Shown here piece by piece: positions 1 through 64,000 of a DNA stretch of 64,000 bases. The notes under the pieces were generated by a model that made no database searches, was not told where the DNA came from, and saw nothing but the letters and a program-made list of their open reading frames with translations. The stretch spans positions 704,001 through 768,000 of the forward strand of contig OZ242011.1 of NCBI GenBank assembly GCA_965204755.1, in the 5' to 3' direction. The first letter of the stretch is position 1. Every line of letters begins with the position of its first letter. Made by a program: the position numbers and the translations under genes. Source of the DNA: Candidatus Marinacidobacterium sp. (GTDB lineage: Bacteria; Acidobacteriota; Vicinamibacteria; Marinacidobacterales; Marinacidobacteraceae).

Positions 1-593
1 GCGGCGTGTCGCGGGCGAGCGAATTCCTGACCCGGTCGGGAGGGAACGGTGAAGGTGACGGACGAGTAGAAGTCGTCCAGGGGCACGAAGACCCCGTTCT
101 CCTCCGTCCAGGTTCGCAGCCGGTCGTCGGCGGCGCTCGCCCACGAAACGAGTTCCACCCGCCATCCGCGCCGCCGCAACCGTTCCAGTGACCGGGATGG
201 CTCGCGCTGCGCCGTCCAGCCGGCGCTCTCTCCCGTCAGGACGACGGCGATTCCGGGGTCATCGCGGAAGTCCAGCGCGGTTTCGAGCATCCGAATCTGG
301 AGACTGCGGACCGGGGATTCGGACCGGAGCCGCGGCGCGGTGAGGCCGTCGAAAAGGGCGACTTCCGCGCCGGCGTTCTCCAGCCGGTTCCACAGCGGCC
401 TCATCTCCGGCGGCGCCGGACCCGCGCCGCAGGCGGCGGCCAAGGGTCGCCCGGCCTGCGCCAAGCCAACCAAGTGCTCGAAGTGGAGGCGAACTCGGCA
501 GCGCGCGTTCGGCCCATCCGAGAAAGCCTCCGCCAGCCGCTCCGCGCCCGAGACGAGCCCGGAGTGGTCCCAGTACAGGAAAACGGCGTCCAT
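1..593 (-). CDS. NYN/LabA (PIN-like) domain protein, 3' end cut by the window edge; catalytic acidic residues look degenerate
   Basis: Manual translation from the ATG at 593 (GGAGG RBS upstream): MDAVFLYWDHSGLV...LWNRLENAGAEV...PGIAVVLTGES...GWRVELVSW...FVPLDDFY. Open to position 1; not in the ORF track. Confidence 0.7.
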   Translation of the reverse strand, partial: MDAVFLYWDHSGLVSGAERLAEAFSDGPNARCRVRLHFEHLVGLAQAGRPLAAACGAGPAPPEMRPLWNRLENAGAEVALFDGLTAPRLRSESPVRSLQIRMLETALDFRDDPGIAVVLTGESAGWTAQREPSRSLERLRRRGWRVELVSWASAADDRLRTWTEENGVFVPLDDFYSSVTFTVPSRPGQEFARPRHA

Positions 594-639
594 GTTCCCT
601 CCCCCATTCGTCTCGCGGTGACGATGGCGAGGAGGTTAG

Positions 640-2600
640 GCGGAAGTTCCAAGGGGCAAGAGGTCAGAAGTCCAAGAACGGACGGGGGATCCGGGAAGCG
701 GGGGGTGTTCGGTTCTGGCTACGCGGAGGCGGGAAGGCGGAGCAGGTCGAAGGCCTTTGCCTGGAGCCGGGTGGGGTTCGCGCGCATCTGGAAGGTGGCG
801 TTCCGGCTGGGGGCGCGGACGGTGTTGAGGGTGAGGGTCCCGAGGTGCTGGATCAGCGTCGGGAAGTCGTGCAGCGGCAGCCCCTCCGGGGTGCGGCGGG
901 CGGCGACCTTGGCCTTGGCCGCCGGGGAGCGCTGCGCGGGCTGGACCGGGGAGGGGCGCTCGCGCTCGGCGGCCTCCCGGTCGTGGTCCTGGAACAGGAC
1001 GGGGGCGAGCGCCTGGCGCATGTGCCATTCCAGGTAGTAGGCGAGCATGCACAGGAAGATGTGGGAACGGACCCGGTCGGGGCGGCGGTGGTGGATGGGG
1101 CGGACCTGGAGGTCGAGGGACTTCATGCTGCGGAAGGCGGTCTCCACCGAGGCGAGGGACTTGTAGGCGCGGACGGTCTGTTCGGTGGAGAGCAGTTCGG
1201 GTTCGGCGTTGGTGCGGAGGATGTAGAAGCCGTCGAGGGCCCGTTCCCGGGCGATGGCGTCTTCGTTCCGGCGAAAGGCGAAGGAGTCGTCGGTGATCTC
1301 GGTGAGGAAGTGCTTTTCGACCTTGAAGCGGCCGATGAGGGCGCCGACGCGCTTTCCGATGCGGGCGGCGCCGCGCAGCGGGCGGCGCTCGCGCCGGGTG
1401 GCGGCGGCGATGGCTTCCAGCCGCTTCTCGGTGGCGGCGAGCAGGTCTTCGCGCTTGCGGCGGCGCTCCTCGGCGAGCCGGGGGTTGAAGCAGACCACCA
1501 GGCGCTCCCCGGGGTAGCGGTCGGAGGAGATCTCGGCCAGGTCCCGCCGGTCGAACAGGGTGGGGTTCACCGCGCCGGCTTCGACCAGGGCGCGGATATC
1601 GGCGGAGCGCAGCGCGGTGACCCAGCGGAAGCCCTCCTCCGGGCTCAGGTCCTCGCGGATGCGCCGGGCGGTGAGCATCCCCCGGTCGCCGACCAGGACC
1701 AGTTGGCGGAGGCCGAAGCGGTCGCGGAGTTTGGCCACCTGGGCGGCCACCGTCCCGGGGTCGGCGGTGTCGCCGGGGAAGACCTCGACGGCGACCGGGC
1801 AGCCCTCCTTGGAGCAGAGCAGGCCGAAGACGATCTGCAGGGTGTTGCGCTTGCGGTCGCGGCTGTAGCCGCGCCGGGCCAGCGGGCAGCGGCGGCCCTC
1901 GAAGTAGGTGGAGGTGAGGTCGTAGAGGATGAGGGTGTTGTCGCGGAGGTGGCGGGCGGCCAGCCGGGTCTCGACGGCCTGCTGGCGGGCGCCGAGCCAG
2001 TCGAGGGCGGCGTAGAGCTCGTTCTCCTCGACTTCCCCGAGATCGAGGAGGGCGCCGAGGGAGGTGGAGGCGGTCTCCGGGGCGAGGGTCCGGGCGGTGG
2101 CGAGTTTGGAGCGGGGGGCGAGGAGTCGGGCGGCGATGAGGGCGAGGGCGAGGTCGCGGGGTCGGGAGCGCCTGCGGTCGAGGAGGGCGGGCAGTCCGAG
2201 GCGCTTGAGGGTTCCGAGGGCGGCGGCGGCGTGGCCGTGGGGGAGGGCGCGGAGGATCTGGAAGGCGTCCCCGGGTTCGACGAGGTTCCGGCCCTCGAGG
2301 CTGAGGCGGACGGCCTCCACGGCGTCGGGTTTCGTGCGGTGGAGGGGGGTGAGGTTGGCGAGGGTTCGCTTGCGGACTTTCCCGTTTTCGCGGAAGGACT
2401 CGCGGAGGAGGACGGTGGGCGGGGAGTTCCGGTTGGGGACGAACTCGACATACATGGGCCGTATTGTAGTGATAAACCATTCATATATCAACATAAACTC
2501 CCATTCCATAGCAACAATACATGGCTACACATTTACCACGATCCCGCCGCAACGATCCGTAGGTCAACGACTTATCTCAAAACCCGGCTGGAACTTCCGG
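640..2600 (-). mobile_element. IS1634-family insertion sequence, apparently complete
   Basis: Terminal inverted repeats GCGGAAGTTCCA (640-651) and TGGAACTTCCGG (2589-2600) match at 11/12. Flanked by TTAG direct repeats (636-639, 2601-2604). Encloses the transposase. Confidence 0.85.
719..2455 (-). CDS. IS1634-family DDE transposase
   Basis: MYVEFVPNRNSPPTVLLRES, LYDLTSTYFEG, GYSRD, VGDRGM and YKSLASVETAFRSMK motifs. ATG at 2455 preferred over 2509. Confidence 0.92.
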   Translation of the reverse strand: MYVEFVPNRNSPPTVLLRESFRENGKVRKRTLANLTPLHRTKPDAVEAVRLSLEGRNLVEPGDAFQILRALPHGHAAAALGTLKRLGLPALLDRRRSRPRDLALALIAARLLAPRSKLATARTLAPETASTSLGALLDLGEVEENELYAALDWLGARQQAVETRLAARHLRDNTLILYDLTSTYFEGRRCPLARRGYSRDRKRNTLQIVFGLLCSKEGCPVAVEVFPGDTADPGTVAAQVAKLRDRFGLRQLVLVGDRGMLTARRIREDLSPEEGFRWVTALRSADIRALVEAGAVNPTLFDRRDLAEISSDRYPGERLVVCFNPRLAEERRRKREDLLAATEKRLEAIAAATRRERRPLRGAARIGKRVGALIGRFKVEKHFLTEITDDSFAFRRNEDAIARERALDGFYILRTNAEPELLSTEQTVRAYKSLASVETAFRSMKSLDLQVRPIHHRRPDRVRSHIFLCMLAYYLEWHMRQALAPVLFQDHDREAAERERPSPVQPAQRSPAAKAKVAARRTPEGLPLHDFPTLIQHLGTLTLNTVRAPSRNATFQMRANPTRLQAKAFDLLRLPASA

Positions 2601-2642
2601 TTAGCCGGCGAAACCAGGCGCTCCGCTCGTTAGACTCGGACG

Positions 2643-3818
2643 ATGGCGCGGCGGGGGGGGCGGGCGGCGAGCCGTGCGGGTCGGCGCGGGAGCGCGGCCT
2701 TGCTCGGCCTCGCGCTTTCGGCGTCGGGCGTCGAAGCGGCGGCGGCGGAGCCGGCGGTGCCGGAACTCATCGCGCGGGTGTTCGAGGTGCGGCGGGTGAA
2801 CTCGGACTTCGGGCCGCTGGTCGGACTCCGGTTCACCGTGGACACCGACGGGCGGCGGGTTCCGGTTTCGAGTTGGCTCGCGACGCTGGCGCGGAGGATT
2901 CCGGACGCCTACTTCGCGCAGTTGCTGACGCTTAGGCCGGTTCCGGGGCCGGTCGCCGGGGAGCGGGGAGCGACGGTTCGGCGCGGGCGGCGGGGGGTCA
3001 GGGTTCGGGTGCGGCCGGCGGACACCGAGCGGGGCGCCGCCGGGGCGTTCGAGGTCGCGCTGACGCTCTTCGACGGCAGCGGCCGGGAGCGGACGATTCG
3101 CCGGGTGGCGGCGCCGGAGGAGGGGCGCACCGAGGTGTTCACCGGGCGGGACTTCGAAATCACGCCCAGCGACTACCTGAGTTGGTTCCGGGAGGCGCGC
3201 GGGCCGGAGGAGCGCGAGCGGCTCTACCGGCGGCTCCGCGCGCGGACGATCTTCCTCGCGCTGGCGCTCAGTCGGCCGGCCCCGGCGGCGCGGGGCGGCG
3301 ACCGGCGGCCCCTGCCGGTGCGGCTCCGGCCGCCGGACGAGCCGCGGCTGCTGGAACTGGACTCGCCGCTCGTGGGGGCGGCGTCCGGGATCCTGCGGCT
3401 CTCCGTCCGGGTGGACGAAGAGGGCGCGCCCCGCGACCCGCAGATCTTGGAGAGCACCTTCCCGGAAGTCGCGCCGCGGGCGCTGGGGATCGTGTCCGGC
3501 TGGCGGTTCCCGCAGGCCGCCGGGCGCGAGGGGCGGCTCGACCTCCGGCTGGGGAGTCCGGCGGGCGGCGGGCCGACCGGCGCGCCGACCGGCCTGCCGA
3601 CCGGGGGGCCGTCCGAGCCGGGTTCGCCGTTTGGCGGCCTTCCCGGAGTCTGGTACAAGAGGGGTTTCCCCGAAACGCGGGCCGCGTCCCCCTCCCGGCC
3701 CCCTTCGGAATCCGGGGCCGCGCCCGCGCCGGCCGGCCCGGCGCGGGCCGAAGAGGGGACGCCCCGCTCCCCGCCCGAACCAGGGAGGAACGACCATGAA
3801 CCAACGGATGCGATGTAG
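2643..3818 (+). CDS. Exported protein with a TonB C-terminal-like domain
   Basis: Signal-peptide-like N-terminus; LSVRVDEEGAPRDPQILES...VSGWRFP resembles TonB_C; low-complexity tail. Confidence 0.5.
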   Translation: MARRGGRAASRAGRRGSAALLGLALSASGVEAAAAEPAVPELIARVFEVRRVNSDFGPLVGLRFTVDTDGRRVPVSSWLATLARRIPDAYFAQLLTLRPVPGPVAGERGATVRRGRRGVRVRVRPADTERGAAGAFEVALTLFDGSGRERTIRRVAAPEEGRTEVFTGRDFEITPSDYLSWFREARGPEERERLYRRLRARTIFLALALSRPAPAARGGDRRPLPVRLRPPDEPRLLELDSPLVGAASGILRLSVRVDEEGAPRDPQILESTFPEVAPRALGIVSGWRFPQAAGREGRLDLRLGSPAGGGPTGAPTGLPTGGPSEPGSPFGGLPGVWYKRGFPETRAASPSRPPSESGAAPAPAGPARAEEGTPRSPPEPGRNDHEPTDAM

Positions 3819-5466
3819 CGGCGCCGCGACCGGCGCGGCCCTCCTCTTCCTGCTCGCCGCCGCGCCGGCGCTCGGCCAGTCCGGCGGGCTCGGCACGATC
3901 GAGTTCCCCAACTCCGGCAACGAGGCCGCCCAGGAGGACTTCCTCGACGGCGTCCGGCTGCTCCACAGTTTCGAGTGGGAGGACGCCGCCGAGGCGTTCC
4001 AGCGCGCCCAGGAAGCCGACCCCGACTTCGCGCTCGCCTACTGGGGGGAAGCGCTGAGCCACACCGGCGGCCACCACTACCCGCCGGGCCAGGACATGTC
4101 CGAGGCCCGCGACGCGCTCCGCAAACTGGGGACGACGCGCGCCGAGCGGGTGGCGAAGGCGCCCACCGACCGGGAGAAGCGCTACCTGGAGTCGGTCCAC
4201 ATCCTCTACGGACCCGGCGAGTTGCAGGAGCGGTGCGACGGCTACGAGCAGGCGCTCGCCGAGTTGTCGGCGGCCTACCCGGACGACCTCGAAGCCGCGG
4301 CGTTCCACTCGCTGGCGCTGATGCGGACGCGGGTGCGCGGCGAGGCCAGCCGCCGGGTGGACATGCGCGCCGGGGCGATCGCCCAGGCCGTCTTCCGGGC
4401 GAACCCCGACCATCCGGGGGCCGCGCACTATGTGATCCACGCCTACGACGACCCGGTGCACGCGCCGGTGGCGCTCTACGCGGCGGAGAAGTACTCCGAC
4501 ATCGCGCCGGCGGCGGTGCACGCGCTCCACATGCCCTCGCACATCTTCGTGCAGCACGGGATGTGGGACCAGGTGCGCAGCCTGAACGACCGCTCCTACC
4601 AGGCGTCGGTGGACCGGGCGAAGCGCAAGGGCCTGTCGGAGATGAGGTACTCGTACCACGCGCTCTACTGGCTGCTCTACGCCTACCTGCAGGAGGGGCG
4701 GTACGCCGAGGGGCAGAAGGTGCTCGACGATCTGGAGACGATCACCGGGCGGGACGAGACGCTGGCGTCGGTGAAGGAGACCTGGATGCGCATGGACGCG
4801 CTGAACACCGTGGAAACCCGGAAGTGGAAGCCGGCGCCGGTGGACGACCTGCTGGCCGGTCTCGACGAGGAGAAGCCGCCGGTGGGGCACCGGACGGCGG
4901 CGGCGGTGTTCTACGCCCGGGGGGCGAGCGCCGCCGAGACCGGGGACGCCGCGACCGCGAAGAAGGCCCACGAGGGGCTGATGAAGATCCACGACTCGCT
5001 GGCGAACTCGGAGAACCCGCGCGGCGCGGAACAGGCGCTGGTCATGGCGCACGAGATGGCCGGCCTGATCGCCGAAGCCGAGGGGGACGCCGAGCGGGCG
5101 ATCGCCGCGTTCCGGGACGCGGTGGAAGTGGCCGAGAGCATGGAGCCGCCCTCCGGCCCGCCGGGGGAGTCGCCGATCGATTCGCCCATCCAGCCGGCGC
5201 ACGAACTGCTGGGCGACCTGCTCCTCGAGTCGGGGAAGGCCGAAGAGGCGCTCTCGGTGTTCGAAACCTCGCTCGACCGGACCGCGAAGCGGCCGCGCTC
5301 GCTCTACGGCGCGGCGCGGGCGGCGGCGAAGGTCGGGGACGACGAGGCCGCCGCGCGCTACTACCGGCAGTTGCTCGCCACGCCGGAGCGGGGGCCGGAC
5401 CTGCCGGGCCTCGCCGCCGCGGAGGCGGCGCTCGCCGAGGAAACGACGATGGAGGGGCGGCGGTAG
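3796..5466 (+). CDS. Secreted TPR-repeat protein
   Basis: GGAGG RBS, signal peptide, TPR-like helices (AQEADPDFALAYWGEALS), and HPGAAHYVIH / HALHMPSHIF motifs of a conserved family. Confidence 0.8.
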   Translation: MNQRMRCSGAATGAALLFLLAAAPALGQSGGLGTIEFPNSGNEAAQEDFLDGVRLLHSFEWEDAAEAFQRAQEADPDFALAYWGEALSHTGGHHYPPGQDMSEARDALRKLGTTRAERVAKAPTDREKRYLESVHILYGPGELQERCDGYEQALAELSAAYPDDLEAAAFHSLALMRTRVRGEASRRVDMRAGAIAQAVFRANPDHPGAAHYVIHAYDDPVHAPVALYAAEKYSDIAPAAVHALHMPSHIFVQHGMWDQVRSLNDRSYQASVDRAKRKGLSEMRYSYHALYWLLYAYLQEGRYAEGQKVLDDLETITGRDETLASVKETWMRMDALNTVETRKWKPAPVDDLLAGLDEEKPPVGHRTAAAVFYARGASAAETGDAATAKKAHEGLMKIHDSLANSENPRGAEQALVMAHEMAGLIAEAEGDAERAIAAFRDAVEVAESMEPPSGPPGESPIDSPIQPAHELLGDLLLESGKAEEALSVFETSLDRTAKRPRSLYGAARAAAKVGDDEAAARYYRQLLATPERGPDLPGLAAAEAALAEETTMEGRR

Positions 5467-5539
5467 GTCGAACCGCTCCGGTCGAGACGGTCGGGACCGG
5501 GGGGCGGCTCGCCGCTCCCCGCGCCCGGCCGCTTGGGAA

Positions 5540-6259
5540 CTAGGCCGGGCCGGCGGGTTCCGGCCGGTGGTCGGCTGTCGCCGCCGGCCTCGTCGCGGCG
5601 GCGACGAGGATCGGGCCGTTCGTCCACGGCCAGGCGACCTCGAAGCCGGCGGCGCGGAGGGCGTCGCGCTCGGCTTCGCGCGGAAGATAGGTGTCCTCCT
5701 CCGCCCACTCGGCGAAGTGGCGGTAGGCCTGCTCGCGGGAGATCCCGGAGGAGGCGAGGTGGGCGGCCCAGCCGCGGTACTCGGCGTCGCGGGCCGCCGG
5801 GTCGCTCGGCATGGTGACATCCGCGTTCACGAGGACGCCGCCGGGAGGCAGGCGGTCGGCGATGCGGCGGAAGAGGGCGGCCTTCGCCTCGATGGTCGGC
5901 ACATGGTGGAGGGCGAGCGAGGCGACCACCGCGTCGCAGGGCGGGAGCGGGTCGTCGAAGGTCCCTTCCCGTTCGGTGATCCGGTCGCCGAAGCGGGAGA
6001 GGCGGGCGCGGGCCTGGGCCAGCATCTCCGCGTCGGCGTCGAGCAGGATCATCTCCTCGGGTTCGGCGGCGAGGAGGACGGCTTCGGAGAGCGCGCCGGT
6101 GCCGGCGCCGAGGTCGAGGACCCGGCGGGGGCGGCAACGGGCCGCCTCCCGCGCCGCAACTGCGAGCATCGCTTCGTAACCGGGGACGAACCGCCGGATC
6201 GCCTCGTCGTAGGCCTCGATCTCGACCCGCAGGTGGCGGCGGACGGAGTGGCGGGTCAA
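5540..6259 (-). CDS. Class I SAM-dependent methyltransferase (CmoA-like)
   Basis: VLDLGAGTG motif I, SLALHHV, LPPGGVLVNAD. Start uncertain (TTG 6259 or ATG 6337). Confidence 0.8.
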   Translation of the reverse strand: MTRHSVRRHLRVEIEAYDEAIRRFVPGYEAMLAVAAREAARCRPRRVLDLGAGTGALSEAVLLAAEPEEMILLDADAEMLAQARARLSRFGDRITEREGTFDDPLPPCDAVVASLALHHVPTIEAKAALFRRIADRLPPGGVLVNADVTMPSDPAARDAEYRGWAAHLASSGISREQAYRHFAEWAEEDTYLPREAERDALRAAGFEVAWPWTNGPILVAAATRPAATADHRPEPAGPA

Positions 6260-6329
6260 GCGGCGGGGGCTCGGCGGCGGCCGGCATTGTCCCACCGCCG
6301 ACCGGCCGGGCGGCCGGGGCCCGCCCTGC

Positions 6330-7070
6330 TCACTCACGCTGGAAGACGAGTTCCCAGGAGCCGGTGGCGTCCACGGAAACGATCTGGACGCCCGGCCTGA
6401 GCTCGACGAAAGCCCCCGAAGTCACCCGCACCGTCTTGACTCCCGACCATCGGGCAACGAGTTTGTCGATGAGAGTGGAGGCGAAACCACCGGCGATGGA
6501 CTGCACCTTTACGGCGAAGGTCTCCGGAATTCCCCCCTCGGTCTCGTCCAAGTCCGGGTCGCCGTTGTCGAACACCCGAACGATGACCGTCCAGAGCCCG
6601 GAATCGAGCGTAATTCGCTGCGTAGCCGTACCGTGGCCGTTCAGGGCCAGCCGACCGGACCCGTCGGCGGAGATTCCGGGATCTCGGCCGCTCTCGGCCC
6701 GGAAAATGATCTCCCAGTCTCCGGAAGCGTCCACGCAGACGATCTGTTTCCCGGGCGCGGTGTCCTCAGCATCGCCACCCACCCGCAGCGGGACGGCGCC
6801 CGACCAGGAAACGCCGGTCCGGTCCGCCAACACTGTCGGTCCGACCTCAGGGCGAGCGGTCGAGTGCACCTCGACCTCGAAGCCGCCGTCTGTCGTCGTA
6901 CCGAAGGAGCGATCCTGGTTGTTGCGAACACTCAACTCCACAGTCCAGAGACCCTCGGTGAGCATGATCCGGCGCGCTCCACACCCACTGCCGAAGAGGC
7001 GGATCGCACCCCCGCGCATGGCCACCGTGCCGCCCTTGCCCGATGGCGCGGACCCGGTTCCGGCGGTCAT
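6330..7070 (-). CDS. Hypothetical protein with two ~100-aa beta-rich repeats; paralog of 7225-8172
   Basis: Repeated G.G...R.I.L..GLWTV...VDA(S/T)G.WE motif; ends in WELVFQRE like its neighbour. Confidence 0.7.
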   Translation of the reverse strand: MTAGTGSAPSGKGGTVAMRGGAIRLFGSGCGARRIMLTEGLWTVELSVRNNQDRSFGTTTDGGFEVEVHSTARPEVGPTVLADRTGVSWSGAVPLRVGGDAEDTAPGKQIVCVDASGDWEIIFRAESGRDPGISADGSGRLALNGHGTATQRITLDSGLWTVIVRVFDNGDPDLDETEGGIPETFAVKVQSIAGGFASTLIDKLVARWSGVKTVRVTSGAFVELRPGVQIVSVDATGSWELVFQRE

Positions 7071-7224
7071 TCGGCTTCCTCTCGATGGTGCGAACGGGGC
7101 GACGAACCGCGCCTCGCCGCTTCTCGCGCTGCGGGGCGGCCGGAAGACCGGCCCGCGCCGGAGAATAATCGCGTCCGTCGCAGGAGCCGCCCTGACGCGC
7201 TATGTCGGCGGCCGCCGACGCCGC

Positions 7225-8172
7225 TCATTCGCGTTGGAAGACGAGTTCCCAGGAGCCGGTGGCGTCCACGGACACGACCTGGACGCCCGGGGTGAGGGCG
7301 AGGAAGCCGCGGCCGACTCGGAGGGTTTCGCTGCCGGTCCAGCGGGAGGCGATCTCGTTGGCGAGGACGGCGGAGGCGTCGCCGGCCACCGACTCGATCC
7401 CGACGATGAAGTTGTCTTCGATGGCCGAACCGAAGGTGCGGTCGAGGTTCCCGGAGACGCGGAGGGCCACGGTCCACAGGCCGGGGTCGAGGCGGACCCG
7501 GCGGGTCGCGGTGCCTCGGCCGGAGAGGCGCAGGCGGCCGGAGGCGTCGGGCGAGGCGGCCCGGGCGGCGGGCGGGGCCGAAGCCCCGGCGCCGCCACTC
7601 TCCGGGCGGAGGGTGATCTCCCAGTCGCCGGAGGCGTCCACCGACAGGATTTGGCGGCCGGCGGGGAGTGTGGCGAAGCCGCCGCCCACGCGCAGGGTGG
7701 CGCTCGCCGACCAGGCGCCGACGATCTCGTTGGCGAGGAGTTCCGCGCCGCCGGCGGCGCTCGTGGACTCCACCTCGACGACGAAGTTGTCTTCGACCGC
7801 GGTTCCGAAGGAGCGGTCGAAGTTGTTGCGGACGCGCATCTCCACGGTCCAGAGGCCGGCGTCGAGGGTGACCCGGCGGGTGGCCGAGCCGCTGCCGGAG
7901 AGTTCGACGGCGCCGCGGGGCTGCGGCCGAGCGCCGGCGGAGGCGACCGGCGCAGCGACCGGGGAAACAATTGGGGAGCCGAATGGGGAAGTAATCGGGG
8001 AAGCCGCGGCGGAGGCGGGCGCGGGGACGGCGGCCAGCGCGAGAGCGGCGAACGCGGCGGCGGGGAGGGCGAACGCGCTCGCTCCGGGGCTTCTGCGGAA
8101 CGCCGGGGCTGCCGGGGTGGTTCTCGGGGGACGGCTGTTCAGGCGACGGGGGCGCCGGGGAAGGCTGGTCAT
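7225..8172 (-). CDS. Exported hypothetical protein with two ~100-aa beta-rich repeats
   Basis: Signal-peptide-like segment followed by two copies of LSG.G.ATRRV.LD.GLWTV...VDA.G.WE. Confidence 0.75.
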   Translation of the reverse strand: MTSLPRRPRRLNSRPPRTTPAAPAFRRSPGASAFALPAAAFAALALAAVPAPASAAASPITSPFGSPIVSPVAAPVASAGARPQPRGAVELSGSGSATRRVTLDAGLWTVEMRVRNNFDRSFGTAVEDNFVVEVESTSAAGGAELLANEIVGAWSASATLRVGGGFATLPAGRQILSVDASGDWEITLRPESGGAGASAPPAARAASPDASGRLRLSGRGTATRRVRLDPGLWTVALRVSGNLDRTFGSAIEDNFIVGIESVAGDASAVLANEIASRWTGSETLRVGRGFLALTPGVQVVSVDATGSWELVFQRE

Positions 8173-8179
8173 GGGACTG

Positions 8180-8312
8180 CAGGTCGAGGGGCGGGGGTCA
8201 GGGGTCAGGGGTCCGAGGCCAGAGGCCGGGGGCCGGGGGCCGGGGGCCGGGGATGCTCGGGGCGAGGGGATGCTCGGGGCGAGGGGACGCCTCGGAGATC
8301 AGGGGACGCTCG
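8180..8312. repeat. Short G-rich tandem repeats
   Basis: 7-mers GGGGTCA and GGGGCCG in tandem, then 17-mers GGGGATGCTCGGGGCGA. Confidence 0.6.
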
Positions 8313-8415
8313 GGAAGAGCAGGCGGCGGATGGGGCGGGCGAGGCGGAAGAGGCCGACGATCGCCGCCAGCGAGCCGAGTTCGAGCGCCCAGTGGGTGAG
8401 GGTGCGGAAGTCCAT
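8299..8415 (-). CDS. Putative 38-aa hydrophobic small protein
   Basis: MDFRTLTHWALELGSLAAIVGLFRLARPIRRLLFPSVP; AGGA RBS upstream; host-like GC3 codons. Confidence 0.5.
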   Translation of the reverse strand: MDFRTLTHWALELGSLAAIVGLFRLARPIRRLLFPSVP

Positions 8416-8624
8416 GGAAGTCGCGTCCTTTCCTGCCCCGGAGCGTCCGCCTCCGGGCGGCGGGGGGAGTCCGGGTTCGTCGTGAGGGGAACGCTACGCG
8501 GCGCGCCGGACGAAAACTGTCACCCCCTCCGCGGCGGGGAGGCCCGCGGAGCGGAGCGGCCCCCGGAACCGGGTACACTGCCGGGCCGCCGGGGAATCCG
8601 GGCGCCGCCGCTCGGCCGTCGCGC

Positions 8625-8706
<82 letters not shown>

Positions 8707-8826
8707 CCGGCCGGCAGCACCTCGTCCTCCGAATGGTTCCGGTCGCGCCGCTCCCCTGCCCGCCCTCGCCGACCCCGATTCCGCTGACCGCCGACCCCTG
8801 CCCGTCCCGATGACCCGCCGGCGGCG

Positions 8827-10194
8827 TTGAGCGAAGACACCGCCGCGCCGATCGCGCTGCCGCTCGCGCCCGGCCCTTCGGCGCCGCGCCGGGCGGCGGC
8901 CGTGCTCGTTCCCGGCCTGGAGTTCCGGGTGGAGGAGTCCACGCAGACGCGCCGCCGCCTTCGAGCGGAGATTCCGGCGGAAGTGTTCGAAGACGCGCTC
9001 CAGACCCGGTTCCGGAAGATCCGGCGGCAGGCGCGGATTCCCGGGTTCCGCAAGGGGAAGGCGCCGAAGGCGCTCATCGAAGAGCGGTTCCTCGACGACG
9101 CCCTGAACCCCGTCTGCCGCGACCTGCTGCAGCGCGCCGCCGCCCAGATCCTCGGCGAACTCGGCCTCATTCCGCTCGCGCCGCCCGAATGGACGGTGAA
9201 GGACGCCGAGCGCGGCGGACCGCTTCGCGCCGACATGGCCTTCAGCATCTGGCCGACGCTGGGCGAGATCGCCTTCGACGGGATCGAAGTCACCGCCCCC
9301 AAGCGGGAGGTGACCGAGGCGGAGATCGGGGACACGCTCGACGAGATCGCCCGGCAGCGGGCGCGGCCCGGGCCGGTCGAGGGCCGGGGCCTCCAGGACG
9401 CGGACTATGTGGCCGGCGACCTGGAAGAAGTGGAACTGGCGGGGGCGGAGGCGCCGCGCGCCACCCCGGACCTGAAACTCCAGGTGGGGGGCGGGGGCTA
9501 CCACCCGGCGCTCCACGAAGCGCTGCAGGGGGCGTCCGTCGGGGACACGGTGGTGGCGACCGCCGCCTTCGGCGCGGACTCGCCGGACCGGGAGCGCGCC
9601 GGGCGGACGATCCGGGCGCAGTTCACCATCCGGGAAGCCGCGACCGCGGTGCCGCCGCCCATCGACGACGACCTGGCGCGGGCGGTGGGGGCGGCCTCGC
9701 TGCTCGCGCTCCGCGGCGACATCCGGGACCGGCTGAAGCGGCGCGCCGCGCGCGACGACCGGAACGAACTGGAGTCGAAACTGCTCGCGGCGCTGCTGGA
9801 GAAGAACCCGGTCGAGGCCCCCGAACCGGCGGTGGAGGCGGAACTCGAAGCGCGCCTCCGCCTGCTGGGCGCCGATCTCGTCCGGCAGGGGGTGGACCTC
9901 GAGAACGCCGGGGTGGACTGGGAGCGGCACGCGAACGAAATGCGGCCGGCGGTCGAGCGGTCGGTGCGCGGCATGATCGCCCTCGACGCGCTGGCGAAGC
10001 AGCAGGACCTCGAACCCGGCGACGAGGAGGTCGAGAAGCGGCTCGGCGAAATCGCCGAGCGGGAGGGCAAGACGGTGGCGGCCATCCGGGGGACGATCCT
10101 GAAGGAGGACCGGATGGACAACCTGGTCGCCCGCCTCCGCCGGGAACGAGCGCTCCGCTTCCTCGAAGAGCGCGCCGAGGTGAAAACGACTTGA
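8827..10194 (+). CDS. tig: Trigger factor
   Basis: [10 protein letters not shown] ribosome-binding signature; sits between tRNA-Leu and clpP. Confidence 0.93.
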
Positions 10195-10366
10195 CCGTGG
10201 AGAGCCGCCCGTCGGCCCGCCGGGCGCCCGAGCCGCCCCCGCGGGGCGCGCCGCGCCGGCGAAACTTCCGCCCGGCCGGCGCGAAACCGCCGTCCCCGTC
10301 CCTTCCGGCCCGCCCCGTCGAGGCGGGCCGCCACCCCTGCCCCGCAGTTCCCGCAGAAAGGCCCGC

Positions 10367-10978
10367 ATGAGCGATCCCGAACCGACCCGCAACCAGGTGC
10401 TCATTCCCCATGTCATCGAACAGACCGGCCGGGGAGAGCGCGCCTACGACATCTACTCGCGCCTGCTCAAGGACAACATCGTGTTCATCGGCCAGCAGAT
10501 CCACGACGCGCTGGCGAACACGGTGGTCGCCCAACTCCTGTTCCTCGAGGCGGAGGACCCGGAGAAGGAGATCTCGGTGTACATCAACTGTCCGGGCGGC
10601 TCGGTGAGCGCCGGGCTGGCGATCTACGACACCCTGCAGTTCATCCGCCCGGATGTCACCACCTACTGCCTGGGGCAGGCGTCGAGCATGGGCGCGGTCC
10701 TCCTCGCCGCCGGCGCGGAGGGGAAGCGGTTCGCCCTGCCGAACTCCTCGATCATGATCCACCAGCCGCTCGGGGGCGCCTCCGGGCAGGCTTCGGACAT
10801 CGAGATCCACGCCCGGCAGATCGTCCGGATCCGCTCCCGCATCACCGAGATCCTGGCGCGGCACACCGGCAAGTCCGCGAAGCAGATCGCCGGGGACATC
10901 GAGCGCGACCGGTTCATGACCGCCGAGGAAGCCAAGGCCTACGGCGTCGTGGACGCGGTCATCGAACACCGGGCGTGA
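10367..10978 (+). CDS. clpP: ATP-dependent Clp protease proteolytic subunit
   Basis: [31 protein letters not shown] motifs. Confidence 0.97.
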
Positions 10979-11235
10979 CGGCCTGCGGAACCGGGAACCG
11001 CGCGAATTCGCCCGCGATCCGGCTAGAATGCGCCCGACCGGCGGCCGTGAGCGGCGGCCGGGACGGGGCCGGGCGCCGCGCGGCGGGCCGGACCGACGAC
11101 GCGGGAATCCGGCGGGAACCCGGACGGATGAACCGAGAGACCAGACCAGCGATTCGGGACTGAGACCGAAGCCGACCGCTACGACCACCACCACCCGAAC
11201 GCAACACCACCGGACGAGGACGCGGGACCGAGCGC

Positions 11236-12513
11236 GTGGCCACCAAAGGTAAGGGCAACCGGGGCAGCGGCCCCTCCGACACGCTGACCTGCAGTTTCTG
11301 CAACAAGCAGCAGCGGGCCGACGGCAAACTCATCGCCGGCCCGGACGGCATCTTCATCTGCGACGAATGCGTCGCCATCTGCAACGACATCATCGCCGAC
11401 AAGTCGAAGACGCTGTCGCCGAAGTCGAAACCCCGGCGCCACCTCACCCCGGAGCAGATCAAGGGCCGGCTCGACGAGTATGTGATCGGGCAGGAGCAGG
11501 CGAAGAAGAAACTCGCGGTCGCGGTGTACAACCACTACAAGCGCATCCGCATCTCCGAGGATTCGGCGCAGCCGCGGGACTCCGTGGAACTCAGCAAGAG
11601 CAATGTGCTGCTCATGGGCGCGACCGGGACCGGGAAGACCCTGCTCGCGCAGACGCTGGCGCGCATCCTCGAAGTGCCGTTCACCATCGTGGACGCCACC
11701 ACGCTCACCGAGGCCGGCTATGTGGGCGAGGATGTGGAGAACATCATCCTCAAGTTGCTGCAGGCCGCCGACAGCGACATCGCCCGGGCGCAGGAGGGGA
11801 TCATCTATGTGGACGAGATCGACAAGGTCTGCCGCAAGAGCGAAAACCCCTCGATCACCCGCGATGTCTCCGGCGAAGGCGTGCAGCAGGCGCTGCTCAA
11901 GATCGTGGAAGGCACGGTCGCCAATGTGCCGCCGCAGGGCGGCCGGAAACACCCGCACCAGGAGTTCCACCAGGTCGATACGACGAACATCCTGTTCATC
12001 TGCGGCGGGGCGTTCGTCGGTCTCGAATCCATCATCGAGCGGCGCATCGGACAGAAGGCGCTCGGGTTCGGCGCGGAGGTCCCGGAGAACGCCCGCGCCC
12101 GGCGCGCCGCCACCTTCGAACAGGGACAACCCACCGACCTGATCCGGTACGGGTTGATACCCGAGTTCGTCGGACGGCTCCCGGTCGTCGCCACGCTCGA
12201 CCCGCTCGACGAGGACGACCTGGTCCGGATCATGACCGAGCCCAAGAACGCCATCGTGAAGCAGTACGAAACGCTGCTCCGGGCGGAGGGGGTGGCCTGC
12301 CGGTTCACGCCCGACGCGCTGCGCGCCATCGCGCGGCAGGCCACGGAACGCGACCTCGGCGCGCGCGGGCTGCGGATGATCCTCGAAGACCTGATGCTCG
12401 ACCTGATGTACGACCTGCCCACCCGGAAGCAGGTGCGCGAAGTGGTGGTGACCCGGGAATTCGCCGCCGGCGAAGCCGAACCGGTCACCGTCCTCTCCCG
12501 CAAGGCCGGCTGA
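11236..12513 (+). CDS. clpX: ATP-dependent Clp protease ATP-binding subunit
   Basis: CSFC/CDEC zinc finger, [33 protein letters not shown]. Confidence 0.97.
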
Positions 12514-12636
12514 CGCCGCCGAGCGAACCCGAAGACCAACCATCCGGCAGAACCGTCCGGCCGAACTTCGCGCCGGACACCGATGATCCCGGCCCGCGGC
12601 CGACCGGCCGCGCCGGCCTCCCCTCCGAACGAAACC

Positions 12637-13281
12637 ATGTCCAAGAGGCCCTCGACGACGGCGGTGTTCCTGACCAGCGCCGCCGCGCCGGAAGGATTCC
12701 CGCCGCCGGAAGTCCCGGAGGTGTGTTTCGTCGGCCGGTCGAATGTGGGCAAGTCCAGCCTCCTCAACCGGCTCGCCGGCAAACGCGCGGTGGCGGCGGT
12801 TTCGCGGACGCCGGGGCGCACGCGGCTCGTGAACTTCTTCCAGGTGGGCGACCGGTACCGGCTGGTGGATCTTCCGGGGTACGGCTTCGCCCGGGTCCCC
12901 GACGCCGTCCGGGCGCCGTGGGAACGGTTGGTGCTCGCCTACCTCGCCGGGCGGGAGACCCTGGCGCTGCACCTCCTGCTCGTGGACATCCGCCGGGAAC
13001 CGCTCGAAAGCGACCGGGCGGCGCTCGACCTGCTGCTCGAAGGCGAAGCGCCCGTGGTGGTCGTCGCGACGAAAGCCGACAAACTGAAACACGGCGCCCG
13101 CGCGGCGCAACTGCGGCTGCTCGAAGCCGCCTACCGCTCCGCCGGCGCGGCGGCGGTGGTTCCCTGCTCGGCGGTCACCTTCGGGAAGCGGAAGGCGAAG
13201 GGCCCGGCCGGCGGCGCGCGGCGGAGCGGCGTGGAAGCGGTGCGCCGGGTCGTCGAGGAACGGGTGGCGGCATGGCGATGA
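12637..13281 (+). CDS. engB: Ribosome biogenesis GTPase EngB/YsxC/YihA
   Basis: [20 protein letters not shown] and TKADK GTPase motifs. Confidence 0.93.
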
Positions 13282-14633
13282 CCGCCGGCGCGGGAACCAT
13301 CCGCAAGAAACACCGGAAGGTGTTCCGCGCCGGACCGCGCGTGGTGCAAAAGCCCACGAATCCGGAGGAGCCGCCGCTCCGCATCGCCGAACTCGCGCGG
13401 AAGACGCCGGCGGAGTTGCAGGAAGTGGCGGTGTCCCTGGACATCGAGTTCCCCGACGCCCTCGCGCGGCAGGACCTGCTCTACCGGATCCTCGGGGCGC
13501 ACTCCGAAAAGGGCGGCCGCATCGTGGCGCGGGGCACGCTCCACATGTTGGTGGAGGGTTTCGGGTTCGTCCGCTCGGCGATCAACTCCTACCTGCCGGG
13601 GCCGAACGATGTGTATGTCTCGCCGCAGCAGATCCGCCGGTTCCGGTTGCGCAGCGGCGACATGCTGGAAGGGGAGATCCGCCGCCCCCGGCGCGGCGAG
13701 CGCTACTACGGGCTGCGCGACCTCTACACCGTGAACGACCAGTCGGCGTTCGAGCGGAAGGTCCCCACCGAGTTCGAACAGTTGACCGCGCTCCACCCGG
13801 ACCGGATGATCCGGCTCGAGCACGACCCGGAGGAACTCGCCGCCCGGGTGGTGGACCTGGTCGCGCCCGTCGGCGCCGGGCAACGCGGGCTCATCGTCGC
13901 GCCGCCGCGCGCCGGGAAGACGGTGATGCTGCAGTCCATCGCGCGGGCGATCCGGAAGAACCACCCGGACATCGAGTTGCTGGTGCTCCTCGTGGACGAA
14001 CGGCCGGAGGAAGTCACCGACATGCTCCGCAATGTGAACGCGGAGATCCTGAGTTCCACCTTCGACGAACGCGGCATCCGCCATATCCAGGTCGCCGAGG
14101 CCTGTCTCGACCGCGCCAAGCGCCGGGTGGAATTAGGAAAGCAGGTCGTGATCCTGCTGGACTCGCTCACCCGGCTGGCGCGGGCCTACAACCACACCCG
14201 CACCACCGGACACGCGCGGCTCCTGTCCGGGGGTATGGACGCCAAGGCGATCCAGTACCCGAAGAAGTTCTTCGGCGCCGCCCGGAACACCGAGGACGGG
14301 GGGGCGCTGACCATCCTGGCGACCGCGCTGGTGGACACCGGCAGCCGGCTGGACGACCTGGTGTACGAGGAGTTCAAGGGCACCGGCAACCTGGAGATCC
14401 ACCTCGACCAGCGCCTGCTGGAGCAGCGGATGTTCCCGGCCATCGACATCCACCAGAGCGGGACCCGGCGCGAAGAGATGCTGCTGAACGAGACCGAACT
14501 CCACTACATGCAGGTTCTCCGGCGGGTGCTGGCCCCGCTCGACCCGGTGGAGGCCATGACCCTGGTCCTCGACCGGATGAAACAGACGGCGACGAACGAG
14601 GAATTCCTCCAGGGAATGGCCAAGGGCGTGTGA
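13278..14633 (+). CDS. rho: Transcription termination factor Rho
   Basis: [46 protein letters not shown] overlap with engB. Confidence 0.96.
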
Positions 14634-14671
14634 GCGCCGCGGGCCGCTGCGCTAGGATTCCCGGTTCCGCC

Positions 14672-14911
14672 ATGAGAGAAGGCATCCACCCTCCGTACCA
14701 GGAAATCCGGGTCACCTGCGCCTGCGGCGCGGAGTTCCGGACCCGGTCCACCCGGAAGGACGACCTGCGCCTGGAGATCTGCTCCAAGTGCCACCCGTTC
14801 TTCACCGGGAAGCAGCGGATCGTGGACTCCACCGGACGGGTCGAGCGGTTCCGCCAGAAGTACGGCGAAGTCCGCTCGAAGCGCGCCGCCCGCCAGGCCG
14901 CGGAGATCTAA
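14672..14911 (+). CDS. rpmE: 50S ribosomal protein L31 (zinc-binding type)
   Basis: [32 protein letters not shown]. Confidence 0.96.
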
Positions 14912-14950
14912 CCCTCCCCGCCCGTCCCCCGGACGGGCTGAATCCAGGCC

Positions 14951-16129
14951 GTGGCTACGCCTGCCGCCGGGAGTCCCGGCGTCCGCACCCCGGATCGGAA
15001 CGGGGGCGGCGCGTCCGGCGGCGCGTCCGGCGGCATCACCGGAACGCCCCGCCCGGAGGGGATCGAGGGCCCGCTGCGCGCCGCCGAGGCCCGCTGCCGG
15101 GAGGTCGAGGAGGCGCTCGCCCGCCCGGAAACGCTGGCCGACCGGGCGGAACTCCACCGGCTCTCGGCGCTCCACGCCGAACTCGAACCGCTGATCGAGG
15201 CCGGGCGGAAGCGCGAGGCGGCGCTCCTCCGGCGGGACGAAGCCGTGGAACTCACGGACGACCCCGACGCCGAGGTCGCCGCGCTCGCCGCCGAAGAAGC
15301 CGCCGATGCCGAAGCCGAACTCCGGACGGTCGAAGAGGAGATCCGCCGGCTCCTGCTGCCGAGGGACCCGAACGACGAGCGGAATGTGCTGCTCGAAGTG
15401 CGCGCCGGGACCGGCGGGGAAGAGGCGGCGCTCTTCGCCGGCGAGATCTTCCGGATGTACTCGCTCTACGGGAAGGCCCGCGGCTACCGGGTGGACCTGG
15501 TCTCCGCGAACGAGACCACGGTGGGCGGGCTGAAGGAAGCGGTGGCGGTGATCGAGGGGAAAGGCGCGTTCAGCCGGTTCAAGTACGAGAGCGGCGTCCA
15601 CCGGGTGCAGCGGGTGCCGGCCACCGAAGCCTCCGGCCGGATCCACACCTCGGCGGTTACCGTCGCGGTGCTGCCCGAAGCCGAGGAAGTGGAGATCCGG
15701 ATCGACCCGAAGGACCTGCGCATCGACACCTTCTGCTCCTCCGGGCCCGGCGGGCAGAGCGTGAACACCACCTACTCGGCGGTGCGGATCACCCACCTGC
15801 CGAGCGGGTTGGTGGTGAGTTGCCAGGACGAGAAGTCGCAGATCAAGAACCGGACGAAGGCGATGCGGGTGCTGCGCTCCCGGCTCTACGACCTCGCCCG
15901 CGCGGAGCAGCGCGAGCAGGTGGCCGAAGCGCGGCGCGGGCAGGTGGGGCGGGGCGACCGGAGCGAGAAGATCCGCACCTACAACTTCCGGGAGAACCGG
16001 GTCACCGACCACCGGATCGCGCTGACCCTCCACGCGCTTCCGGCGGTGCTCGGCGGCGACCTCGACCCGATCATCGGCCCGCTGCAGACCGCGGAACAGG
16101 CCGAACGCCTGAAGTCCCTCCACGGATGA
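14951..16129 (+). CDS. prfA: Peptide chain release factor 1
   Basis: [19 protein letters not shown] (PxT), [12 protein letters not shown]. Start uncertain. Confidence 0.96.
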
Positions 16130-17034
16130 CCGGCGGCGGAGCGACCGCCGCCGCAACAGGCACGACGGTCGGGGCGGCGCTCCGGGAGGCCGAGCGCCGG
16201 CTGCGGGACGCCGGCGTCCCCTCCCCCGCCTTCGACGCGCGGCTGCTCCTCCGGGCCGCCGCCGGGTGGACCGCCGCCGAACTCGTCGCGGAAGGCCGCT
16301 CCCGGCTCGCTCCGGGCGCGCGAGCCGCTTTCGGGCGGCTGGTCGCCGGGCGCGCCGCCCGCCGGCCGCTCCAGCACCTGACCGGGACCGTCGAGTTCCA
16401 CGGGCTCCCGCTCGCGGTCGGCCCGGAGGCGCTCGTCCCCCGCCCGGAGACGGAAGTCCTGGTCGAGGCGGCGCTAGCGTTCGCCCGGGAAACCGGCCCG
16501 GCGCTCCGCATCGCGGATGTGGGGTGCGGCGCCGGCCCGATCGCCCTCGCGCTCGCCGCCCGACTGCCGCAGGCCTTCGCCACCGGCTTCGACAACGACC
16601 CGGCCGCGCTCCGGCTCGCCGCCCGGAACCGGCGCGCAAACGGGCTCGACGACCGGGTCGCTCTCGCGCGGGCCGACCTCCTCACCGCCGCGCGCCCCGG
16701 CGCGTTCCGCGTCATCGCGGCGAACCTGCCCTATGTGCCCACCGCCGAGATCGGGACGCTCGAACCGGAGGTCCGCGACCACGAGCCGCGGCAGGCGCTG
16801 GACGGCGGCCCGGACGGGCTCGACCCGCTCCGGCGCCTCCTCCCCGGCGCGCGGCGGGCGCTGGAACCCGGCGGGCGGCTCTTCCTCGAGATCGGCGCCG
16901 GCCAGCGGGAGGCGGCGGCCCGGCTGCTCTCCGCCGCGGGATTCGGCCCGGTCGCGGCGATCCCCGACCTCGCCGGAATCCCCCGCGTCCTCGCCGCCGA
17001 ACCGGACCCCGGAGCCGCCCCGGCGCGCGGGTAG
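16126..17034 (+). CDS. prmC: Release factor glutamine methyltransferase
   Basis: [28 protein letters not shown]; coupled to prfA. Confidence 0.93.
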
Positions 17035-17255
17035 CAGCCCGTGGAGAAAGTCCGGGGAGGGCCCGTCGGCGCGAAGCGCCGACCGGGGAGGGGTGCGGGG
17101 AGGGGGTGTCCCCCTCCCCGCGAAAGAAGGCGGGGGGAATCGCGCAGCGATTCCACCCGCCAGCCCGTGGGAAGAGCGCCCCGCGACGAAACCCCGCGGG
17201 GACTTGGCCCCTTCCGGTCGAAGTGCCGGGGGCGGGGCGCTCTTTCCGCGGGCCG
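17035..17255. mobile_element. 221-bp MITE/REP-like element, copy 1
   Basis: Similar to 25793-26013. Ends CAGCCCGTGGAGAAAG ... CTCTTTCCGCGGGCCG are imperfect inverted repeats; several internal hairpins. Confidence 0.8.
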
Positions 17256-17269
17256 ATAGGATCGTTCCC

Positions 17270-18748
17270 GTGATCTGGATCGTCTCGGTCTTCGGCTACC
17301 TCGGGTTCCTGGTGCTGTTCGCGCTGCGGCAGGCGCGGCGGGTGGCCACGCAGGAAGACTTCATGGTCGCCGGGCGGTCCGTCCGCTGGCAGGTGCTGGT
17401 GGGGACGCTGATCTGCACCTGGATCGGTTCCGGCAGCCTCTTCGGGGGCGCCGGGCGCGCCTTCCGGGAAGGGTTTTCGGCGCTGTGGATGAGCGCCGGC
17501 GCCTGGGTCGGGATCGCCGTCGTGTTCTTCCTCGCCCACCGGGTGCGGCGGATCGCCGAGTACACGGTGCCCGACCTGCTCGAGCGCCGCTACCACCCGG
17601 CGGCGCGCGTCCTCGGGACCGCGGCCATCGCCATCGCCTACCTGACCATCGTCGGCTACCAGTTCGTCGGCGGCGGCCGGCTGCTGGCCATCCTCTTCCC
17701 CGGACTCGACCCCGCGGTCGGGATGGCGGTCGTCGCGGTCTTCGTGACCCTGTTCGCGGTGAGCGCCGGGATGGTCTCGGTGATCCGGCTGGATGTCGTG
17801 AACGGAATCATCATCCTGGCCAGCATCCTGATCGCCGCCCCGCTGGCCTACTTCGGCGCCGGCGGCGCGGAGGGGCTGACCGCGGCGCTCCCGGAGACCC
17901 ACTTCACCCTCACCGGGAGGCTCGGGATCTCGGCGGCGCTCGGGCTCTTCCTCCCGACGATGCTGCTCCTGCTGGGCGAGAGCGGGATGTACCAGAAGTT
18001 CTACGCGGCGGAGTCCGGGGCGGCGGCGCGGAAGGCGGTCGTCGGGATGATCGTGGGCGTCATCCTGGTGGAAGTCCTCATCGATTCCACGGCGGTATTC
18101 GCCGCCGCCGGCTACTGGAACGACCCGGCCTTCCGCACCGCCGCCGGTTTCGAGACCGGCGCGACGGAGACCGTGCTGCTGACCTTCGCCCGGAACGAAC
18201 TCCCGACGCTCGCCGGCTGCCTGCTGCTCGCCGGGGCGACGGCCATCATCTTCTCGACCGCGACCACTTTCCTGCTCGTCCCCTCGACCGGGCTGGCGCG
18301 GGACATCTACCAGCGGTTCCTCCGCCCCGGCGCCGACTCCGCCGCCGTCATCCGGTTCCAGCGGTTCGCCATGGTCGGGCTCTCCCTGGTCGCGCTGCTG
18401 CTGACCACCCGGTTCCAGAGCATCCTGGACATGGCGCTCTACGCCTACACCATGGTCGGCGCGGCGGTTACGCCGACGCTGCTGGCCGCGTTCCTGTGGA
18501 AGCGGGCGAGCCCGAAGGGCGGCGTCATCTCCATCGGCGCCGGGATCGCGGTAACGCTGGCGTTCTCGGCGCTGAACTCCGCCGGGGTGGAGCGGATCGG
18601 GTTCCTGCCGACGCAGTACGACTATGTGATCTACCCGGCGGCGGCGGCCTCGCTGCTGGGGCTGGTCGTCGGCAGCCTGCTCACCGCGCCCCCGGAACCG
18701 GAGCAGGTCGCGCCGTTCGTCAGCGCGGGCGAAGGCGGTCGTGGTTGA
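17270..18748 (+). CDS. Sodium:solute symporter family transporter
   Basis: DFMVAGR, TWIGSGS, YTVPDLLERRY; many transmembrane segments. Confidence 0.92.
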   Translation: MIWIVSVFGYLGFLVLFALRQARRVATQEDFMVAGRSVRWQVLVGTLICTWIGSGSLFGGAGRAFREGFSALWMSAGAWVGIAVVFFLAHRVRRIAEYTVPDLLERRYHPAARVLGTAAIAIAYLTIVGYQFVGGGRLLAILFPGLDPAVGMAVVAVFVTLFAVSAGMVSVIRLDVVNGIIILASILIAAPLAYFGAGGAEGLTAALPETHFTLTGRLGISAALGLFLPTMLLLLGESGMYQKFYAAESGAAARKAVVGMIVGVILVEVLIDSTAVFAAAGYWNDPAFRTAAGFETGATETVLLTFARNELPTLAGCLLLAGATAIIFSTATTFLLVPSTGLARDIYQRFLRPGADSAAVIRFQRFAMVGLSLVALLLTTRFQSILDMALYAYTMVGAAVTPTLLAAFLWKRASPKGGVISIGAGIAVTLAFSALNSAGVERIGFLPTQYDYVIYPAAAASLLGLVVGSLLTAPPEPEQVAPFVSAGEGGRG

Positions 18749-19544
18749 GACCGCCGCCCCCGCCGTGACCGCCCGGGTGCGGGCGGAGCGGCGCGGGCCG
18801 GCCGTCCGGCTGACGCTCGCCTGGCCGGAGAAGCGGAACGCCCTCTCGCTCGCCGTGCTGGAGGAACTCCGGGAGCGCCTGCTCGACGCCTCCGCGGACC
18901 CGGAGACCCGCGCCGTCGTGATCGCGGGCGAGGGGCCGGCGTTCTCCGCCGGGCACTACCTGCCGGAGGTGGTGGACGGGGACGCCGAGGAAGTCCGCCG
19001 CCTGTTCGCCGGTTGCGCCCGGCTCATGGCGGCGATCCGCGAAGCGCCGCAGCCGGTCATCGCGGAGGTGCGCGGCATCGCCACCGCCGCCGGGTGCCAA
19101 CTCGTCGCGTCCTGCGACCTGGCCGTCGCGGCGGAGACGGCGCGGTTCGCCACCCCCGGCGTGCGGATCGGGTTCTTCTGCTCCACGCCGATGGTTCCGC
19201 TGGGCCGGGCGGTCGGGCGGAAACGGGCGATGGAGATGCTGCTCACCGGCGACTTCATCGAGGCCCGCACCGCCGCCGAGTGGGGCCTCGTGAACCGGGT
19301 CGTCCCGGAGGACGATCTGGAAGCGGCCTCGCAGGAGTTCGCGGAGAAGATCGCCGCCGCCAGTCCCTTCGTCGTGGGGCTCGGCAAGCGCGCCTTCCAC
19401 CGACAGGCCGACCTCCCGCTCGAAGCGGCGGAGGAAGCGATGTCCGCGGTGATGCGCGAGAACGCCGCGGAGCCCGACGCCCGCGAAGGAATCCGCGCCT
19501 TCCTCGAAAAGCGCGAACCCCGCTGGACGCAGCGGCCGCGCTGA
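18741..19544 (+). CDS. Enoyl-CoA hydratase/crotonase family protein
   Basis: PEKRNAL, AFSAGH, ATAAGCQLVASCDL, EGIRAFLEKR. Confidence 0.92.
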   Translation: MVETAAPAVTARVRAERRGPAVRLTLAWPEKRNALSLAVLEELRERLLDASADPETRAVVIAGEGPAFSAGHYLPEVVDGDAEEVRRLFAGCARLMAAIREAPQPVIAEVRGIATAAGCQLVASCDLAVAAETARFATPGVRIGFFCSTPMVPLGRAVGRKRAMEMLLTGDFIEARTAAEWGLVNRVVPEDDLEAASQEFAEKIAAASPFVVGLGKRAFHRQADLPLEAAEEAMSAVMRENAAEPDAREGIRAFLEKREPRWTQRPR

Positions 19545-19558
19545 CCCGCGGCCGCCGC

Positions 19559-20398
19559 CTACGGCGCGGGGGCGTCCGGGGCGCGGAAGCGGTAGGCGAA
19601 CTCGTCGCCGTCCCGGTGGAAGCCGGCGACGGTGTAGCCGAGGCCGAAGAGCGACTGGAACGCCGCGCGGCCCTTCAGGCGCCAATCCAGCGCGAGGGCC
19701 GGATCCTGCGCCAGCAGCGCGGTGAAGTGCGGCGGGATGCGCAGCAGGACTTCCGGGCCCTCCGGCGCCGGCGCCGGATCGCCGGTCTCCAGGAGGCCGG
19801 AGGCGCGCAGCGAGACCCGGTTCAGCGACGGCAGGTCGGGGATCCCGACTTCCCGCGCCAGTTCGCCCCGGCGCGCCGCCGCCACCCGCTCCGAGCCGAG
19901 AACCCACTCCGGCTCCAGCCGGTCGGTCGGCAGCCCGCCGTGGAGCGGGCTCTCGCTCTCCCCGTACACATTCACCCGGTACACCGAGGCCAGGCAGCCC
20001 AGGTGGTTCAGGTTCAGGTGGGCGTTCCGCGCCTGCATCGGGTCGAAGGTCCAGTTGATCCGGTCGAGCCCCTGCCCCCGCGCCCGGTCGGCCTGCGCCC
20101 ACTTCAGGGCGATCCCGGCGCCGGAGCCCCGGAACTCCGGCCGCACCGCCAGCATGTGCGAGTGGTGGAGCGGCCCCAGGTCGTCGAACCCCGGAAACCC
20201 GTTCACGAAACCGATCATCCGCCCTTCGGCGAAGGCCCCGATCGCGATCGCCCCGTAGCAGTTCATGACGGACATCAGCCCGGCGGGCACCACATCGAGA
20301 TCGATGAAACCCCAGACCTCCCGCTGGATCTCCTCGCACTCCCGCAGGTCGTCCATCCCCGACAGGTCGCGGACGGTGAAGGGAACCCGGCGGGGCAT
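19559..20398 (-). CDS. GNAT acyltransferase (D-amino acid N-succinyltransferase-like)
   Basis: HSHMLAVRPEFRGSGAGIALKWAQ, WTFDP, NAHLNLNHLG, GLPTDRL. Confidence 0.8.
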   Translation of the reverse strand: MPRRVPFTVRDLSGMDDLRECEEIQREVWGFIDLDVVPAGLMSVMNCYGAIAIGAFAEGRMIGFVNGFPGFDDLGPLHHSHMLAVRPEFRGSGAGIALKWAQADRARGQGLDRINWTFDPMQARNAHLNLNHLGCLASVYRVNVYGESESPLHGGLPTDRLEPEWVLGSERVAAARRGELAREVGIPDLPSLNRVSLRASGLLETGDPAPAPEGPEVLLRIPPHFTALLAQDPALALDWRLKGRAAFQSLFGLGYTVAGFHRDGDEFAYRFRAPDAPAP

Positions 20399-20530
20399 GG
20401 CGCGGCGGCGGATTCTACGGAAGGGGGGGCGATTCCCCCGGTTTCCGCCCGCCGCCCCCCGGCTACACTGCCTCCCCGTTAGCGAGCCCCCGGTGGAACC
20501 CCCGCGAGCGCCGGGCGGCGCGACAGCCCG

Positions 20531-21088
20531 ATGAGCGCGCCGATGAGCGCGGCCGGCCGCCATCCGTTCGGCGCCCGGACGAGGACGCTGGCGATCCTGT
20601 TCGCCGTCGTCCTCGCCGCCGACCAGGCCACCAAGATCGCCGCGGCGCGGTGGCTCGACGCCTACGAGCCGGTGAGCGTCATCCCGGGCTTCCTCCAACT
20701 CGCGCTGGTCCACAACACCGGCATGGCGTTCGGGCTGCTGAACGACCTCGCGTTCGCCGGGAAGGCCTGGATCCTCACCGGGGTCTCCGCGGCGCTGCTC
20801 GCCCTGATCGCCTGGTTCGCCGTCCGCGCCGGGCCGCTCTCGCCGCTGACCGGCATCGGGCTCACCGCGATGCTCTCCGGGGCGCTGGGGAACATCGTGG
20901 ACCGGCTGGCGCGGGGCCATGTGGTGGACTTCCTGGACGCCTATGTGGGCAGCGCCCACTGGCCCACCTTCAACCTGGCCGACTCCGCGATCTGCGTCGG
21001 CGCCGGGCTGCTCCTCTGCGACACCGTCCGGGAAGCGCGCCGGGCTTCCCGCCGCCCCACCCCGGAACCGGAAGCGGCGGAGGGCTGA
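20531..21088 (+). CDS. lspA: Lipoprotein signal peptidase
   Basis: DQATK, NTGMAFG, GALGNIVDR, VVDF, FNLADSAI. Confidence 0.96.
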   Translation: MSAPMSAAGRHPFGARTRTLAILFAVVLAADQATKIAAARWLDAYEPVSVIPGFLQLALVHNTGMAFGLLNDLAFAGKAWILTGVSAALLALIAWFAVRAGPLSPLTGIGLTAMLSGALGNIVDRLARGHVVDFLDAYVGSAHWPTFNLADSAICVGAGLLLCDTVREARRASRRPTPEPEAAEG

Positions 21089-21112
21089 CCCCCGACCCCG
21101 CCCGACCTGCCC

Positions 21113-21907
21113 ATGTTCCCCCGACTGCTCGACCTCGGCGCGTTCGAACTCTTCGGGCGCACCTTCCACCCGGTCCTCCACACCTACGGCCTGCTGCTGG
21201 CCGGCGGCTTCGTCGTCGGGATCGTCGACGCCGCCCGCCGGGCGCCCCGCCACGGGATCGAGCGGAAGGACATCTACGACCTCGCCCTCCATCTCTTCCT
21301 CGGCGCCATCCTCGGCGCGAAGGCGCTCCTGTTCCTCGTGAACCCGGAGCCGTTCCTGCGCAACCCGGCCGCGCTGATAACCGCCGGCGGCGTCTTCCTC
21401 GGCGGGTTCCTCGGCGCGATGGCCGCCTCGATCCGCTTCTTCCGCTCCCGCGGCATCCCGGTCTGGGAGGGCGGCGACCTGCTCGCCCCCTCCATCGCCC
21501 TCGGCCACGGCATCGGGCGGCTGGGCTGCTTCGCCGGCGGCTGCTGCTACGGCCTCCCCGCCGACGGCGCGCCCGCCGTCACCTTCACCGACCTCTACGC
21601 CAACTCGGTCACCGGCGTCCCGCTGAACACCCCCCTCCACCCGACCCAACTCTACGAAGCCGGGTTCGAGTTCGCGCTGTTCGGGCTCCTCCTCTGGCTG
21701 ACGCCCCGGAAGAAGTTCGCCGGGCAAGTCTTCTATGTCTGGGTGGGGCTCTACGCGGTGGGCCGGTTCGCCATCGAGTTCCTCCGGGGCGACCCGCGCG
21801 GCTTCGTCTTCGACGAACTCCTCTCCACCTCGCAGTTCCTCTCGGTCTGGCTCCTGGTCGGCGCGGTCGTCGCCCTCCTCGTCCTCCGGCGCCGCGCCGC
21901 CGCGTGA
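21113..21907 (+). CDS. lgt: Prolipoprotein diacylglyceryl transferase
   Basis: YG, IGRLGCF.GCCYG, HPTQLYE, RFAIEFLRGD. Confidence 0.95.
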   Translation: MFPRLLDLGAFELFGRTFHPVLHTYGLLLAGGFVVGIVDAARRAPRHGIERKDIYDLALHLFLGAILGAKALLFLVNPEPFLRNPAALITAGGVFLGGFLGAMAASIRFFRSRGIPVWEGGDLLAPSIALGHGIGRLGCFAGGCCYGLPADGAPAVTFTDLYANSVTGVPLNTPLHPTQLYEAGFEFALFGLLLWLTPRKKFAGQVFYVWVGLYAVGRFAIEFLRGDPRGFVFDELLSTSQFLSVWLLVGAVVALLVLRRRAAA

Positions 21908-21908
21908 G

Positions 21909-22910
21909 TTGGCGCCCCCGACCGAGTTCCCCGTAGGCGCCGACGAGGACGGCGACCGCCTCGACCGGATCGCCTCCCGGCGGTTCCCGGAGACCAGCCG
22001 GAGCGAAGTCGCCCGCTGGGCCCAGGACGGGCGGATCCTGTTGGACGGCCGCCCCCGCCGCCCCGGAACCGCCTGCCGCGCGGGCCAGCGGGTCCGCGTC
22101 GCGCCGCCGGAGGCGCCGGCCGGCCCGGGGCTCGACCCGGAGCCGATCCCTCTCGCCATCCTCCACGAGGACGAACACCTCGCCGTCCTCGACAAGCCGC
22201 CGGGGCTGGTGACCCATCCCGGGCCGGGCCACCCGACGGGGACGCTGGCGCACGGGGTGGCCGCCCGCTACCCGGAGACCGCCGGCGTGGGGGCGCCGGA
22301 TCGGCCGGGCATCGTCCACCGGCTCGACCGGGGCACTTCCGGCGTCCTCGTCGTCGCCCGCACCGAGCCGGCGCGCCTCCGGCTCGCCGAGGCGTTCGCC
22401 GCCCGGACCGTGGACAAACGGTACCTGGCGCTGGTGCTGGGCCGGTTCCCCGAGCCGCGCCGCCTGGCGGAGCCCATCGGGCGCGATCCGCGGCATCCGC
22501 AGCGGTACCGGGTCCGGGGGCGGTCGGCCAAGGACGCGGAGACCGAGGCGCGGCCGCTGGAGGAACTCCCGCTCAGCGCGTGGCTGGAACTGCGGCTCCA
22601 CACCGGGCGGACGCACCAGGCGCGGGTGCACCTGGCCGGGGCCGGGCGGCCGCTCGCCGGGGACGCCCTCTACGGCCCGGCGGCGCCGAAGCGGGGAGGC
22701 GGACGGGCCGGGGCGGCGCTGCGGCGGCTGACCCGCCCCGCCCTCCACGCCGCCGCCATCACCTTCCCCCATCCGGCGACCGGCGAAGCCGTCCGCTTCG
22801 AGGCGCCGCTGTCCGAGGACCTGGCGCGAGTCCTCGCCGACCTGCGGGAAGCGGCGCGGGAGGGCGACCCGGCGCGCGATCCGCCGCCGGGAAGGCCCCG
22901 GCTCGCTTAG
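21909..22910 (+). CDS. rluD: RluA/RluD-family 23S rRNA pseudouridine synthase with S4 domain
   Basis: RLD S4 domain, DKPPGL, IVHRLDRGTSG, TGRTHQ, LHA. Confidence 0.88.
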   Translation: MAPPTEFPVGADEDGDRLDRIASRRFPETSRSEVARWAQDGRILLDGRPRRPGTACRAGQRVRVAPPEAPAGPGLDPEPIPLAILHEDEHLAVLDKPPGLVTHPGPGHPTGTLAHGVAARYPETAGVGAPDRPGIVHRLDRGTSGVLVVARTEPARLRLAEAFAARTVDKRYLALVLGRFPEPRRLAEPIGRDPRHPQRYRVRGRSAKDAETEARPLEELPLSAWLELRLHTGRTHQARVHLAGAGRPLAGDALYGPAAPKRGGGRAGAALRRLTRPALHAAAITFPHPATGEAVRFEAPLSEDLARVLADLREAAREGDPARDPPPGRPRLA

Positions 22911-22967
22911 GATTCGCGCGCCGCCCGGCGTCCCCCGTCCGCGCCCGGCGACCCCCGGCCAGCATTC

Positions 22968-23519
22968 ATGGCGACCTCCCGCCCCGGAACCGTCCTCCGG
23001 GGCGACGAATTCCGGGCCGCGCTCTCCCGCCTCGGCGAGCGGATCGCCGGGGAGACCGCCGACCCGCTGGCCCTGCTCGGCATCCGCCGGCGCGGCGTCC
23101 CGCTGGCCGCCCGGCTCCGCTCGCAACTGCTCGCGCTCGGCCGGACCGACCTCGCCTCCGGGGAGTTGGACATCAACCTCTACCGGGACGATGTCCACGA
23201 CCGGGGCATCCCCGCGGTCGGCGAGACCCGCATCCCCTTCCCGCTGGAAGAGCGCCACCTGGTGTTGGTGGACGATGTGCTGTTCACCGGGCGGACGGTG
23301 CGGGCGGCGCTGACCGCGCTCAGCCACTTCGGCCGCCCGAAGAGCGTCCGGCTGGCGGTGCTGGTGGACCGGGGCGGGCGCGAACTCCCCATCGCGCCGG
23401 ACTTCGTGGGGCTCACGCTGCCGACGGCGCCGAACCGCCTGGTGCGGGTCCGCGTCGCCGAGGAAGACGGCGAAGACCGGGTCTATTCGGTCCCGCTCCC
23501 GGAGGCCGGCGCCGCGTGA
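22968..23519 (+). CDS. pyrR: Bifunctional pyr regulator / uracil phosphoribosyltransferase
   Basis: LDINLYRDD, LVDDVLFTGRTVRAAL, DRGGRELPI. Confidence 0.95.
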   Translation: MATSRPGTVLRGDEFRAALSRLGERIAGETADPLALLGIRRRGVPLAARLRSQLLALGRTDLASGELDINLYRDDVHDRGIPAVGETRIPFPLEERHLVLVDDVLFTGRTVRAALTALSHFGRPKSVRLAVLVDRGGRELPIAPDFVGLTLPTAPNRLVRVRVAEEDGEDRVYSVPLPEAGAA

Positions 23520-24475
23520 ACCACCTGCTCGGCATCCGGGGCCTCTCCCGGGAAGACGCCGTCGCGATCCTCGACGCCGCGCCCCGCTACCGCGAGATCT
23601 CCGAGCAGCCGGTGCCCCGGGCGCCGCTGCTGGTCGGGCGCGCGGTCACCCACCTGTTCCTCGAGCCCTCGACCCGCACCCAGGCCTCGTTCCAGTTGGC
23701 GGCGAAGCGGCTCTCCGCCGAGCCGCTCTCCTTCTCCGCCCGCTCGTCGTCGCTCAGCAAGGGCGAAACCTTCCTCGACACCGCGCGGACGCTGGCCTCG
23801 ATGGCCCCGGACATCATCGTCGTCCGGAGCCGCGAGTCCGGCGCTCCCGGCTACCTCGCCCGCGAAATCCCCGGCGCCAGCGTGGTGAACGCCGGGGACG
23901 GGATGAACGAGCACCCCACGCAGGCGCTGCTCGACGCGTTCACCATCCGGGAGCGGCGCGGCCGGATCGAGGGCCTGACGGTGGCCATCATCGGCGACCT
24001 GCTCCACAGCCGGGTGTTCCGCTCGAACGCGCGGCTGCTCACGCTGCTGGGGGCGCGGGTGCGCTGCTCCGGCCCGCCGCCGCTCATGCCGCCGGGGCTG
24101 GAGCGGCTGGGGGTCGAGCCGGCGCTGCGGGTGGAGGAGGCGCTCGAAGGGGCGGACGCGGTGATGGTGCTCCGCATCCAGCACGAGCGGATGCATGCCT
24201 CGTTCATCCCGTCGGAGCGGGAGTACTACGCCGAGTTCGGGCTGACCGCGGAGCGCCTCGCGCTCACGAACGAGGCGCTGGTGCTCCATCCGGGGCCGCT
24301 GAACCGGGGGGTGGAGATCGCCTCGGAAGTCGCCGACGGCCCGCAGTCGGTGATCCTGGAGCAGGTGCGGAACGGGGTGGCGGTGCGGATGGCGGTGCTG
24401 GTGGAGGTGGCGCGGAGCCGCGCCGGCGGTCGGCGGGCCCGGGGGTCGTCGGACGGAGGGGCCGGTGGCGGCTGA
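23516..24475 (+). CDS. pyrB: Aspartate carbamoyltransferase catalytic subunit
   Basis: EPSTRT, NAGDG..EHPTQALLD, HSRV, HPGPLNRG. Confidence 0.96.
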   Translation: MNHLLGIRGLSREDAVAILDAAPRYREISEQPVPRAPLLVGRAVTHLFLEPSTRTQASFQLAAKRLSAEPLSFSARSSSLSKGETFLDTARTLASMAPDIIVVRSRESGAPGYLAREIPGASVVNAGDGMNEHPTQALLDAFTIRERRGRIEGLTVAIIGDLLHSRVFRSNARLLTLLGARVRCSGPPPLMPPGLERLGVEPALRVEEALEGADAVMVLRIQHERMHASFIPSEREYYAEFGLTAERLALTNEALVLHPGPLNRGVEIASEVADGPQSVILEQVRNGVAVRMAVLVEVARSRAGGRRARGSSDGGAGGG

Positions 24476-25760
24476 GGCGGGGCCGCTCCTGATCCGGGGC
24501 GCCCGGATCGTGGATCCCGCGTCGGGGCGGGACGCGGTCGGGGACCTCCGGATCGTGGACGGGGTGATCGCGGAGTCGTCGGCCTTCGGCGGTGACGGGA
24601 GCGGCGGCGAGCGCGTCTTCGAGGCCGACGGGCTGGTGGCGGTTCCCGGCTTCTGCGACCTCCACGCCCACTTCCGCGAGCCCGGCCTCGAATACAAGGA
24701 GACGGTGGCCTCCGGCGCGGCGGCGGCGGCCGCCGGCGGGTTTACTTCGGTGGCCTGCATGGCGAACACCGACCCGGTGAACGACAACCCCTCGGTCACC
24801 GCCCACATCCGGGCGCTGGGGGCCGAAGCCGGGTTCGCGCGGGTCTATCCCATCGCCGCGACGACCCGCGGGATGGGCGGCGAGCGGATCACCGAGTTCG
24901 GGGCGCTCCGCCGGGCGGGGGCGGTGGCCGTCTCCGACGACGGGTTGCCGATCGAGGACCCGGCGGTGATGCGGCGCGCGCTGGACTACGCGCGGCTCTT
25001 CGACCTGCCGGTGATCGAGCACTGCGAGACGCTGGCGCTCACCGGCGAAGGAGTGATGCGGGAGGGCTCGCTCTCCACGGCCATCGGGCTGCCGGGCATC
25101 CCGGCGGAGTCGGAGTTCATCGCGGTGGAACGCAACCTGGCGCTCGCCGAGTTGACCGGGGCGCGGCTCCACATCGCGCACCTCTCCACCGCGCGGTCGG
25201 CGGAGGCGGTGCGCCGGGCGAAGGCGCGGGGAGTGCGGGTCACGGCGGAGGCCACGCCGCACCACCTGGCGCTGACCGAGGAGGCGGCGTCGGGATACGA
25301 CACGGCGGCGAAGATGAAGCCGCCGCTTTCGTCCGAGTCCGACCGGGAGGCGGTGGCGGCGGCGCTCGCGGACGGGACGGTGGACGCGATCGCCACCGAC
25401 CACGCCCCGCACCACGAGGACGAGAAGAACCTGTGCTTCCAGAGCGCGCCGTTCGGGGTGGTGGGGCTGGAGACGGCGGCTTCGGTGGTGCTGGATCGGC
25501 TGGTGCGGCCGGGGGTGGTGTCGCTGGGGGACGCGGTGCGGGCGCTGTCGTTGCGGCCGCACCGGATCCTGGGGGTGCCCGGCGGGGAGTTGGCGGCGGG
25601 GAGTCCGGGGGATGTGACCTTGTTGGACCTGGAGGCGGAGGTTTCGGTCGCTCCGGAGGCGTTCCGCAGCCGGGGCCGGAGCACGCCGTTCGCGGGGATG
25701 CGGTTCACCGGGGCGGTGGTCGCGACTTTCGTGGGCGGGCGGCAGGTGTTTTCGCGCTGA
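24465..25760 (+). CDS. pyrC: Dihydroorotase
   Basis: DLHAHFREPG, HCE, HIAHLS, ATDHAPH. Confidence 0.95.
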   Translation: MAAEAGPLLIRGARIVDPASGRDAVGDLRIVDGVIAESSAFGGDGSGGERVFEADGLVAVPGFCDLHAHFREPGLEYKETVASGAAAAAAGGFTSVACMANTDPVNDNPSVTAHIRALGAEAGFARVYPIAATTRGMGGERITEFGALRRAGAVAVSDDGLPIEDPAVMRRALDYARLFDLPVIEHCETLALTGEGVMREGSLSTAIGLPGIPAESEFIAVERNLALAELTGARLHIAHLSTARSAEAVRRAKARGVRVTAEATPHHLALTEEAASGYDTAAKMKPPLSSESDREAVAAALADGTVDAIATDHAPHHEDEKNLCFQSAPFGVVGLETAASVVLDRLVRPGVVSLGDAVRALSLRPHRILGVPGGELAAGSPGDVTLLDLEAEVSVAPEAFRSRGRSTPFAGMRFTGAVVATFVGGRQVFSR

Positions 25761-25792
25761 CCTTCGCGACAGGCAATGTGTCCGGGCGATAA

Positions 25793-26013
25793 CAGCCCGT
25801 GGAGAAAGTCCGGGGAGCCCCCGTCGGCGCGAAGCGCCGACCGGGGAGGGTGGCGGGGAGGGGGTGGACCCCTCCCCGCGATAGATGGCGGGGGGAATCG
25901 CGCAGCGATTCGCGCCGCCGGCCCGTGGGAAGAGCGCCCCGCCGCGGAACCGAACGCGGACTCGGCGCCCTCGCGTCGACGCGTGGACGGCGGGGCGCTG
26001 TTTCCACGGGCTG
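25793..26013. mobile_element. 221-bp MITE/REP-like element, copy 2
   Basis: Same length and layout as 17035-17255; ends CAGCCCGTGGAGAAAG ... CTGTTTCCACGGGCTG. Confidence 0.8.
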
Positions 26014-26035
26014 ACAAGTCCGGGGGCTGAGCGGC

Positions 26036-26920
26036 GTGCCCCGGCGCGGTTGGGCCGCCGCGGTGGAGGAGGTGTTCCGGCGGAACCGGCGGGCGCCGCT
26101 GGGGTTCGACCCGCTGCGCTTCCCGAAGGAGTTCGAGGACCCGGCGGATCAGGAGGTCGTGGCGTTCTTCGCCTCGGCGCTGGCGTTCGGGAATGTGCGG
26201 AGCGTCCATGCGTCCGTCGGGCGGGTGGTGGAGTGGATGGGGCCGCGTCCGGCGGGTTTTTGCGAGTGGTTGTCGGAGGCCCCGGCGGGGGAGAGCCGGA
26301 CGGAGCGGCGCGCGATTCGCGGGTTCCGCCACCGGTGGATCCACGGCGGGGATGTGGAGCGGCTCGCGGTGATGGTCGGGCGGATGCGCGCGGAGCGCGG
26401 CAGCCTCGAGGCGTGGTTCGCGCCGGGGGTGGCGCGGGACGGGCGGGGGCGGGCGGACCTGGGAGCGGCGATCGAGGCGTTCCGGGCGGCCGCCCTGCCC
26501 TTCGACCCGGCGGGGCCGGGGTCGCCCCGGCCGGCGCCGGTGAGCCGGTCGCGGCCGGGGCCGGCGTGGTTCTTCCCCAGCCCGCGCAGTTCGGCGGCGA
26601 AGCGGACGGCGATGTTCCTGCGCTGGGCGGTGCGGCGGGACCGGCGCGACCTGGCGCTGTGGGACTGCCTCCATCCCCGCGACCTGGTCGTGCCGCTGGA
26701 CACGCACCTGTTCCGCCTGGGCCGCCGGCTGGGGCTCACGCGGCGCGCGACGCCGGGGTGGGCGGCGGCGGTGGAGATCACGCGGGCCTTCGCCCGGCTC
26801 GACCCGGAGGACCCGGTGAAGTACGACTTCCCGCTCAGCCGCCTCGGGATCGTCGAGGGCTGCCCCCGGCACCCGCGCACCGCGCCGTGCGAGTTGTGCC
26901 GGCTGCTCCGGTCGGGTTGA
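26036..26920 (+). CDS. TIGR02757/DUF2400 family protein
   Basis: DP..FP, LAFG, KR..MFLRWAVR, PLDTH, DPEDPVKYDF. Confidence 0.88.
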   Translation: MPRRGWAAAVEEVFRRNRRAPLGFDPLRFPKEFEDPADQEVVAFFASALAFGNVRSVHASVGRVVEWMGPRPAGFCEWLSEAPAGESRTERRAIRGFRHRWIHGGDVERLAVMVGRMRAERGSLEAWFAPGVARDGRGRADLGAAIEAFRAAALPFDPAGPGSPRPAPVSRSRPGPAWFFPSPRSSAAKRTAMFLRWAVRRDRRDLALWDCLHPRDLVVPLDTHLFRLGRRLGLTRRATPGWAAAVEITRAFARLDPEDPVKYDFPLSRLGIVEGCPRHPRTAPCELCRLLRSG

Positions 26921-26941
26921 GACCCGGCGCGGGCCGGGCCG

Positions 26942-27385
26942 TCAGTCCTCCTCGGACGGATCGGCGCTCCCGGTGAGCGGCTCGGCCCAGTCCTCCAGTC
27001 GCAGCCCTTCGATCCGCGTGAAGTGCCGGAGGTTTCGGGTCGCGAGCCGCGCCGAACGCCTGACTGCGATGGATGCGATGACCACATCCATGTCCTCGAC
27101 GCCCAGGCCTCGCCGCTCGAGATCGGCCTTGAGTTTCCCGAACTCCACGGCGGCGGTCTCGTCCCACTCGGTGAAGTTCAGTTTCGAGCGCAGCCGCTCG
27201 TACTCGCCCTCCAGCAGGAGCCGGCGGCGCGATCCGCGCCGCAGCCGCTCAAGCCCGTAGCGAATCTCGGCGGCCACCGGCGCGGGCACGAAGACCCCGG
27301 CCAGATCCTCGTTTCGCAGGTGCTCCCAAGCCGCGTGCTCCCGATTCATCAGGGCCGAGACCACATTCGAGTCGAGAAGCAGCAT
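26942..27385 (-). CDS. vapC: VapC PIN-domain toxin
   Basis: LLDSNVVS, AEIRYG, DMDVVIAS, LATRNLRHF; TGATG coupling to the antitoxin. Confidence 0.9.
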   Translation of the reverse strand: MLLLDSNVVSALMNREHAAWEHLRNEDLAGVFVPAPVAAEIRYGLERLRRGSRRRLLLEGEYERLRSKLNFTEWDETAAVEFGKLKADLERRGLGVEDMDVVIASIAVRRSARLATRNLRHFTRIEGLRLEDWAEPLTGSADPSEED

Positions 27386-27645
27386 CAGAACGGGGGAGTC
27401 CGGCGGCTCCGGCGAGCGCCCGCGATGGAGCGGTCGAATTCCTCGTGACCCCGCCGCAGCAGCCGGAGGTCGGCCTTGCTCAGGTGGCTGTCGCTGAAGA
27501 ACTCCTCGTTCGAAATGTTCTCCCGCTCGACCGCGCGCTGGCAGGACTCGACGATCACCCGGTTCCGGCTGACGCCCAGGGCCGCCGCCATCCGGTCCAG
27601 CGCGGCCAGCAGTTCGTCCGGGAAGTAAACGCTCGTGTTCGCCAT
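27385..27645 (-). CDS. Ribbon-helix-helix antitoxin (VapB-like)
   Basis: MANTSVYFPDELLAALDRMAAALGVSRNRVI is RHH-like; directly upstream of the PIN toxin. Confidence 0.85.
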   Translation of the reverse strand: MANTSVYFPDELLAALDRMAAALGVSRNRVIVESCQRAVERENISNEEFFSDSHLSKADLRLLRRGHEEFDRSIAGARRSRRTPPF

Positions 27646-27664
27646 AACATGACATGTTATACCA
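27644..27664 (-). promoter_or_regulatory. vapBC extended -10 promoter overlapped by a palindromic operator
   Basis: Minus strand reads TGG-TATAAC; perfect inverted repeat ATAACATG-A-CATGTTAT at 27644-27660 overlaps the -10 and the start codon. Confidence 0.7.
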
Positions 27665-27784
27665 CTCGGACCCTGTCTGCAAGCCCGCGGACGCCGGAAG
27701 GGCCTGACGGAGGGAGAGAGCCCCGGACCCCCGGAATCGCCCCGGGAGGTGTCGCGCCCGGGAGGGCGGCGCTCCGGGGGCGGG

Positions 27785-30700
27785 TCAGTCGGACGGCTCC
27801 TCCGGAGGGAACCAAGTCGGGTCGTCTCGGAGTTTCTTGCGGAGGTCCGGCTTCGACAGGTAGTTGGCGAGGCGGCGGAAGTGGCGTTCCATGGCGTCCC
27901 GGTCGTGGAGTTGGTTGGCGGAGATTTCGAGAACTTCCCAGCCGTCGCTGCGGAGGCGGGAGCGGATGTGGCCGTCCTTTTCGGCGGTTTCCGGGTTTCC
28001 GTGGAGGTGGCGGCTGAGGCCGTCGAGGTAGATGCAGACGCCCTCGTCGGGTTCGCCGGTGCGGTAGATCACATCGGGGGTGGTCGCGCCGAGCGGGAGG
28101 CCGAGGCGGATCTGTTCGCCGCGGACGCCTTCGCCGAAGCCGGCGGCGCGGAGCAGGCGCTGCAGGCGCGTTTCCGCTTCGTTCACCGGGACGGCGCCTT
28201 CTTCGGGTTCGGGGGCGGGAGCGCTTGGCGGGATTTGGTGTGTTTCCGCGAGGCCGGTTCCCCATTCGTCGAAGCACTCGATCACGCGGCGCCGATCCAG
28301 GTGGCGGTGGTAGTAGGCGTTCCGGAAGTACTGCAGGCAATCCACACAGGACGCTTCGCAGACCGCCGGGCAGGCGGAGACGATCTCGCGGGCCGCTTCC
28401 GCGATCTCGCCGAATCCGGCCAGCAGGCGGTCGAGCAGGCCGGAGCCGCCGGGCATCGGGTCCCACAGCAGCGCGTTCTTGTGGTCTTCGACGACATCGC
28501 CGATGACGAGTATCTGCAGGTCTTCGCGGTGCATGTCGAGGCATCGCGCGGCGGCGAGGCGCAGCGCTTCGAGGACGCCGTACGCGGTTTCGGCGTCTTC
28601 GCATTCGGGCAGCGACAGCGCGTCCGCCACCGCGTCGGCGTAGAAGCCGGTGTTCTTGGGCGCGCGGCCGCACCGTTCCGCGTGGTCTTCGCGGAACTTC
28701 CGCCGCTGGCGTTCGGAGGAGAACGGCGAAACGCTCTGGCCGCAGACGACGCAGAGCGGGTAGCCGAGGCCGCGGCCTTCGTCGTCGCCGGAAACCCCGA
28801 CATTCACCAGCCGGAGGCGCACGCCGCGGCGGTGGAAGACCGCCTGCGGCCCCCAGCGGTAGGCCTTTCCGCCGTCGTACTGGTTTCGTTCGATGCCGTA
28901 CACCGCCACCGGGAGTTGGAACCGGTGCTCCTCTTCGTCGGAGATGTGGGAGGCGTGGATCAGGTCGGTGTCGCAGACGGAGATCGTCGGGAGGCTCTGC
29001 CCGGCCAGCAGCGAACCTTCTCCCCGGACGGAGGGACGGAGCGCCTGGCGCTCGGTCGAAACCTCGTAGTAGGCCGTCTCCTCCCGCTCTTCGCCGGGTT
29101 CGCGGCGGAATCGCCGGGCGACGAAGCGGCGCCCGTTCGCGTAGATGAGGTTGCCGGGGACATATTCGCGGACGGCGGCGGACGGCGGACGCGGGAGGGT
29201 GAAGTCGCCGTGGTCGGGGAACCACGACGGAACCTCGGCGTAACCGATCACGGAGCCGACTTCGAGGCCGTAGCCGGGGAGGAAACCCTCCGCGGCGAGC
29301 ACGCTGAAGGTGTTGCTGTCGTCGTGGCCTTCGGCCTGCTTCCGTCCGCGCTTCGCGCCCTTCAGGCGGCGCACCGCGGAGTCGCATCTCCGGAACAGGG
29401 ACTCGTCCGCGGGGTCGAGGGTTCCCTGTTTCGACCTTCGGGCGTTCAGGCGCCGGATCTGGCGCATCGCCCAGTCGAGGCGGCGGGCCAGGCGGCGGAC
29501 GACTTCCTCCAGGCGGTCGGCGAACTCGGCGACGCGGGCGGCGATCCGGTCCGGGGTGACCGGGACGCTCGCGTCTTCCGGCCAACCCTGCTCGAAGACG
29601 CGCCGCGCTTCGGCCTCCAAGTCTTCCGCGTTCCGCTCGATCACGCGCCGGAGCGGCGCGAAGTCGAACGGTTCGCTGCGGAGTTCCCGGCCGTCGAACA
29701 GGTACGGGGTGACGCGGCGCGGCAGGCATTCGTCGAGGGCCGCGTGGACGGCGTTTCGTTCTTCCTCCGGGCGCGCCGGGTCGCCGGCGATCCGGTGGAG
29801 ACGGGCGATCACCGTCGCGTGGACATGTTTGGCGACCATTTCCCCGTTCCGCAGGTGGAACGCCGGGGGGTCGATCCGTCCGGAGAGCAACTTCTCCGGC
29901 GCGTCGAAGTAGGCGCGGTCGTGGGACACCGGGCGGCAGTAGGTGAGGTCCACCGCCATGCGATGCCGCCGCCCGGCCCGCCCGGCGCGCTGCCAGTAGT
30001 TCGCCGGGAGCGGCGGCACATTCCTCATCAGCACGGAGTCCAGCCGCCCGATGTCTATGCCGAGTTCGAGCGTGGGCGTGCAGACCAGGCAGTTCACCGC
30101 CTCCGAACCGCCCTTGAAGAGGTTTTCCAGACGCTCTCGCTCGTCGTTCGGGACCATCGCCGTGTGTTCCGCCGGACGCAGCATGGAGTAGGCGCCGTCG
30201 AGGAGCGCGAGGTCGTAGTTGTCCTTCTCCTCCTCGACCCATTCCAGCGTTCCCGGGCAGCGCCAGGCGGGGCAGCGGTCGCGCGGCTGCGCCCACCCGA
30301 ACCGGCGGCGGCACTTCCGGCACCGATGGACGCCCCGGATCGGCTTCAGGAGCAACCGGTCGGCGTCCACCTGGTACTCGTCGCTGACGCCGGGAAGGCG
30401 GCGGCCCTTCGAGCCGACGAGTTTCACGCGGACGAGCAGGCGCAGTTCGACCAGGAAGTCGAACAATTCGGTCAGGAGGGGCTCGATGTCGTCCGTTTCC
30501 GCCTCCCACTTGCCCGCCAACTGCCGCAGGGTGGTGTCGCCGGCGCGACTGAGCCACGGGGTGATCACCTCCTTCTCCATCTCGGCGCCGGGCTCGCGGC
30601 GGAGTTTGGTGGCCGTCGGCCCGGAGGAATGCCGCAGGTATCCCTGCTGGACTTCGAGGTCGCCGTCCATCCAGTACCGGCCGAAGATCCCGTATTCCTC

Positions 30701-33247
30701 GTCGTGGAGCGCGCGCTTCCGGCGCAGGTAGTCGAGAGCGCCGGCGATGCCGTCCCGCAACCGGTCCGGCGCGACGCGGAGCCGGTGCGCCCGCTCCACG
30801 ATCCACGGGTGGGAATCCTCGAGCCCGGCGTAGTCCACCCGCATCCGCCCCCACGGCTCCAGCCCCACGGCCTGCCGCGACGAAACCGTCACTTCGCCGA
30901 GCACCTGGAACCGCAGGTACTTCTTCCGCTCGCGCCGGTGCCGGACGGCGGAGCCCGCCCGGCGCTCCACGGCCCATACCTCCGGTATGAGCGCCCGCGA
31001 CAGCGCTTCGTCCTTCTCAAGCACATCCTCGAGATGACCCACGAGGTCGCCGACGGCGCGCTTCCCCGCTTTCATACCCTCCGCCATCAGCGCGCGGAGG
31101 CGGAACCGGCGGGCGTGATCCCTCATCCAGCCGGCCTGGAACGCCGCGTCCTGCCGGTTGTCGCAGAACACGAGCAGCCGGCGGCGGTCGGCGTGGTGCA
31201 CCAGGTCCTGGGTCAGCACATGCACATCGGCCACGGTTACCGCCCGCACCGCGCGCGCCGGCTCCCGCGGCTTCCCGTGCGCCCTCCCGCGCGGCGCCCG
31301 GCAGGACACGCAACTCGTCAGGGCGCCGGGCTCGCCCTTCTTCGAGCGCACCGCGTTCAGTTGCACCGGCGCCCCGGGCGCGCCGCACGCGCGGCAGCGG
31401 GCGAACTCGTCCGGTTGGGCGGCGCCGCAACGGCGGCAGAAGAACACCGGCGCGGCGCGGCCGCTCGTCGAGTCCCCTTCTCCTTCGTCCCCGCCGTCCT
31501 CGCCTTCCTCCGACCCGATCAGCCGGTCGAAGAGGAGCGCGCGCTTTCCCCCCTGCGCCCGTTCGAGGCGCGGCCAGACGGTTCCGTCGGCGCCCGCATC
31601 CCCGCCGCCGGGACGCTTCGCGGTGAACTCGAAGTCCTTGAGGAACGCCTCGAAGTAGTGCTGGCCGCAGGTGGTGCAGGTGAGCACCGGGAAATGCGCG
31701 ATGCCGGGATCCTTCCCCTTCCCTTCCGCGATGTCCTCCGCGGCGAGCCACAACTTCGGTTCGTTCGAGTCGTCGGGAAACGAAACGACCGCGCCGCCGA
31801 TGCCGCGCGCGAACAGGTGGAGCACCGGCCGGAGCAGCGGACGCCCCCCGCTCCGCGCCGCCGCGCCGAGCGTGAGCCACGCGAGGATCTCCGCTTCGGT
31901 AACGGGCCGGCCCAGCCGTTTCCCCAGCGCCTCCGGCAACTCCGCGAGCGGTCGCGCGACCGCCAGTTCCTCGCTCAACCCGAACGCGAACTCGCTCCGG
32001 GAGAGCGCGCCGTGGAGCGCCGCCGGCCATTCCGCCTCCGCGCCGCCGCCGCCGACCGGCAACTTCGTCCCGGCGAGCGAGCGATACACCGCGGCGACTT
32101 CGCCAGCCGCGTCCCCATTCCCCTCGCCGTTCCCCTCGACGGCGCGCACCGCCCGCTCCAGGATCGCCCCGGTATCCCCGGCGGGCGCCTTCGGGACCGT
32201 CCGGGCCTCCGCCCATACCTCTTCTTCGTAGTCCTCCGCGACGGTCTCCACTTCCTCCGCGGGAACGCCGAAGAACCGGGACGCGAACCGCCGCGCCGCG
32301 TCCGGTTCCCGCGAGTCCACGATGGTCGCGGAAGTGGCGATGCCGGTCGTCTCGTCCGGCGCGGCCCGGCAATAGGCGCGAAGCCGCCGGATGAGGCAGG
32401 CGGTCTCGGCGCCGAACGCCCCGGTGAAGGTATGCGCCTCGTCGAACACCAGGTAGTCGAGCCGCGCGTCCCGGAACAGTTCGGCATCCTGCTGCCGCGT
32501 GAGCAGGAGTTCGAGTTGCTTCACATTCGTGAGCAGGATGCGCGGCTGCCTCCCCGCCGTCCGCATCACTTCCCGCGAACGCGCTTCCTCCGCCGGACAG
32601 ACGGTTTCGCCCTTCCCGGCGCGCTGCGCCTTCCTGAGCCGCGCCAGGTAATCCTCCCGAGAACTCCCGGCCGGCAGCGCGACGCCCGCCACTTCCGCCT
32701 CCGTCTCCGGCGTCTTCCCGACATACAGCCCGAAGGGAATGCGCGTCCCGGCGAGCAGCGACCGCAGCCGCATCAACTGGTCGTCCGCCAGCGCGTTCAT
32801 CGGATAGACGATGACCGCGCTGATCCCCGGCGCCGCGCCTTCGTCCCGAAGTTCCAGGCAGCGGCTCACGACCGGGTAGAGGAAACACTCGGTCTTCCCG
32901 GAACCGGTGCCGGTGGAAACCAGCGTGGTCTTCCCGGCGGCGATGGCGCGGATCGCCTTCTCCTGGTGCCCGTAGAGCCGCGTAACCTGCTCCGGCAGCC
33001 GATCCACCAAGTGCGGGTGGAGCAGCCCTTCCGCCACGAGTCCGGAGAGCGCCGCCCCCGGCCGAAACGGCCGCGACAGGCTGATGTACGGCCCCTTGAG
33101 CAGCGGCGACCGCCGCGTCTCGTCGAGCGACAGCAACTCCTTCATCTGCGCGTGCAGGTGCGGCGCGGCGAAGGGATACGCGGTGAGTTGGTACCGGAGG
33201 AAACTCCGCACCACCTTGTCGGTATACGCGACCGGATTCAGCGCCAT
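27785..33247 (-). CDS. YprA/MrfA-like DEAH helicase with DUF1998 zinc domain and C-terminal Vsr/DUF559-like nuclease (DrmA+DrmB-like fusion)
   Basis: TGTGSGKT, YPMNALADDQ, FDEAH, TSAT, TLELGIDIG, QRAGRAGR; CPAVCEASCVDCL; C-terminal TPD..IYLDG..HLHG..D...LRSDGWEVLEI. Confidence 0.88.
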   Translation of the reverse strand: MALNPVAYTDKVVRSFLRYQLTAYPFAAPHLHAQMKELLSLDETRRSPLLKGPYISLSRPFRPGAALSGLVAEGLLHPHLVDRLPEQVTRLYGHQEKAIRAIAAGKTTLVSTGTGSGKTECFLYPVVSRCLELRDEGAAPGISAVIVYPMNALADDQLMRLRSLLAGTRIPFGLYVGKTPETEAEVAGVALPAGSSREDYLARLRKAQRAGKGETVCPAEEARSREVMRTAGRQPRILLTNVKQLELLLTRQQDAELFRDARLDYLVFDEAHTFTGAFGAETACLIRRLRAYCRAAPDETTGIATSATIVDSREPDAARRFASRFFGVPAEEVETVAEDYEEEVWAEARTVPKAPAGDTGAILERAVRAVEGNGEGNGDAAGEVAAVYRSLAGTKLPVGGGGAEAEWPAALHGALSRSEFAFGLSEELAVARPLAELPEALGKRLGRPVTEAEILAWLTLGAAARSGGRPLLRPVLHLFARGIGGAVVSFPDDSNEPKLWLAAEDIAEGKGKDPGIAHFPVLTCTTCGQHYFEAFLKDFEFTAKRPGGGDAGADGTVWPRLERAQGGKRALLFDRLIGSEEGEDGGDEGEGDSTSGRAAPVFFCRRCGAAQPDEFARCRACGAPGAPVQLNAVRSKKGEPGALTSCVSCRAPRGRAHGKPREPARAVRAVTVADVHVLTQDLVHHADRRRLLVFCDNRQDAAFQAGWMRDHARRFRLRALMAEGMKAGKRAVGDLVGHLEDVLEKDEALSRALIPEVWAVERRAGSAVRHRRERKKYLRFQVLGEVTVSSRQAVGLEPWGRMRVDYAGLEDSHPWIVERAHRLRVAPDRLRDGIAGALDYLRRKRALHDEEYGIFGRYWMDGDLEVQQGYLRHSSGPTATKLRREPGAEMEKEVITPWLSRAGDTTLRQLAGKWEAETDDIEPLLTELFDFLVELRLLVRVKLVGSKGRRLPGVSDEYQVDADRLLLKPIRGVHRCRKCRRRFGWAQPRDRCPAWRCPGTLEWVEEEKDNYDLALLDGAYSMLRPAEHTAMVPNDERERLENLFKGGSEAVNCLVCTPTLELGIDIGRLDSVLMRNVPPLPANYWQRAGRAGRRHRMAVDLTYCRPVSHDRAYFDAPEKLLSGRIDPPAFHLRNGEMVAKHVHATVIARLHRIAGDPARPEEERNAVHAALDECLPRRVTPYLFDGRELRSEPFDFAPLRRVIERNAEDLEAEARRVFEQGWPEDASVPVTPDRIAARVAEFADRLEEVVRRLARRLDWAMRQIRRLNARRSKQGTLDPADESLFRRCDSAVRRLKGAKRGRKQAEGHDDSNTFSVLAAEGFLPGYGLEVGSVIGYAEVPSWFPDHGDFTLPRPPSAAVREYVPGNLIYANGRRFVARRFRREPGEEREETAYYEVSTERQALRPSVRGEGSLLAGQSLPTISVCDTDLIHASHISDEEEHRFQLPVAVYGIERNQYDGGKAYRWGPQAVFHRRGVRLRLVNVGVSGDDEGRGLGYPLCVVCGQSVSPFSSERQRRKFREDHAERCGRAPKNTGFYADAVADALSLPECEDAETAYGVLEALRLAAARCLDMHREDLQILVIGDVVEDHKNALLWDPMPGGSGLLDRLLAGFGEIAEAAREIVSACPAVCEASCVDCLQYFRNAYYHRHLDRRRVIECFDEWGTGLAETHQIPPSAPAPEPEEGAVPVNEAETRLQRLLRAAGFGEGVRGEQIRLGLPLGATTPDVIYRTGEPDEGVCIYLDGLSRHLHGNPETAEKDGHIRSRLRSDGWEVLEISANQLHDRDAMERHFRRLANYLSKPDLRKKLRDDPTWFPPEEPSD

Positions 33248-33318
33248 TACGATTCGATGTCCTCGATGATATCAGTTGCGGCTGCTAATGGCCTCAGTTG
33301 CATCCACCTTCATCCGCT

Positions 33319-34008
33319 TCACGGGTTCTCAGCGACGTCTGGACGACTGCTGGCAAAGCAACTATCCGCTATCTTTTGCGGGATGAAGGAACAGATCGTG
33401 CATTGCGCCTCAAACCTGAGCAGCTCCGTGTCGTCGTTTGCCGACTGCGTTACGACACCGACCACACACAACTCCCCATGTTTCTTTCCTTCGACGACTA
33501 CAGGGGCACCGCTCATTCCGCGTGGAACCGGACGATCGACGACAAACTGCTCCTTCCGATCGTCTTTCTGGAGGACCTCCTTCTCTTCTCTGCTCCAGTT
33601 TCCGACATACGACATGCGACCGCCGAAAATGAACGGAAAAGTGCGTTCGAATACATACCTGTTTAGGGTAGCCGGGAAACCCGGAATCAGTACTTCTTTC
33701 CCATGAGCGGACACCGTCCGGTCAACAGAAAGCACGAGATCGTTTCGCGTTGGCCGCATCGGCGCGAAGGCGATGTCAAGATCGCGTAGGACTTGAAATG
33801 ACGACCGAGAAAGACGAATCCACTCATTGGTTGAGTAGTAGACGCCCAGTTCCGGATTACCGTCGCTTTCAAGACAGTGAGCAGCCGTTACGAGAAAGTC
33901 ACTCTGGCCACTCTTTGTGGGCAGAAAGAACGCGGTCCCGAAATTCTCTCCGCACCGGATTCGCAGAGTTCGCATGAGCACCGGAGCGGTCGGGACAAGT
34001 CCCATCAC
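33319..34008 (-). CDS. Cytoplasmic trypsin-like serine protease
   Basis: GTAFF, VTAAHC, DIAF and GMSGAPV give a full triad; no signal peptide; lower GC. Confidence 0.8.
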   Translation of the reverse strand: MMGLVPTAPVLMRTLRIRCGENFGTAFFLPTKSGQSDFLVTAAHCLESDGNPELGVYYSTNEWIRLSRSSFQVLRDLDIAFAPMRPTRNDLVLSVDRTVSAHGKEVLIPGFPATLNRYVFERTFPFIFGGRMSYVGNWSREEKEVLQKDDRKEQFVVDRPVPRGMSGAPVVVEGKKHGELCVVGVVTQSANDDTELLRFEAQCTICSFIPQKIADSCFASSRPDVAENP

Positions 34009-34191
34009 TTCCTCCTCCCACCATCACGCAGCGTGCGAATGTCCGGGCCTCGGCCTTGATGGTGGAGGACACCCTCTCCACTCGGAATGTGAACGACTGT
34101 TCGGCGATATGGCGAAAGCACGGTTACGGCCACTCCTTCGGTGGGACAGTAGGTATCACAGTGACACCGGATGCTAGAATGATATCTCAGG

Positions 34192-35364
34192 GTGGCAAGG
34201 GGGGCCGCACTCCCGGAGAGTCTCGTGTCCGCAGAGAACCACATCCCGGCCAACCTGGCCCGGTTGCGGCTGGATCGGGGGTTGACGCAGGCGCAACTCG
34301 CCGAGAAGGCCGGGATCTCCCGGGTCGCCGTGGGGAAGATCGAGCGGGGCGCCGTGCTCCCGAAGACGACCACGACGGCGCTGCTGGCGCGGGCGCTCCG
34401 CACCTCCTACGGCGACCTCGTTCTCCCGGTCCGGCCCCTCCGGAGCGTCAGGTTCCGGGCGCGGGCCCGGGTGCACGGCCGGGAGCAGATCCTCGCGGAA
34501 GTGTCCCGGTGGCTGGACGGCTACTCGATGCTCGAGGACGTCCTCGACGACCGGCGCCCTTTCCGCTTCGGGGCAGCGCGGCGGAAACGGCGCGCACCGG
34601 ACCCGGCGGCGGCCGCCCGCGCCGCCCGGAAGGCGGCCGGTCTCGGCCCGGATGCCCCCATCGTGGACATCTGCCGACTGGTGGAGGAGAACGGCGTCAA
34701 GGTCCTTCCGCTCAACAAACAGCGGGAGTCGTTCTTCGGCCTCAGCGTCGGGCCGGTGGACGGCGGGCCGGCGGTCGTGGCGAACACTTGGGATCGAATC
34801 TCCGTCGAGCGGTGGATCTTCACCGTCGCCCAAGAACTCGGCCATCTGCTGCTCCACCCGCGCGAGTACGAGGCGGCGGTCAAGGACCATCCCGTTTCCG
34901 CGGAACGGGAAGCGGACGCCTTCGCCGCCGAATTCCTCATGCCCGAGGCCGCCTTCGGGCCGGCGTGGGACGCCTTCGCCGGCTACCCGCTGGTGGACCG
35001 CGTCCTCCGGGTCAAGCGCGCGTTCCGCGTCAGTTACCGGGCGGTGCTGTACCGGCTCGTGGCCATCGGCCGCGAGACGCCCGACCTCTGGGCCGCGTTC
35101 CAGCGGCAGTACCGAGACCGCCACGGACGAGCGCTCGGCAGCGTGGACGAACCGAACGCGCTCGCGGAGAGCGCCTTCTCCTGGCGGTGGCGCCGCGCCG
35201 AGGAGCCCGTCGCGCTGACGGAATTCGACTTCATGGAGACCCGACTGCACCGTCTCGTCCGGCGAGCGCTGGTCGAGGGCGAGGTCTCCATGAGCCGCGG
35301 CGCGGAAATCCTGGGACTCCCGCTGGAGGACCTGCGGAAGTGGGTCCGAGGCTGGGGCCGGTAG
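34192..35364 (+). CDS. XRE-HTH + ImmA/IrrE metallopeptidase fusion, paralog 1 (QELGH instead of HELGH)
   Basis: GLTQAQLAEKAGISR HTH; FTVAQELGHLLLH; EREADAFAAEFLMP. Alternative start GTG 34225. Confidence 0.88.
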   Translation: MARGAALPESLVSAENHIPANLARLRLDRGLTQAQLAEKAGISRVAVGKIERGAVLPKTTTTALLARALRTSYGDLVLPVRPLRSVRFRARARVHGREQILAEVSRWLDGYSMLEDVLDDRRPFRFGAARRKRRAPDPAAAARAARKAAGLGPDAPIVDICRLVEENGVKVLPLNKQRESFFGLSVGPVDGGPAVVANTWDRISVERWIFTVAQELGHLLLHPREYEAAVKDHPVSAEREADAFAAEFLMPEAAFGPAWDAFAGYPLVDRVLRVKRAFRVSYRAVLYRLVAIGRETPDLWAAFQRQYRDRHGRALGSVDEPNALAESAFSWRWRRAEEPVALTEFDFMETRLHRLVRRALVEGEVSMSRGAEILGLPLEDLRKWVRGWGR

Positions 35365-35455
35365 GCGATCCGTCGCCGGCGAGATGATTTTCATGTTGCC
35401 GAAATCAGGAAAGGATGATAGACTCACTTCCGAGGAAGCGCAAGGAGGCGTCACC

Positions 35456-36592
35456 GTGGGGAAAAGCCCCGTGGGCGCGAATCTCGCCCGGCTCCGCGTG
35501 GACCGCGGGCTGACCCAGGCCGCCCTCGCAGCGAAGGCCGGGGTGTCCCGGGTCGCGATCGGACAGGCCGAGAGGGGCGATGTCGTCCCCCGGACCCAGA
35601 CGCTGCTCGACTTGGCGAGCGCGCTCGACACCACCCTCGGGGACTTGCTGACGCCGGTGCGCCCGCTCCGGAGCGTCCGGTTCCGGGCGCATGCGCGGAT
35701 GAAGGGCCGCGAGCAGGTCCTGGCCGAGGTCTCCAAGTGGCTCGATTCCTACCGGATGCTCGAACGCATGCTCGACGAACGCCGGCACTTCGGCTTCGCC
35801 TCGGTCGTCCGCCGGGGCGGCGACACCGAGCCGGAGGAAGTCGCCCGACAGGCCCGTCGCGCCATCTCCCTCGACGAGGACGCCCCGATCCCGGACATCT
35901 GCTGGATCCTCGACGACCACGGGGTCAAGGTCCACCTGATGGACAAGAAGCGCGAGTCGTTCTTCGGCCTCAGCGTGGGCGCGGAAGACGGAGGCCCGGC
36001 CGTGGTCGTGAACACCTGGAACCGGATCTCGGTCGAACGGTGGATCTTCACGGCCGCGCACGAACTCGGTCACCTGCTGCTCCATTCCGACCAGTACGAC
36101 CCCGAAGCGACGGAACACCCCGATTCGTCGGAAAAGGAGGCCGACCAATTCGCCGGGGAGTTCCTGATGCCGGAAGCCGCCTTCGCACGGGCTTGGGACG
36201 CGACGCGGGGGCGTTCGTTCGTCACGCGCGTGCTCATGGTCAAACGGATGTTCCGCGTCAGTTACCGGACCGTGCTCTATCGGCTCATGGCCACGGGCCG
36301 CAGGACGCCCGATGTGTGGAAGTCGTTCCAGATCGAGCATCAGCGCCGCTTTGGTAAGACGCTCCGCGGGGCCGACGAACCGCAACCGCTCACCGAGAGC
36401 GACTTCGCTTGGCGGTGGCGGCGCGCGGACGAGCCGGCGAGGTTGACGGAGCACGACTTTCTCGGCGACCGCCTGCGTGGCATGGTTCGTTTGGCGCTGG
36501 AGCGCGACCGTCTTTCGCTGGGCCGCGCCGCAGAGGTGATGGGGATGCATCTCGAGGATGTGAGAGAGTGGGTCGTCGAATGGGCGCGGTAG
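35456..36592 (+). CDS. XRE-HTH + ImmA/IrrE metallopeptidase fusion, paralog 2
   Basis: GGAGG RBS before GTG 35456; HTH; AAHELGHLLLH; EKEADQFAGEFLMP. Confidence 0.9.
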   Translation: MGKSPVGANLARLRVDRGLTQAALAAKAGVSRVAIGQAERGDVVPRTQTLLDLASALDTTLGDLLTPVRPLRSVRFRAHARMKGREQVLAEVSKWLDSYRMLERMLDERRHFGFASVVRRGGDTEPEEVARQARRAISLDEDAPIPDICWILDDHGVKVHLMDKKRESFFGLSVGAEDGGPAVVVNTWNRISVERWIFTAAHELGHLLLHSDQYDPEATEHPDSSEKEADQFAGEFLMPEAAFARAWDATRGRSFVTRVLMVKRMFRVSYRTVLYRLMATGRRTPDVWKSFQIEHQRRFGKTLRGADEPQPLTESDFAWRWRRADEPARLTEHDFLGDRLRGMVRLALERDRLSLGRAAEVMGMHLEDVREWVVEWAR

Positions 36593-37098
36593 GTGGCGCC
36601 GCCCCGAAACCCGGTCTTCTCGCGGACGCCAATGTCGTCATCGACTACGCCAACTCCGACATCGAGATCCTGACTCTCGTGGGCGCGCGGATCGGCCCCC
36701 TCGCGGTGGCGGCGTCCGTGTTCAACGAAGTGCGGCAAGTGACACGCGAGGACTGTGACCGACTCGGAATCTCCGTGATCACAACTACGGACGAGCAAGG
36801 CGCTCGCGCCCTGGTGATGGAATCGGCCTGCTCGTTCCACGACCGCTTGGCCTTCATCATCTGCCAAGACGAGGGGCGGGTCTGTGTAACCAACGACCGC
36901 GGCCTACAGGAACTCTGTGAGGCGAACGGCGTACCGACCCGATTCGGCCTCGGCTTGATGATCGACCTCGTTCGCTGCGGCGCCCTCGATCCGGATCGCG
37001 CGTTGGCGGTCTCCCAACAGATCGGGGTGACCAACCCGCTGTTCATCAACGAAAAAGTCCTCGGTCAGTTCGCCGAGGCGCTCGCCGCCCTCAACTGA
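36580..37098 (+). CDS. PIN-domain protein (DUF3368-like) coupled to ImmA paralog 2
   Basis: LLADANVVIDY, VFNEV, SFHD and VTNDRGL acidic PIN pattern; overlaps the upstream stop. Confidence 0.8.
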   Translation: MGAVGGAAPKPGLLADANVVIDYANSDIEILTLVGARIGPLAVAASVFNEVRQVTREDCDRLGISVITTTDEQGARALVMESACSFHDRLAFIICQDEGRVCVTNDRGLQELCEANGVPTRFGLGLMIDLVRCGALDPDRALAVSQQIGVTNPLFINEKVLGQFAEALAALN

Positions 37099-37160
37099 CG
37101 CCGACGGCCCGAAGGCGGGCCCTTACCGAAGACCGCGCGTGTGACGCTGCTCCGGGATGG

Positions 37161-37608
37161 AGCCGTCGCCGGCCATCACGCGGAGGCGCGTGAGGCCGCA
37201 CGGGTCGGGCTCCGGGTGCTTGCCAAGCGCCATACGACGGGTGCTCCCACACCGGCCCCGGCCGCCTTGCGCCCTAGAAGTCGGTTCTCGGCAGGGTGTC
37301 CGACAGGGCCTTTTCTCCCGCGAGGTCAGCGACCAGTGCCTCGACCCGCCGCCTCCACTCTGGATCCGGGGAACAAATCGCCCTGATCTCGCCAGTATCG
37401 GTCTGGAACACCATGAAGAACCGGCCTTCGTCGTCTTTCTCGAATTGAACGAGATTCTTCGGATCGATTCCGTGCACTTCCAGAACCTTCGGGATCAACT
37501 CATCGAGGAAGCGCTTGAATGTGTTGGACGCGATGGCGAGCGGAAACTCGTGAATGACTTGGGGCTCCTCCGGAGTGTAGCCGTCGCCGGCCATCACGCT
37601 GAGGCGCG
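37161..37608. repeat. 30-bp direct repeat pair (37161-37190 and 37579-37608)
   Basis: AGCCGTCGCCGGCCATCACGC(G/T)GAGGCGCG, one mismatch. Confidence 0.85.
37274..37594 (-). CDS. Hypothetical protein, 106 aa
   Basis: MAGDGYTPEEPQVIHEFPLAI...; globular composition, lower GC. Confidence 0.55.
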   Translation of the reverse strand: MAGDGYTPEEPQVIHEFPLAIASNTFKRFLDELIPKVLEVHGIDPKNLVQFEKDDEGRFFMVFQTDTGEIRAICSPDPEWRRRVEALVADLAGEKALSDTLPRTDF

Positions 37609-38033
37609 CCGCCTTCGGTGCTCTCCTTCGGCGGGGTGCCTTCCGATTCCCGGGAGTCGTCCGACGAGGCCCCATCCGACCTCTCCGACAGATCTCTGGG
37701 CGGCAAGTCCTGCGGTCGATAGACACGCAGGCGCTTCGTGATGACGAGAGCGCCCGCCTCGCACAATTGCTTGACGGCGTGACCACCCGCAGGGAACCGG
37801 CCGATGGCGTCCTTCGGCTCCAGCGCCGCTACGGGTGAGGTGAGATTCTCCTTCACCAACTCCGCGAAGTGGGCGTAGACCGCCCCGATGAGTTTGGCAG
37901 GCGCGGGGTCATGCTCCCTGATGAGAGTCTCCAGTGCGATGCCCGGCTGTCGCTCGACGACATCCAGCAACGCACGCCCATGCTCGGTGAAACGGGCGCG
38001 GAACATGGCGTCCTTGAACGAAATCGTCTGCAT
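37500..38033 (-). CDS. Hypothetical protein (possible winged helix), C-terminal part doubtful
   Basis: Strong AAGGAGG RBS; first ~110 aa look globular; tail overlaps the next ORF. Confidence 0.55.
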   Translation of the reverse strand: MQTISFKDAMFRARFTEHGRALLDVVERQPGIALETLIREHDPAPAKLIGAVYAHFAELVKENLTSPVAALEPKDAIGRFPAGGHAVKQLCEAGALVITKRLRVYRPQDLPPRDLSERSDGASSDDSRESEGTPPKESTEGGAPQRDGRRRLHSGGAPSHSRVSARHRVQHIQALPR

Positions 38034-38202
38034 GATCCCTCCTTGGGAGTAGGAGCCGGAAGGCTACGCGCCACCCCCGCCGGCTCCGCCGCCACGACGG
38101 TGGCGCTCCCGTCGCGCCGCCTTGCCGTTGACCCCAAAGGGGCAGTGCGACGGGCCCGGCATCATGGAACGCTCCGGCCATTCTAGCAAGCCGTCGGAAG
38201 GG

Positions 38203-38331
38203 CGGCGGGGCCTGGGGTCCGCTGGCGGAGGCCGGGGGTCCGCCGGCGGAGGCCGGGGTTCCGGCGGCGGAGGCCGGGGGTCCGCCGGCGGAGGCCGGGG
38301 TTCCGGCGGCGGAGGCCGGGGTTCCGGCGGC
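38203..38331. repeat. 21-bp tandem repeat (VNTR), about 6 units
   Basis: GGCGGAGGCCGGGG(G/T)TCCG(C/G)C units in tandem. Confidence 0.85.
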
Positions 38332-38380
38332 TGGTGAGGCGGGAGCCGGGGCACCGGCGGCGGGTGGGCGGGGCCGGGGG

Positions 38381-39598
38381 TCATGGCCGGCGGGGCCGGA
38401 TGGTGAGGCGGAGTTCGTTGCCGAAGAGTTCGTACTCCGGGCGGCGGCCGGAGTGGGCCTCGCCGCGGTTCAGGATCGTGGTCACGCCCTCCCTCCGCCA
38501 CTCCATGAAGGCGCGGCCCGCGCGCCGGCTGTGGAGTTTCCGGAGGAAACCGACGAGGAGTTGGTTGCGGGTGAAGGTCCGGTAGGGCAACTCCTCGACG
38601 GTCAGGTCGTTCGGCGGTTTGCCCGGGCTGTGGATCTCCAGGCGGTCGGCATACAGGAAGAGGCGGATCTTCGCGCCGTGGATCGAGTAGTCGCGGTGCG
38701 CGACGGCGTTGACGACGGCCTCCGCGACGACATCCAGGTCATACGGCGCCGCGCCGCCCTCCGCGCCGTCGCCGCGGGACATGAAGCGGGCGACGAACGC
38801 CGTCGCGGCGTCTATCTGGTCGGCGACGCGGCCGGCGAGTCGCTCCTCGTGGACCGGTTGCCTCGACGACGACTCGACGCCGCCGTAGCAGGCCGCCTCG
38901 ATGAATGCGAACGGCAGGAAGTCCGTCGGGTCGCGCCCGAAGCACAGGAGACCCGCGACGGTGGGTCGGTCCCCGCCGTCCCCGTCCCGACCGGTCACCC
39001 CGGTGTTGCGCAGCAGGTCGAACCACGGGAGTTTCGGCGCCCGGCCGAAGAAGGCTTCCAGCCGTTTCCGGTCGAGGGCCTCCACCGACGCATCGAAGAC
39101 GACCTGCCGGTCGAACACGAAACGCCGTTCGCGTTCCCGGAACAGCCCTGCGAGTTCTTCCGTTGACAGGCGACTCGTCGTCGGGCCGGCGCGGGCGTAG
39201 CAGCGGCCGCCGGAAGTCCGGTGCACGAAGATGCCCCGGGGAACTTCCACGACGAGGACTCGACGCCATTCCTCCCCGTCCTCCCCGGACTCCCGAAGCC
39301 GCTCCGCCCGAATCGTCGGTCGGACGGGCGGGTCGCAATCGTTCGCCGCCACCTCGGCGACCCAGCGCCGCGCCTCGGCGGAGCGTTCTTCCGGCACGCC
39401 GACGACGCCCCCCGCCTCGTCCACGCCGAGCAGGAGCAGCCCGCCGTAGGCATTCGCCAGCGCCACGAGTTCGGCGGCGGCTTCTTCCCGCGAGGGAGCG
39501 ACGACTTCGCGTTCGTCCAGCCGGATTGCCGCGAACACCGTCGTCCCGTCCTCGCCTGTCCGAATCCGGGAGAGGACTTGCTCCGAGGTCTCGCGCAC
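38381..39598 (-). CDS. Schlafen/AlbA_2 domain + RecG-C/HATPase_c_4 protein
   Basis: LVALANAYGGLLLLGVDE, EAVVNAVAHRDYS, DRLEIHSPG, RNQLL. Confidence 0.85.
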   Translation of the reverse strand: MRETSEQVLSRIRTGEDGTTVFAAIRLDEREVVAPSREEAAAELVALANAYGGLLLLGVDEAGGVVGVPEERSAEARRWVAEVAANDCDPPVRPTIRAERLRESGEDGEEWRRVLVVEVPRGIFVHRTSGGRCYARAGPTTSRLSTEELAGLFRERERRFVFDRQVVFDASVEALDRKRLEAFFGRAPKLPWFDLLRNTGVTGRDGDGGDRPTVAGLLCFGRDPTDFLPFAFIEAACYGGVESSSRQPVHEERLAGRVADQIDAATAFVARFMSRGDGAEGGAAPYDLDVVAEAVVNAVAHRDYSIHGAKIRLFLYADRLEIHSPGKPPNDLTVEELPYRTFTRNQLLVGFLRKLHSRRAGRAFMEWRREGVTTILNRGEAHSGRRPEYELFGNELRLTIRPRRP

Positions 39599-39725
39599 CG
39601 TGTTCCGCTCCGGAGGCTAACGCGCTCCGGCGACCCACCGGGCGTCCGGCGACGGTCGGGCGCGACCCGCCACGGCCCGTTCCCGAAAAGTCTCTTTTCG
39701 ACTCACACGGTAGGATTGAAACATC

Positions 39726-40901
39726 ATGCCTCCCGCCGCCCCCGACCCCGGAGCGGCCCCCACCGAGGCCCGCTGCATCCCCGCCAACCTGGCGCGGCTG
39801 CGGCTCGACCGGGGCCTCACCCAAGGCGACCTCGCCGCGAAGGCCGGGCTGGCCCGGGCCTCCGTCGGACGGATCGAGCGCGGCGGAGTGACCCCGCGGA
39901 CCGGGACGCTGGAAACCCTCGCGAAGGCGCTCGGCGCAACCCTCGGCGACCTGGTCCTCCCGGTGCGGCCGCTGCGAACCGTGAGGTTCCGGGCGCGCGC
40001 CCGGATGCACGGCCGGGAACAGGTCCTCGCCGAAGTGTCGAAGTGGCTCGACGGCTACCTGCTGCTGGAATCCCGCCTCGACGACTCCCCCGAGTTCGGG
40101 TTCCGGCCGGCCCGGCGCCTCGACCCGGCGGCGCGCCCCCGCGCGGTCGCCGGCGCCGCCCGGCAGGCGGTCGGCTTCCCGCCGGACGCGCCCATCCCGG
40201 ACCTCTGCCGCCTCCTGGAGGAGAACGGCGTCAAGGTGCTCCCGCTGAAGACCCGGCGGGACTCGTTCTTCGGACTCAGCGTCGGGCCGGAAGACGGGGG
40301 GCCGGCCGTGGTCGTGAACACCTGGGAGCGGATCTCGGTGGAGCGCTGGATCTTCACCGCCGCCCACGAACTCGGCCACCTGCTGCTCCACCCGGACGAG
40401 TACCGCGAGCCGACGGCGGACCTTCCGACGCCGCCGGCGGCGGAACGGGAGGCGGACGCCTTCGCCGGCGAATTCCTGATGCCCGAATCCGCCTTCGCCC
40501 CCGCCTGGGAGGCGAGCCGGGGCGACCCGTTCCTGTCCCGCGTGCTGAAACTGAAGCGGATCTTCCGCGTCAGTTACCGGACGGTGCTCCACCGGCTGAC
40601 CGCAACCGAGCGCGCTTCCGGCGAGGCGTGGACCGTGTTCCGGGCGCAATACCGCGAACGGTACGGAGGGACGCTCGGCAAGGCCGACGAACCGTTCCCC
40701 ATCACGGAGAGCGCCGCCCGGAAGTGGCGGCGCGCCGACGAACCGGACGGCCTCTCCAGCAACGACTTCGGCGGAAACCGGCTCTCCCGGCTCGTGCGCC
40801 GCGCCCTCGACGAAGAGGTCATCACGATGGGCCGCGCCGCCGAGATCATGGGTCTCCGCCGCGCGGCCATGAGGGGGTGGATGCGGGGATGGGTCGCGTA
40901 G
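39726..40901 (+). CDS. XRE-HTH + ImmA/IrrE metallopeptidase fusion, paralog 3
   Basis: GLTQGDLAAKAGLAR HTH; AAHELGHLLLH; EREADAFAGEFLMP. Confidence 0.9.
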   Translation: MPPAAPDPGAAPTEARCIPANLARLRLDRGLTQGDLAAKAGLARASVGRIERGGVTPRTGTLETLAKALGATLGDLVLPVRPLRTVRFRARARMHGREQVLAEVSKWLDGYLLLESRLDDSPEFGFRPARRLDPAARPRAVAGAARQAVGFPPDAPIPDLCRLLEENGVKVLPLKTRRDSFFGLSVGPEDGGPAVVVNTWERISVERWIFTAAHELGHLLLHPDEYREPTADLPTPPAAEREADAFAGEFLMPESAFAPAWEASRGDPFLSRVLKLKRIFRVSYRTVLHRLTATERASGEAWTVFRAQYRERYGGTLGKADEPFPITESAARKWRRADEPDGLSSNDFGGNRLSRLVRRALDEEVITMGRAAEIMGLRRAAMRGWMRGWVA

Positions 40902-40960
40902 GTGGCTCCGAGCGGAGACCGGGGCTTCTGCTGGACGCCGATGTCGCGTCGGATTGCGCG
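40889..40960 (+). pseudogene. Truncated 5' remnant of the PIN gene
   Basis: MGRVGGSERRPGLLLDADV matches MGAVGGAAPKPGLLADANV, with the same 13-nt overlap on the ImmA gene; similarity then stops. Confidence 0.7.
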
Positions 40961-40997
40961 CGCCTCGGCTCTACGCGAAACGATGCGTCCCGGGCGG

Positions 40998-41090
40998 GCG
41001 CGGATCGACACCCTTCGCACCCACAGGATGCTCGGATCGAGACCCCTCCCATCCACCAGATGCGCCGATCGACACCCTTCGCGCTCACCG
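40998..41090. repeat. Three 32-bp-spaced GATCGA-CCC repeats, same family as 51751-51990
   Basis: CGGATCG at 41001 and 41033, CCGATCG at 41065; GCGCGGATCGACACCCTTCGCACCCACAGG resembles 51961-51990. Confidence 0.7.
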
Positions 41091-41240
41091 GGCACGGGAC
41101 CGACGACCCGCGGCCCCGCACGCGCTAACCTTTGGTTCAAGATTTCTCTCCCGCCCCGCCTCCGGGGCTCTCCTGATGCGGCCGACGGGAAGTTTCCGCC
41201 GACTTCGCCCTGGGGCTGAGTTGGCGGCAGAGGGCGCAAC

Positions 41241-41486
41241 ATGTCACACGAACTCACTCCGATCATCGTCAACGGCCGCAGGCGGCAGGTTGAGTTCAAT
41301 GAACTCACCTTCAACGAACTGGTGGACCTCGCGTTCGACGACCCGGCGCGCGGGCCACAGATCCTCTTCACCATCACTTTCCGCAACGCGGCGCATCGCC
41401 TCGAGAACGGCGAACTCGATCCGGGGCGGACGCTCCGAGTCCAGGAAGACACCGAGATCGATGTCACTCGAACCGACCAGTCGTAG
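41241..41486 (+). CDS. Multi-ubiquitin (beta-grasp) domain protein
   Basis: IIVNGR...LTFNELVDLAF...FTITF...G.L..G..L.V......DVTRTDQS fits the Multi_ubiq family as recalled. Confidence 0.75.
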   Translation: MSHELTPIIVNGRRRQVEFNELTFNELVDLAFDDPARGPQILFTITFRNAAHRLENGELDPGRTLRVQEDTEIDVTRTDQS

Positions 41487-41542
41487 CTTGGACCTTCACC
41501 CCCTTCCGACCCGGTAAGGTTCCTCTTCTCCGACTTCGTTCG

Positions 41543-42724
41543 ATGTCTTCTGCGCAACGTCCCGCCGAGCGTCGCTTGCGCTATCGCCTCGGAGTCCGAT
41601 GGTTTACCTTTGTTTTCCGTCGCGCCGTCAAGACTCGGGACATCATCTTCGGGATTTCTTACATACGACTGCGAGACCACTTTGATCTACCGCTGGAAGA
41701 CGACACGAAGGATCCTCTCGTGAAGTCCGCGATTGCGGCATTCTACTCTTGGGTCGCAGATAGTGCCCCTGCTGTCGACAGGCTCGAGTACTTCCGCTGG
41801 CTTGATTCCGATCCCGATTCGCTCGCGAATCGCAAGACACACTATCGGATTCAGTATCGTCTTCGCTCACATGCGGAAGACGGAAAAATAATTGCCGCAC
41901 GATATCGTACGCTGTACGACGAGGACATCACGGAACCTGACGATGCGACAATACTCGAGACGCACTCCGCTCTCAAGAAGCAATTGCGCAAGATACGCAG
42001 ACGCTATCTGGAAAAGGTCGCCGTACGCATCCGACTTTCACTCAAGGATGTCGCTTACGCCACACCGGTGTTTTCGGTAATGATCGCGCTCGGTGGGTAT
42101 TTCTATACGTCCCGTGTGTACGCACACTTCGGTATCGTCGCAAGCCATTTCTTTACCGCCGGTGACTACTTGTCTGCCAGCGTCCACGCAGTGGAGGCCG
42201 CAGCGCTTTCCGCTGTCCTGTTTGTTGCGTCAATGACTTGGCGAGCCGTGGCCGATGCCAACCTGACGCGGTTCGAGAGAAAGAAGTATGCCGCTCAGAA
42301 TATCTGGCCACAAAGACTCATCATGTTCTCATGTATTTTCGCCTTGATTACAGCAGACGCCGACATGAGAGCTACGGGATGGTTCGGCGTAGCTCTGTTT
42401 GTCGTAGGAGTGAACGTTGTCACTTTCCTTCTGGATCGTATATTTCGTTCATCAATTTCGCTCGTCTCCACTGTGTCTGCCGCCGTCGTATTCGCGGCCA
42501 TGCTGTTTGTGCAATCCAATCAGACAATCAAGAAGATTGAACAAAGTGACGATGTTCGGAACTTTCGTGTACTCATGAGGGACTCCGAGTTCACGAGTGA
42601 CGACTATTCCATCGTTGGGTCCAGCGGAAAGTACCTGTTCCTATGGAAGCGAGATGATGGACAGGTGAAGGCAGTGCCTCATGCTGAGATCCGATGGATG
42701 TCGCTCTCCGAGAAGACCGAGTAA
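41543..42724 (+). CDS. Hypothetical multi-pass membrane protein, low GC
   Basis: Soluble N-terminal half followed by about 5-6 hydrophobic segments; atypical codon usage. Confidence 0.7.
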   Translation: MSSAQRPAERRLRYRLGVRWFTFVFRRAVKTRDIIFGISYIRLRDHFDLPLEDDTKDPLVKSAIAAFYSWVADSAPAVDRLEYFRWLDSDPDSLANRKTHYRIQYRLRSHAEDGKIIAARYRTLYDEDITEPDDATILETHSALKKQLRKIRRRYLEKVAVRIRLSLKDVAYATPVFSVMIALGGYFYTSRVYAHFGIVASHFFTAGDYLSASVHAVEAAALSAVLFVASMTWRAVADANLTRFERKKYAAQNIWPQRLIMFSCIFALITADADMRATGWFGVALFVVGVNVVTFLLDRIFRSSISLVSTVSAAVVFAAMLFVQSNQTIKKIEQSDDVRNFRVLMRDSEFTSDDYSIVGSSGKYLFLWKRDDGQVKAVPHAEIRWMSLSEKTE

Positions 42725-42781
42725 GCGCGCACCGACCGTTGCACGTGCTCCGATATCTCAGTCCGTCCGCGGGATGGAGAG

Positions 42782-45700
42782 TTACTCGAAGAGTTTCTTC
42801 GGCCGGGAGGCTGCCTGGGAGCGGAGTCGGAACTCGTGCTTCGGTTCGGCGGCCAGGAGGTCGGCGGACGGGTCCCGCGCCGGCTGGCCTAGGGCCGACC
42901 ATCGGTGGTGTTCGGGCTGGGTGATGAGGTTGCGGGTGAGGAGGCGGTCGAGGACGCGTAGGCAGCCGGGCGAGTCGAGGTGGCCGGCCGAGCGGAGGAG
43001 TTGGAGGAAGGTGGGCCATTGGGTTCGTGGAGGGACGGCGCGGGAGCAGAGTTCGGCGACCAGGGCCGCTACGCCCTCATCGCCGAGGAGGCGGCGGGTG
43101 TATTCGTCTTCGAGGCGGGAGGCCAGCGCTCGGGCCAGGGAGTCGAGATCGCCCCCCTCGTCGTTCACCGGGGCGGTCTTGGCGATGCGGGCGGCGAGGC
43201 GCTCGCCGTAGGTCGCGGCGCCGAGGAGGTTGCGGGCGTGGAGGTGGGTCTCCCGTTCGCGCTCCTCCGGGGTCTGGACGAGTTGCCAGTCGTAGAAGCG
43301 GGGGCCGAGACGGCTGGCGACCGGTTGGTGTTCCTTCGCGCGGTCGTCGTGGCCGAGGCCATAGTCGGCAAGGCGCAGGGTCTCGGGGGCCATCCAGCCT
43401 TCGCCATGATTCTGGGCGAGGAACGCCTCAATCCCACTCTTTCGCTCGCCACCGGCCTCTTCAATCTTCTTCAAGAGATCGCGGAAGGCGACGACTGTCA
43501 GCACGGTGTGGCGCAGTTCGGGGTCCTTGTCCTTGTCCACGCGCCAAAAACCCTTGGCATCCAGTTCCCCAGCCAGGAACGAACCTTTGATGTTCGCCTG
43601 CGGAAGATCGCAGCGTTGCAATATTCGATGCACATCCTTCAGATCGAGACGAAACGCTACGAACATCACTGCCTCGATTACACAGCGAAGACGAACGCGT
43701 TCGTGTTCGGTCAGCGCTGGGAGCGTGTCGTTGAGTATTAGGGAGGAAGAGCAGAGTGACGAGTGACAAAGGTGTCCCAGTAGGGGTTGGACGCGGCCCA
43801 CTTCCCAAGTGTCCGGTTGTGGAAGGGGAGTCTCCGCCAGCACGAACCAGCTGGCGTCGAGCCCCGAGAGCCGAACACGCAGGCAATAGTCGTAGGCGAA
43901 CGAGTTCAGCACACCACTCAGCGTCGAGCACCATGCCGAGTCGAGGTTCAAGACGCTGACCTTGTGGCCACACGGCACCTGACCCAGAGGCGTCGCGATC
44001 ATTGCTCGTTCGTTTGTCGAAGAAGTGATCGCCATCGCCGCCACCTTCAGATCGGACGATTTCGACTCAGAACGGGTCGTTGACGCCATCAAGTACTGCG
44101 GTTCGATCTGCTTGTCTCGCCACGGTATCTTCCGCCACACTGCCCGGCGCCCCCGGCCGCTGACCCATCCCTTCTTGCTGATGTCGAACTGGCCGATCAT
44201 TCGACCCTCATAGAGCGGTAGAGCGATGGCCTCGATTCCAGCCTCGTGAATCCATTCTCCCCCACCCCGCGAAAGGACGACTCCCGCCGGAAGACGTTCC
44301 CGTTCAATGCCGCTGGCGGGCAATCGCCCTCGCAGATCGTCGATCGGACGCCAGTTGCCGAGGATCCACCGGCTGTATTCGTCGGGCCGGTAGCCCTCTT
44401 TCTCCCACTCGGGACGAGGCGGGAACAGTTCGGAGTCGCCGGTCATGTCGAATTCTCGTTCGTACCGGATTTGCCAGCCGGCCCGGCTTTCGCTGCCCAG
44501 AAGGACGGTGTGCCCATAGATCTTCCCTAGAATCTCCAAGTCTTGCCGTGACTGGATTTCAAGTATGACCCGGCTTTCGGGACTGAAGCGTCGCACTTGG
44601 TCTCCGTCGTACGGAATCGCGTGTTCTTCGGCTCGCTCCCAATCCGCGAGGTCATGGCGCATGAATGCCGTCCGGATAGTCTTGGTAACGCCGGACTTCT
44701 CTACGACGATCGGGCTGAATTTTTGGCGCTCGTCGATGGGGAAGATCCGTCGGCGGTTTTCGATGCTGAACAGCCACTCCCAACGGCAGCGTCCGAGGAA
44801 GTGGTCGCGGAGGTCGCGGGTGCCGTGATCTGAGTAGAGACCAGAAGGAACGAGCAAGCCCAGACGCCCGTGCGGCTGCAGTAAGCCCAGCGACGACTCC
44901 AAGAAGAGTTTGTAGAGATTCAGGTCGGCCGAGCCTTGACGGCGGAAGGGGTGTTCCTCGTCGCAGTAGGCGAGGGCCGTGCGCCTCAGTTCACGCCAAC
45001 GACTGTGGAGTTCATTACCCAATTTGCCGGAGGCGATAGAAAAGCGCTGTGACGACTTCTCGGCGACCTCGGGGTCGCCGAAGGGGCGGGCGGCATGGGA
45101 AGCGAAGTTCGATCTGGCGCGGAAATCGGACAGATAGTCGAGCCACCGGTCTTCGATGTCGTCGTCCTCGAAGTAGCGCTTCTGATTCTTCAGGGCCTCC
45201 TGCTTGCCGTAAGAGCGGTAGAGGGGATCGTGGTCCGAGAAAAACTCCATCGAAATCGGCTTAGCGACATCCCACGGAGGATTGCCGAGGACGGCGGAGA
45301 AACCCGCACCATCCTCGCGGAAGACATCGGGGAACTCCAACTCCCAGTGGAAGAAGCGCATTTGTTCGGCGATGCGCTGCGCCGCTCTTCGGGTCTTCGG
45401 CGTAGGCTTGGCCAAGTCCGCCGGAAGCGGAGCAGAGTCCAAGTCGTTGGCCGGCCAGAACCAGCAGGCGCACCATCGGTCCATCGCTTCCTTGAGCGAT
45501 TGCCAAGCAGAGGAGCCGAGGAACTCACGCCGATAGCGGTCAGCCAGCACCGCAGGGTCACGCACTGGCAACGAGTGGAGGAGTTGCAGCGTTGTTTGGG
45601 CCTCGTCATGGGCGTCCGCGATCTTCGCCAAGTGGTCCTCTTGGTCGAACAGGGTAGGGGCACTCAGGAACTCGCGCAGGTGCGGCTTGAGCCGTTTCAC

Positions 45701-48157
45701 CACGAAGTCCTTGATCGACCTGGCGCGAGCACCTTTCTCGAAGTGCACCCAGTTTCCGTGATTCTCGTCGCCGCCCTTCCGGTTTTTCCAAGCCATCACC
45801 GGGTAGTGGCGGAACTGGTCGAACCAGGCGCCGATGAGGGCGTTGCCGCATTTGATCTTGTGGTCGAGGAAGCCGAAGGGGAGTTCCCGGTCCATGGTCT
45901 CGATCCAGAGGGACAGGCGGCAGAGTTCCACGGCCAGGGGATCGAGGTCCACCGCGTAGATGCAGCGCTCGACGACATAGCGGCGGAGGACGGCCTTCAG
46001 GCGGGGCTCGAAGTCGTCGGCGTCCGGGGGCGCGGGAATGAGTTCCTCCGTCGCGCGGTCGCTGGCGCCGTCGGACAGGCCGAGGAGGCGGACGAGGGAC
46101 GCTTCGCCCCGGGGTTCGATCCGTCCGTGGAAGCGGAGGGAGTCGTAGAGCGCGTCCGTCAGGAAACGCAGCGCCGCCAGCGGGAAGGTGCCGGAGCCGC
46201 AGGCGGGATCGCAGACGGTGATCCGCAGGATGTCTTCGGGTTTCTTCGGTGACCACTTCGGACCGGGGGCGAAGCGGTCGGGTTCGCCGTCCTCGCCCGT
46301 CGGGGGATCGAAGGCGAGGGGGCGCAGCGTGCGCTGGACGGTCGGGATCGCGAGGCCGGGGCGGGTGTAGAAACTGCCGGAACCCTTGCGGGTGCCGCCC
46401 CAGCGCACGAGATACCACTCGCCGGGGGGCACGAGGCGGGCGACCAGGCGGTCGGCGGCAGCGGCGATCTCCCGCTCGCGGGTCAGTCGGTGTTCAGAGG
46501 TCAATCGTCCGCGCGGCTTCTTGACCAACCTGGCCGCTTCGACGGCGCGGAGCGCCCAGCGGCGGGCGCGTTCGCGGTATTCCGCGCCCTCGTCCGCCGG
46601 CGATTCGTCGTCCGGGGTTTCGTCGGCGTCTCCGGCGGCTTCCGGTTCGTCCGCCTTCGCGGCGTCTTCGGCGGTCGCTTCTTCCGGCTCGGCGTCATCG
46701 GCGGCGGAAGACGGCTTCTTCAACTTCTCGAAGAGCGCCTTCAGCGCCTTGTCCTCCATCTCTTCGAGGCGGGACAGCGGGAGCGCCGGGCGGTCGCCGA
46801 CCGGGAGGAAGACCACCGGGTCGTCCTCGGCGGCAGTCTTCAACTCGTAGTCGAGCAGTCCTTCGTAGAGGACGCCGATGTATTCCGACGAAAGGTCGGA
46901 GAAGTCCACCGGCGCGGCGACGACGGCGCTCGTTCGCCCCTTCCGCACGCGGATGCGCGTCCGGGTGAGGAGCCGCAGCATCGTATTCACCTGCTGGTCG
47001 GACGCCGTCTCGCTGTCGAAGCACGCGGTTTCGAAGACGGAGAGCGCCCGCGATACCCCCTCCGCGGAGTCGGGGGCGCCGGGGGCGAAGAGTTCTCCGC
47101 CGTATCGGGTGACCGGGAGTTCGGAGTGCGAGCAGCCTTCGAACACCAGGCGGAAGAGGGCCAGCAGGCGCGGCCAGGCGGCGGTGCGGTCGGAGAGCGG
47201 GCGGCCGGCCGCCTCGTGGCGCTGCAAGCGGTCGCGCAACGCGGTGAGGCCGTAGGCGGCGTCGTAGAGCGCGTTGTCGCGGGGGAGGAGGTCGCGGGAC
47301 TCGGCGTAGAGGACGACGACCATGCGCATCGCCACGCGGCAGGCGGCGCGGTAGATGTCCGCCGGGTCGGTTTCGCCGGCGATCCGCTTGAGCGGCTCGC
47401 CGTGGCTGCGGATCAGGATCTCCACCGCTTCGCGGACGCGTTCGCCGAGTTCTTCCGAGACAGCCGCCTGCCCCTTGCGGGTATCGCGGATCGCGCGGAG
47501 GAGCGGCGCGTCCTTTCCTTCCGTTTCGGGCGTCCAGGGCGGCGGGGACAGCAGGGTTCGCAGGGTTTCGACCTGGGGCGCGAGGCCGCCTTCCTCGAAG
47601 AAGGACTCGACGGTCCACTCGCACCACGCCTCGTAGTCCAGCCCGGCGAAGACCAAGCGCCATTCGCGCCCGTTGGTCAGGAGGGCCAGGTGCTCGCCGC
47701 CGTTCCGCAGCCATTCGACGACGCGGCTCATCTCGCGCCGGCCCTTGCCGACGCCGAGGCGCTGGCCCCGGTCGAAGAACACCGGCAGGCGGGCGCCGTT
47801 GCGGCCGGTCCACCGGGAACGCGGCTTCGCGAGTTCGCCGGTGAGGGCGCGGCGGCCTTCCTCCGCGGGAACCTCGTTGCCGCGCGTCCAGCCGCCCGAA
47901 CGGGCGAAACCGCAGACTTCGTCCAGCGTGTAGTTGACGAAGCGGCTGGCGGCGGCGGGGTCCTTCGAGTCGCCGAGCGCGTCGGCGAGCCGGCGGAACC
48001 GGGACTCGACGAGCCCGGTCAACGGCTCCTTCGGGACGAACTTCGCGAGTTCCGCCGCGCGGGCGGCGTCGAACAGCAGGCCGCCGTGGCGCAGGCGGTC
48101 CCAGCCGGGGAGTTGGAACTCGTCCGCCGCGCGGGAAGAGGGGCGCGGCCGCTTCAT
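42782..48157 (-). CDS. Type IIG/Eco57I-like N6-adenine DNA methyltransferase (DrmMI-like), 1791 aa
   Basis: LLTNGREWRL, IGVLYEGLL, RKGSGSFYT, CDPACGSGTF (motif I), FHWELEFPDVF, GNPPW (motif IV); ATGA overlap with the SNF2 gene. Confidence 0.9.
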   Translation of the reverse strand: MKRPRPSSRAADEFQLPGWDRLRHGGLLFDAARAAELAKFVPKEPLTGLVESRFRRLADALGDSKDPAAASRFVNYTLDEVCGFARSGGWTRGNEVPAEEGRRALTGELAKPRSRWTGRNGARLPVFFDRGQRLGVGKGRREMSRVVEWLRNGGEHLALLTNGREWRLVFAGLDYEAWCEWTVESFFEEGGLAPQVETLRTLLSPPPWTPETEGKDAPLLRAIRDTRKGQAAVSEELGERVREAVEILIRSHGEPLKRIAGETDPADIYRAACRVAMRMVVVLYAESRDLLPRDNALYDAAYGLTALRDRLQRHEAAGRPLSDRTAAWPRLLALFRLVFEGCSHSELPVTRYGGELFAPGAPDSAEGVSRALSVFETACFDSETASDQQVNTMLRLLTRTRIRVRKGRTSAVVAAPVDFSDLSSEYIGVLYEGLLDYELKTAAEDDPVVFLPVGDRPALPLSRLEEMEDKALKALFEKLKKPSSAADDAEPEEATAEDAAKADEPEAAGDADETPDDESPADEGAEYRERARRWALRAVEAARLVKKPRGRLTSEHRLTREREIAAAADRLVARLVPPGEWYLVRWGGTRKGSGSFYTRPGLAIPTVQRTLRPLAFDPPTGEDGEPDRFAPGPKWSPKKPEDILRITVCDPACGSGTFPLAALRFLTDALYDSLRFHGRIEPRGEASLVRLLGLSDGASDRATEELIPAPPDADDFEPRLKAVLRRYVVERCIYAVDLDPLAVELCRLSLWIETMDRELPFGFLDHKIKCGNALIGAWFDQFRHYPVMAWKNRKGGDENHGNWVHFEKGARARSIKDFVVKRLKPHLREFLSAPTLFDQEDHLAKIADAHDEAQTTLQLLHSLPVRDPAVLADRYRREFLGSSAWQSLKEAMDRWCACWFWPANDLDSAPLPADLAKPTPKTRRAAQRIAEQMRFFHWELEFPDVFREDGAGFSAVLGNPPWDVAKPISMEFFSDHDPLYRSYGKQEALKNQKRYFEDDDIEDRWLDYLSDFRARSNFASHAARPFGDPEVAEKSSQRFSIASGKLGNELHSRWRELRRTALAYCDEEHPFRRQGSADLNLYKLFLESSLGLLQPHGRLGLLVPSGLYSDHGTRDLRDHFLGRCRWEWLFSIENRRRIFPIDERQKFSPIVVEKSGVTKTIRTAFMRHDLADWERAEEHAIPYDGDQVRRFSPESRVILEIQSRQDLEILGKIYGHTVLLGSESRAGWQIRYEREFDMTGDSELFPPRPEWEKEGYRPDEYSRWILGNWRPIDDLRGRLPASGIERERLPAGVVLSRGGGEWIHEAGIEAIALPLYEGRMIGQFDISKKGWVSGRGRRAVWRKIPWRDKQIEPQYLMASTTRSESKSSDLKVAAMAITSSTNERAMIATPLGQVPCGHKVSVLNLDSAWCSTLSGVLNSFAYDYCLRVRLSGLDASWFVLAETPLPQPDTWEVGRVQPLLGHLCHSSLCSSSLILNDTLPALTEHERVRLRCVIEAVMFVAFRLDLKDVHRILQRCDLPQANIKGSFLAGELDAKGFWRVDKDKDPELRHTVLTVVAFRDLLKKIEEAGGERKSGIEAFLAQNHGEGWMAPETLRLADYGLGHDDRAKEHQPVASRLGPRFYDWQLVQTPEERERETHLHARNLLGAATYGERLAARIAKTAPVNDEGGDLDSLARALASRLEDEYTRRLLGDEGVAALVAELCSRAVPPRTQWPTFLQLLRSAGHLDSPGCLRVLDRLLTRNLITQPEHHRWSALGQPARDPSADLLAAEPKHEFRLRSQAASRPKKLFE

Positions 48158-51100
48158 CCGGGTTTCTCCGGGAAGCGGATTTCGACGGTTACCGGGAACA
48201 CCTGGACTTCGCCGGCGAGCGAGTAGCGGGCGGGCACCAGACGGTTCAGGATGCGGTCGCGTTCTTCGGCGAGGTTCCGGCGAAGCGCCTCGTGGCCTTC
48301 GAGCGTGCGCCGGTGTTCTTCTTCGAGGAGGTCCCGCGAACGGGAGATGCGGGCGGCGCGCTCCTCGGCGTCGAACAACATGCGGCGCCGGCTCTCTTCC
48401 TTCAGGGCTTCGAGGTCGCGCGCGATCCGGTCCAGTTTGTTCCCGGTGATGAGTTCGGACACTTCGGCCTGGCGGCGGTCGTATTCCTCGGTCTCGCGCC
48501 GCTTCGCCGTTGCGCCGCGCCGCTCCAGCGCCGCCCGGATGTCCCGGCCCAACCGGTAGCGGTGGGTCGAGAGACGCTTCTTGAGCGCCGGGACGACCTC
48601 GTCCAGCAGTTCGCGGGCGTCCTCGTCTTCCGGGTCGTGGACGGACTCGGCGGCGGCGATACCCCGGGTGGTTTCGTCCGGCAGCGCCTCGCCCAGTTCG
48701 CCGCCGCGCACCGGGAACGCGAGCGTGCGCACCCAGCGGTGGAACGGCTCGCGCAGTTCGTTCACGGCGAACTCCTCGACGCTGAACAGCGCGACCGCCT
48801 CCGCGCCGCGCGCCGCTCCGGGCAGGGTCTCCGGAGTAAACCCGCCGCGGCGCGCCGTCCAGCGGGAAACCGTCACCCCGGTCCCGGTCCCGGTCCTCGA
48901 ATACCGCCGCCGCGCCAGCACGGCGAGCGAGCGGCGGAGCAGCGGGTGCGCCAGGTGCACGAGTTGCATCTCCGGGCGGGGCCGGAAGACGGTGAGCGAA
49001 CCGCAGGCTTCGAGGAACGGTCGCTCGTCGAAGGCGAGGCGCGGCATCGGGCCGAGGCCGGCGCCGTTCGCCGAGAGGCGCACTTCGCTGTCGAAGACTT
49101 CGCGCCAGCCGGGGAGGTCGGGGTTCGCCACGGTGAACGCGCCCGGCTGGTTCGGGGCGGGAGCGAGGGGGCGGGCGCCGCCGGCGGTCCCGAGCGCGGC
49201 GGCGAGGGTATGGCGGAGCGCGTCGGGGTGGAGGTCGAGCCGCGCCGCGAAGTCGGCGACGCCGGTGGTCGCGCTTTCGTCGGCGTCGGACTGGGCGTCG
49301 TACCGGGCGCTGTCCCGCGCGGTTTCGAGGCTGCGTTCGAACTCCGGTTCCACGAGTTTCGGTTGTTCGCCGCGAATGAGCCGGCGATGCACGGCGCGGT
49401 CGAACACCTCGTTGACCGAGCCCAGGTCGTCGCGCATCTCGTTGGCCTTCTCCACCAGCCGGGCGAGGAACGCGAGGTCCGGGTCGCTCCCGCTCAGGAA
49501 GTGGTGGATCGAGACATCGCGGCCTTGCCCGTAGCGGTCGAGCCGGCCGTTCCGCTGCTCGAGGCGCGAGGGATTCCAGGGGCAGTCGTAGTGGAGGAGG
49601 CGGCGGGCGGTGCGCTGCAGGTTCAGCCCTTCGGAAGCGGCGTCGGTGGCGACCAGGATCCGCACGGGAGCGCCGGGGTCGTTGAACGCGCCCTTGACCG
49701 CCTCGCGGTCGTCTTCGCCCATACCTTCCGCGCCGCCGGCGCCGAACAGGGTGAGGACGCGCTCTTCGGGGTATCGCTCGCGCAGCCGGCGGGTGAGGTA
49801 GTCGAGCGTGGTCTTGTATTCCGTGAAGACGATGAGGCGTTCGTCGTCGCGGAAGGCGCCGCCGCCGCGGAGGCGGTCTTCGATGAGGCGAGTGAGCGCG
49901 TCGAGGCGGGTGTCGGCGGCGGGGTCCTGTTCGACCGTGGGCGCGCCGGCGAGGTCGAAGCCGAGGGATTCGAGAGCGGTGCGGAGGCGCGCGATCTGCG
50001 GGCGGAGGTCGGCTTCGTAGTTCCCGAGCCAAGAACCGGTGACTTCGGCGGCGACGGCTTCGCGGCGTTCGGTCTCGCGGTCGTCGCCGGTGTCCCGGTC
50101 GAGCGAGCGCTTTTCCGCCATGAGTTGCGCGTCCTCGGCGGGCTGGTCGGCGAGGCCGGCGAGGACGCGCCGCCAGGACTCGGCGAAGGCGGTCGGGCAG
50201 GAGAGGAGGCGCTTGTTCAGGACTTCGACCGCGAAGTTGCCGGCGCGGCGGCGGCCGTCCTCGGTCGCGCGGACGAGTTGGTGGAGGCGCGCGCGGAAGT
50301 CGGAGAAGGCGGCGGAGAGTTCCGCTTCGAGGGGATCGTCGCGGAGGCGGAGCGCTTCGGGAGGGAGGCGGCGGCAGAAGCGGCGCGGTTCCCGGGTGGC
50401 GCCTTCGCCGGGATCGCCGTTCGAGGACGGGTCGAGGTGGCGCTTGAGCCGGCGGATCACCACTTCGCCGGTGCGGCGGCGGAGGGCCGGGGTCATGCGC
50501 GAAGTGCGGTGGAAGCGCACCGGGTCGAGCATCTCCAGCAGGCCGGTGAACGAGCGGGTATGCCCGTTGTGCGGCGTCGCCGAGAGGAAGAGGCGGTGCT
50601 CGAAGTGGGGCGTGATCTCGCGCAGCGTCCGGCAGAGTTCGCTGTCTTCGCCGACCGGGGCCGGCATCAGGTTGTGGCATTCGTCCACGATGAGCAGGTC
50701 CCAGGGCAGCCGGGGCGACTGCGGCGCGCCTTCGGGCCGGCGGTGGGCGGCGCGGAACTGCTCGCGGATCTCCGGCTGGCGGAGGTAGTGGTAGGAAGCG
50801 ACGATCCGGTCGTGCGAGCGCCAGGGGTTCGCGTCCATTCCCAGCGAGCGGCGCAGGTGTTCCGTCTCGCGCCGGTCCACGATCTCGAAACGGAGCGCGA
50901 ACTTCTCGCGCATCTCTTCCTTCCACTGGCGGCGCAGCGAGGCCGGCGTGAGGACGAGGACGCGGCGGATGCGCCGGCGGAGCAGCAACTCGGCGAGGAT
51001 CAGCCCGGCCTCGACGGTCTTGCCGAGCCCCACATCGTCGGCGATGAGCAGGTTCACGCGGGGCATCCGCAGCGCCTTCACCAGCGGGACGAGTTGGTAG

Positions 51101-51471
51101 GGCTCGATCCGGACGCCGCCGTGGAAGGGGCTGCTCGGCGGCGGGTCTTCGGCGTCGCTTTCGTCGAGGTAGGGGGTGAGCGCCGTCCAGCGCGCGGCGC
51201 GGAGCAGCGCGTCGAAGTCGGCGGGCGGCATCGGCGGCGCGGCGCCGTTCGGGACATCGTTCGGCTCGTGGAGCCGCGCGCCGGGCTCGATCTCCCAGAC
51301 CAGCCGCTCGCTCGGCGGGGAGTGGTGGTCGAGGTAGTCCAGGTGGACGAGGCGGAGGCGCTTGTCGCGGCCGACGGTTTCGTCCACGCCCGCGATGACC
51401 GCCCGCCGGTTGCGGACGGTGGCGACCATCCCGACGCGGGGGACGGACGGGGGGTCGGCGGCGGGGCTCAC
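48154..51471 (-). CDS. drmD: DISARM DrmD-like SNF2 helicase
   Basis: LLIADDVGLGKT, LIVDECHN, LSATPHNG, TDAASEGLNLQ, WNPSRLEQRNGRLDRYGQ. Start approximate. Confidence 0.85.
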   Translation of the reverse strand: MSPAADPPSVPRVGMVATVRNRRAVIAGVDETVGRDKRLRLVHLDYLDHHSPPSERLVWEIEPGARLHEPNDVPNGAAPPMPPADFDALLRAARWTALTPYLDESDAEDPPPSSPFHGGVRIEPYQLVPLVKALRMPRVNLLIADDVGLGKTVEAGLILAELLLRRRIRRVLVLTPASLRRQWKEEMREKFALRFEIVDRRETEHLRRSLGMDANPWRSHDRIVASYHYLRQPEIREQFRAAHRRPEGAPQSPRLPWDLLIVDECHNLMPAPVGEDSELCRTLREITPHFEHRLFLSATPHNGHTRSFTGLLEMLDPVRFHRTSRMTPALRRRTGEVVIRRLKRHLDPSSNGDPGEGATREPRRFCRRLPPEALRLRDDPLEAELSAAFSDFRARLHQLVRATEDGRRRAGNFAVEVLNKRLLSCPTAFAESWRRVLAGLADQPAEDAQLMAEKRSLDRDTGDDRETERREAVAAEVTGSWLGNYEADLRPQIARLRTALESLGFDLAGAPTVEQDPAADTRLDALTRLIEDRLRGGGAFRDDERLIVFTEYKTTLDYLTRRLRERYPEERVLTLFGAGGAEGMGEDDREAVKGAFNDPGAPVRILVATDAASEGLNLQRTARRLLHYDCPWNPSRLEQRNGRLDRYGQGRDVSIHHFLSGSDPDLAFLARLVEKANEMRDDLGSVNEVFDRAVHRRLIRGEQPKLVEPEFERSLETARDSARYDAQSDADESATTGVADFAARLDLHPDALRHTLAAALGTAGGARPLAPAPNQPGAFTVANPDLPGWREVFDSEVRLSANGAGLGPMPRLAFDERPFLEACGSLTVFRPRPEMQLVHLAHPLLRRSLAVLARRRYSRTGTGTGVTVSRWTARRGGFTPETLPGAARGAEAVALFSVEEFAVNELREPFHRWVRTLAFPVRGGELGEALPDETTRGIAAAESVHDPEDEDARELLDEVVPALKKRLSTHRYRLGRDIRAALERRGATAKRRETEEYDRRQAEVSELITGNKLDRIARDLEALKEESRRRMLFDAEERAARISRSRDLLEEEHRRTLEGHEALRRNLAEERDRILNRLVPARYSLAGEVQVFPVTVEIRFPEKPG

Positions 51472-51742
51472 CGGGACAGGGGGCGGACCCGGGCGCGGGG
51501 CCGGCTCATGGAGTCGTCGGGGTCGGGAAGGTCGGGGGAGCGGGGCCGGTGCGGCGGCGAGTCCGCCCCGCGGCGCGGGCTGCCCCGGGCGGCGCGGCGG
51601 CGCCGCGCTCCGGGGGCGGAAGACGGTACGCCATCCGCGCCGAAATCCCGACCCCCGCCGCCGCGGGCCGGGCGCTCGGTCCGGCAGCCGCCGGACACCA
51701 CGCGGATCCCAAACTACAACCCGTCCACGAAAGCGGGGCAAC

Positions 51743-52014
51743 CTCACGCCCGGATCGAGCCCCTTCACCGGCCCGATGTCGCGGATCGCGACCCCCCTTC
51801 ACCCATCGACCGGCGGATCGCCCCCCCTACCGGACTCACGACGCGGATCGAGCCCCCTCGCACCCGCAGAACACCCGGATCGACCCCCTGCTCCGGCTCG
51901 ATATCGCGCACCGACCCCCCTTCACCCGCCAGCGCGGATCGACCCCGTGCCCGGCTCACGGCGCGGATCGAGCCCCTTCGCGCCCGCAGGAATCGCCGAC
52001 GAACGCGCGGATCG
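51743..52014. repeat. ~30-bp period array with CGGATCG core
   Basis: Perfect CGGATCG at 51751, 51782, 51814, 51844, 51876, 51935, 51964, 52008 (also 52264, 52295), usually followed by a C run. Confidence 0.85.
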
Positions 52015-52029
52015 GGTATGGCGAGCCAA

Positions 52030-52123
52030 GAATTGTGTATAGCTGCCACGAATTGTGTATAGGTCAGCCGAATTGTGTATAGCTCGGCCCGAATTGTGTA
52101 TAGCTGACGCGAATTGTGTATAG
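52030..52123. repeat. Array A: 5x GAATTGTGTATAG, 20-21 bp period
   Basis: Perfect copies at 52030, 52050, 52070, 52091, 52111. Confidence 0.95.
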
Positions 52124-52316
52124 GTGAGCGCCCCGGGGCCGTTCGCAGCGCGGATACGCGGCGGAACGGCGTGCGCGGGACTGCCTCGAAGACCGGTTCA
52201 GGCGCTCCGGAGAGCGTCCGGGAGGCTCTATGACGCCGAATTCGCATGTCCGAACGCGCCGGGCGGATCGAGCCCCGAATCGCCCACGAACGCCCGGATC
52301 GGGTATGGCCGACCGG

Positions 52317-52431
52317 GAATTGTGTATAGGTGACGCGAATTGTGTATAGCTCCGCCGGAATTGTGTATAGCTCCGGTGAATTGTGTATAGCTCCGCCGGA
52401 ATTGTGTATAGCTCCGGTGAATTGTGTATAG
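52317..52431. repeat. Array B: 6x GAATTGTGTATAG, 20-21 bp period
   Basis: Perfect copies at 52317, 52337, 52358, 52378, 52399, 52419. Confidence 0.95.
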
Positions 52432-52488
52432 CTGACCACGGGCCGACCCGGACGCGTGGACGCGCTCCTTTCCCTGCCGCGGCCGCGT

Positions 52489-53625
52489 TCAACCGCGTTT
52501 CGCCGGTTCTTCCTCCGGGCGCAGGACCTCGACGATTCGCGGATTCTGCAAATGCCGGCGCGAACCGATGCGCTGCAGGTTTCCCCGAGCGATCACGGCG
52601 ACGCTGTCGCGCCGCGCCTCGACGGCCCGGCGGTAGTCGCGTTCGTCGAAGACCGCGGTGACCGTTCGCCGCCGACCGGGCGCGTCCGGTTCGCGAACCC
52701 GCAGGGTCACTTCGCCCGCGTGTTCGGTTTCCCCGTTGCCGGGGCGCGAGACGAAACCCACGAAGGACGCCGCCTCCTGCGGTTCCCCCTCCCGGCAGAA
52801 CCGCGCCGCCTCCCGAACCGCGGGGGAGTCGGCGGCGGCGAATCGCGTGGAACTCGCCGGCTCGTCGGCCGGCGAAGTGAGCGCCCAGGAAACGCCGATG
52901 TCCACCGCGTCGAACGCTTCCGTCAGGTCGGCGATCGCTTCGCAGAGGTTCGCGCTGACGCCCTCTCCGACGAGATCCGCGAACGCGCCGGGCTCACCCG
53001 CCGCGGTCGCTTCCACCGCTCGGCGCGCCGCACGCAGGGACTCGACCAGGCGCTTCGGAACCGTTCGGGAGAAGGGCTCCTTTTCCGGTCGATCCGGACC
53101 GGGGAGTCGGCCCGGAGACACCGTCGGAGTCAGGAGCGTCGCGACGAAACCGCCGGGCTCGGTATGGCCCAGGCGGACTCGCCGGAGGTACTTCGCGGCC
53201 TCCGGGTTCTCGCCGGCGCGATGGAGCGCCTGCGGCCGCTCCGCCGAGCAGGCGGCCGCGAACAGGAGGTTCCGCGCGCCGGCGAGGAGCGCGACGCGGT
53301 CCTCGACGGTCGCCTCCGGCCCGTTGCCCTCCGCGCCCACCCGGATCACATCCCGGTCCGCCGCGGTCAGGTCGTGGTGCACCCGCAACTGCGAAACCTC
53401 CCCGGTCTCCGAGAAGATCTCCAGCAGCCGGGTGACGGCGCTCGCGTAGTCACCGAGATCGGCCGTCCTCGGGATGAGGATCTCCGATCGGTCCTCGGCG
53501 CCATAGATATCGGCGTGGTCGCCGAACTCCCCGGTCTTCGCCCAACCATGCGCTCTCGCGTAGGCCGAAAGCGCGGCGGGCGTTACCCGCCGCACGGCGT
53601 CCCAGTCGCGGACGAAGACCCTCAC
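52489..53625 (-). CDS. Conserved hypothetical protein with a possible C-terminal OB-like domain
   Basis: 378-aa ORF with host-like codons; YARAHGW, GHTEPGGF, GVSANLCEAI and VSWA motifs recall a family often seen in defence loci. Confidence 0.7.
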   Translation of the reverse strand: MRVFVRDWDAVRRVTPAALSAYARAHGWAKTGEFGDHADIYGAEDRSEILIPRTADLGDYASAVTRLLEIFSETGEVSQLRVHHDLTAADRDVIRVGAEGNGPEATVEDRVALLAGARNLLFAAACSAERPQALHRAGENPEAAKYLRRVRLGHTEPGGFVATLLTPTVSPGRLPGPDRPEKEPFSRTVPKRLVESLRAARRAVEATAAGEPGAFADLVGEGVSANLCEAIADLTEAFDAVDIGVSWALTSPADEPASSTRFAAADSPAVREAARFCREGEPQEAASFVGFVSRPGNGETEHAGEVTLRVREPDAPGRRRTVTAVFDERDYRRAVEARRDSVAVIARGNLQRIGSRRHLQNPRIVEVLRPEEEPAKRG

Positions 53626-53673
53626 CGGAACGCGCCCCCGGCTACCGACCGTCCCGGACGCGCCGCGCCGCGT

Positions 53674-55266
53674 TCAACGGATGGTTACCCGCGCGCGTTC
53701 GGCCAGCGTGCCCTGGGCGCGTTCGACGGCGACGATGGCCTTGTTGTAGTCGACGATCGCCTGCAACTCGTTGGCGCGCGCCTGGGCCAGGTCGCGTTGC
53801 GACTGCACCACGAAGTAACTCGTGGTCATGCCCACCTCGAACTTCTTCTGTTCGGCTTCGAGTCTTTGCTCTTCCAACTCGCGGGCCACCCGGCTCGCGT
53901 CTATGCGGCGCCGGTTCGTCTGGACTTCGCGCACGGTGCGGCGGACTTCCTGGGCGATCTGGATTTCCTGGACGCGCACCGTCTCGCGTTGCTGGTTCAG
54001 GTCGATCTGCGCCTGCGCATGGCTGGCGCGGGCTTGGTGGGGGCCGATGGGATAGGTGAAGTTCACGCCGAGGCGCCAATCGCGGAAGTCGCGGCTGGCG
54101 AGTTGGTCGAGGGCGTCGGCGTAGCCGCCGGGAATCGTTTCGACTGCCGGACCGAAGAAACCTTCGCGGCGATACTGCGTTCCGCCGACGCCGGTGAGTT
54201 GGAGCAAGCCGACCAGATCCACCTGCGGGAGCATCTGGTTGCGGGTGTAGCGGACTTCGTACTGGTCCGTGTCCACCTGCACCCGCTGCGACCGGAGTTC
54301 GGGCCGGCGCTGCAGCGCGACGCGGATGGCGTCTTCGACTTCCACCGGATAGTCCTCGACGGAGGGGGCGTCCGTCGGGACGAGGGCGCCGTCCCAGAAG
54401 TCCGGGGAATCCGGGTCGCGGATCAACGCCTTGAGCGCGTCTTCGGTGACCCGGATCTGCTGCTCGGCGATGATGAGCGCTTCGCCGCGCGCGGCGACTT
54501 CCGCCTCCGCCTGCAGCACATCGATCGGCGCCATCGTGCCGACTTCCACCTGGACCTGGTTGTTCCTCAGCAGGTCCTCCGCGAGGTCGAGCGACTGCTG
54601 CGCCACTTCGTGGCTGCGGAGGGCGAAGGCGAGATCCCAGTAGGCGTTCTCCACATCGCGGAGAACATCGAGGACGCTCTGTTCGAACTCGTGGCCGGCC
54701 CGCCGCTCGCCGTTCCGGGACACGATGATCTGCCGCCGCTCCGGGTTGGCGGTGAGGTTTTGGAGGAGCGGCTGCGTGACCGACGCGTTCAGGATGCTCT
54801 GGAACCTGGGGTTGAATGTGGAGAACTGGCTGTTCGACCCTTGCCGGTTGTTGTTGAAGTTCACCGAGTAGGTGGCTCCGAACGGGAGTTGCTGCTGGAT
54901 GCTCAGGTTGTAGTCGAAGTTGTTGCTCTCGGCCTGCTCGGCGCCGTCGAGTTGGGTGGTCGCGGGGCGCACGCTGTCCTGCAGGTTGGTCGCGAGCGTC
55001 AGGTTCGGGGTGTAGACGCGCCGGGCGGCGGAAACCGCGAGGCCCAGCGACTGCCGGTTCAACCGGGAGATGCGCACATTCAGGTTGTGTTCGAGCGCCA
55101 TCTGCACGGCGTCGTGGAGCGAGAGTTCCTGCGGCGCGGGTTGTCCGGCAACGGAGTCTTCCTCCGGCGGCGTTCCGGCGGCGGCCGGGAGCGCGGCCGC
55201 CGGGAGCGGAAAGAGGAGGAGCCCGGTGAGGGCGAAGCGGGCGGGGGCAGCCGGGTGGGGTCGCAT
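53674..55266 (-). CDS. TolC-family outer membrane efflux protein
   Basis: AGGAG RBS, signal peptide, LSLHDAVQMALEHN, VENAYWDL, two OEP repeats. Confidence 0.92.
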   Translation of the reverse strand: MRPHPAAPARFALTGLLLFPLPAAALPAAAGTPPEEDSVAGQPAPQELSLHDAVQMALEHNLNVRISRLNRQSLGLAVSAARRVYTPNLTLATNLQDSVRPATTQLDGAEQAESNNFDYNLSIQQQLPFGATYSVNFNNNRQGSNSQFSTFNPRFQSILNASVTQPLLQNLTANPERRQIIVSRNGERRAGHEFEQSVLDVLRDVENAYWDLAFALRSHEVAQQSLDLAEDLLRNNQVQVEVGTMAPIDVLQAEAEVAARGEALIIAEQQIRVTEDALKALIRDPDSPDFWDGALVPTDAPSVEDYPVEVEDAIRVALQRRPELRSQRVQVDTDQYEVRYTRNQMLPQVDLVGLLQLTGVGGTQYRREGFFGPAVETIPGGYADALDQLASRDFRDWRLGVNFTYPIGPHQARASHAQAQIDLNQQRETVRVQEIQIAQEVRRTVREVQTNRRRIDASRVARELEEQRLEAEQKKFEVGMTTSYFVVQSQRDLAQARANELQAIVDYNKAIVAVERAQGTLAERARVTIR

Positions 55267-55506
55267 CGGGGTTCTCCTGGGTTCGGGAGCGTCGGTCGGG
55301 GGAGGCGGGTGGGAAGGGCGGTCGGGGGCGCGGCGCCTCCGGCCCACTCCATACGAACGGCGGGGGCGCCGGGTTTCCGCCGCGCGGGGTCGGGAGGCGC
55401 CGGATCGTCTGGTAGTTTCGCCAGTCTATTGCCGCCCCGCGCGCCGCGAAGGGCGCCGCCGCCCGGCGGGCGGACGACGGGGAGGGCGCCGGCGGAGACG
55501 GCGGGA

Positions 55507-56322
55507 ATGCGCATCCGACTCGATTTCGGCTACGACGGGACCGGTTTCGCCGGCTGGCAACTGCAGCCGGGGAAGGACACGATCCAGGGGCGGATCGAGG
55601 ACGCGCTCGCCCGGATCTACTTCCCGCCGGGCCGGCGTCCCTCCCGTATCCCCGTCGTCGCGGCGGGGCGGACCGACGCCGGGGTCCATGCGGAGCAGCA
55701 GGTCGCGCACTTCGACCCGCCGCACCCGCGCGTACCGCCGCAAGCGCTCCGCGCCGCGCTGAACCACCGCCTCCCCGGCGCGGTCCGCGTCCACGCCGCC
55801 ACCCCCGCCGCGCCGGACTTCCACGCGCGGCACCACGCCCGGGAGAAGACCTACCGCTACCACCTGCTCACCGGCGAGTCCCCTTCCCCGCTCCGCGCCC
55901 GGTTCGCCTGGCCGGCGGGGCCGGGACTCGACCGGGGCGAGATGGAGCGGGCGGCGGCCTTCTTCTCCGGCGAACATGACTTCACCGCCTTCCGCCAGTC
56001 GGCGCCGGACGAGCGGGAGAAGAGCCCGGTCCGCGAGATCCGCCGCGCGGCGTTCCTCGACGCCGCCGAGGACGAATGGATCTTCGAAATTGCCGCCGAC
56101 GGGTTCCTCCGCTACCTCGTCCGCCGGATCGTGGGCTCCCTGGTCGCCGTCGGGAAGCGGCGGATCACCGCGGAGAGCGTGGCCGCGCTGCTGGCGGACC
56201 CGCGGACGCCGGGCCCCCGCTTCCGCGCCCCGGCGGCGGGGCTCCGCCTCCACCGCGTGGACTACCCGGAGGCGGGCGCCGGCGGCGCGGAAAAGGCGGT
56301 AGAGTCAGAATCCGCGCCGTGA
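55507..56322 (+). CDS. truA: tRNA pseudouridine(38-40) synthase
   Basis: YDGTGFAGWQ, AGRTDAGVHA, FHAR, GFLRYLVR. Confidence 0.95.
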   Translation: MRIRLDFGYDGTGFAGWQLQPGKDTIQGRIEDALARIYFPPGRRPSRIPVVAAGRTDAGVHAEQQVAHFDPPHPRVPPQALRAALNHRLPGAVRVHAATPAAPDFHARHHAREKTYRYHLLTGESPSPLRARFAWPAGPGLDRGEMERAAAFFSGEHDFTAFRQSAPDEREKSPVREIRRAAFLDAAEDEWIFEIAADGFLRYLVRRIVGSLVAVGKRRITAESVAALLADPRTPGPRFRAPAAGLRLHRVDYPEAGAGGAEKAVESESAP

Positions 56323-57119
56323 GTCCTCCCGTGGAGACCGCCCTCGAAACCGCTCTCGAAAGCGAAGTCGAGGCGGAGGTCGAGACCGAAACCGCCGACC
56401 TGCTCGCCCGGATCGACCGCACCCGCCTGCCGCTCCATGTGGCGGCGATCATGGACGGGAACGGGCGCTGGGCGGCGGAGCGGGGGCTCGAACGGGTGGA
56501 GGGGCACGGCGCCGGGATCGCCGCTGTCCGGGACACGGTGGAAGCGGCGGCGGGGCTGGGGCTCGCCGCGCTCACCCTGTTCGCCTTCTCCGTCGAGAAC
56601 TGGAAGCGGCCGCCGGAGGAAGTGCGGGTGCTCATGGAACTCCTGAAGAAGTACCTGAGCCTCGAACTGGAGAACCTGGTCGCGAACGACATCCGCTTCC
56701 GGCCGCTGGGGCGGACCGAGGAGTTGCCGGAGGAAGTGCGGGAGGCGCTGGCGGAGGCGGTGGAGGCCACCCGGCGGTGCGAGGGGCTCTCGTTCAGCAT
56801 CGCGCTGAACTACGGCGGGCGGGCGGAGATCGTGGACGCGGCGCGGCGGATCGCGGCGGAAGCGGCGGCCGCCGGCGAAGCGCCGGAACTCGACGAGGAG
56901 CGGTTCGCCGGCTACCTCTACACCCGGGGGCTGCCGGACCCCGACCTGCTGATCCGCACCAGCGGGGAGATGCGGGTCTCCAACTTCCTGCTGTTCCAGA
57001 GCGCCTACACCGAGTTCTGGGTCACGCCGCGCTACTGGCCGGACTTCCGCCGCCGCGACCTCTACCGCGCCATCCTCGCCTACCAACGCCGGGAACGCCG
57101 CTACGGCGGCATCCGCTGA
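56319..57119 (+). CDS. uppS: Undecaprenyl diphosphate synthase
   Basis: IMDGNGRWA, FSVENWKRP, NYGGRAEI, IRTSGEMRVSNFLL. Confidence 0.96.
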   Translation: MSPPVETALETALESEVEAEVETETADLLARIDRTRLPLHVAAIMDGNGRWAAERGLERVEGHGAGIAAVRDTVEAAAGLGLAALTLFAFSVENWKRPPEEVRVLMELLKKYLSLELENLVANDIRFRPLGRTEELPEEVREALAEAVEATRRCEGLSFSIALNYGGRAEIVDAARRIAAEAAAAGEAPELDEERFAGYLYTRGLPDPDLLIRTSGEMRVSNFLLFQSAYTEFWVTPRYWPDFRRRDLYRAILAYQRRERRYGGIR

Positions 57120-57200
57120 GCGCCGAGTCCCCGGCTCGGCCTCGGCCCCTTCCTCCCGGCGGCTCGGCCTGACCGACGGTTCGACCGGAGGAGCGGCGTC

Positions 57201-58001
57201 ATGCGGAAGCGCATCGCCAGCGGGCTGGCGCTCGGGGCCGGGGCGGCGGCGCTCGCGCTCTACGCGCCGCCGCTCCTCCGGGGGGCGGCGATCCTGCTCC
57301 TCGCGCTGGCGACCGCGGTGGAGGCGGTGCGGCTGGTGTCCGGGGCGCTCTCCGGGCTCGGCGGGAGCGGCGCCGAAGACGACGACGCGCGCGCGGCGGC
57401 GCCGGTGGCGGTCGCCTCCAGTCTGGTCGTGCTCCTCGCCGCGCCGGCGGAGGCGCCCCTCTTCCGCCTGCTGCTCCTCGTGCTGCTGGGCGCCGCCGCG
57501 CTCCGCCAGCCGCGCACCGCCGCCGGGCTCGCCGGGCTCAGCGCCGCCGCGGTCGCCGGGATCTGGATCGGGACGGCGAGCGCCGCCCTCCTCGGCCTCT
57601 CGGCGGGCGAAGGCGGCGGGGAGAGGCTCTTCTTCCTGATCCTCGTGGTGGTCGTCGGCGAGGCGATGGCCTTCGCCGGCGGGAAACTCGTCGGCGGCCC
57701 GCGCCTGGCCCCGGTGCTGAGCCCGGGGAAGACCTGGGCCGGGCTCTTCGCGCAACTGCTGTTCGGCGGCGCCGCCGGGGCGCTCGCCGCGCCGCTGCTC
57801 GGCGGGCCCGGCCCTGACTCCGGGGCGCTGCTCGGCGTGCTGCTCTCCGCCGCCGCCGCCCTCGGCGACCTGTTCGCCTCGTTCTGGAAGCGCGCCTCCG
57901 GGCGGAAGGACAGCGGCAGCCTCATCCCCGGCCACGGCGGCCTGCTCGACCGGCTGGACGGCCTGCTCTTCGCCGCCCCGGCGCTGGCGGCCGCGTTGTA
58001 A
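57201..58001 (+). CDS. cdsA: Phosphatidate cytidylyltransferase
   Basis: SPGKTWAG, GDLFASFWKR..GRKDSGSLIPGHGGLLDRLD. Confidence 0.93.
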   Translation: MRKRIASGLALGAGAAALALYAPPLLRGAAILLLALATAVEAVRLVSGALSGLGGSGAEDDDARAAAPVAVASSLVVLLAAPAEAPLFRLLLLVLLGAAALRQPRTAAGLAGLSAAAVAGIWIGTASAALLGLSAGEGGGERLFFLILVVVVGEAMAFAGGKLVGGPRLAPVLSPGKTWAGLFAQLLFGGAAGALAAPLLGGPGPDSGALLGVLLSAAAALGDLFASFWKRASGRKDSGSLIPGHGGLLDRLDGLLFAAPALAAAL

Positions 58002-58025
58002 CCCGCCCGGCGGCGGTCCGAGGGG

Positions 58026-59348
58026 TCAGCCGAACAGGCCGCTCAGCAGACCGGTTTTCGAGAGGTCGAGCAGGATGACGAGGACGAAGATCGCCAGCAT
58101 CAGCGCCGCCCCGGCGATCATCAGCCCCTGGCGGACGCGGGCGCTGAGGTCGCGGCGCACCGCGGACTCGATGAGCAGCACCGCGATCTGGCCGCCGTCC
58201 AGCACCGGGATCGGGAGGAGGTTCAGGACGCCGAGGCTCAGGCTGAGCACCGCCATGAGCAGCAGCGTCTCGGTCGGCCCCCGGCGGAGCGCCTCCCCGG
58301 AGGCCTGGGCGATCCCGATGGGGCCGGAGAACTGCCGCGGCGAGGCGGAGCCCCCGACCAGCCGGCCCAACTGCTCGACGGTGAGCCGGCCCCAGCGGGC
58401 GGTCTCGACCACCGCTTCGCGGAGGGCCGCGCCGGCGGACGCCGCGCGCTGCATCCGCATCGGGGGCGCGAACTGGACGCCGATCCGGGGGAGCGGGCCG
58501 CCCTCCGGCTGCTCGACCAACTCCGGGGTGACCGGGAGCGCGAGCGTCCGGCCTTCGCGCTCGAGGGTCAGTTCGAGGGGGCGGGGCCCGGAGGCGAGGA
58601 CGATCTGCTGGACCTCGCGCACGCTGCCCACCGGGGCGCCGTCCACGCCGACGATGCGGTCGCCGGGGAGGAGGCCGGCCGCTTCCGCCGGGGTGCCTTC
58701 GCCGACCTCGCCGACGAGCGCCGGAGCCGGGGGATAGACGCCGCTGTCGCCGATGGCGTTCTCGTCGCCTTCGACCCGGACCGGGATCTCCTGCGGGGCG
58801 CCGCCGCGGTCCACCGTGAAGACCACTTCGCGGTCCGGGCGGACGGCGATGTATTCGAGGACGGCGCGCCAGTCGGCCACCGGGTCGCCGCCGAGCGCGA
58901 GGATGCGGTCGCCGGCCCGGACTCCCGCGGCGCCCGCCGGGGAATCCGCGGCGACATAGGAGACGACCGGGGGGTCGGAGAGGCCGACGCGGCGCTCGAG
59001 GCCGACCCAGAACAGGCCGGCGAGGATGAGGACGGCGAGCAGGAAGTTCATCGCCGGGCCGGCCAGCAGGATGGCGAGGCGCTCGCCGCGGGTGCGGTTT
59101 TGCAGTTCCTCCGGGTCGCCGGTGCCGCGTCCGGGGATGTCGCCGGCCATCTTCACGAAGCCGCCGAGGGGGAGGAGCCCGATGACGAAGTCGGTGGGGC
59201 CGATCCGGTGGCGGAAGATCGTCGGGGGGAAGCCGATGGAGAAGGTCTCCACCCGGACGCCGACCAGCCGGGCGACCAGGTAGTGGCCGAACTCGTGGAC
59301 GATGACGAGCGTCCCCACGACGATGACGAAGGCGATGATGGTCGTCAT
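58026..59348 (-). CDS. rseP: RIP metalloprotease RseP with two PDZ domains
   Basis: HEFGH, FSIGF, LAGPAMN, NLLPIPVLDGG. Confidence 0.95.
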   Translation of the reverse strand: MTTIIAFVIVVGTLVIVHEFGHYLVARLVGVRVETFSIGFPPTIFRHRIGPTDFVIGLLPLGGFVKMAGDIPGRGTGDPEELQNRTRGERLAILLAGPAMNFLLAVLILAGLFWVGLERRVGLSDPPVVSYVAADSPAGAAGVRAGDRILALGGDPVADWRAVLEYIAVRPDREVVFTVDRGGAPQEIPVRVEGDENAIGDSGVYPPAPALVGEVGEGTPAEAAGLLPGDRIVGVDGAPVGSVREVQQIVLASGPRPLELTLEREGRTLALPVTPELVEQPEGGPLPRIGVQFAPPMRMQRAASAGAALREAVVETARWGRLTVEQLGRLVGGSASPRQFSGPIGIAQASGEALRRGPTETLLLMAVLSLSLGVLNLLPIPVLDGGQIAVLLIESAVRRDLSARVRQGLMIAGAALMLAIFVLVILLDLSKTGLLSGLFG

Positions 59349-59398
59349 GGGATCGTCAGGGGGTCGTCAGGAGGAGGTCGGTCGGGTGCGGCGGAGGG

Positions 59399-60649
59399 TC
59401 AGGTGGCGAGGGCGGGGGCGGCGGCGCGGCGCGACGCGGCTTCGGCGGCGCGGCGGCGGCCCCAGGCGTCGGCTGCGGCCACGGCGTCGAGGCCGGTCGG
59501 CTCGGTCGGCGCGTGGGCGGCGAGAGTTTCTTCGACGACCGCCGGGATGTCCGGGAAGCGGAGGCGGCCGGCGAGGAAACCTTCGACCGCGACTTCGTTC
59601 GCCGCGTTCAGGACGGTGGGGGCGTCGCCGCCGGCTTCGAGCGCTTCGCGGGCCAGGCGGAGCGCCGGGAAGCGCGCCGGGTCGGGCGGGGAGAAGCGGA
59701 GGGCGAAGGCGCGGTCGAGGGGGAGCGGGGCTAGGCCGGTGGGGAGGCGCTCCGGCCAGGTCAGGGCGTATTGCACCGGGATCTGCATGTCGGTGACGCC
59801 GAGTTGGGCGAGGAACGAGCCGTCCGCGAACTCGACCAGCGAGTGGACGACGCTCTCCGGGTGGACGACCACCCGGATGGCGGCGGGGTCGGCGCCGAAG
59901 AGCCAGCGGGCTTCGATGGTCTCGAGGCCCTTGTTCATCATCGTGGCGGAGTCCACGGTGACCTTGGGGCCCATGTCCCAGGTCGGATGGGCGAGGGCCT
60001 GCTCCGGGGTGGCTTCTGCCATTTCCCCGAGCGTGGCCTCGCGGAAGGGGCCGCCGGAGGCGGTGAGCCAGAGGCGCAGCGGCCGGTCGCGGTCGTTCGC
60101 GTCCTGCGAGCCGAAGCCTCCCCGGCCCGCGAGGCACTGGAAGATCGCCGCGTGTTCGCTGTCCACCGGGATGAGCCGCGCGCCGGCGGCTTCGGCGGCG
60201 CGGGTCATCAGCGAGCCGGCGGCGACCAGCGACTCCTTGTTGGCGAGCCCCACGATGCGCCCGGCGCGGAGCGCGGCGAGCGTGGGCCGGAGCCCGGCGG
60301 CGCCGACGATCGCCGACATCACCACCTCCGCGCCGGGCCAGGCGGCGGCTTCCTCCAATCCCTCCGGGCCGCCGAGCACGCGGACGCCGGGGAAGCGCGC
60401 CCCGTACTCGCGGGTGAACGCCGCCGCCTCCTCCCCGCTCCCGAAGGCCGCCGCTTCCGGGCGGTGCTTCGCCACGAGGTCGGCGAACCGCTCGGTGGCC
60501 CGTCCGGCGGCCAGCGCCAGCACCCGGAACCGGTCGGGGAACCGGGCCGCCGCCCGCAGCGTGGTCGAACCGATGGAGCCGGTGGCGCCGAGGATCGAGA
60601 GGCCGCGCACCGCCGGCTCGCGGGCCGCGCCGGCGGTCGCCTCTCCCAT
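59399..60649 (-). CDS. dxr: 1-deoxy-D-xylulose 5-phosphate reductoisomerase
   Basis: LGATGSIG, LANKESLV, PVDSEH, HPTWDMGPKVTVDSATMMNKGLE. Confidence 0.96.
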   Translation of the reverse strand: MGEATAGAAREPAVRGLSILGATGSIGSTTLRAAARFPDRFRVLALAAGRATERFADLVAKHRPEAAAFGSGEEAAAFTREYGARFPGVRVLGGPEGLEEAAAWPGAEVVMSAIVGAAGLRPTLAALRAGRIVGLANKESLVAAGSLMTRAAEAAGARLIPVDSEHAAIFQCLAGRGGFGSQDANDRDRPLRLWLTASGGPFREATLGEMAEATPEQALAHPTWDMGPKVTVDSATMMNKGLETIEARWLFGADPAAIRVVVHPESVVHSLVEFADGSFLAQLGVTDMQIPVQYALTWPERLPTGLAPLPLDRAFALRFSPPDPARFPALRLAREALEAGGDAPTVLNAANEVAVEGFLAGRLRFPDIPAVVEETLAAHAPTEPTGLDAVAAADAWGRRRAAEAASRRAAAPALAT

Positions 60650-60866
60650 GGTTCCTGCCGAGCCTGCCGCCGCCGCGAAATCCGCTTTCGCCGGATTGTA
60701 GAGGCGGAACCGGCCCCCGGCGGCGCGGGTCTCCGGTCGGCGGGACTCGGTACACTTTTCGACTCGGAGCGCTGGGGCCGTAACTCGTGAGCGGAGGCCG
60801 ACCGGCGCCGGGAGCGGGGTCGGAGGAGCGGCGGATCGGGCCGCGCGGCGGGAGGCGCCGTCACGA

Positions 60867-61976
60867 ATGAAGATCGAACGACTGCGAGTCCGGGAACTCC
60901 GGCTCGAACTGAAACACGCCTTCGAGACGAGTTTCTCCCGGGTGCGGGAACAGCGGTTCCTGCTGCTCGAAGCGCGGGTGGACGGGGTCACGGCGTGGTC
61001 GGAGTGCGTGGCGGACGCCGCGCCCGGCTACTCGCCGGAGACGGTGCGGACCGCCGAGCACCTCCTCCGCGACTTCCTCTGGCCGATCGCCCGGGAAGCG
61101 GACTGGGCGCACCCGGACGAAGTGCTGCCGTCGTTCGCCGCCGTCCGGGGGCACAACATGGCGAAGGCGGCCGTCGAGATGGCGGTCTGGGACGCCTACG
61201 CCCGGCTGCGCGGGGAGTCCATCGCCGAAGCGCTCGGCGGGACGCGGGAGCGGACCGTCTCCGGGGTCTCCATCGGCGTCCAGGACTCGCCGGAGGAACT
61301 CTTCGAGAAGATCGCCCTCGAACTCGACCGGGGCTACCGGCGGATCAAGTTGAAAATCAAGCCGGGGTGGGACCTCGACATCGTGCGCCGGGTCCGCGAG
61401 CGCTTCCCGGACGCGCCGCTGATGGTGGACGCGAACAGCGCCTACACGCTCGCCGACGAGGCGCTGTTCCGGGAACTCGACCGGTTCGACCTGATGATGA
61501 TCGAGCAGCCGTTGGCCTACGACGACATCCTCGACCACGCGGCGCTCCAGGCGAAGATCGAGACGCCGATCTGCCTCGACGAGTCCGTCCGCTCGCCGGC
61601 GGACGCCCGGAAGGCGCTCGCGGCGGGGGCCTGCCGGATCATCAACATCAAGGCGGGGCGCGTGGGCGGGCTCTCCTCGGCGCGGGACATCGCGAAGATC
61701 GCCGAGGACGCCGGGGTTCCGGCGTGGTGCGGCGGGATGCTGGAGAGCGGGGTGGGGCGCGCCCACAACCTGCACCTCTCGTCGCTGTCCGGGTTCTCGC
61801 TGCCCGGCGATGTGTCCGCCTCCGACCGCTACTTCGTGGAGGAAATCATCGAGCCGCCGGTCACCGTGGAGGCCGACGGCTCGATCCCGATCCCGGCGGG
61901 GCCGGGGTTCGGGTTCGCGGTGCGGGAGGATGCGGTGAAACGCCACCAGGTCTCCGAGTTCGTCCTGGAGCGCTGA
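60867..61976 (+). CDS. menC: o-succinylbenzoate synthase / N-succinylamino acid racemase (enolase superfamily)
   Basis: KLKIKPG, DANSAY, IEQP, LDES, NIKAGRVGG, WCGGMLESG. Confidence 0.85.
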   Translation: MKIERLRVRELRLELKHAFETSFSRVREQRFLLLEARVDGVTAWSECVADAAPGYSPETVRTAEHLLRDFLWPIAREADWAHPDEVLPSFAAVRGHNMAKAAVEMAVWDAYARLRGESIAEALGGTRERTVSGVSIGVQDSPEELFEKIALELDRGYRRIKLKIKPGWDLDIVRRVRERFPDAPLMVDANSAYTLADEALFRELDRFDLMMIEQPLAYDDILDHAALQAKIETPICLDESVRSPADARKALAAGACRIINIKAGRVGGLSSARDIAKIAEDAGVPAWCGGMLESGVGRAHNLHLSSLSGFSLPGDVSASDRYFVEEIIEPPVTVEADGSIPIPAGPGFGFAVREDAVKRHQVSEFVLER

Positions 61977-61982
61977 CCGGCG

Positions 61983-64000
61983 GTGGGGAGGGCGGCTCGG
62001 GGGCGGCGCCGGCCGCTCCTCCGCCGGGCGGGAGCGGCGCTGGCGCTGGCGTCGCTGGCCGCCGGCGTTCCCGGCGCGGCGGCGGCGCAGGAGGAGTGGC
62101 CGGAGCCCTTCACGGCGCGGGAACGGCTGGCGCGGGTGCTCCGGCTGGAGGACGCCCGGTCGTTCGGGGAACTCCCGCCGGCGCCCGTCGAGGCGGAGGT
62201 TCCGGCGGAGGGTGAAGCAGCGGCCGCGGCCGCGGCGCGCCGCGCGAACGAGGCCGGCTGGCTCGGCGCCCGGGTGTTCTCCGACCCGGATCACGAAGTG
62301 CGGCGGCAGGCGGCGCTGGCGCTCGGCCGGATCGGGCGGCCGGAGGCGGTGGGGCCGCTCCTCGCCGCGGTGGCCGGGGACGAGGCCGGGGCGGTCCGGG
62401 CGGCCGCCGCCTTCGCGCTGGGGATCCTGGAAGACCCGCTTCCGCCGGAGGGGGTCGAGGGGCTCCGCGCCGCGCTCGCCGACCCCTCCGGGCTGGTGCG
62501 GGAGAAGGCCATCGAGGCGATCGGGCGCCGGGGGGGCGAGGACGCGCTGGAAGTCGTCCGCGAGTGGCTGGCCGAGCGGGTGCTGGTTACCGGTTTCGCC
62601 GGGCGCCGGGAGGATGTGGAGGCGTCCCTGCGGCGCACCGGCTGGGACGAGGCCCGGTTCGGGCTGTTCGCGCTCGCCCGGATCGCGGACGATCGGCGCG
62701 GCGAGGAGGAGGACGCCGGCGTTTCCGCCGCGGCCGCGGAAGTCCTCGGCGAGGCCGGGGTTCCCCGGACGAACTGGTGGGCCGCGGCCTGGACCGCCGC
62801 CCGGGTCGGCGGCGCGCCGCTGCTCCCGCTCCACCGGGCCTACGCGTCGCAGGACGACCCGGTCGTCCGCGCGCTGGGCGTCCGCGGACTCGGCGCGTCC
62901 GGCGAGCCGGTGGGGGAGGAGGTCGTCCTCCAACTCGGCCACCCGAACGACAGCGTGCGGATCGAGGCGGTCCGGGCGCTCCTCGCGCTGGCCGCCGCCG
63001 GGCGGGAGATGCCGGAGAACGCCGGCGCGGCGCTGCTCCAGAACCGCGCCGACCCGCTGCCGGCGGTCCGCCGGGAGGCGCTCTCCGGGCTCGCCCGCGC
63101 GCCGGCGGCGGGGGCGGCGGAAGTCCTCCTCGACGACCTGCGCTCCCCGGATCCGGAGACCCGGGCGCGGGCGCTCGCCGCTTACCGGCGCCAGGACGGG
63201 GAGGGCTTCTTCCTGCTCCTCTCCGGCTGGTCGGACCGCGACCCGCTGGGGCGGCTGCACCTTCTGCGGGAACTCTCCCGGATTCCCGACGGGCGGCTGC
63301 GGGACTTCCTCCACCAGGCCGCGGGGGACGCCGACCCCCGCGTCCGCGCGGCGGCGCTGACCGGGTTCGGCGCCCTCGAGTCCGCCCTCGCCGGGGCGGA
63401 CGCCCCCCGGTCGAACCCCCGGTCGAACGGGGCCGGGGAGGCGGAGGAAGACCCCGAAGCGGCCTTCGACGCCTCGCTGGCGGCGCTCCGGGGCGGCCTC
63501 GCCGCCGAAGACCTCCACGAACGCGCCGCCGCCGCCGGCGCCCTCCGCCGGCTCGCCGCCGAAGGGCTCCTCTCCCGGAACCGCCGGTTCGAGGCGGCCG
63601 CCGCCGTACGGGCCGCGTACGAAGCGGACGACGCCGAAGTCGCCGACTTCCGGCTCGCCGCCCTCCGGGCGCTGCTCGAACTCGGCGACCCGCCGGAGCG
63701 CCTCCGGTTCGCCGAACAGGCGCTGGCCGACCCCGCCTGGCCGGTGCGGCGCGAGGCGCACGAAGTCCTCCGCCGGGCGGGCGAGTCGCCGCCGCCCCCG
63801 GCCCCGGCGGAGACGCTCCCGGAGGAGGACTACGACGCGATGCTCCACGCGCCGTACACCCCGGTGGCCTGGATCACCACGGAGCGGGGGGAGATCGAAG
63901 TCGAACTCTTCGTCGCCGACGCGCCGCGCACCGTGACGAACTTCATCCGCCTGGCGCGGTCGGGCTTCTACGACGGCCTCGCCTTCCACCGGGTGGTTCC
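61983..64000 (+). CDS. Exported HEAT-repeat protein with C-terminal cyclophilin PPIase domain (partial)
   Basis: Manual translation: signal peptide, DPD.EVRRQAALALGRIG HEAT repeats, and at the window end ITTERGEIEVELF...APRTVTNFIRLARSGFYDGLAFHRVV in the same frame. Confidence 0.85.
   Translation, partial: MGRAARGRRRPLLRRAGAALALASLAAGVPGAAAAQEEWPEPFTARERLARVLRLEDARSFGELPPAPVEAEVPAEGEAAAAAAARRANEAGWLGARVFSDPDHEVRRQAALALGRIGRPEAVGPLLAAVAGDEAGAVRAAAAFALGILEDPLPPEGVEGLRAALADPSGLVREKAIEAIGRRGGEDALEVVREWLAERVLVTGFAGRREDVEASLRRTGWDEARFGLFALARIADDRRGEEEDAGVSAAAAEVLGEAGVPRTNWWAAAWTAARVGGAPLLPLHRAYASQDDPVVRALGVRGLGASGEPVGEEVVLQLGHPNDSVRIEAVRALLALAAAGREMPENAGAALLQNRADPLPAVRREALSGLARAPAAGAAEVLLDDLRSPDPETRARALAAYRRQDGEGFFLLLSGWSDRDPLGRLHLLRELSRIPDGRLRDFLHQAAGDADPRVRAAALTGFGALESALAGADAPRSNPRSNGAGEAEEDPEAAFDASLAALRGGLAAEDLHERAAAAGALRRLAAEGLLSRNRRFEAAAAVRAAYEADDAEVADFRLAALRALLELGDPPERLRFAEQALADPAWPVRREAHEVLRRAGESPPPPAPAETLPEEDYDAMLHAPYTPVAWITTERGEIEVELFVADAPRTVTNFIRLARSGFYDGLAFHRVV

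Follow-up and report, generated by a model that had tools for sequence, protein, structure and literature searches.

Phased two-array repeat modules as putative protein-binding sites in a Candidatus Marinacidobacterium genome

What are the eleven identical copies of a 13-mer, GAATTGTGTATAG, that stand in two clusters between a DISARM gene and an uncharacterised gene in Candidatus Marinacidobacterium sp.? The copies lie in the window, a stretch of 64,000 nucleotides, where a first-pass annotation had proposed that they might be iterons or DnaA boxes, a loading or decoy array for defence proteins, or a repeat non-coding RNA. Our best explanation, to which we give an even chance, is that the arrays are selected, phased clusters of putative sites at which one sequence-specific DNA-binding protein would dock, and that they descend from a mobile repeat.

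Anatomy of the arrays in the window

We identified the following features at this locus, given in window coordinates.

48154..51768, minus strand: drmD, 1204 aa, SNF2 helicase of a DISARM system (SNF2-rel_dom, Helicase_C; PADLOC DrmD E 1.9e-195)
51712..51745, plus strand: copy of a 34-38 bp element, AACTACAACCCGTCCACGAAAGCGGGGCAACCTC
51751..51976, plus strand: second repeat array of eight units resembling CGGATCGASCCCC, 28-32 bp apart
51990..52022, plus strand: leader copy 1, GAATCGCCGACGAACGCGCGGATCGGGTATGGC, 33 nt
52030..52126, plus strand: A-family array 1, five exact GAATTGTGTATAG plus S-T-S, spacing 20, 20, 21, 20
52127..52276, no strand: inter-array spacer, GC-rich
52277..52309, plus strand: leader copy 2, GAATCGCCCACGAACGCCCGGATCGGGTATGGC, 33 nt
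52317..52434, plus strand: A-family array 2, six exact GAATTGTGTATAG plus S-T-S, spacing 20, 21, 20, 21, 20
52489..53625, minus strand: 378-aa gene, PADLOC candidate defence family PDC-M02B, E 1.7e-98

Allowing up to two mismatches, the window contains 11 matches to GAATTGTGTATAG, all exact and all on the plus strand, starting at 52030, 52050, 52070, 52091 and 52111 in array 1 and at 52317, 52337, 52358, 52378, 52399 and 52419 in array 2. None of 100 dinucleotide shuffles of the window reached this number (mean 0.03), and the initial description of five plus six exact copies 20-21 bp apart is confirmed. TRF reported periods of 20 and 41 at the arrays, and array 2 carries a 41-bp higher-order repeat. 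The leader that was said to precede both clusters is indeed duplicated; its copies differ at two positions, the same two that had been given as dotted, and CGGATCGGGTATGGC within it has exactly two copies genome-wide, both at this locus. The spacer shows a weak relationship to those of the other modules, described below, and holds one further CGGATCGAGCCCC unit at 52264.

The GATC cluster noted beside the arrays corresponds to the eight CGGATCGASCCCC-like units, each of which contains GATC and TCGA, overlapping (genome positions 755751-755964; spacings 31, 32, 30, 32, 31, 28 and 29). This motif is about 10-fold enriched within 500 bp of the 14 modules of the genome (11 versus 1.08 expected), an enrichment due mainly to the window locus. 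The flanking genes are also as first reported: drmD, whose start is 262 bp from array 1, is read in the direction away from the arrays, and the 378-aa gene, whose product matched no Pfam or NCBIfam family, has its stop 58 bp from array 2. We treat both genes as context, with only putative membership of the element.

The window arrays were also found in assemblies from four studies. Short reads from other studies' runs yield contigs over the arrays: a 400-nt record from X7 spans 51719-52118 with one differing letter and a 277-nt record from X3 spans 51840-52116 with none, which excludes an assembly artefact. X1 is possibly the source sample itself. The X7 contigs differ by 12 letters and 21 gaps over the spacer region (52097-52356), and the flanking gene differs by 36 letters in 1,223. 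Between strains, array 1 and the upstream repeats thus vary less than the flanking gene or the spacer.

A genome-wide family of two-array modules

The genome carries 104 copies of GAATTGTGTATAG at no more than one mismatch, 100 of them exact, whereas the reversed control gave none. All 104 fall in nine loci (E1-E9) with nine to 14 copies each, and every locus consists of two arrays in the same direction, 140-222 bp apart. The initial account of the window arrays therefore stands, but not its scope, since the locus (E2) is one of nine. We also found a sister family, B, with the same architecture: 60 copies of a core, TGTGTCTTT, in five modules whose two arrays lie 197-252 bp apart. Together, families A and B form 14 non-coding two-array modules around the chromosome.

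Within family A, only four substitutions were found among 1,352 core positions. The motif reaches past the 13-mer (+13 is C in 76 and G in 28 copies, +14 T in 95 and C in nine, +15 G in 73 and C in 30), so that the conserved site is about 16 bp long, GAATTGTGTATAG plus S-T-S. The DNA between the cores behaves differently. There are 68 distinct linkers among 86, and the nine spacers (GC 0.69-0.86, with no AT-rich stretch) have a mean identity of 0.61 compared to 0.59 in shuffled controls (36 pairs); linkers and spacers of different A modules resemble each other no more than shuffled controls do. Shared blocks are still visible among the A spacers in MAFFT alignments, indicating that whole A modules are homologous.

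The spacing of the A cores is quantised, grouping at two, three or four helical turns. The commonest of the 86 within-array spacings is 20-21 bp, with 56 cases, and nine more lie just outside it at 19 or 22 bp. A further 16, spread over at least five separate arrays, measure 29-32 bp and one measures 43 bp; four are off phase (15, 16, 23 and 24 bp) and none falls at 25-28 or 33-42 bp. As tandem units arise by duplication, these spacings are not independent observations. The core-to-core distance from array to array, 153-235 bp, has no common helical register. It had been allowed at the outset that the array might prove to recur at many unrelated loci with no conserved phasing; it does recur at unrelated loci, and its phasing is conserved. 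In family B, 10 of 46 within-array intervals are 13 bp, a non-integral number of turns, so strict binding on one helix face fails for that family. All five B modules have an AT-rich element of 40-45 bp following array 1.

Family B is also present in a congener, G001, with 21 core matches and none in the control. Module B3 occupies a syntenic site in both species, next to a protein that is 86% identical over 739 aa; its cores and AT-rich element have been retained, and its copy numbers and linkers have changed. Arrays of the 13-mer GAATTGTGTATAG are absent from every other genome searched, including G001. Exact-pattern scans for the 13-mer gave no viral, three metagenome and one genome stretch, all of them the same Chloroflexales-type oriC with two copies, which we read as coincidence or a weak DnaA box there. 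A text search of the literature found the 13-mer on neither strand, and a search for dispersed iteron-like repeats yielded only papers on eukaryotic satellites among the matches listed. Family A, absent from the congener and AGCT-rich like recently acquired DNA, could be of recent origin, which could explain part of the identity of its cores.

No conserved gene accompanies the modules. In Pfam scans the flanking ORFs have unrelated functions, and E1, E3, E9, B2 and B4 sit between housekeeping genes. An all-against-all comparison of DNA and protein in the flanks revealed no conserved neighbour: apart from the arrays and small repeats, it returned just the two DrmD paralogues (32% identity) and the B3 synteny, and beyond these last two the flanking ORFs share no protein between module loci.

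Such gene-free intergenic modules at unrelated loci might belong to a selfish or neutral class of interspersed repeat, MITE-like, with tandem repeats inside and no host function. Core identity would then come from recent spread or the needs of a transposase. Turnover between species is consistent with this account. Module E9 is missing from the same site in G001, where about 270 bp separate the orthologous genes compared to about 720 bp in the window's genome, as expected of an insertion or deletion. The intergenic DNA of the two species does not align, which leaves no module ends to read off against the empty site. Only one of four G001 modules examined is syntenic with a module of the window's genome, and another, G1d, has no counterpart there. 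A 38-bp element, AACTACAACCCGTCCACGAAAGCGGGGCAACCTC, has seven copies in the genome, five beside A modules, one beside B1 and one solo. It points inward at all five of the nine A modules that it adjoins, lying forward on the array-1 side at E2, E3 and E6 and inverted on the array-2 side at E1 and E7. In addition, a MITE of the sister genus G004 ends in CAGCCTGTGGATAAAGTC, which has AGCCTGTG in common with the B unit and, with the A core, TGTG-ATA-G, and the AGCT content of family A resembles that of recently acquired DNA. We nevertheless consider this account quite unlikely. Spacers and linkers are at chance identity while the cores, which should have drifted as well, are nearly unchanged; the arrays are co-oriented, unlike transposon ends; the 38-bp element flanks none of the nine A modules on both sides; no target duplication can be defined; a non-exhaustive search found no transposase with matching ends; and B3 has been kept at one site in two species.

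Replication, RNA and defence as possible explanations

The invariant core, single orientation per module and helical phasing, with 56 of 86 A spacings at 20-21 bp, give the arrays the iteron-type look that had first been proposed. An origin role is not borne out. The GC skew shows no origin-type switch, with 10 of the 14 modules of opposite sign, and the mean skew change across modules is -598 compared to 0 +/- 289 at random sites, if anything terminus-like. The dnaA gene (1,822,832-1,824,703), parB and a near-consensus parS lie at 1.82 Mb, 1.06 Mb from the window locus, and no module-type boxes occur within 15 kb of them. Pfam scans of the ORFs flanking all 14 modules detected no Rep-like family. 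Nor did they detect the ParB, ParR or RHH family that a plasmid-type partition centromere would have beside it; the genome's three ParB_N genes lie at 1.818, 2.670 and 3.796 Mb, none at modules. On skew, the location of dnaA, parB and parS and the lack of rep genes in the flanks, we reject a replication origin.

A related proposal is that the arrays titrate or regulate DnaA, in the manner of datA, DARS or the DnaA-box clusters of Bacillus, or act as extra origin-like elements. As the first-pass annotation pointed out, the site read on the reverse strand, CTATACACA, differs from TTWTNCACA by one mismatch. When the genome is ranked by the density of TGTGT/TGTGG half-boxes, the 14 modules take the first 14 places; the 13-mer occurs twice within a Chloroflexales oriC among TGTGGATAA boxes, and family B has its AT-rich element after array 1. 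However, 16 bp are conserved rather than nine, including flanks that a DnaA box does not need, and the B core, which departs from the consensus at three positions, makes a poor DnaA box. There are only six exact matches to TTWTNCACA genome-wide, none in modules, and the region upstream of dnaA has no repeated 9-mer of note; since the genome has no canonical DnaA-box cluster anywhere, that consensus may not represent the organism's own box. Array direction shows no replichore polarity (five co-directional, nine head-on). Together with the terminus-like skew change and the distance to dnaA, parB and parS, these findings make a DnaA-directed role, titration included, very improbable. An excess of TTWTCCACA in sister genera reflects a MITE end in G004 and many contig-end copies in G007, not arrays.

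The AU-rich repeats with GC-rich linkers recall in outline those of sponge RNAs, and the modules might encode a repeat-bearing non-coding RNA such as a protein sponge or a short-RNA precursor. Adjacent linkers are complementary in array 1 of E1, and inspection by eye shows a recurrent GC hairpin, its loop of CCGG type, in several of the spacers. Rfam, however, matched only three tRNAs in 13 module loci and the window region, elsewhere in the loci and not on the arrays. Spacer fold z-scores ranged from -1.9 to +1.3 on either strand and array z-scores were inconsistent, the orientation relative to adjacent genes is variable, and spacing by helical turns would be meaningless for RNA. No sigma-70-like promoter or intrinsic terminator was found at the modules, which also led us to reject arrays of promoters or terminators. 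An RNA product, the last of the explanations first proposed, is thus very improbable.

A connection with defence was suggested by the neighbours of the window arrays. Two A modules, E2 and E6, stand immediately upstream of DrmD genes (PADLOC E 1.9e-195 and 1e-237), B1 adjoins HmaB, E4 and E6 adjoin PDC-S01 and E2 adjoins PDC-M02B (all by PADLOC). Sequence composition points the same way. The tetranucleotide AGCT, noted early on as created by eight copies and otherwise avoided, is present in eight of the 11 window units, and the window has 15 copies compared to 143.8 +/- 10.5 expected. Genome-wide there are 332 compared to 7,448 expected, a 25-fold depletion, and 70 of the 332 fall in the 3.8 kb of A arrays. 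According to a preprint, the methylases of Serratia class 1 DISARM modify ACACAG and MTCGAK (bioRxiv 10.1101/2021.12.28.474362). Both motifs lie inside neighbouring repeat units, ACACAG within the B unit and MTCGAK, as CTCGAT, within the CGGATCGAGCCCC unit upstream of the window arrays; the A unit contains ACACAA. The modules hold 59 of the 183 genomic copies of ACACAG and 102 of the 172 of ACACAA.

The arrays might accordingly be dense, one-direction sets of recognition or methylation motifs for the genome's DISARM, BREX or Hma-type systems, together with an AGCT-targeting activity, serving as hubs for self-marking, methyltransferase loading, sensing or decoy. We regard this as unlikely. Methylase motifs are 6-7 bp long, whereas 16 bp are conserved in the arrays; AGCT occurs in just 70 of 104 A units, and family A has ACACAA instead of ACACAG. 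The ACACAG match was noticed post hoc, and the published motifs are those of Serratia enzymes and may not be this organism's. Among 13 DrmD-model matches at about 10 loci of the window's genome, only two loci have a module, which rules out a general association of DrmD with modules. No TGTGT-type array was found upstream at the best DrmD locus of this genome or at two DrmD loci examined in G001, one of which probably corresponds to the drmD locus of the window. The two DrmD neighbours, the AGCT anomaly and the coincidence with DISARM motifs somewhat strengthen the case for the loading or decoy array proposed at first, but most modules stand beside other kinds of gene, E1, E3, E9, B2 and B4 among them.

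A more specific version, which we rate as rather unlikely, is that the modules are chromosomal identity hubs of defence, phased one-direction arrays that concentrate rare or forbidden motifs (ACACAR, MTCGAK-type and AGCT) and would be permanently occupied by a methyltransferase, a reader or an SNF2 complex. Equally tentatively, such hubs might serve DISARM, BREX or Hma-like systems by loading, calibrating or restraining them, or might sense the loss of methylation. If true, they would be a dedicated non-coding "self" component of restriction-like immunity.

Proposed phased binding arrays and known systems that resemble them

A 13-base core that stays constant while the sequence between copies varies argues for docking arrays of a putative DNA-binding protein, and we infer that protein binding is the constraint on the cores. 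The persistence of AGCT in 70 array units, when it has been purged genome-wide, is as expected of permanent occupancy or a local function. The protein would recognise, with high affinity, an asymmetric site of about 16 bp, GAATTGTGTATAG-S-T-S, and would bind head-to-tail along a single face of the helix, advancing two or three turns from unit to unit. Binding may be cooperative, and the two arrays of a module, 140-222 bp apart, may be bridged into one bipartite nucleoprotein complex. The modules themselves would be genus-specific, gene-free and formerly mobile intergenic elements, and selection would now maintain the binding sites at each module locus.

No candidate for the binding protein was found at the modules, where no gene is conserved. 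A 160-aa protein beside the solo 38-bp element has an RHH-like look; it was set aside as having no paralogue in the genome and matching the NCBIfam "T4SS effector SepA family". For a second candidate, a 443-aa protein encoded next to a TGTGTTTCCAGG array in genus g2, the window's genome, G001 and G004 contain no relative. That array lies beside ArdC genes in an apparent mobile element and is probably unrelated to the modules.

The modules resemble the iteron arrays of theta-replicating plasmids and SaPI-type island origins. In those arrays too, direct repeats follow one another in tandem, the core is invariant and the linkers vary, each unit takes up about two helical turns, and an arrangement in two blocks is common; an AT-rich stretch beside the repeats is a further likeness, but in family B only. 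The modules differ in having fourteen dispersed chromosomal copies with no initiator gene beside any, no AT-rich stretch in family A and no origin-type skew. Two blocks of short direct repeats are also found in parC, the type II partition centromere of plasmid R1, which is bound by ParR, and in related RHH-bound repeat arrays such as the omega protein sites and tubC. Repeats of the parC type are bound cooperatively into one complex and act as a platform, not a code. The blocks of parC flank the promoter of its own parMR operon, tens of bp apart, whereas the modules have no partner genes, 140-222 bp between blocks and many chromosomal sites.

The chromosomal DnaA-box clusters of E. coli (datA and DARS) and of B. 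subtilis (those outside oriC) are likewise several groups of one protein's sites away from the origin, and the A core is one mismatch from a relaxed DnaA box. Unlike these clusters, the modules have sites that are strictly tandem, in one orientation and phased, with 16 bp conserved, and have a sister family that is not box-like, in a genome whose dnaA region is without canonical boxes. The methylation-dependent iterons of Vibrio cholerae chromosome 2 and GATC clusters bound by SeqA combine phased repeats with a short methylatable palindrome in each. Putative counterparts here are AGCT, which 70 of the 104 A units contain, and the GATC/TCGA of the array adjacent to the window's module; the palindrome of the A units is not invariant (C in 76 and G in 28 copies at +13), and the modules stand at many non-origin loci.

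As gene-free intergenic elements at many loci, lineage-specific and with a variable number of internal tandem units, the modules also resemble pneumococcal BOX, neisserial NIME/dRS3, cyanobacterial STRR and mycobacterial MIRU. In those elements entire units are repeated and drift together. In the modules, by contrast, a core of 13-16 bp is invariant and the 4-18 bp between cores are free in sequence and constrained in length. Even if the modules were merely a selfish repeat, such core-only conservation would be unusual and would still need a mechanism.

In conclusion, the helically phased iteron-like arrays known from elsewhere each form a single locus linked to a gene of a plasmid, phage or origin. 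In this genome that grammar belongs to a gene-free module copied to 14 chromosomal sites, in two specificity classes, and the modules turn over between sister species yet are under strong constraint. Their link with the purge of AGCT and with defence islands offers a concrete way to test how restriction-like systems and the DNA of their host influence one another. Should the modules be bound by a dedicated protein, they would constitute a chromosome-wide nucleoprotein system in an uncultured, marine, sponge-associated lineage.

Module E2 and the nine loci of family A

The 13-mer repeats picked out by the first-pass annotation are real. Eleven exact copies of GAATTGTGTATAG lie in the window, all on the + strand and 20-21 bp apart, a number of matches reached in none of 100 dinucleotide shuffles with two mismatches allowed (shuffle mean 0.03). 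As had been described, each of the two arrays in this module, E2, follows a common 33-nt leader:

Module E2 in the window
51990-52022, leader of array 1
52030-52123, + strand, array 1, five copies of GAATTGTGTATAG
52277-52309, leader of array 2
52317-52431, + strand, array 2, six copies of GAATTGTGTATAG

The neighbours were also correctly named: one is DrmD, the SNF2 helicase of DISARM (PADLOC E 1.9e-195), and the other is a 378-aa protein without a Pfam or NCBIfam family, which matches the PADLOC candidate defence family PDC-M02B (E 1.7e-98). An assembly artefact is ruled out, since the E2 arrays are covered by contigs from publicly available runs of other studies. Run X3 has a 277-nt record of window 51840-52116 with no differing letter. 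Run X7 has a 400-nt record of window 51719-52118, and this strain differs by 1 letter in 400 over the upstream repeats and array 1, by 36 letters in 1,223 in the flanking gene, and by 12 letters and 21 gap positions in 260 in the E2 spacer. Runs with matching contigs are labelled sponge and marine metagenomes, none is recorded as RNA, and run X1 may be the source sample.

The genome is a single 3.98-Mb contig with a G+C content of about 72%, of which the window is 704001-768000, and it holds 104 copies of GAATTGTGTATAG at no more than one mismatch, compared with 0 for the reversed control. All are confined to nine loci, E1 to E9 (9, 11, 12, 14, 12, 9, 10, 13 and 14 copies), and two further singletons with two mismatches are chance-like. 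Every locus has two arrays of 4-10 copies apiece in the same direction, separated by a GC-rich spacer of 140-222 nt (177-193 nt in seven of the nine). Homology ends at the module edge, outside which small accessory repeats alone are held in common, and no gene common to the flanks was found by DNA and protein comparison of the nine loci.

Family A was not found in 40 relatives, including the single-contig congener G001 (0 matches). A search of a species-level genome collection, viral contigs and metagenome contigs returned only a two-copy occurrence in a Chloroflexales-type oriC: in a Chloroflexales MAG (L026 4902-4936) and metagenome loci L027-L029, two copies identical to the 13-mer and 22 bp apart fall within a clear oriC, together with several TGTGGATAA boxes. 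The phylum is an unrelated one, and the genome has about 45% G+C. Our tallies over relatives (families A and B, the units of genus g2 and the MITE-end 9-mer) include the unpublished genome G033, on which no claim depends.

Constraint, spacing and AGCT depletion

Exact cores account for 100 of the 104 family A copies, with four substitutions over 1,352 core positions, and conservation runs three positions past the core (+13, C 76 and G 28; +14, T 95 and C 9; +15, G 73, C 30 and T 1). Among the 86 linkers 68 are distinct, with 85% G+C past the first three linker bases. The nine spacers align no more closely than shuffled controls do (mean identity 0.61 against 0.59, 36 pairs); blocks in common persist in local alignment, which indicates that whole A modules are homologous.

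Within-array spacings in family A (86 intervals; those inside one array are not independent)
20-21 bp, 56
19 or 22 bp, 9
29-32 bp, 16
43 bp, 1
15, 16, 23 or 24 bp, 4
25-28 or 33-42 bp, 0

At least five separate arrays, whose linkers are unrelated, contain the class of roughly 30 bp. Together with the quantised spacings, this argues that length is fixed to a whole number of helical turns (two, three or four) and that sequence is free. A selfish or neutral repeat is an explanation of the modules that we consider rather improbable.

The annotation had noted that eight array units create AGCT, a word otherwise avoided, and this holds: the window has 15 AGCT sites against 143.8 +/- 10.5 expected.

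AGCT sites in the window
2016
6400
33422
41485
42370
42391
43849
eight further sites in the arrays

Genome-wide there are 332 copies against 7,448 expected under a maximal-order Markov model (observed/expected 0.04, about 25-fold depletion); the ratios for other words are 0.04 for ACGT, 0.13 for CTAG and 0.32 for TTAA. The purge is a genus trait as judged by GAGCTG relative to its reversed control (0.7% in the genome under study and 4% in G001, against 46% in G008, 51% in G026 and 58% in the sister genus, G004). Seventy of the 332 copies lie inside 3.8 kb of A modules, and 52% of the remainder fall in regions where local G+C is below 0.66, which make up 9.3% of the genome. Since AGCT is purged genome-wide, concentrated in A modules and otherwise largely found in low-GC DNA, either the A arrays are exempt from its removal, for example by being occupied or modified, or else they are recent foreign DNA.

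At window 41000-46000 there is a low-GC stretch, with 0.57-0.64 where about 0.72 is usual, and it overlaps the region of the DrmMI / Type IIG-like methylase, which lies downstream of drmD. Its composition and the presence there of four of the seven non-array AGCT sites suggest recently acquired DNA.

Accessory repeats, sister modules and turnover

Accessory repeats accompany the modules. A 38-bp element with core CCGTCCACGAAAGCGGGG has seven copies, lies beside five of the nine A modules and B1, always faces inward to the arrays and never flanks both sides.

Copies of the 38-bp element
window 51712-51745
contig 245991-246017
contig 358250-358317
contig 422237-422265
contig 1207893-1207921
contig 2895829-2895852
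contig 2970725-2970762

At E2, eight CGGATCGASCCCC units spaced at 28-32 bp (window 51751-51976) stand between this element and array 1. Four modules, E1, E7, E8 and B1, adjoin a two-part element of two GACACC...ACTTTTACGCA repeats, which also occurs about 2 kb from B2. Units related to CGGATCGAGCCCC, among them the eight at E2, carry overlapping GATC and TCGA; two long runs of them comprise 116 fifteen-base units over 1.8 kb (contig 339974-341756) and 21 units of 32 bp (contig 2781655-2782307).

A solo copy of the 38-bp element led to the sister family B, which has unit GAGCCTGTGTCTTTCG, core TGTGTCTTT and 60 cores in five modules (L042-L046):

Family B modules on the contig
245538-245955
587968-588405
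1046737-1047160
2291686-2292207
3356797-3357235

Each has two arrays in like direction, 197-252 bp apart, and all five have an AT-rich element of 40-45 bp after array 1. The 14 A and B modules are the 14 densest TGTGT/TGTGG word clusters of the genome. Family B has 21 matches in G001 (control, 0), where its sites include 134.5, 1952.7, 2274.3 and 4155.9 kb; in none of the other 39 relatives does it exceed control. Other variants of the core, CATGTGTCAT for example, occur in G001 as well, as do longer arrays of 33-bp period.

Module B3 occupies the same site in both species, where the adjoining protein shows 86% identity across 739 aa; its cores and AT-rich element are kept, and its copy numbers and linkers have changed. 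E9 is missing from G001, where the orthologous interval between aroA and aroB measures about 270 bp, compared with about 720 bp in the genome under study, and nothing in the latter corresponds to module G1d of G001. Modules have thus been gained and lost, with at least one retained in place since the species split.

In the sister genus, a MITE of G004 ends in CAGCCTGTGGATAAAGTC, which has AGCCTGTG in common with the B unit and matches the A core at TGTG-ATA-G. These short similarities hint at an ancestor of the array units that resembled a transposon end and belonged to this bacterial family. The MITE (L055-L064, L069) has about 40 copies with inverted ends CAGCCTGTGGATAAAGTCGCG, including perfect TTATCCACA, a 9-mer that also lies near many contig ends in G007. 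A relative of the MITE end, TCAGCCGGTGGACAAAGTC, occurs three times with a 222-bp period at contig 316845-317307. Five genomes of another genus, g2 (G017, G011, G023, G043, G019; L049-L053), each have one locus of 4-6 TGTGTTTCCAGG units spaced at 21 bp. It directly follows a 443-aa gene without known family, of which no relative was found in the genome under study or G001, and precedes a palindromic CCCCAATTCC repeat, a (CA)n run and ArdC-type genes, a setting that points to a mobile element carrying an iteron-like array of its own.

Origin, RNA, defence and binding-site readings

The origin-like site proposed for E2 is contradicted by several observations. The genes for DnaA and ParB and a one-mismatch parS sit together at 1.82 Mb, no rep-like gene was found among the flanking ORFs scanned at the modules, the family A spacers are GC-rich, and the skew change at modules is opposite in sign to that of an origin (mean -598 against 0 +/- 289 at random sites). 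Replichore polarity is absent from array direction. Contig 1,815,000-1,830,000 holds an rpmH-rnpA-like region, dnaA, dnaN, parB and the parS, with no AT-rich stretch, and no DnaA-box cluster was found near dnaA; GC skew is weak and irregular (minimum 2.54 Mb, maximum 3.92 Mb). The annotation's DnaA box stands insofar as the reverse strand of the A core is one mismatch from TTWTNCACA, but conservation covers 16 positions rather than nine. The B core has three mismatches to the consensus, and that sequence, which may not be this organism's own box, has six exact matches in the whole genome. A DnaA or origin-like element is very unlikely.

A repeat RNA, also suggested earlier, is very unlikely too. 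No Rfam family besides three tRNAs elsewhere was found in the window region and 13 module loci, folding z-scores scatter about zero on both strands, the modules yielded neither a sigma-70-like promoter nor an intrinsic terminator, and orientation to neighbouring genes is inconsistent.

The genes beside modules are heterogeneous, and no enrichment of their defence/toxin-type members is claimed:

Genes flanking modules
Housekeeping: hisF, aroA/aroB, amidase, pyruvate kinase, era-like GTPase
Defence/toxin-type: DrmD at E2 and E6; PDC-M02B at E2; PDC-S01 at E4 and E6
Defence/toxin-type: Uma2 on both sides of E7; Fic at E8; HmaB at B1
Defence/toxin-type: C5 methylase near B3; PD-(D/E)XK protein at B5

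The Uma2-family genes lie at L023 4955-5653 and 6547-7362; the gene with a Fic domain at E8 and the gene adjoining E5, which has a weak Fic-like C-terminal/HTH match, are those at L021 6394-7638 and L024 6307-7458. That the modules are defence-linked motif hubs is possible, if unlikely. A preprint on Serratia class 1 DISARM states that its DrmMI methylates ACACAG and its DrmMII MTCGAK (bioRxiv 10.1101/2021.12.28.474362). By these Serratia specificities, which may differ from those of this organism's enzymes, the B unit contains ACACAG (a post hoc match, made once the motif had been seen), the CGGATCGAGCCCC unit contains CTCGAT, which fits MTCGAK (a match made once the preprint had been read), and the A unit contains ACACAA against ACACAG. 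The 13 DrmD-model matches of the genome under study fall at about ten loci, only two of which have a module, and no TGTGT-type array was found upstream of the best-scoring DrmD locus or two DrmD loci of G001.

Iteron-like arrays and interspersed repeats are known kinds of thing. To our knowledge the combination is new, namely a dispersed gene-free element, a bipartite build, core-only conservation, two specificity classes and the AGCT anomaly; no description of it was found in the literature searched for the 13-mer and dispersed iteron-like repeats. The many 13-bp spacings of family B are at odds with one-face binding. The best-supported reading, in which we place about as much belief as doubt, is that the modules are selected, helically phased arrays of putative binding sites for one sequence-specific protein, gene-free, once mobile and genus-specific, and that the two arrays of each module would be joined in one bipartite complex.
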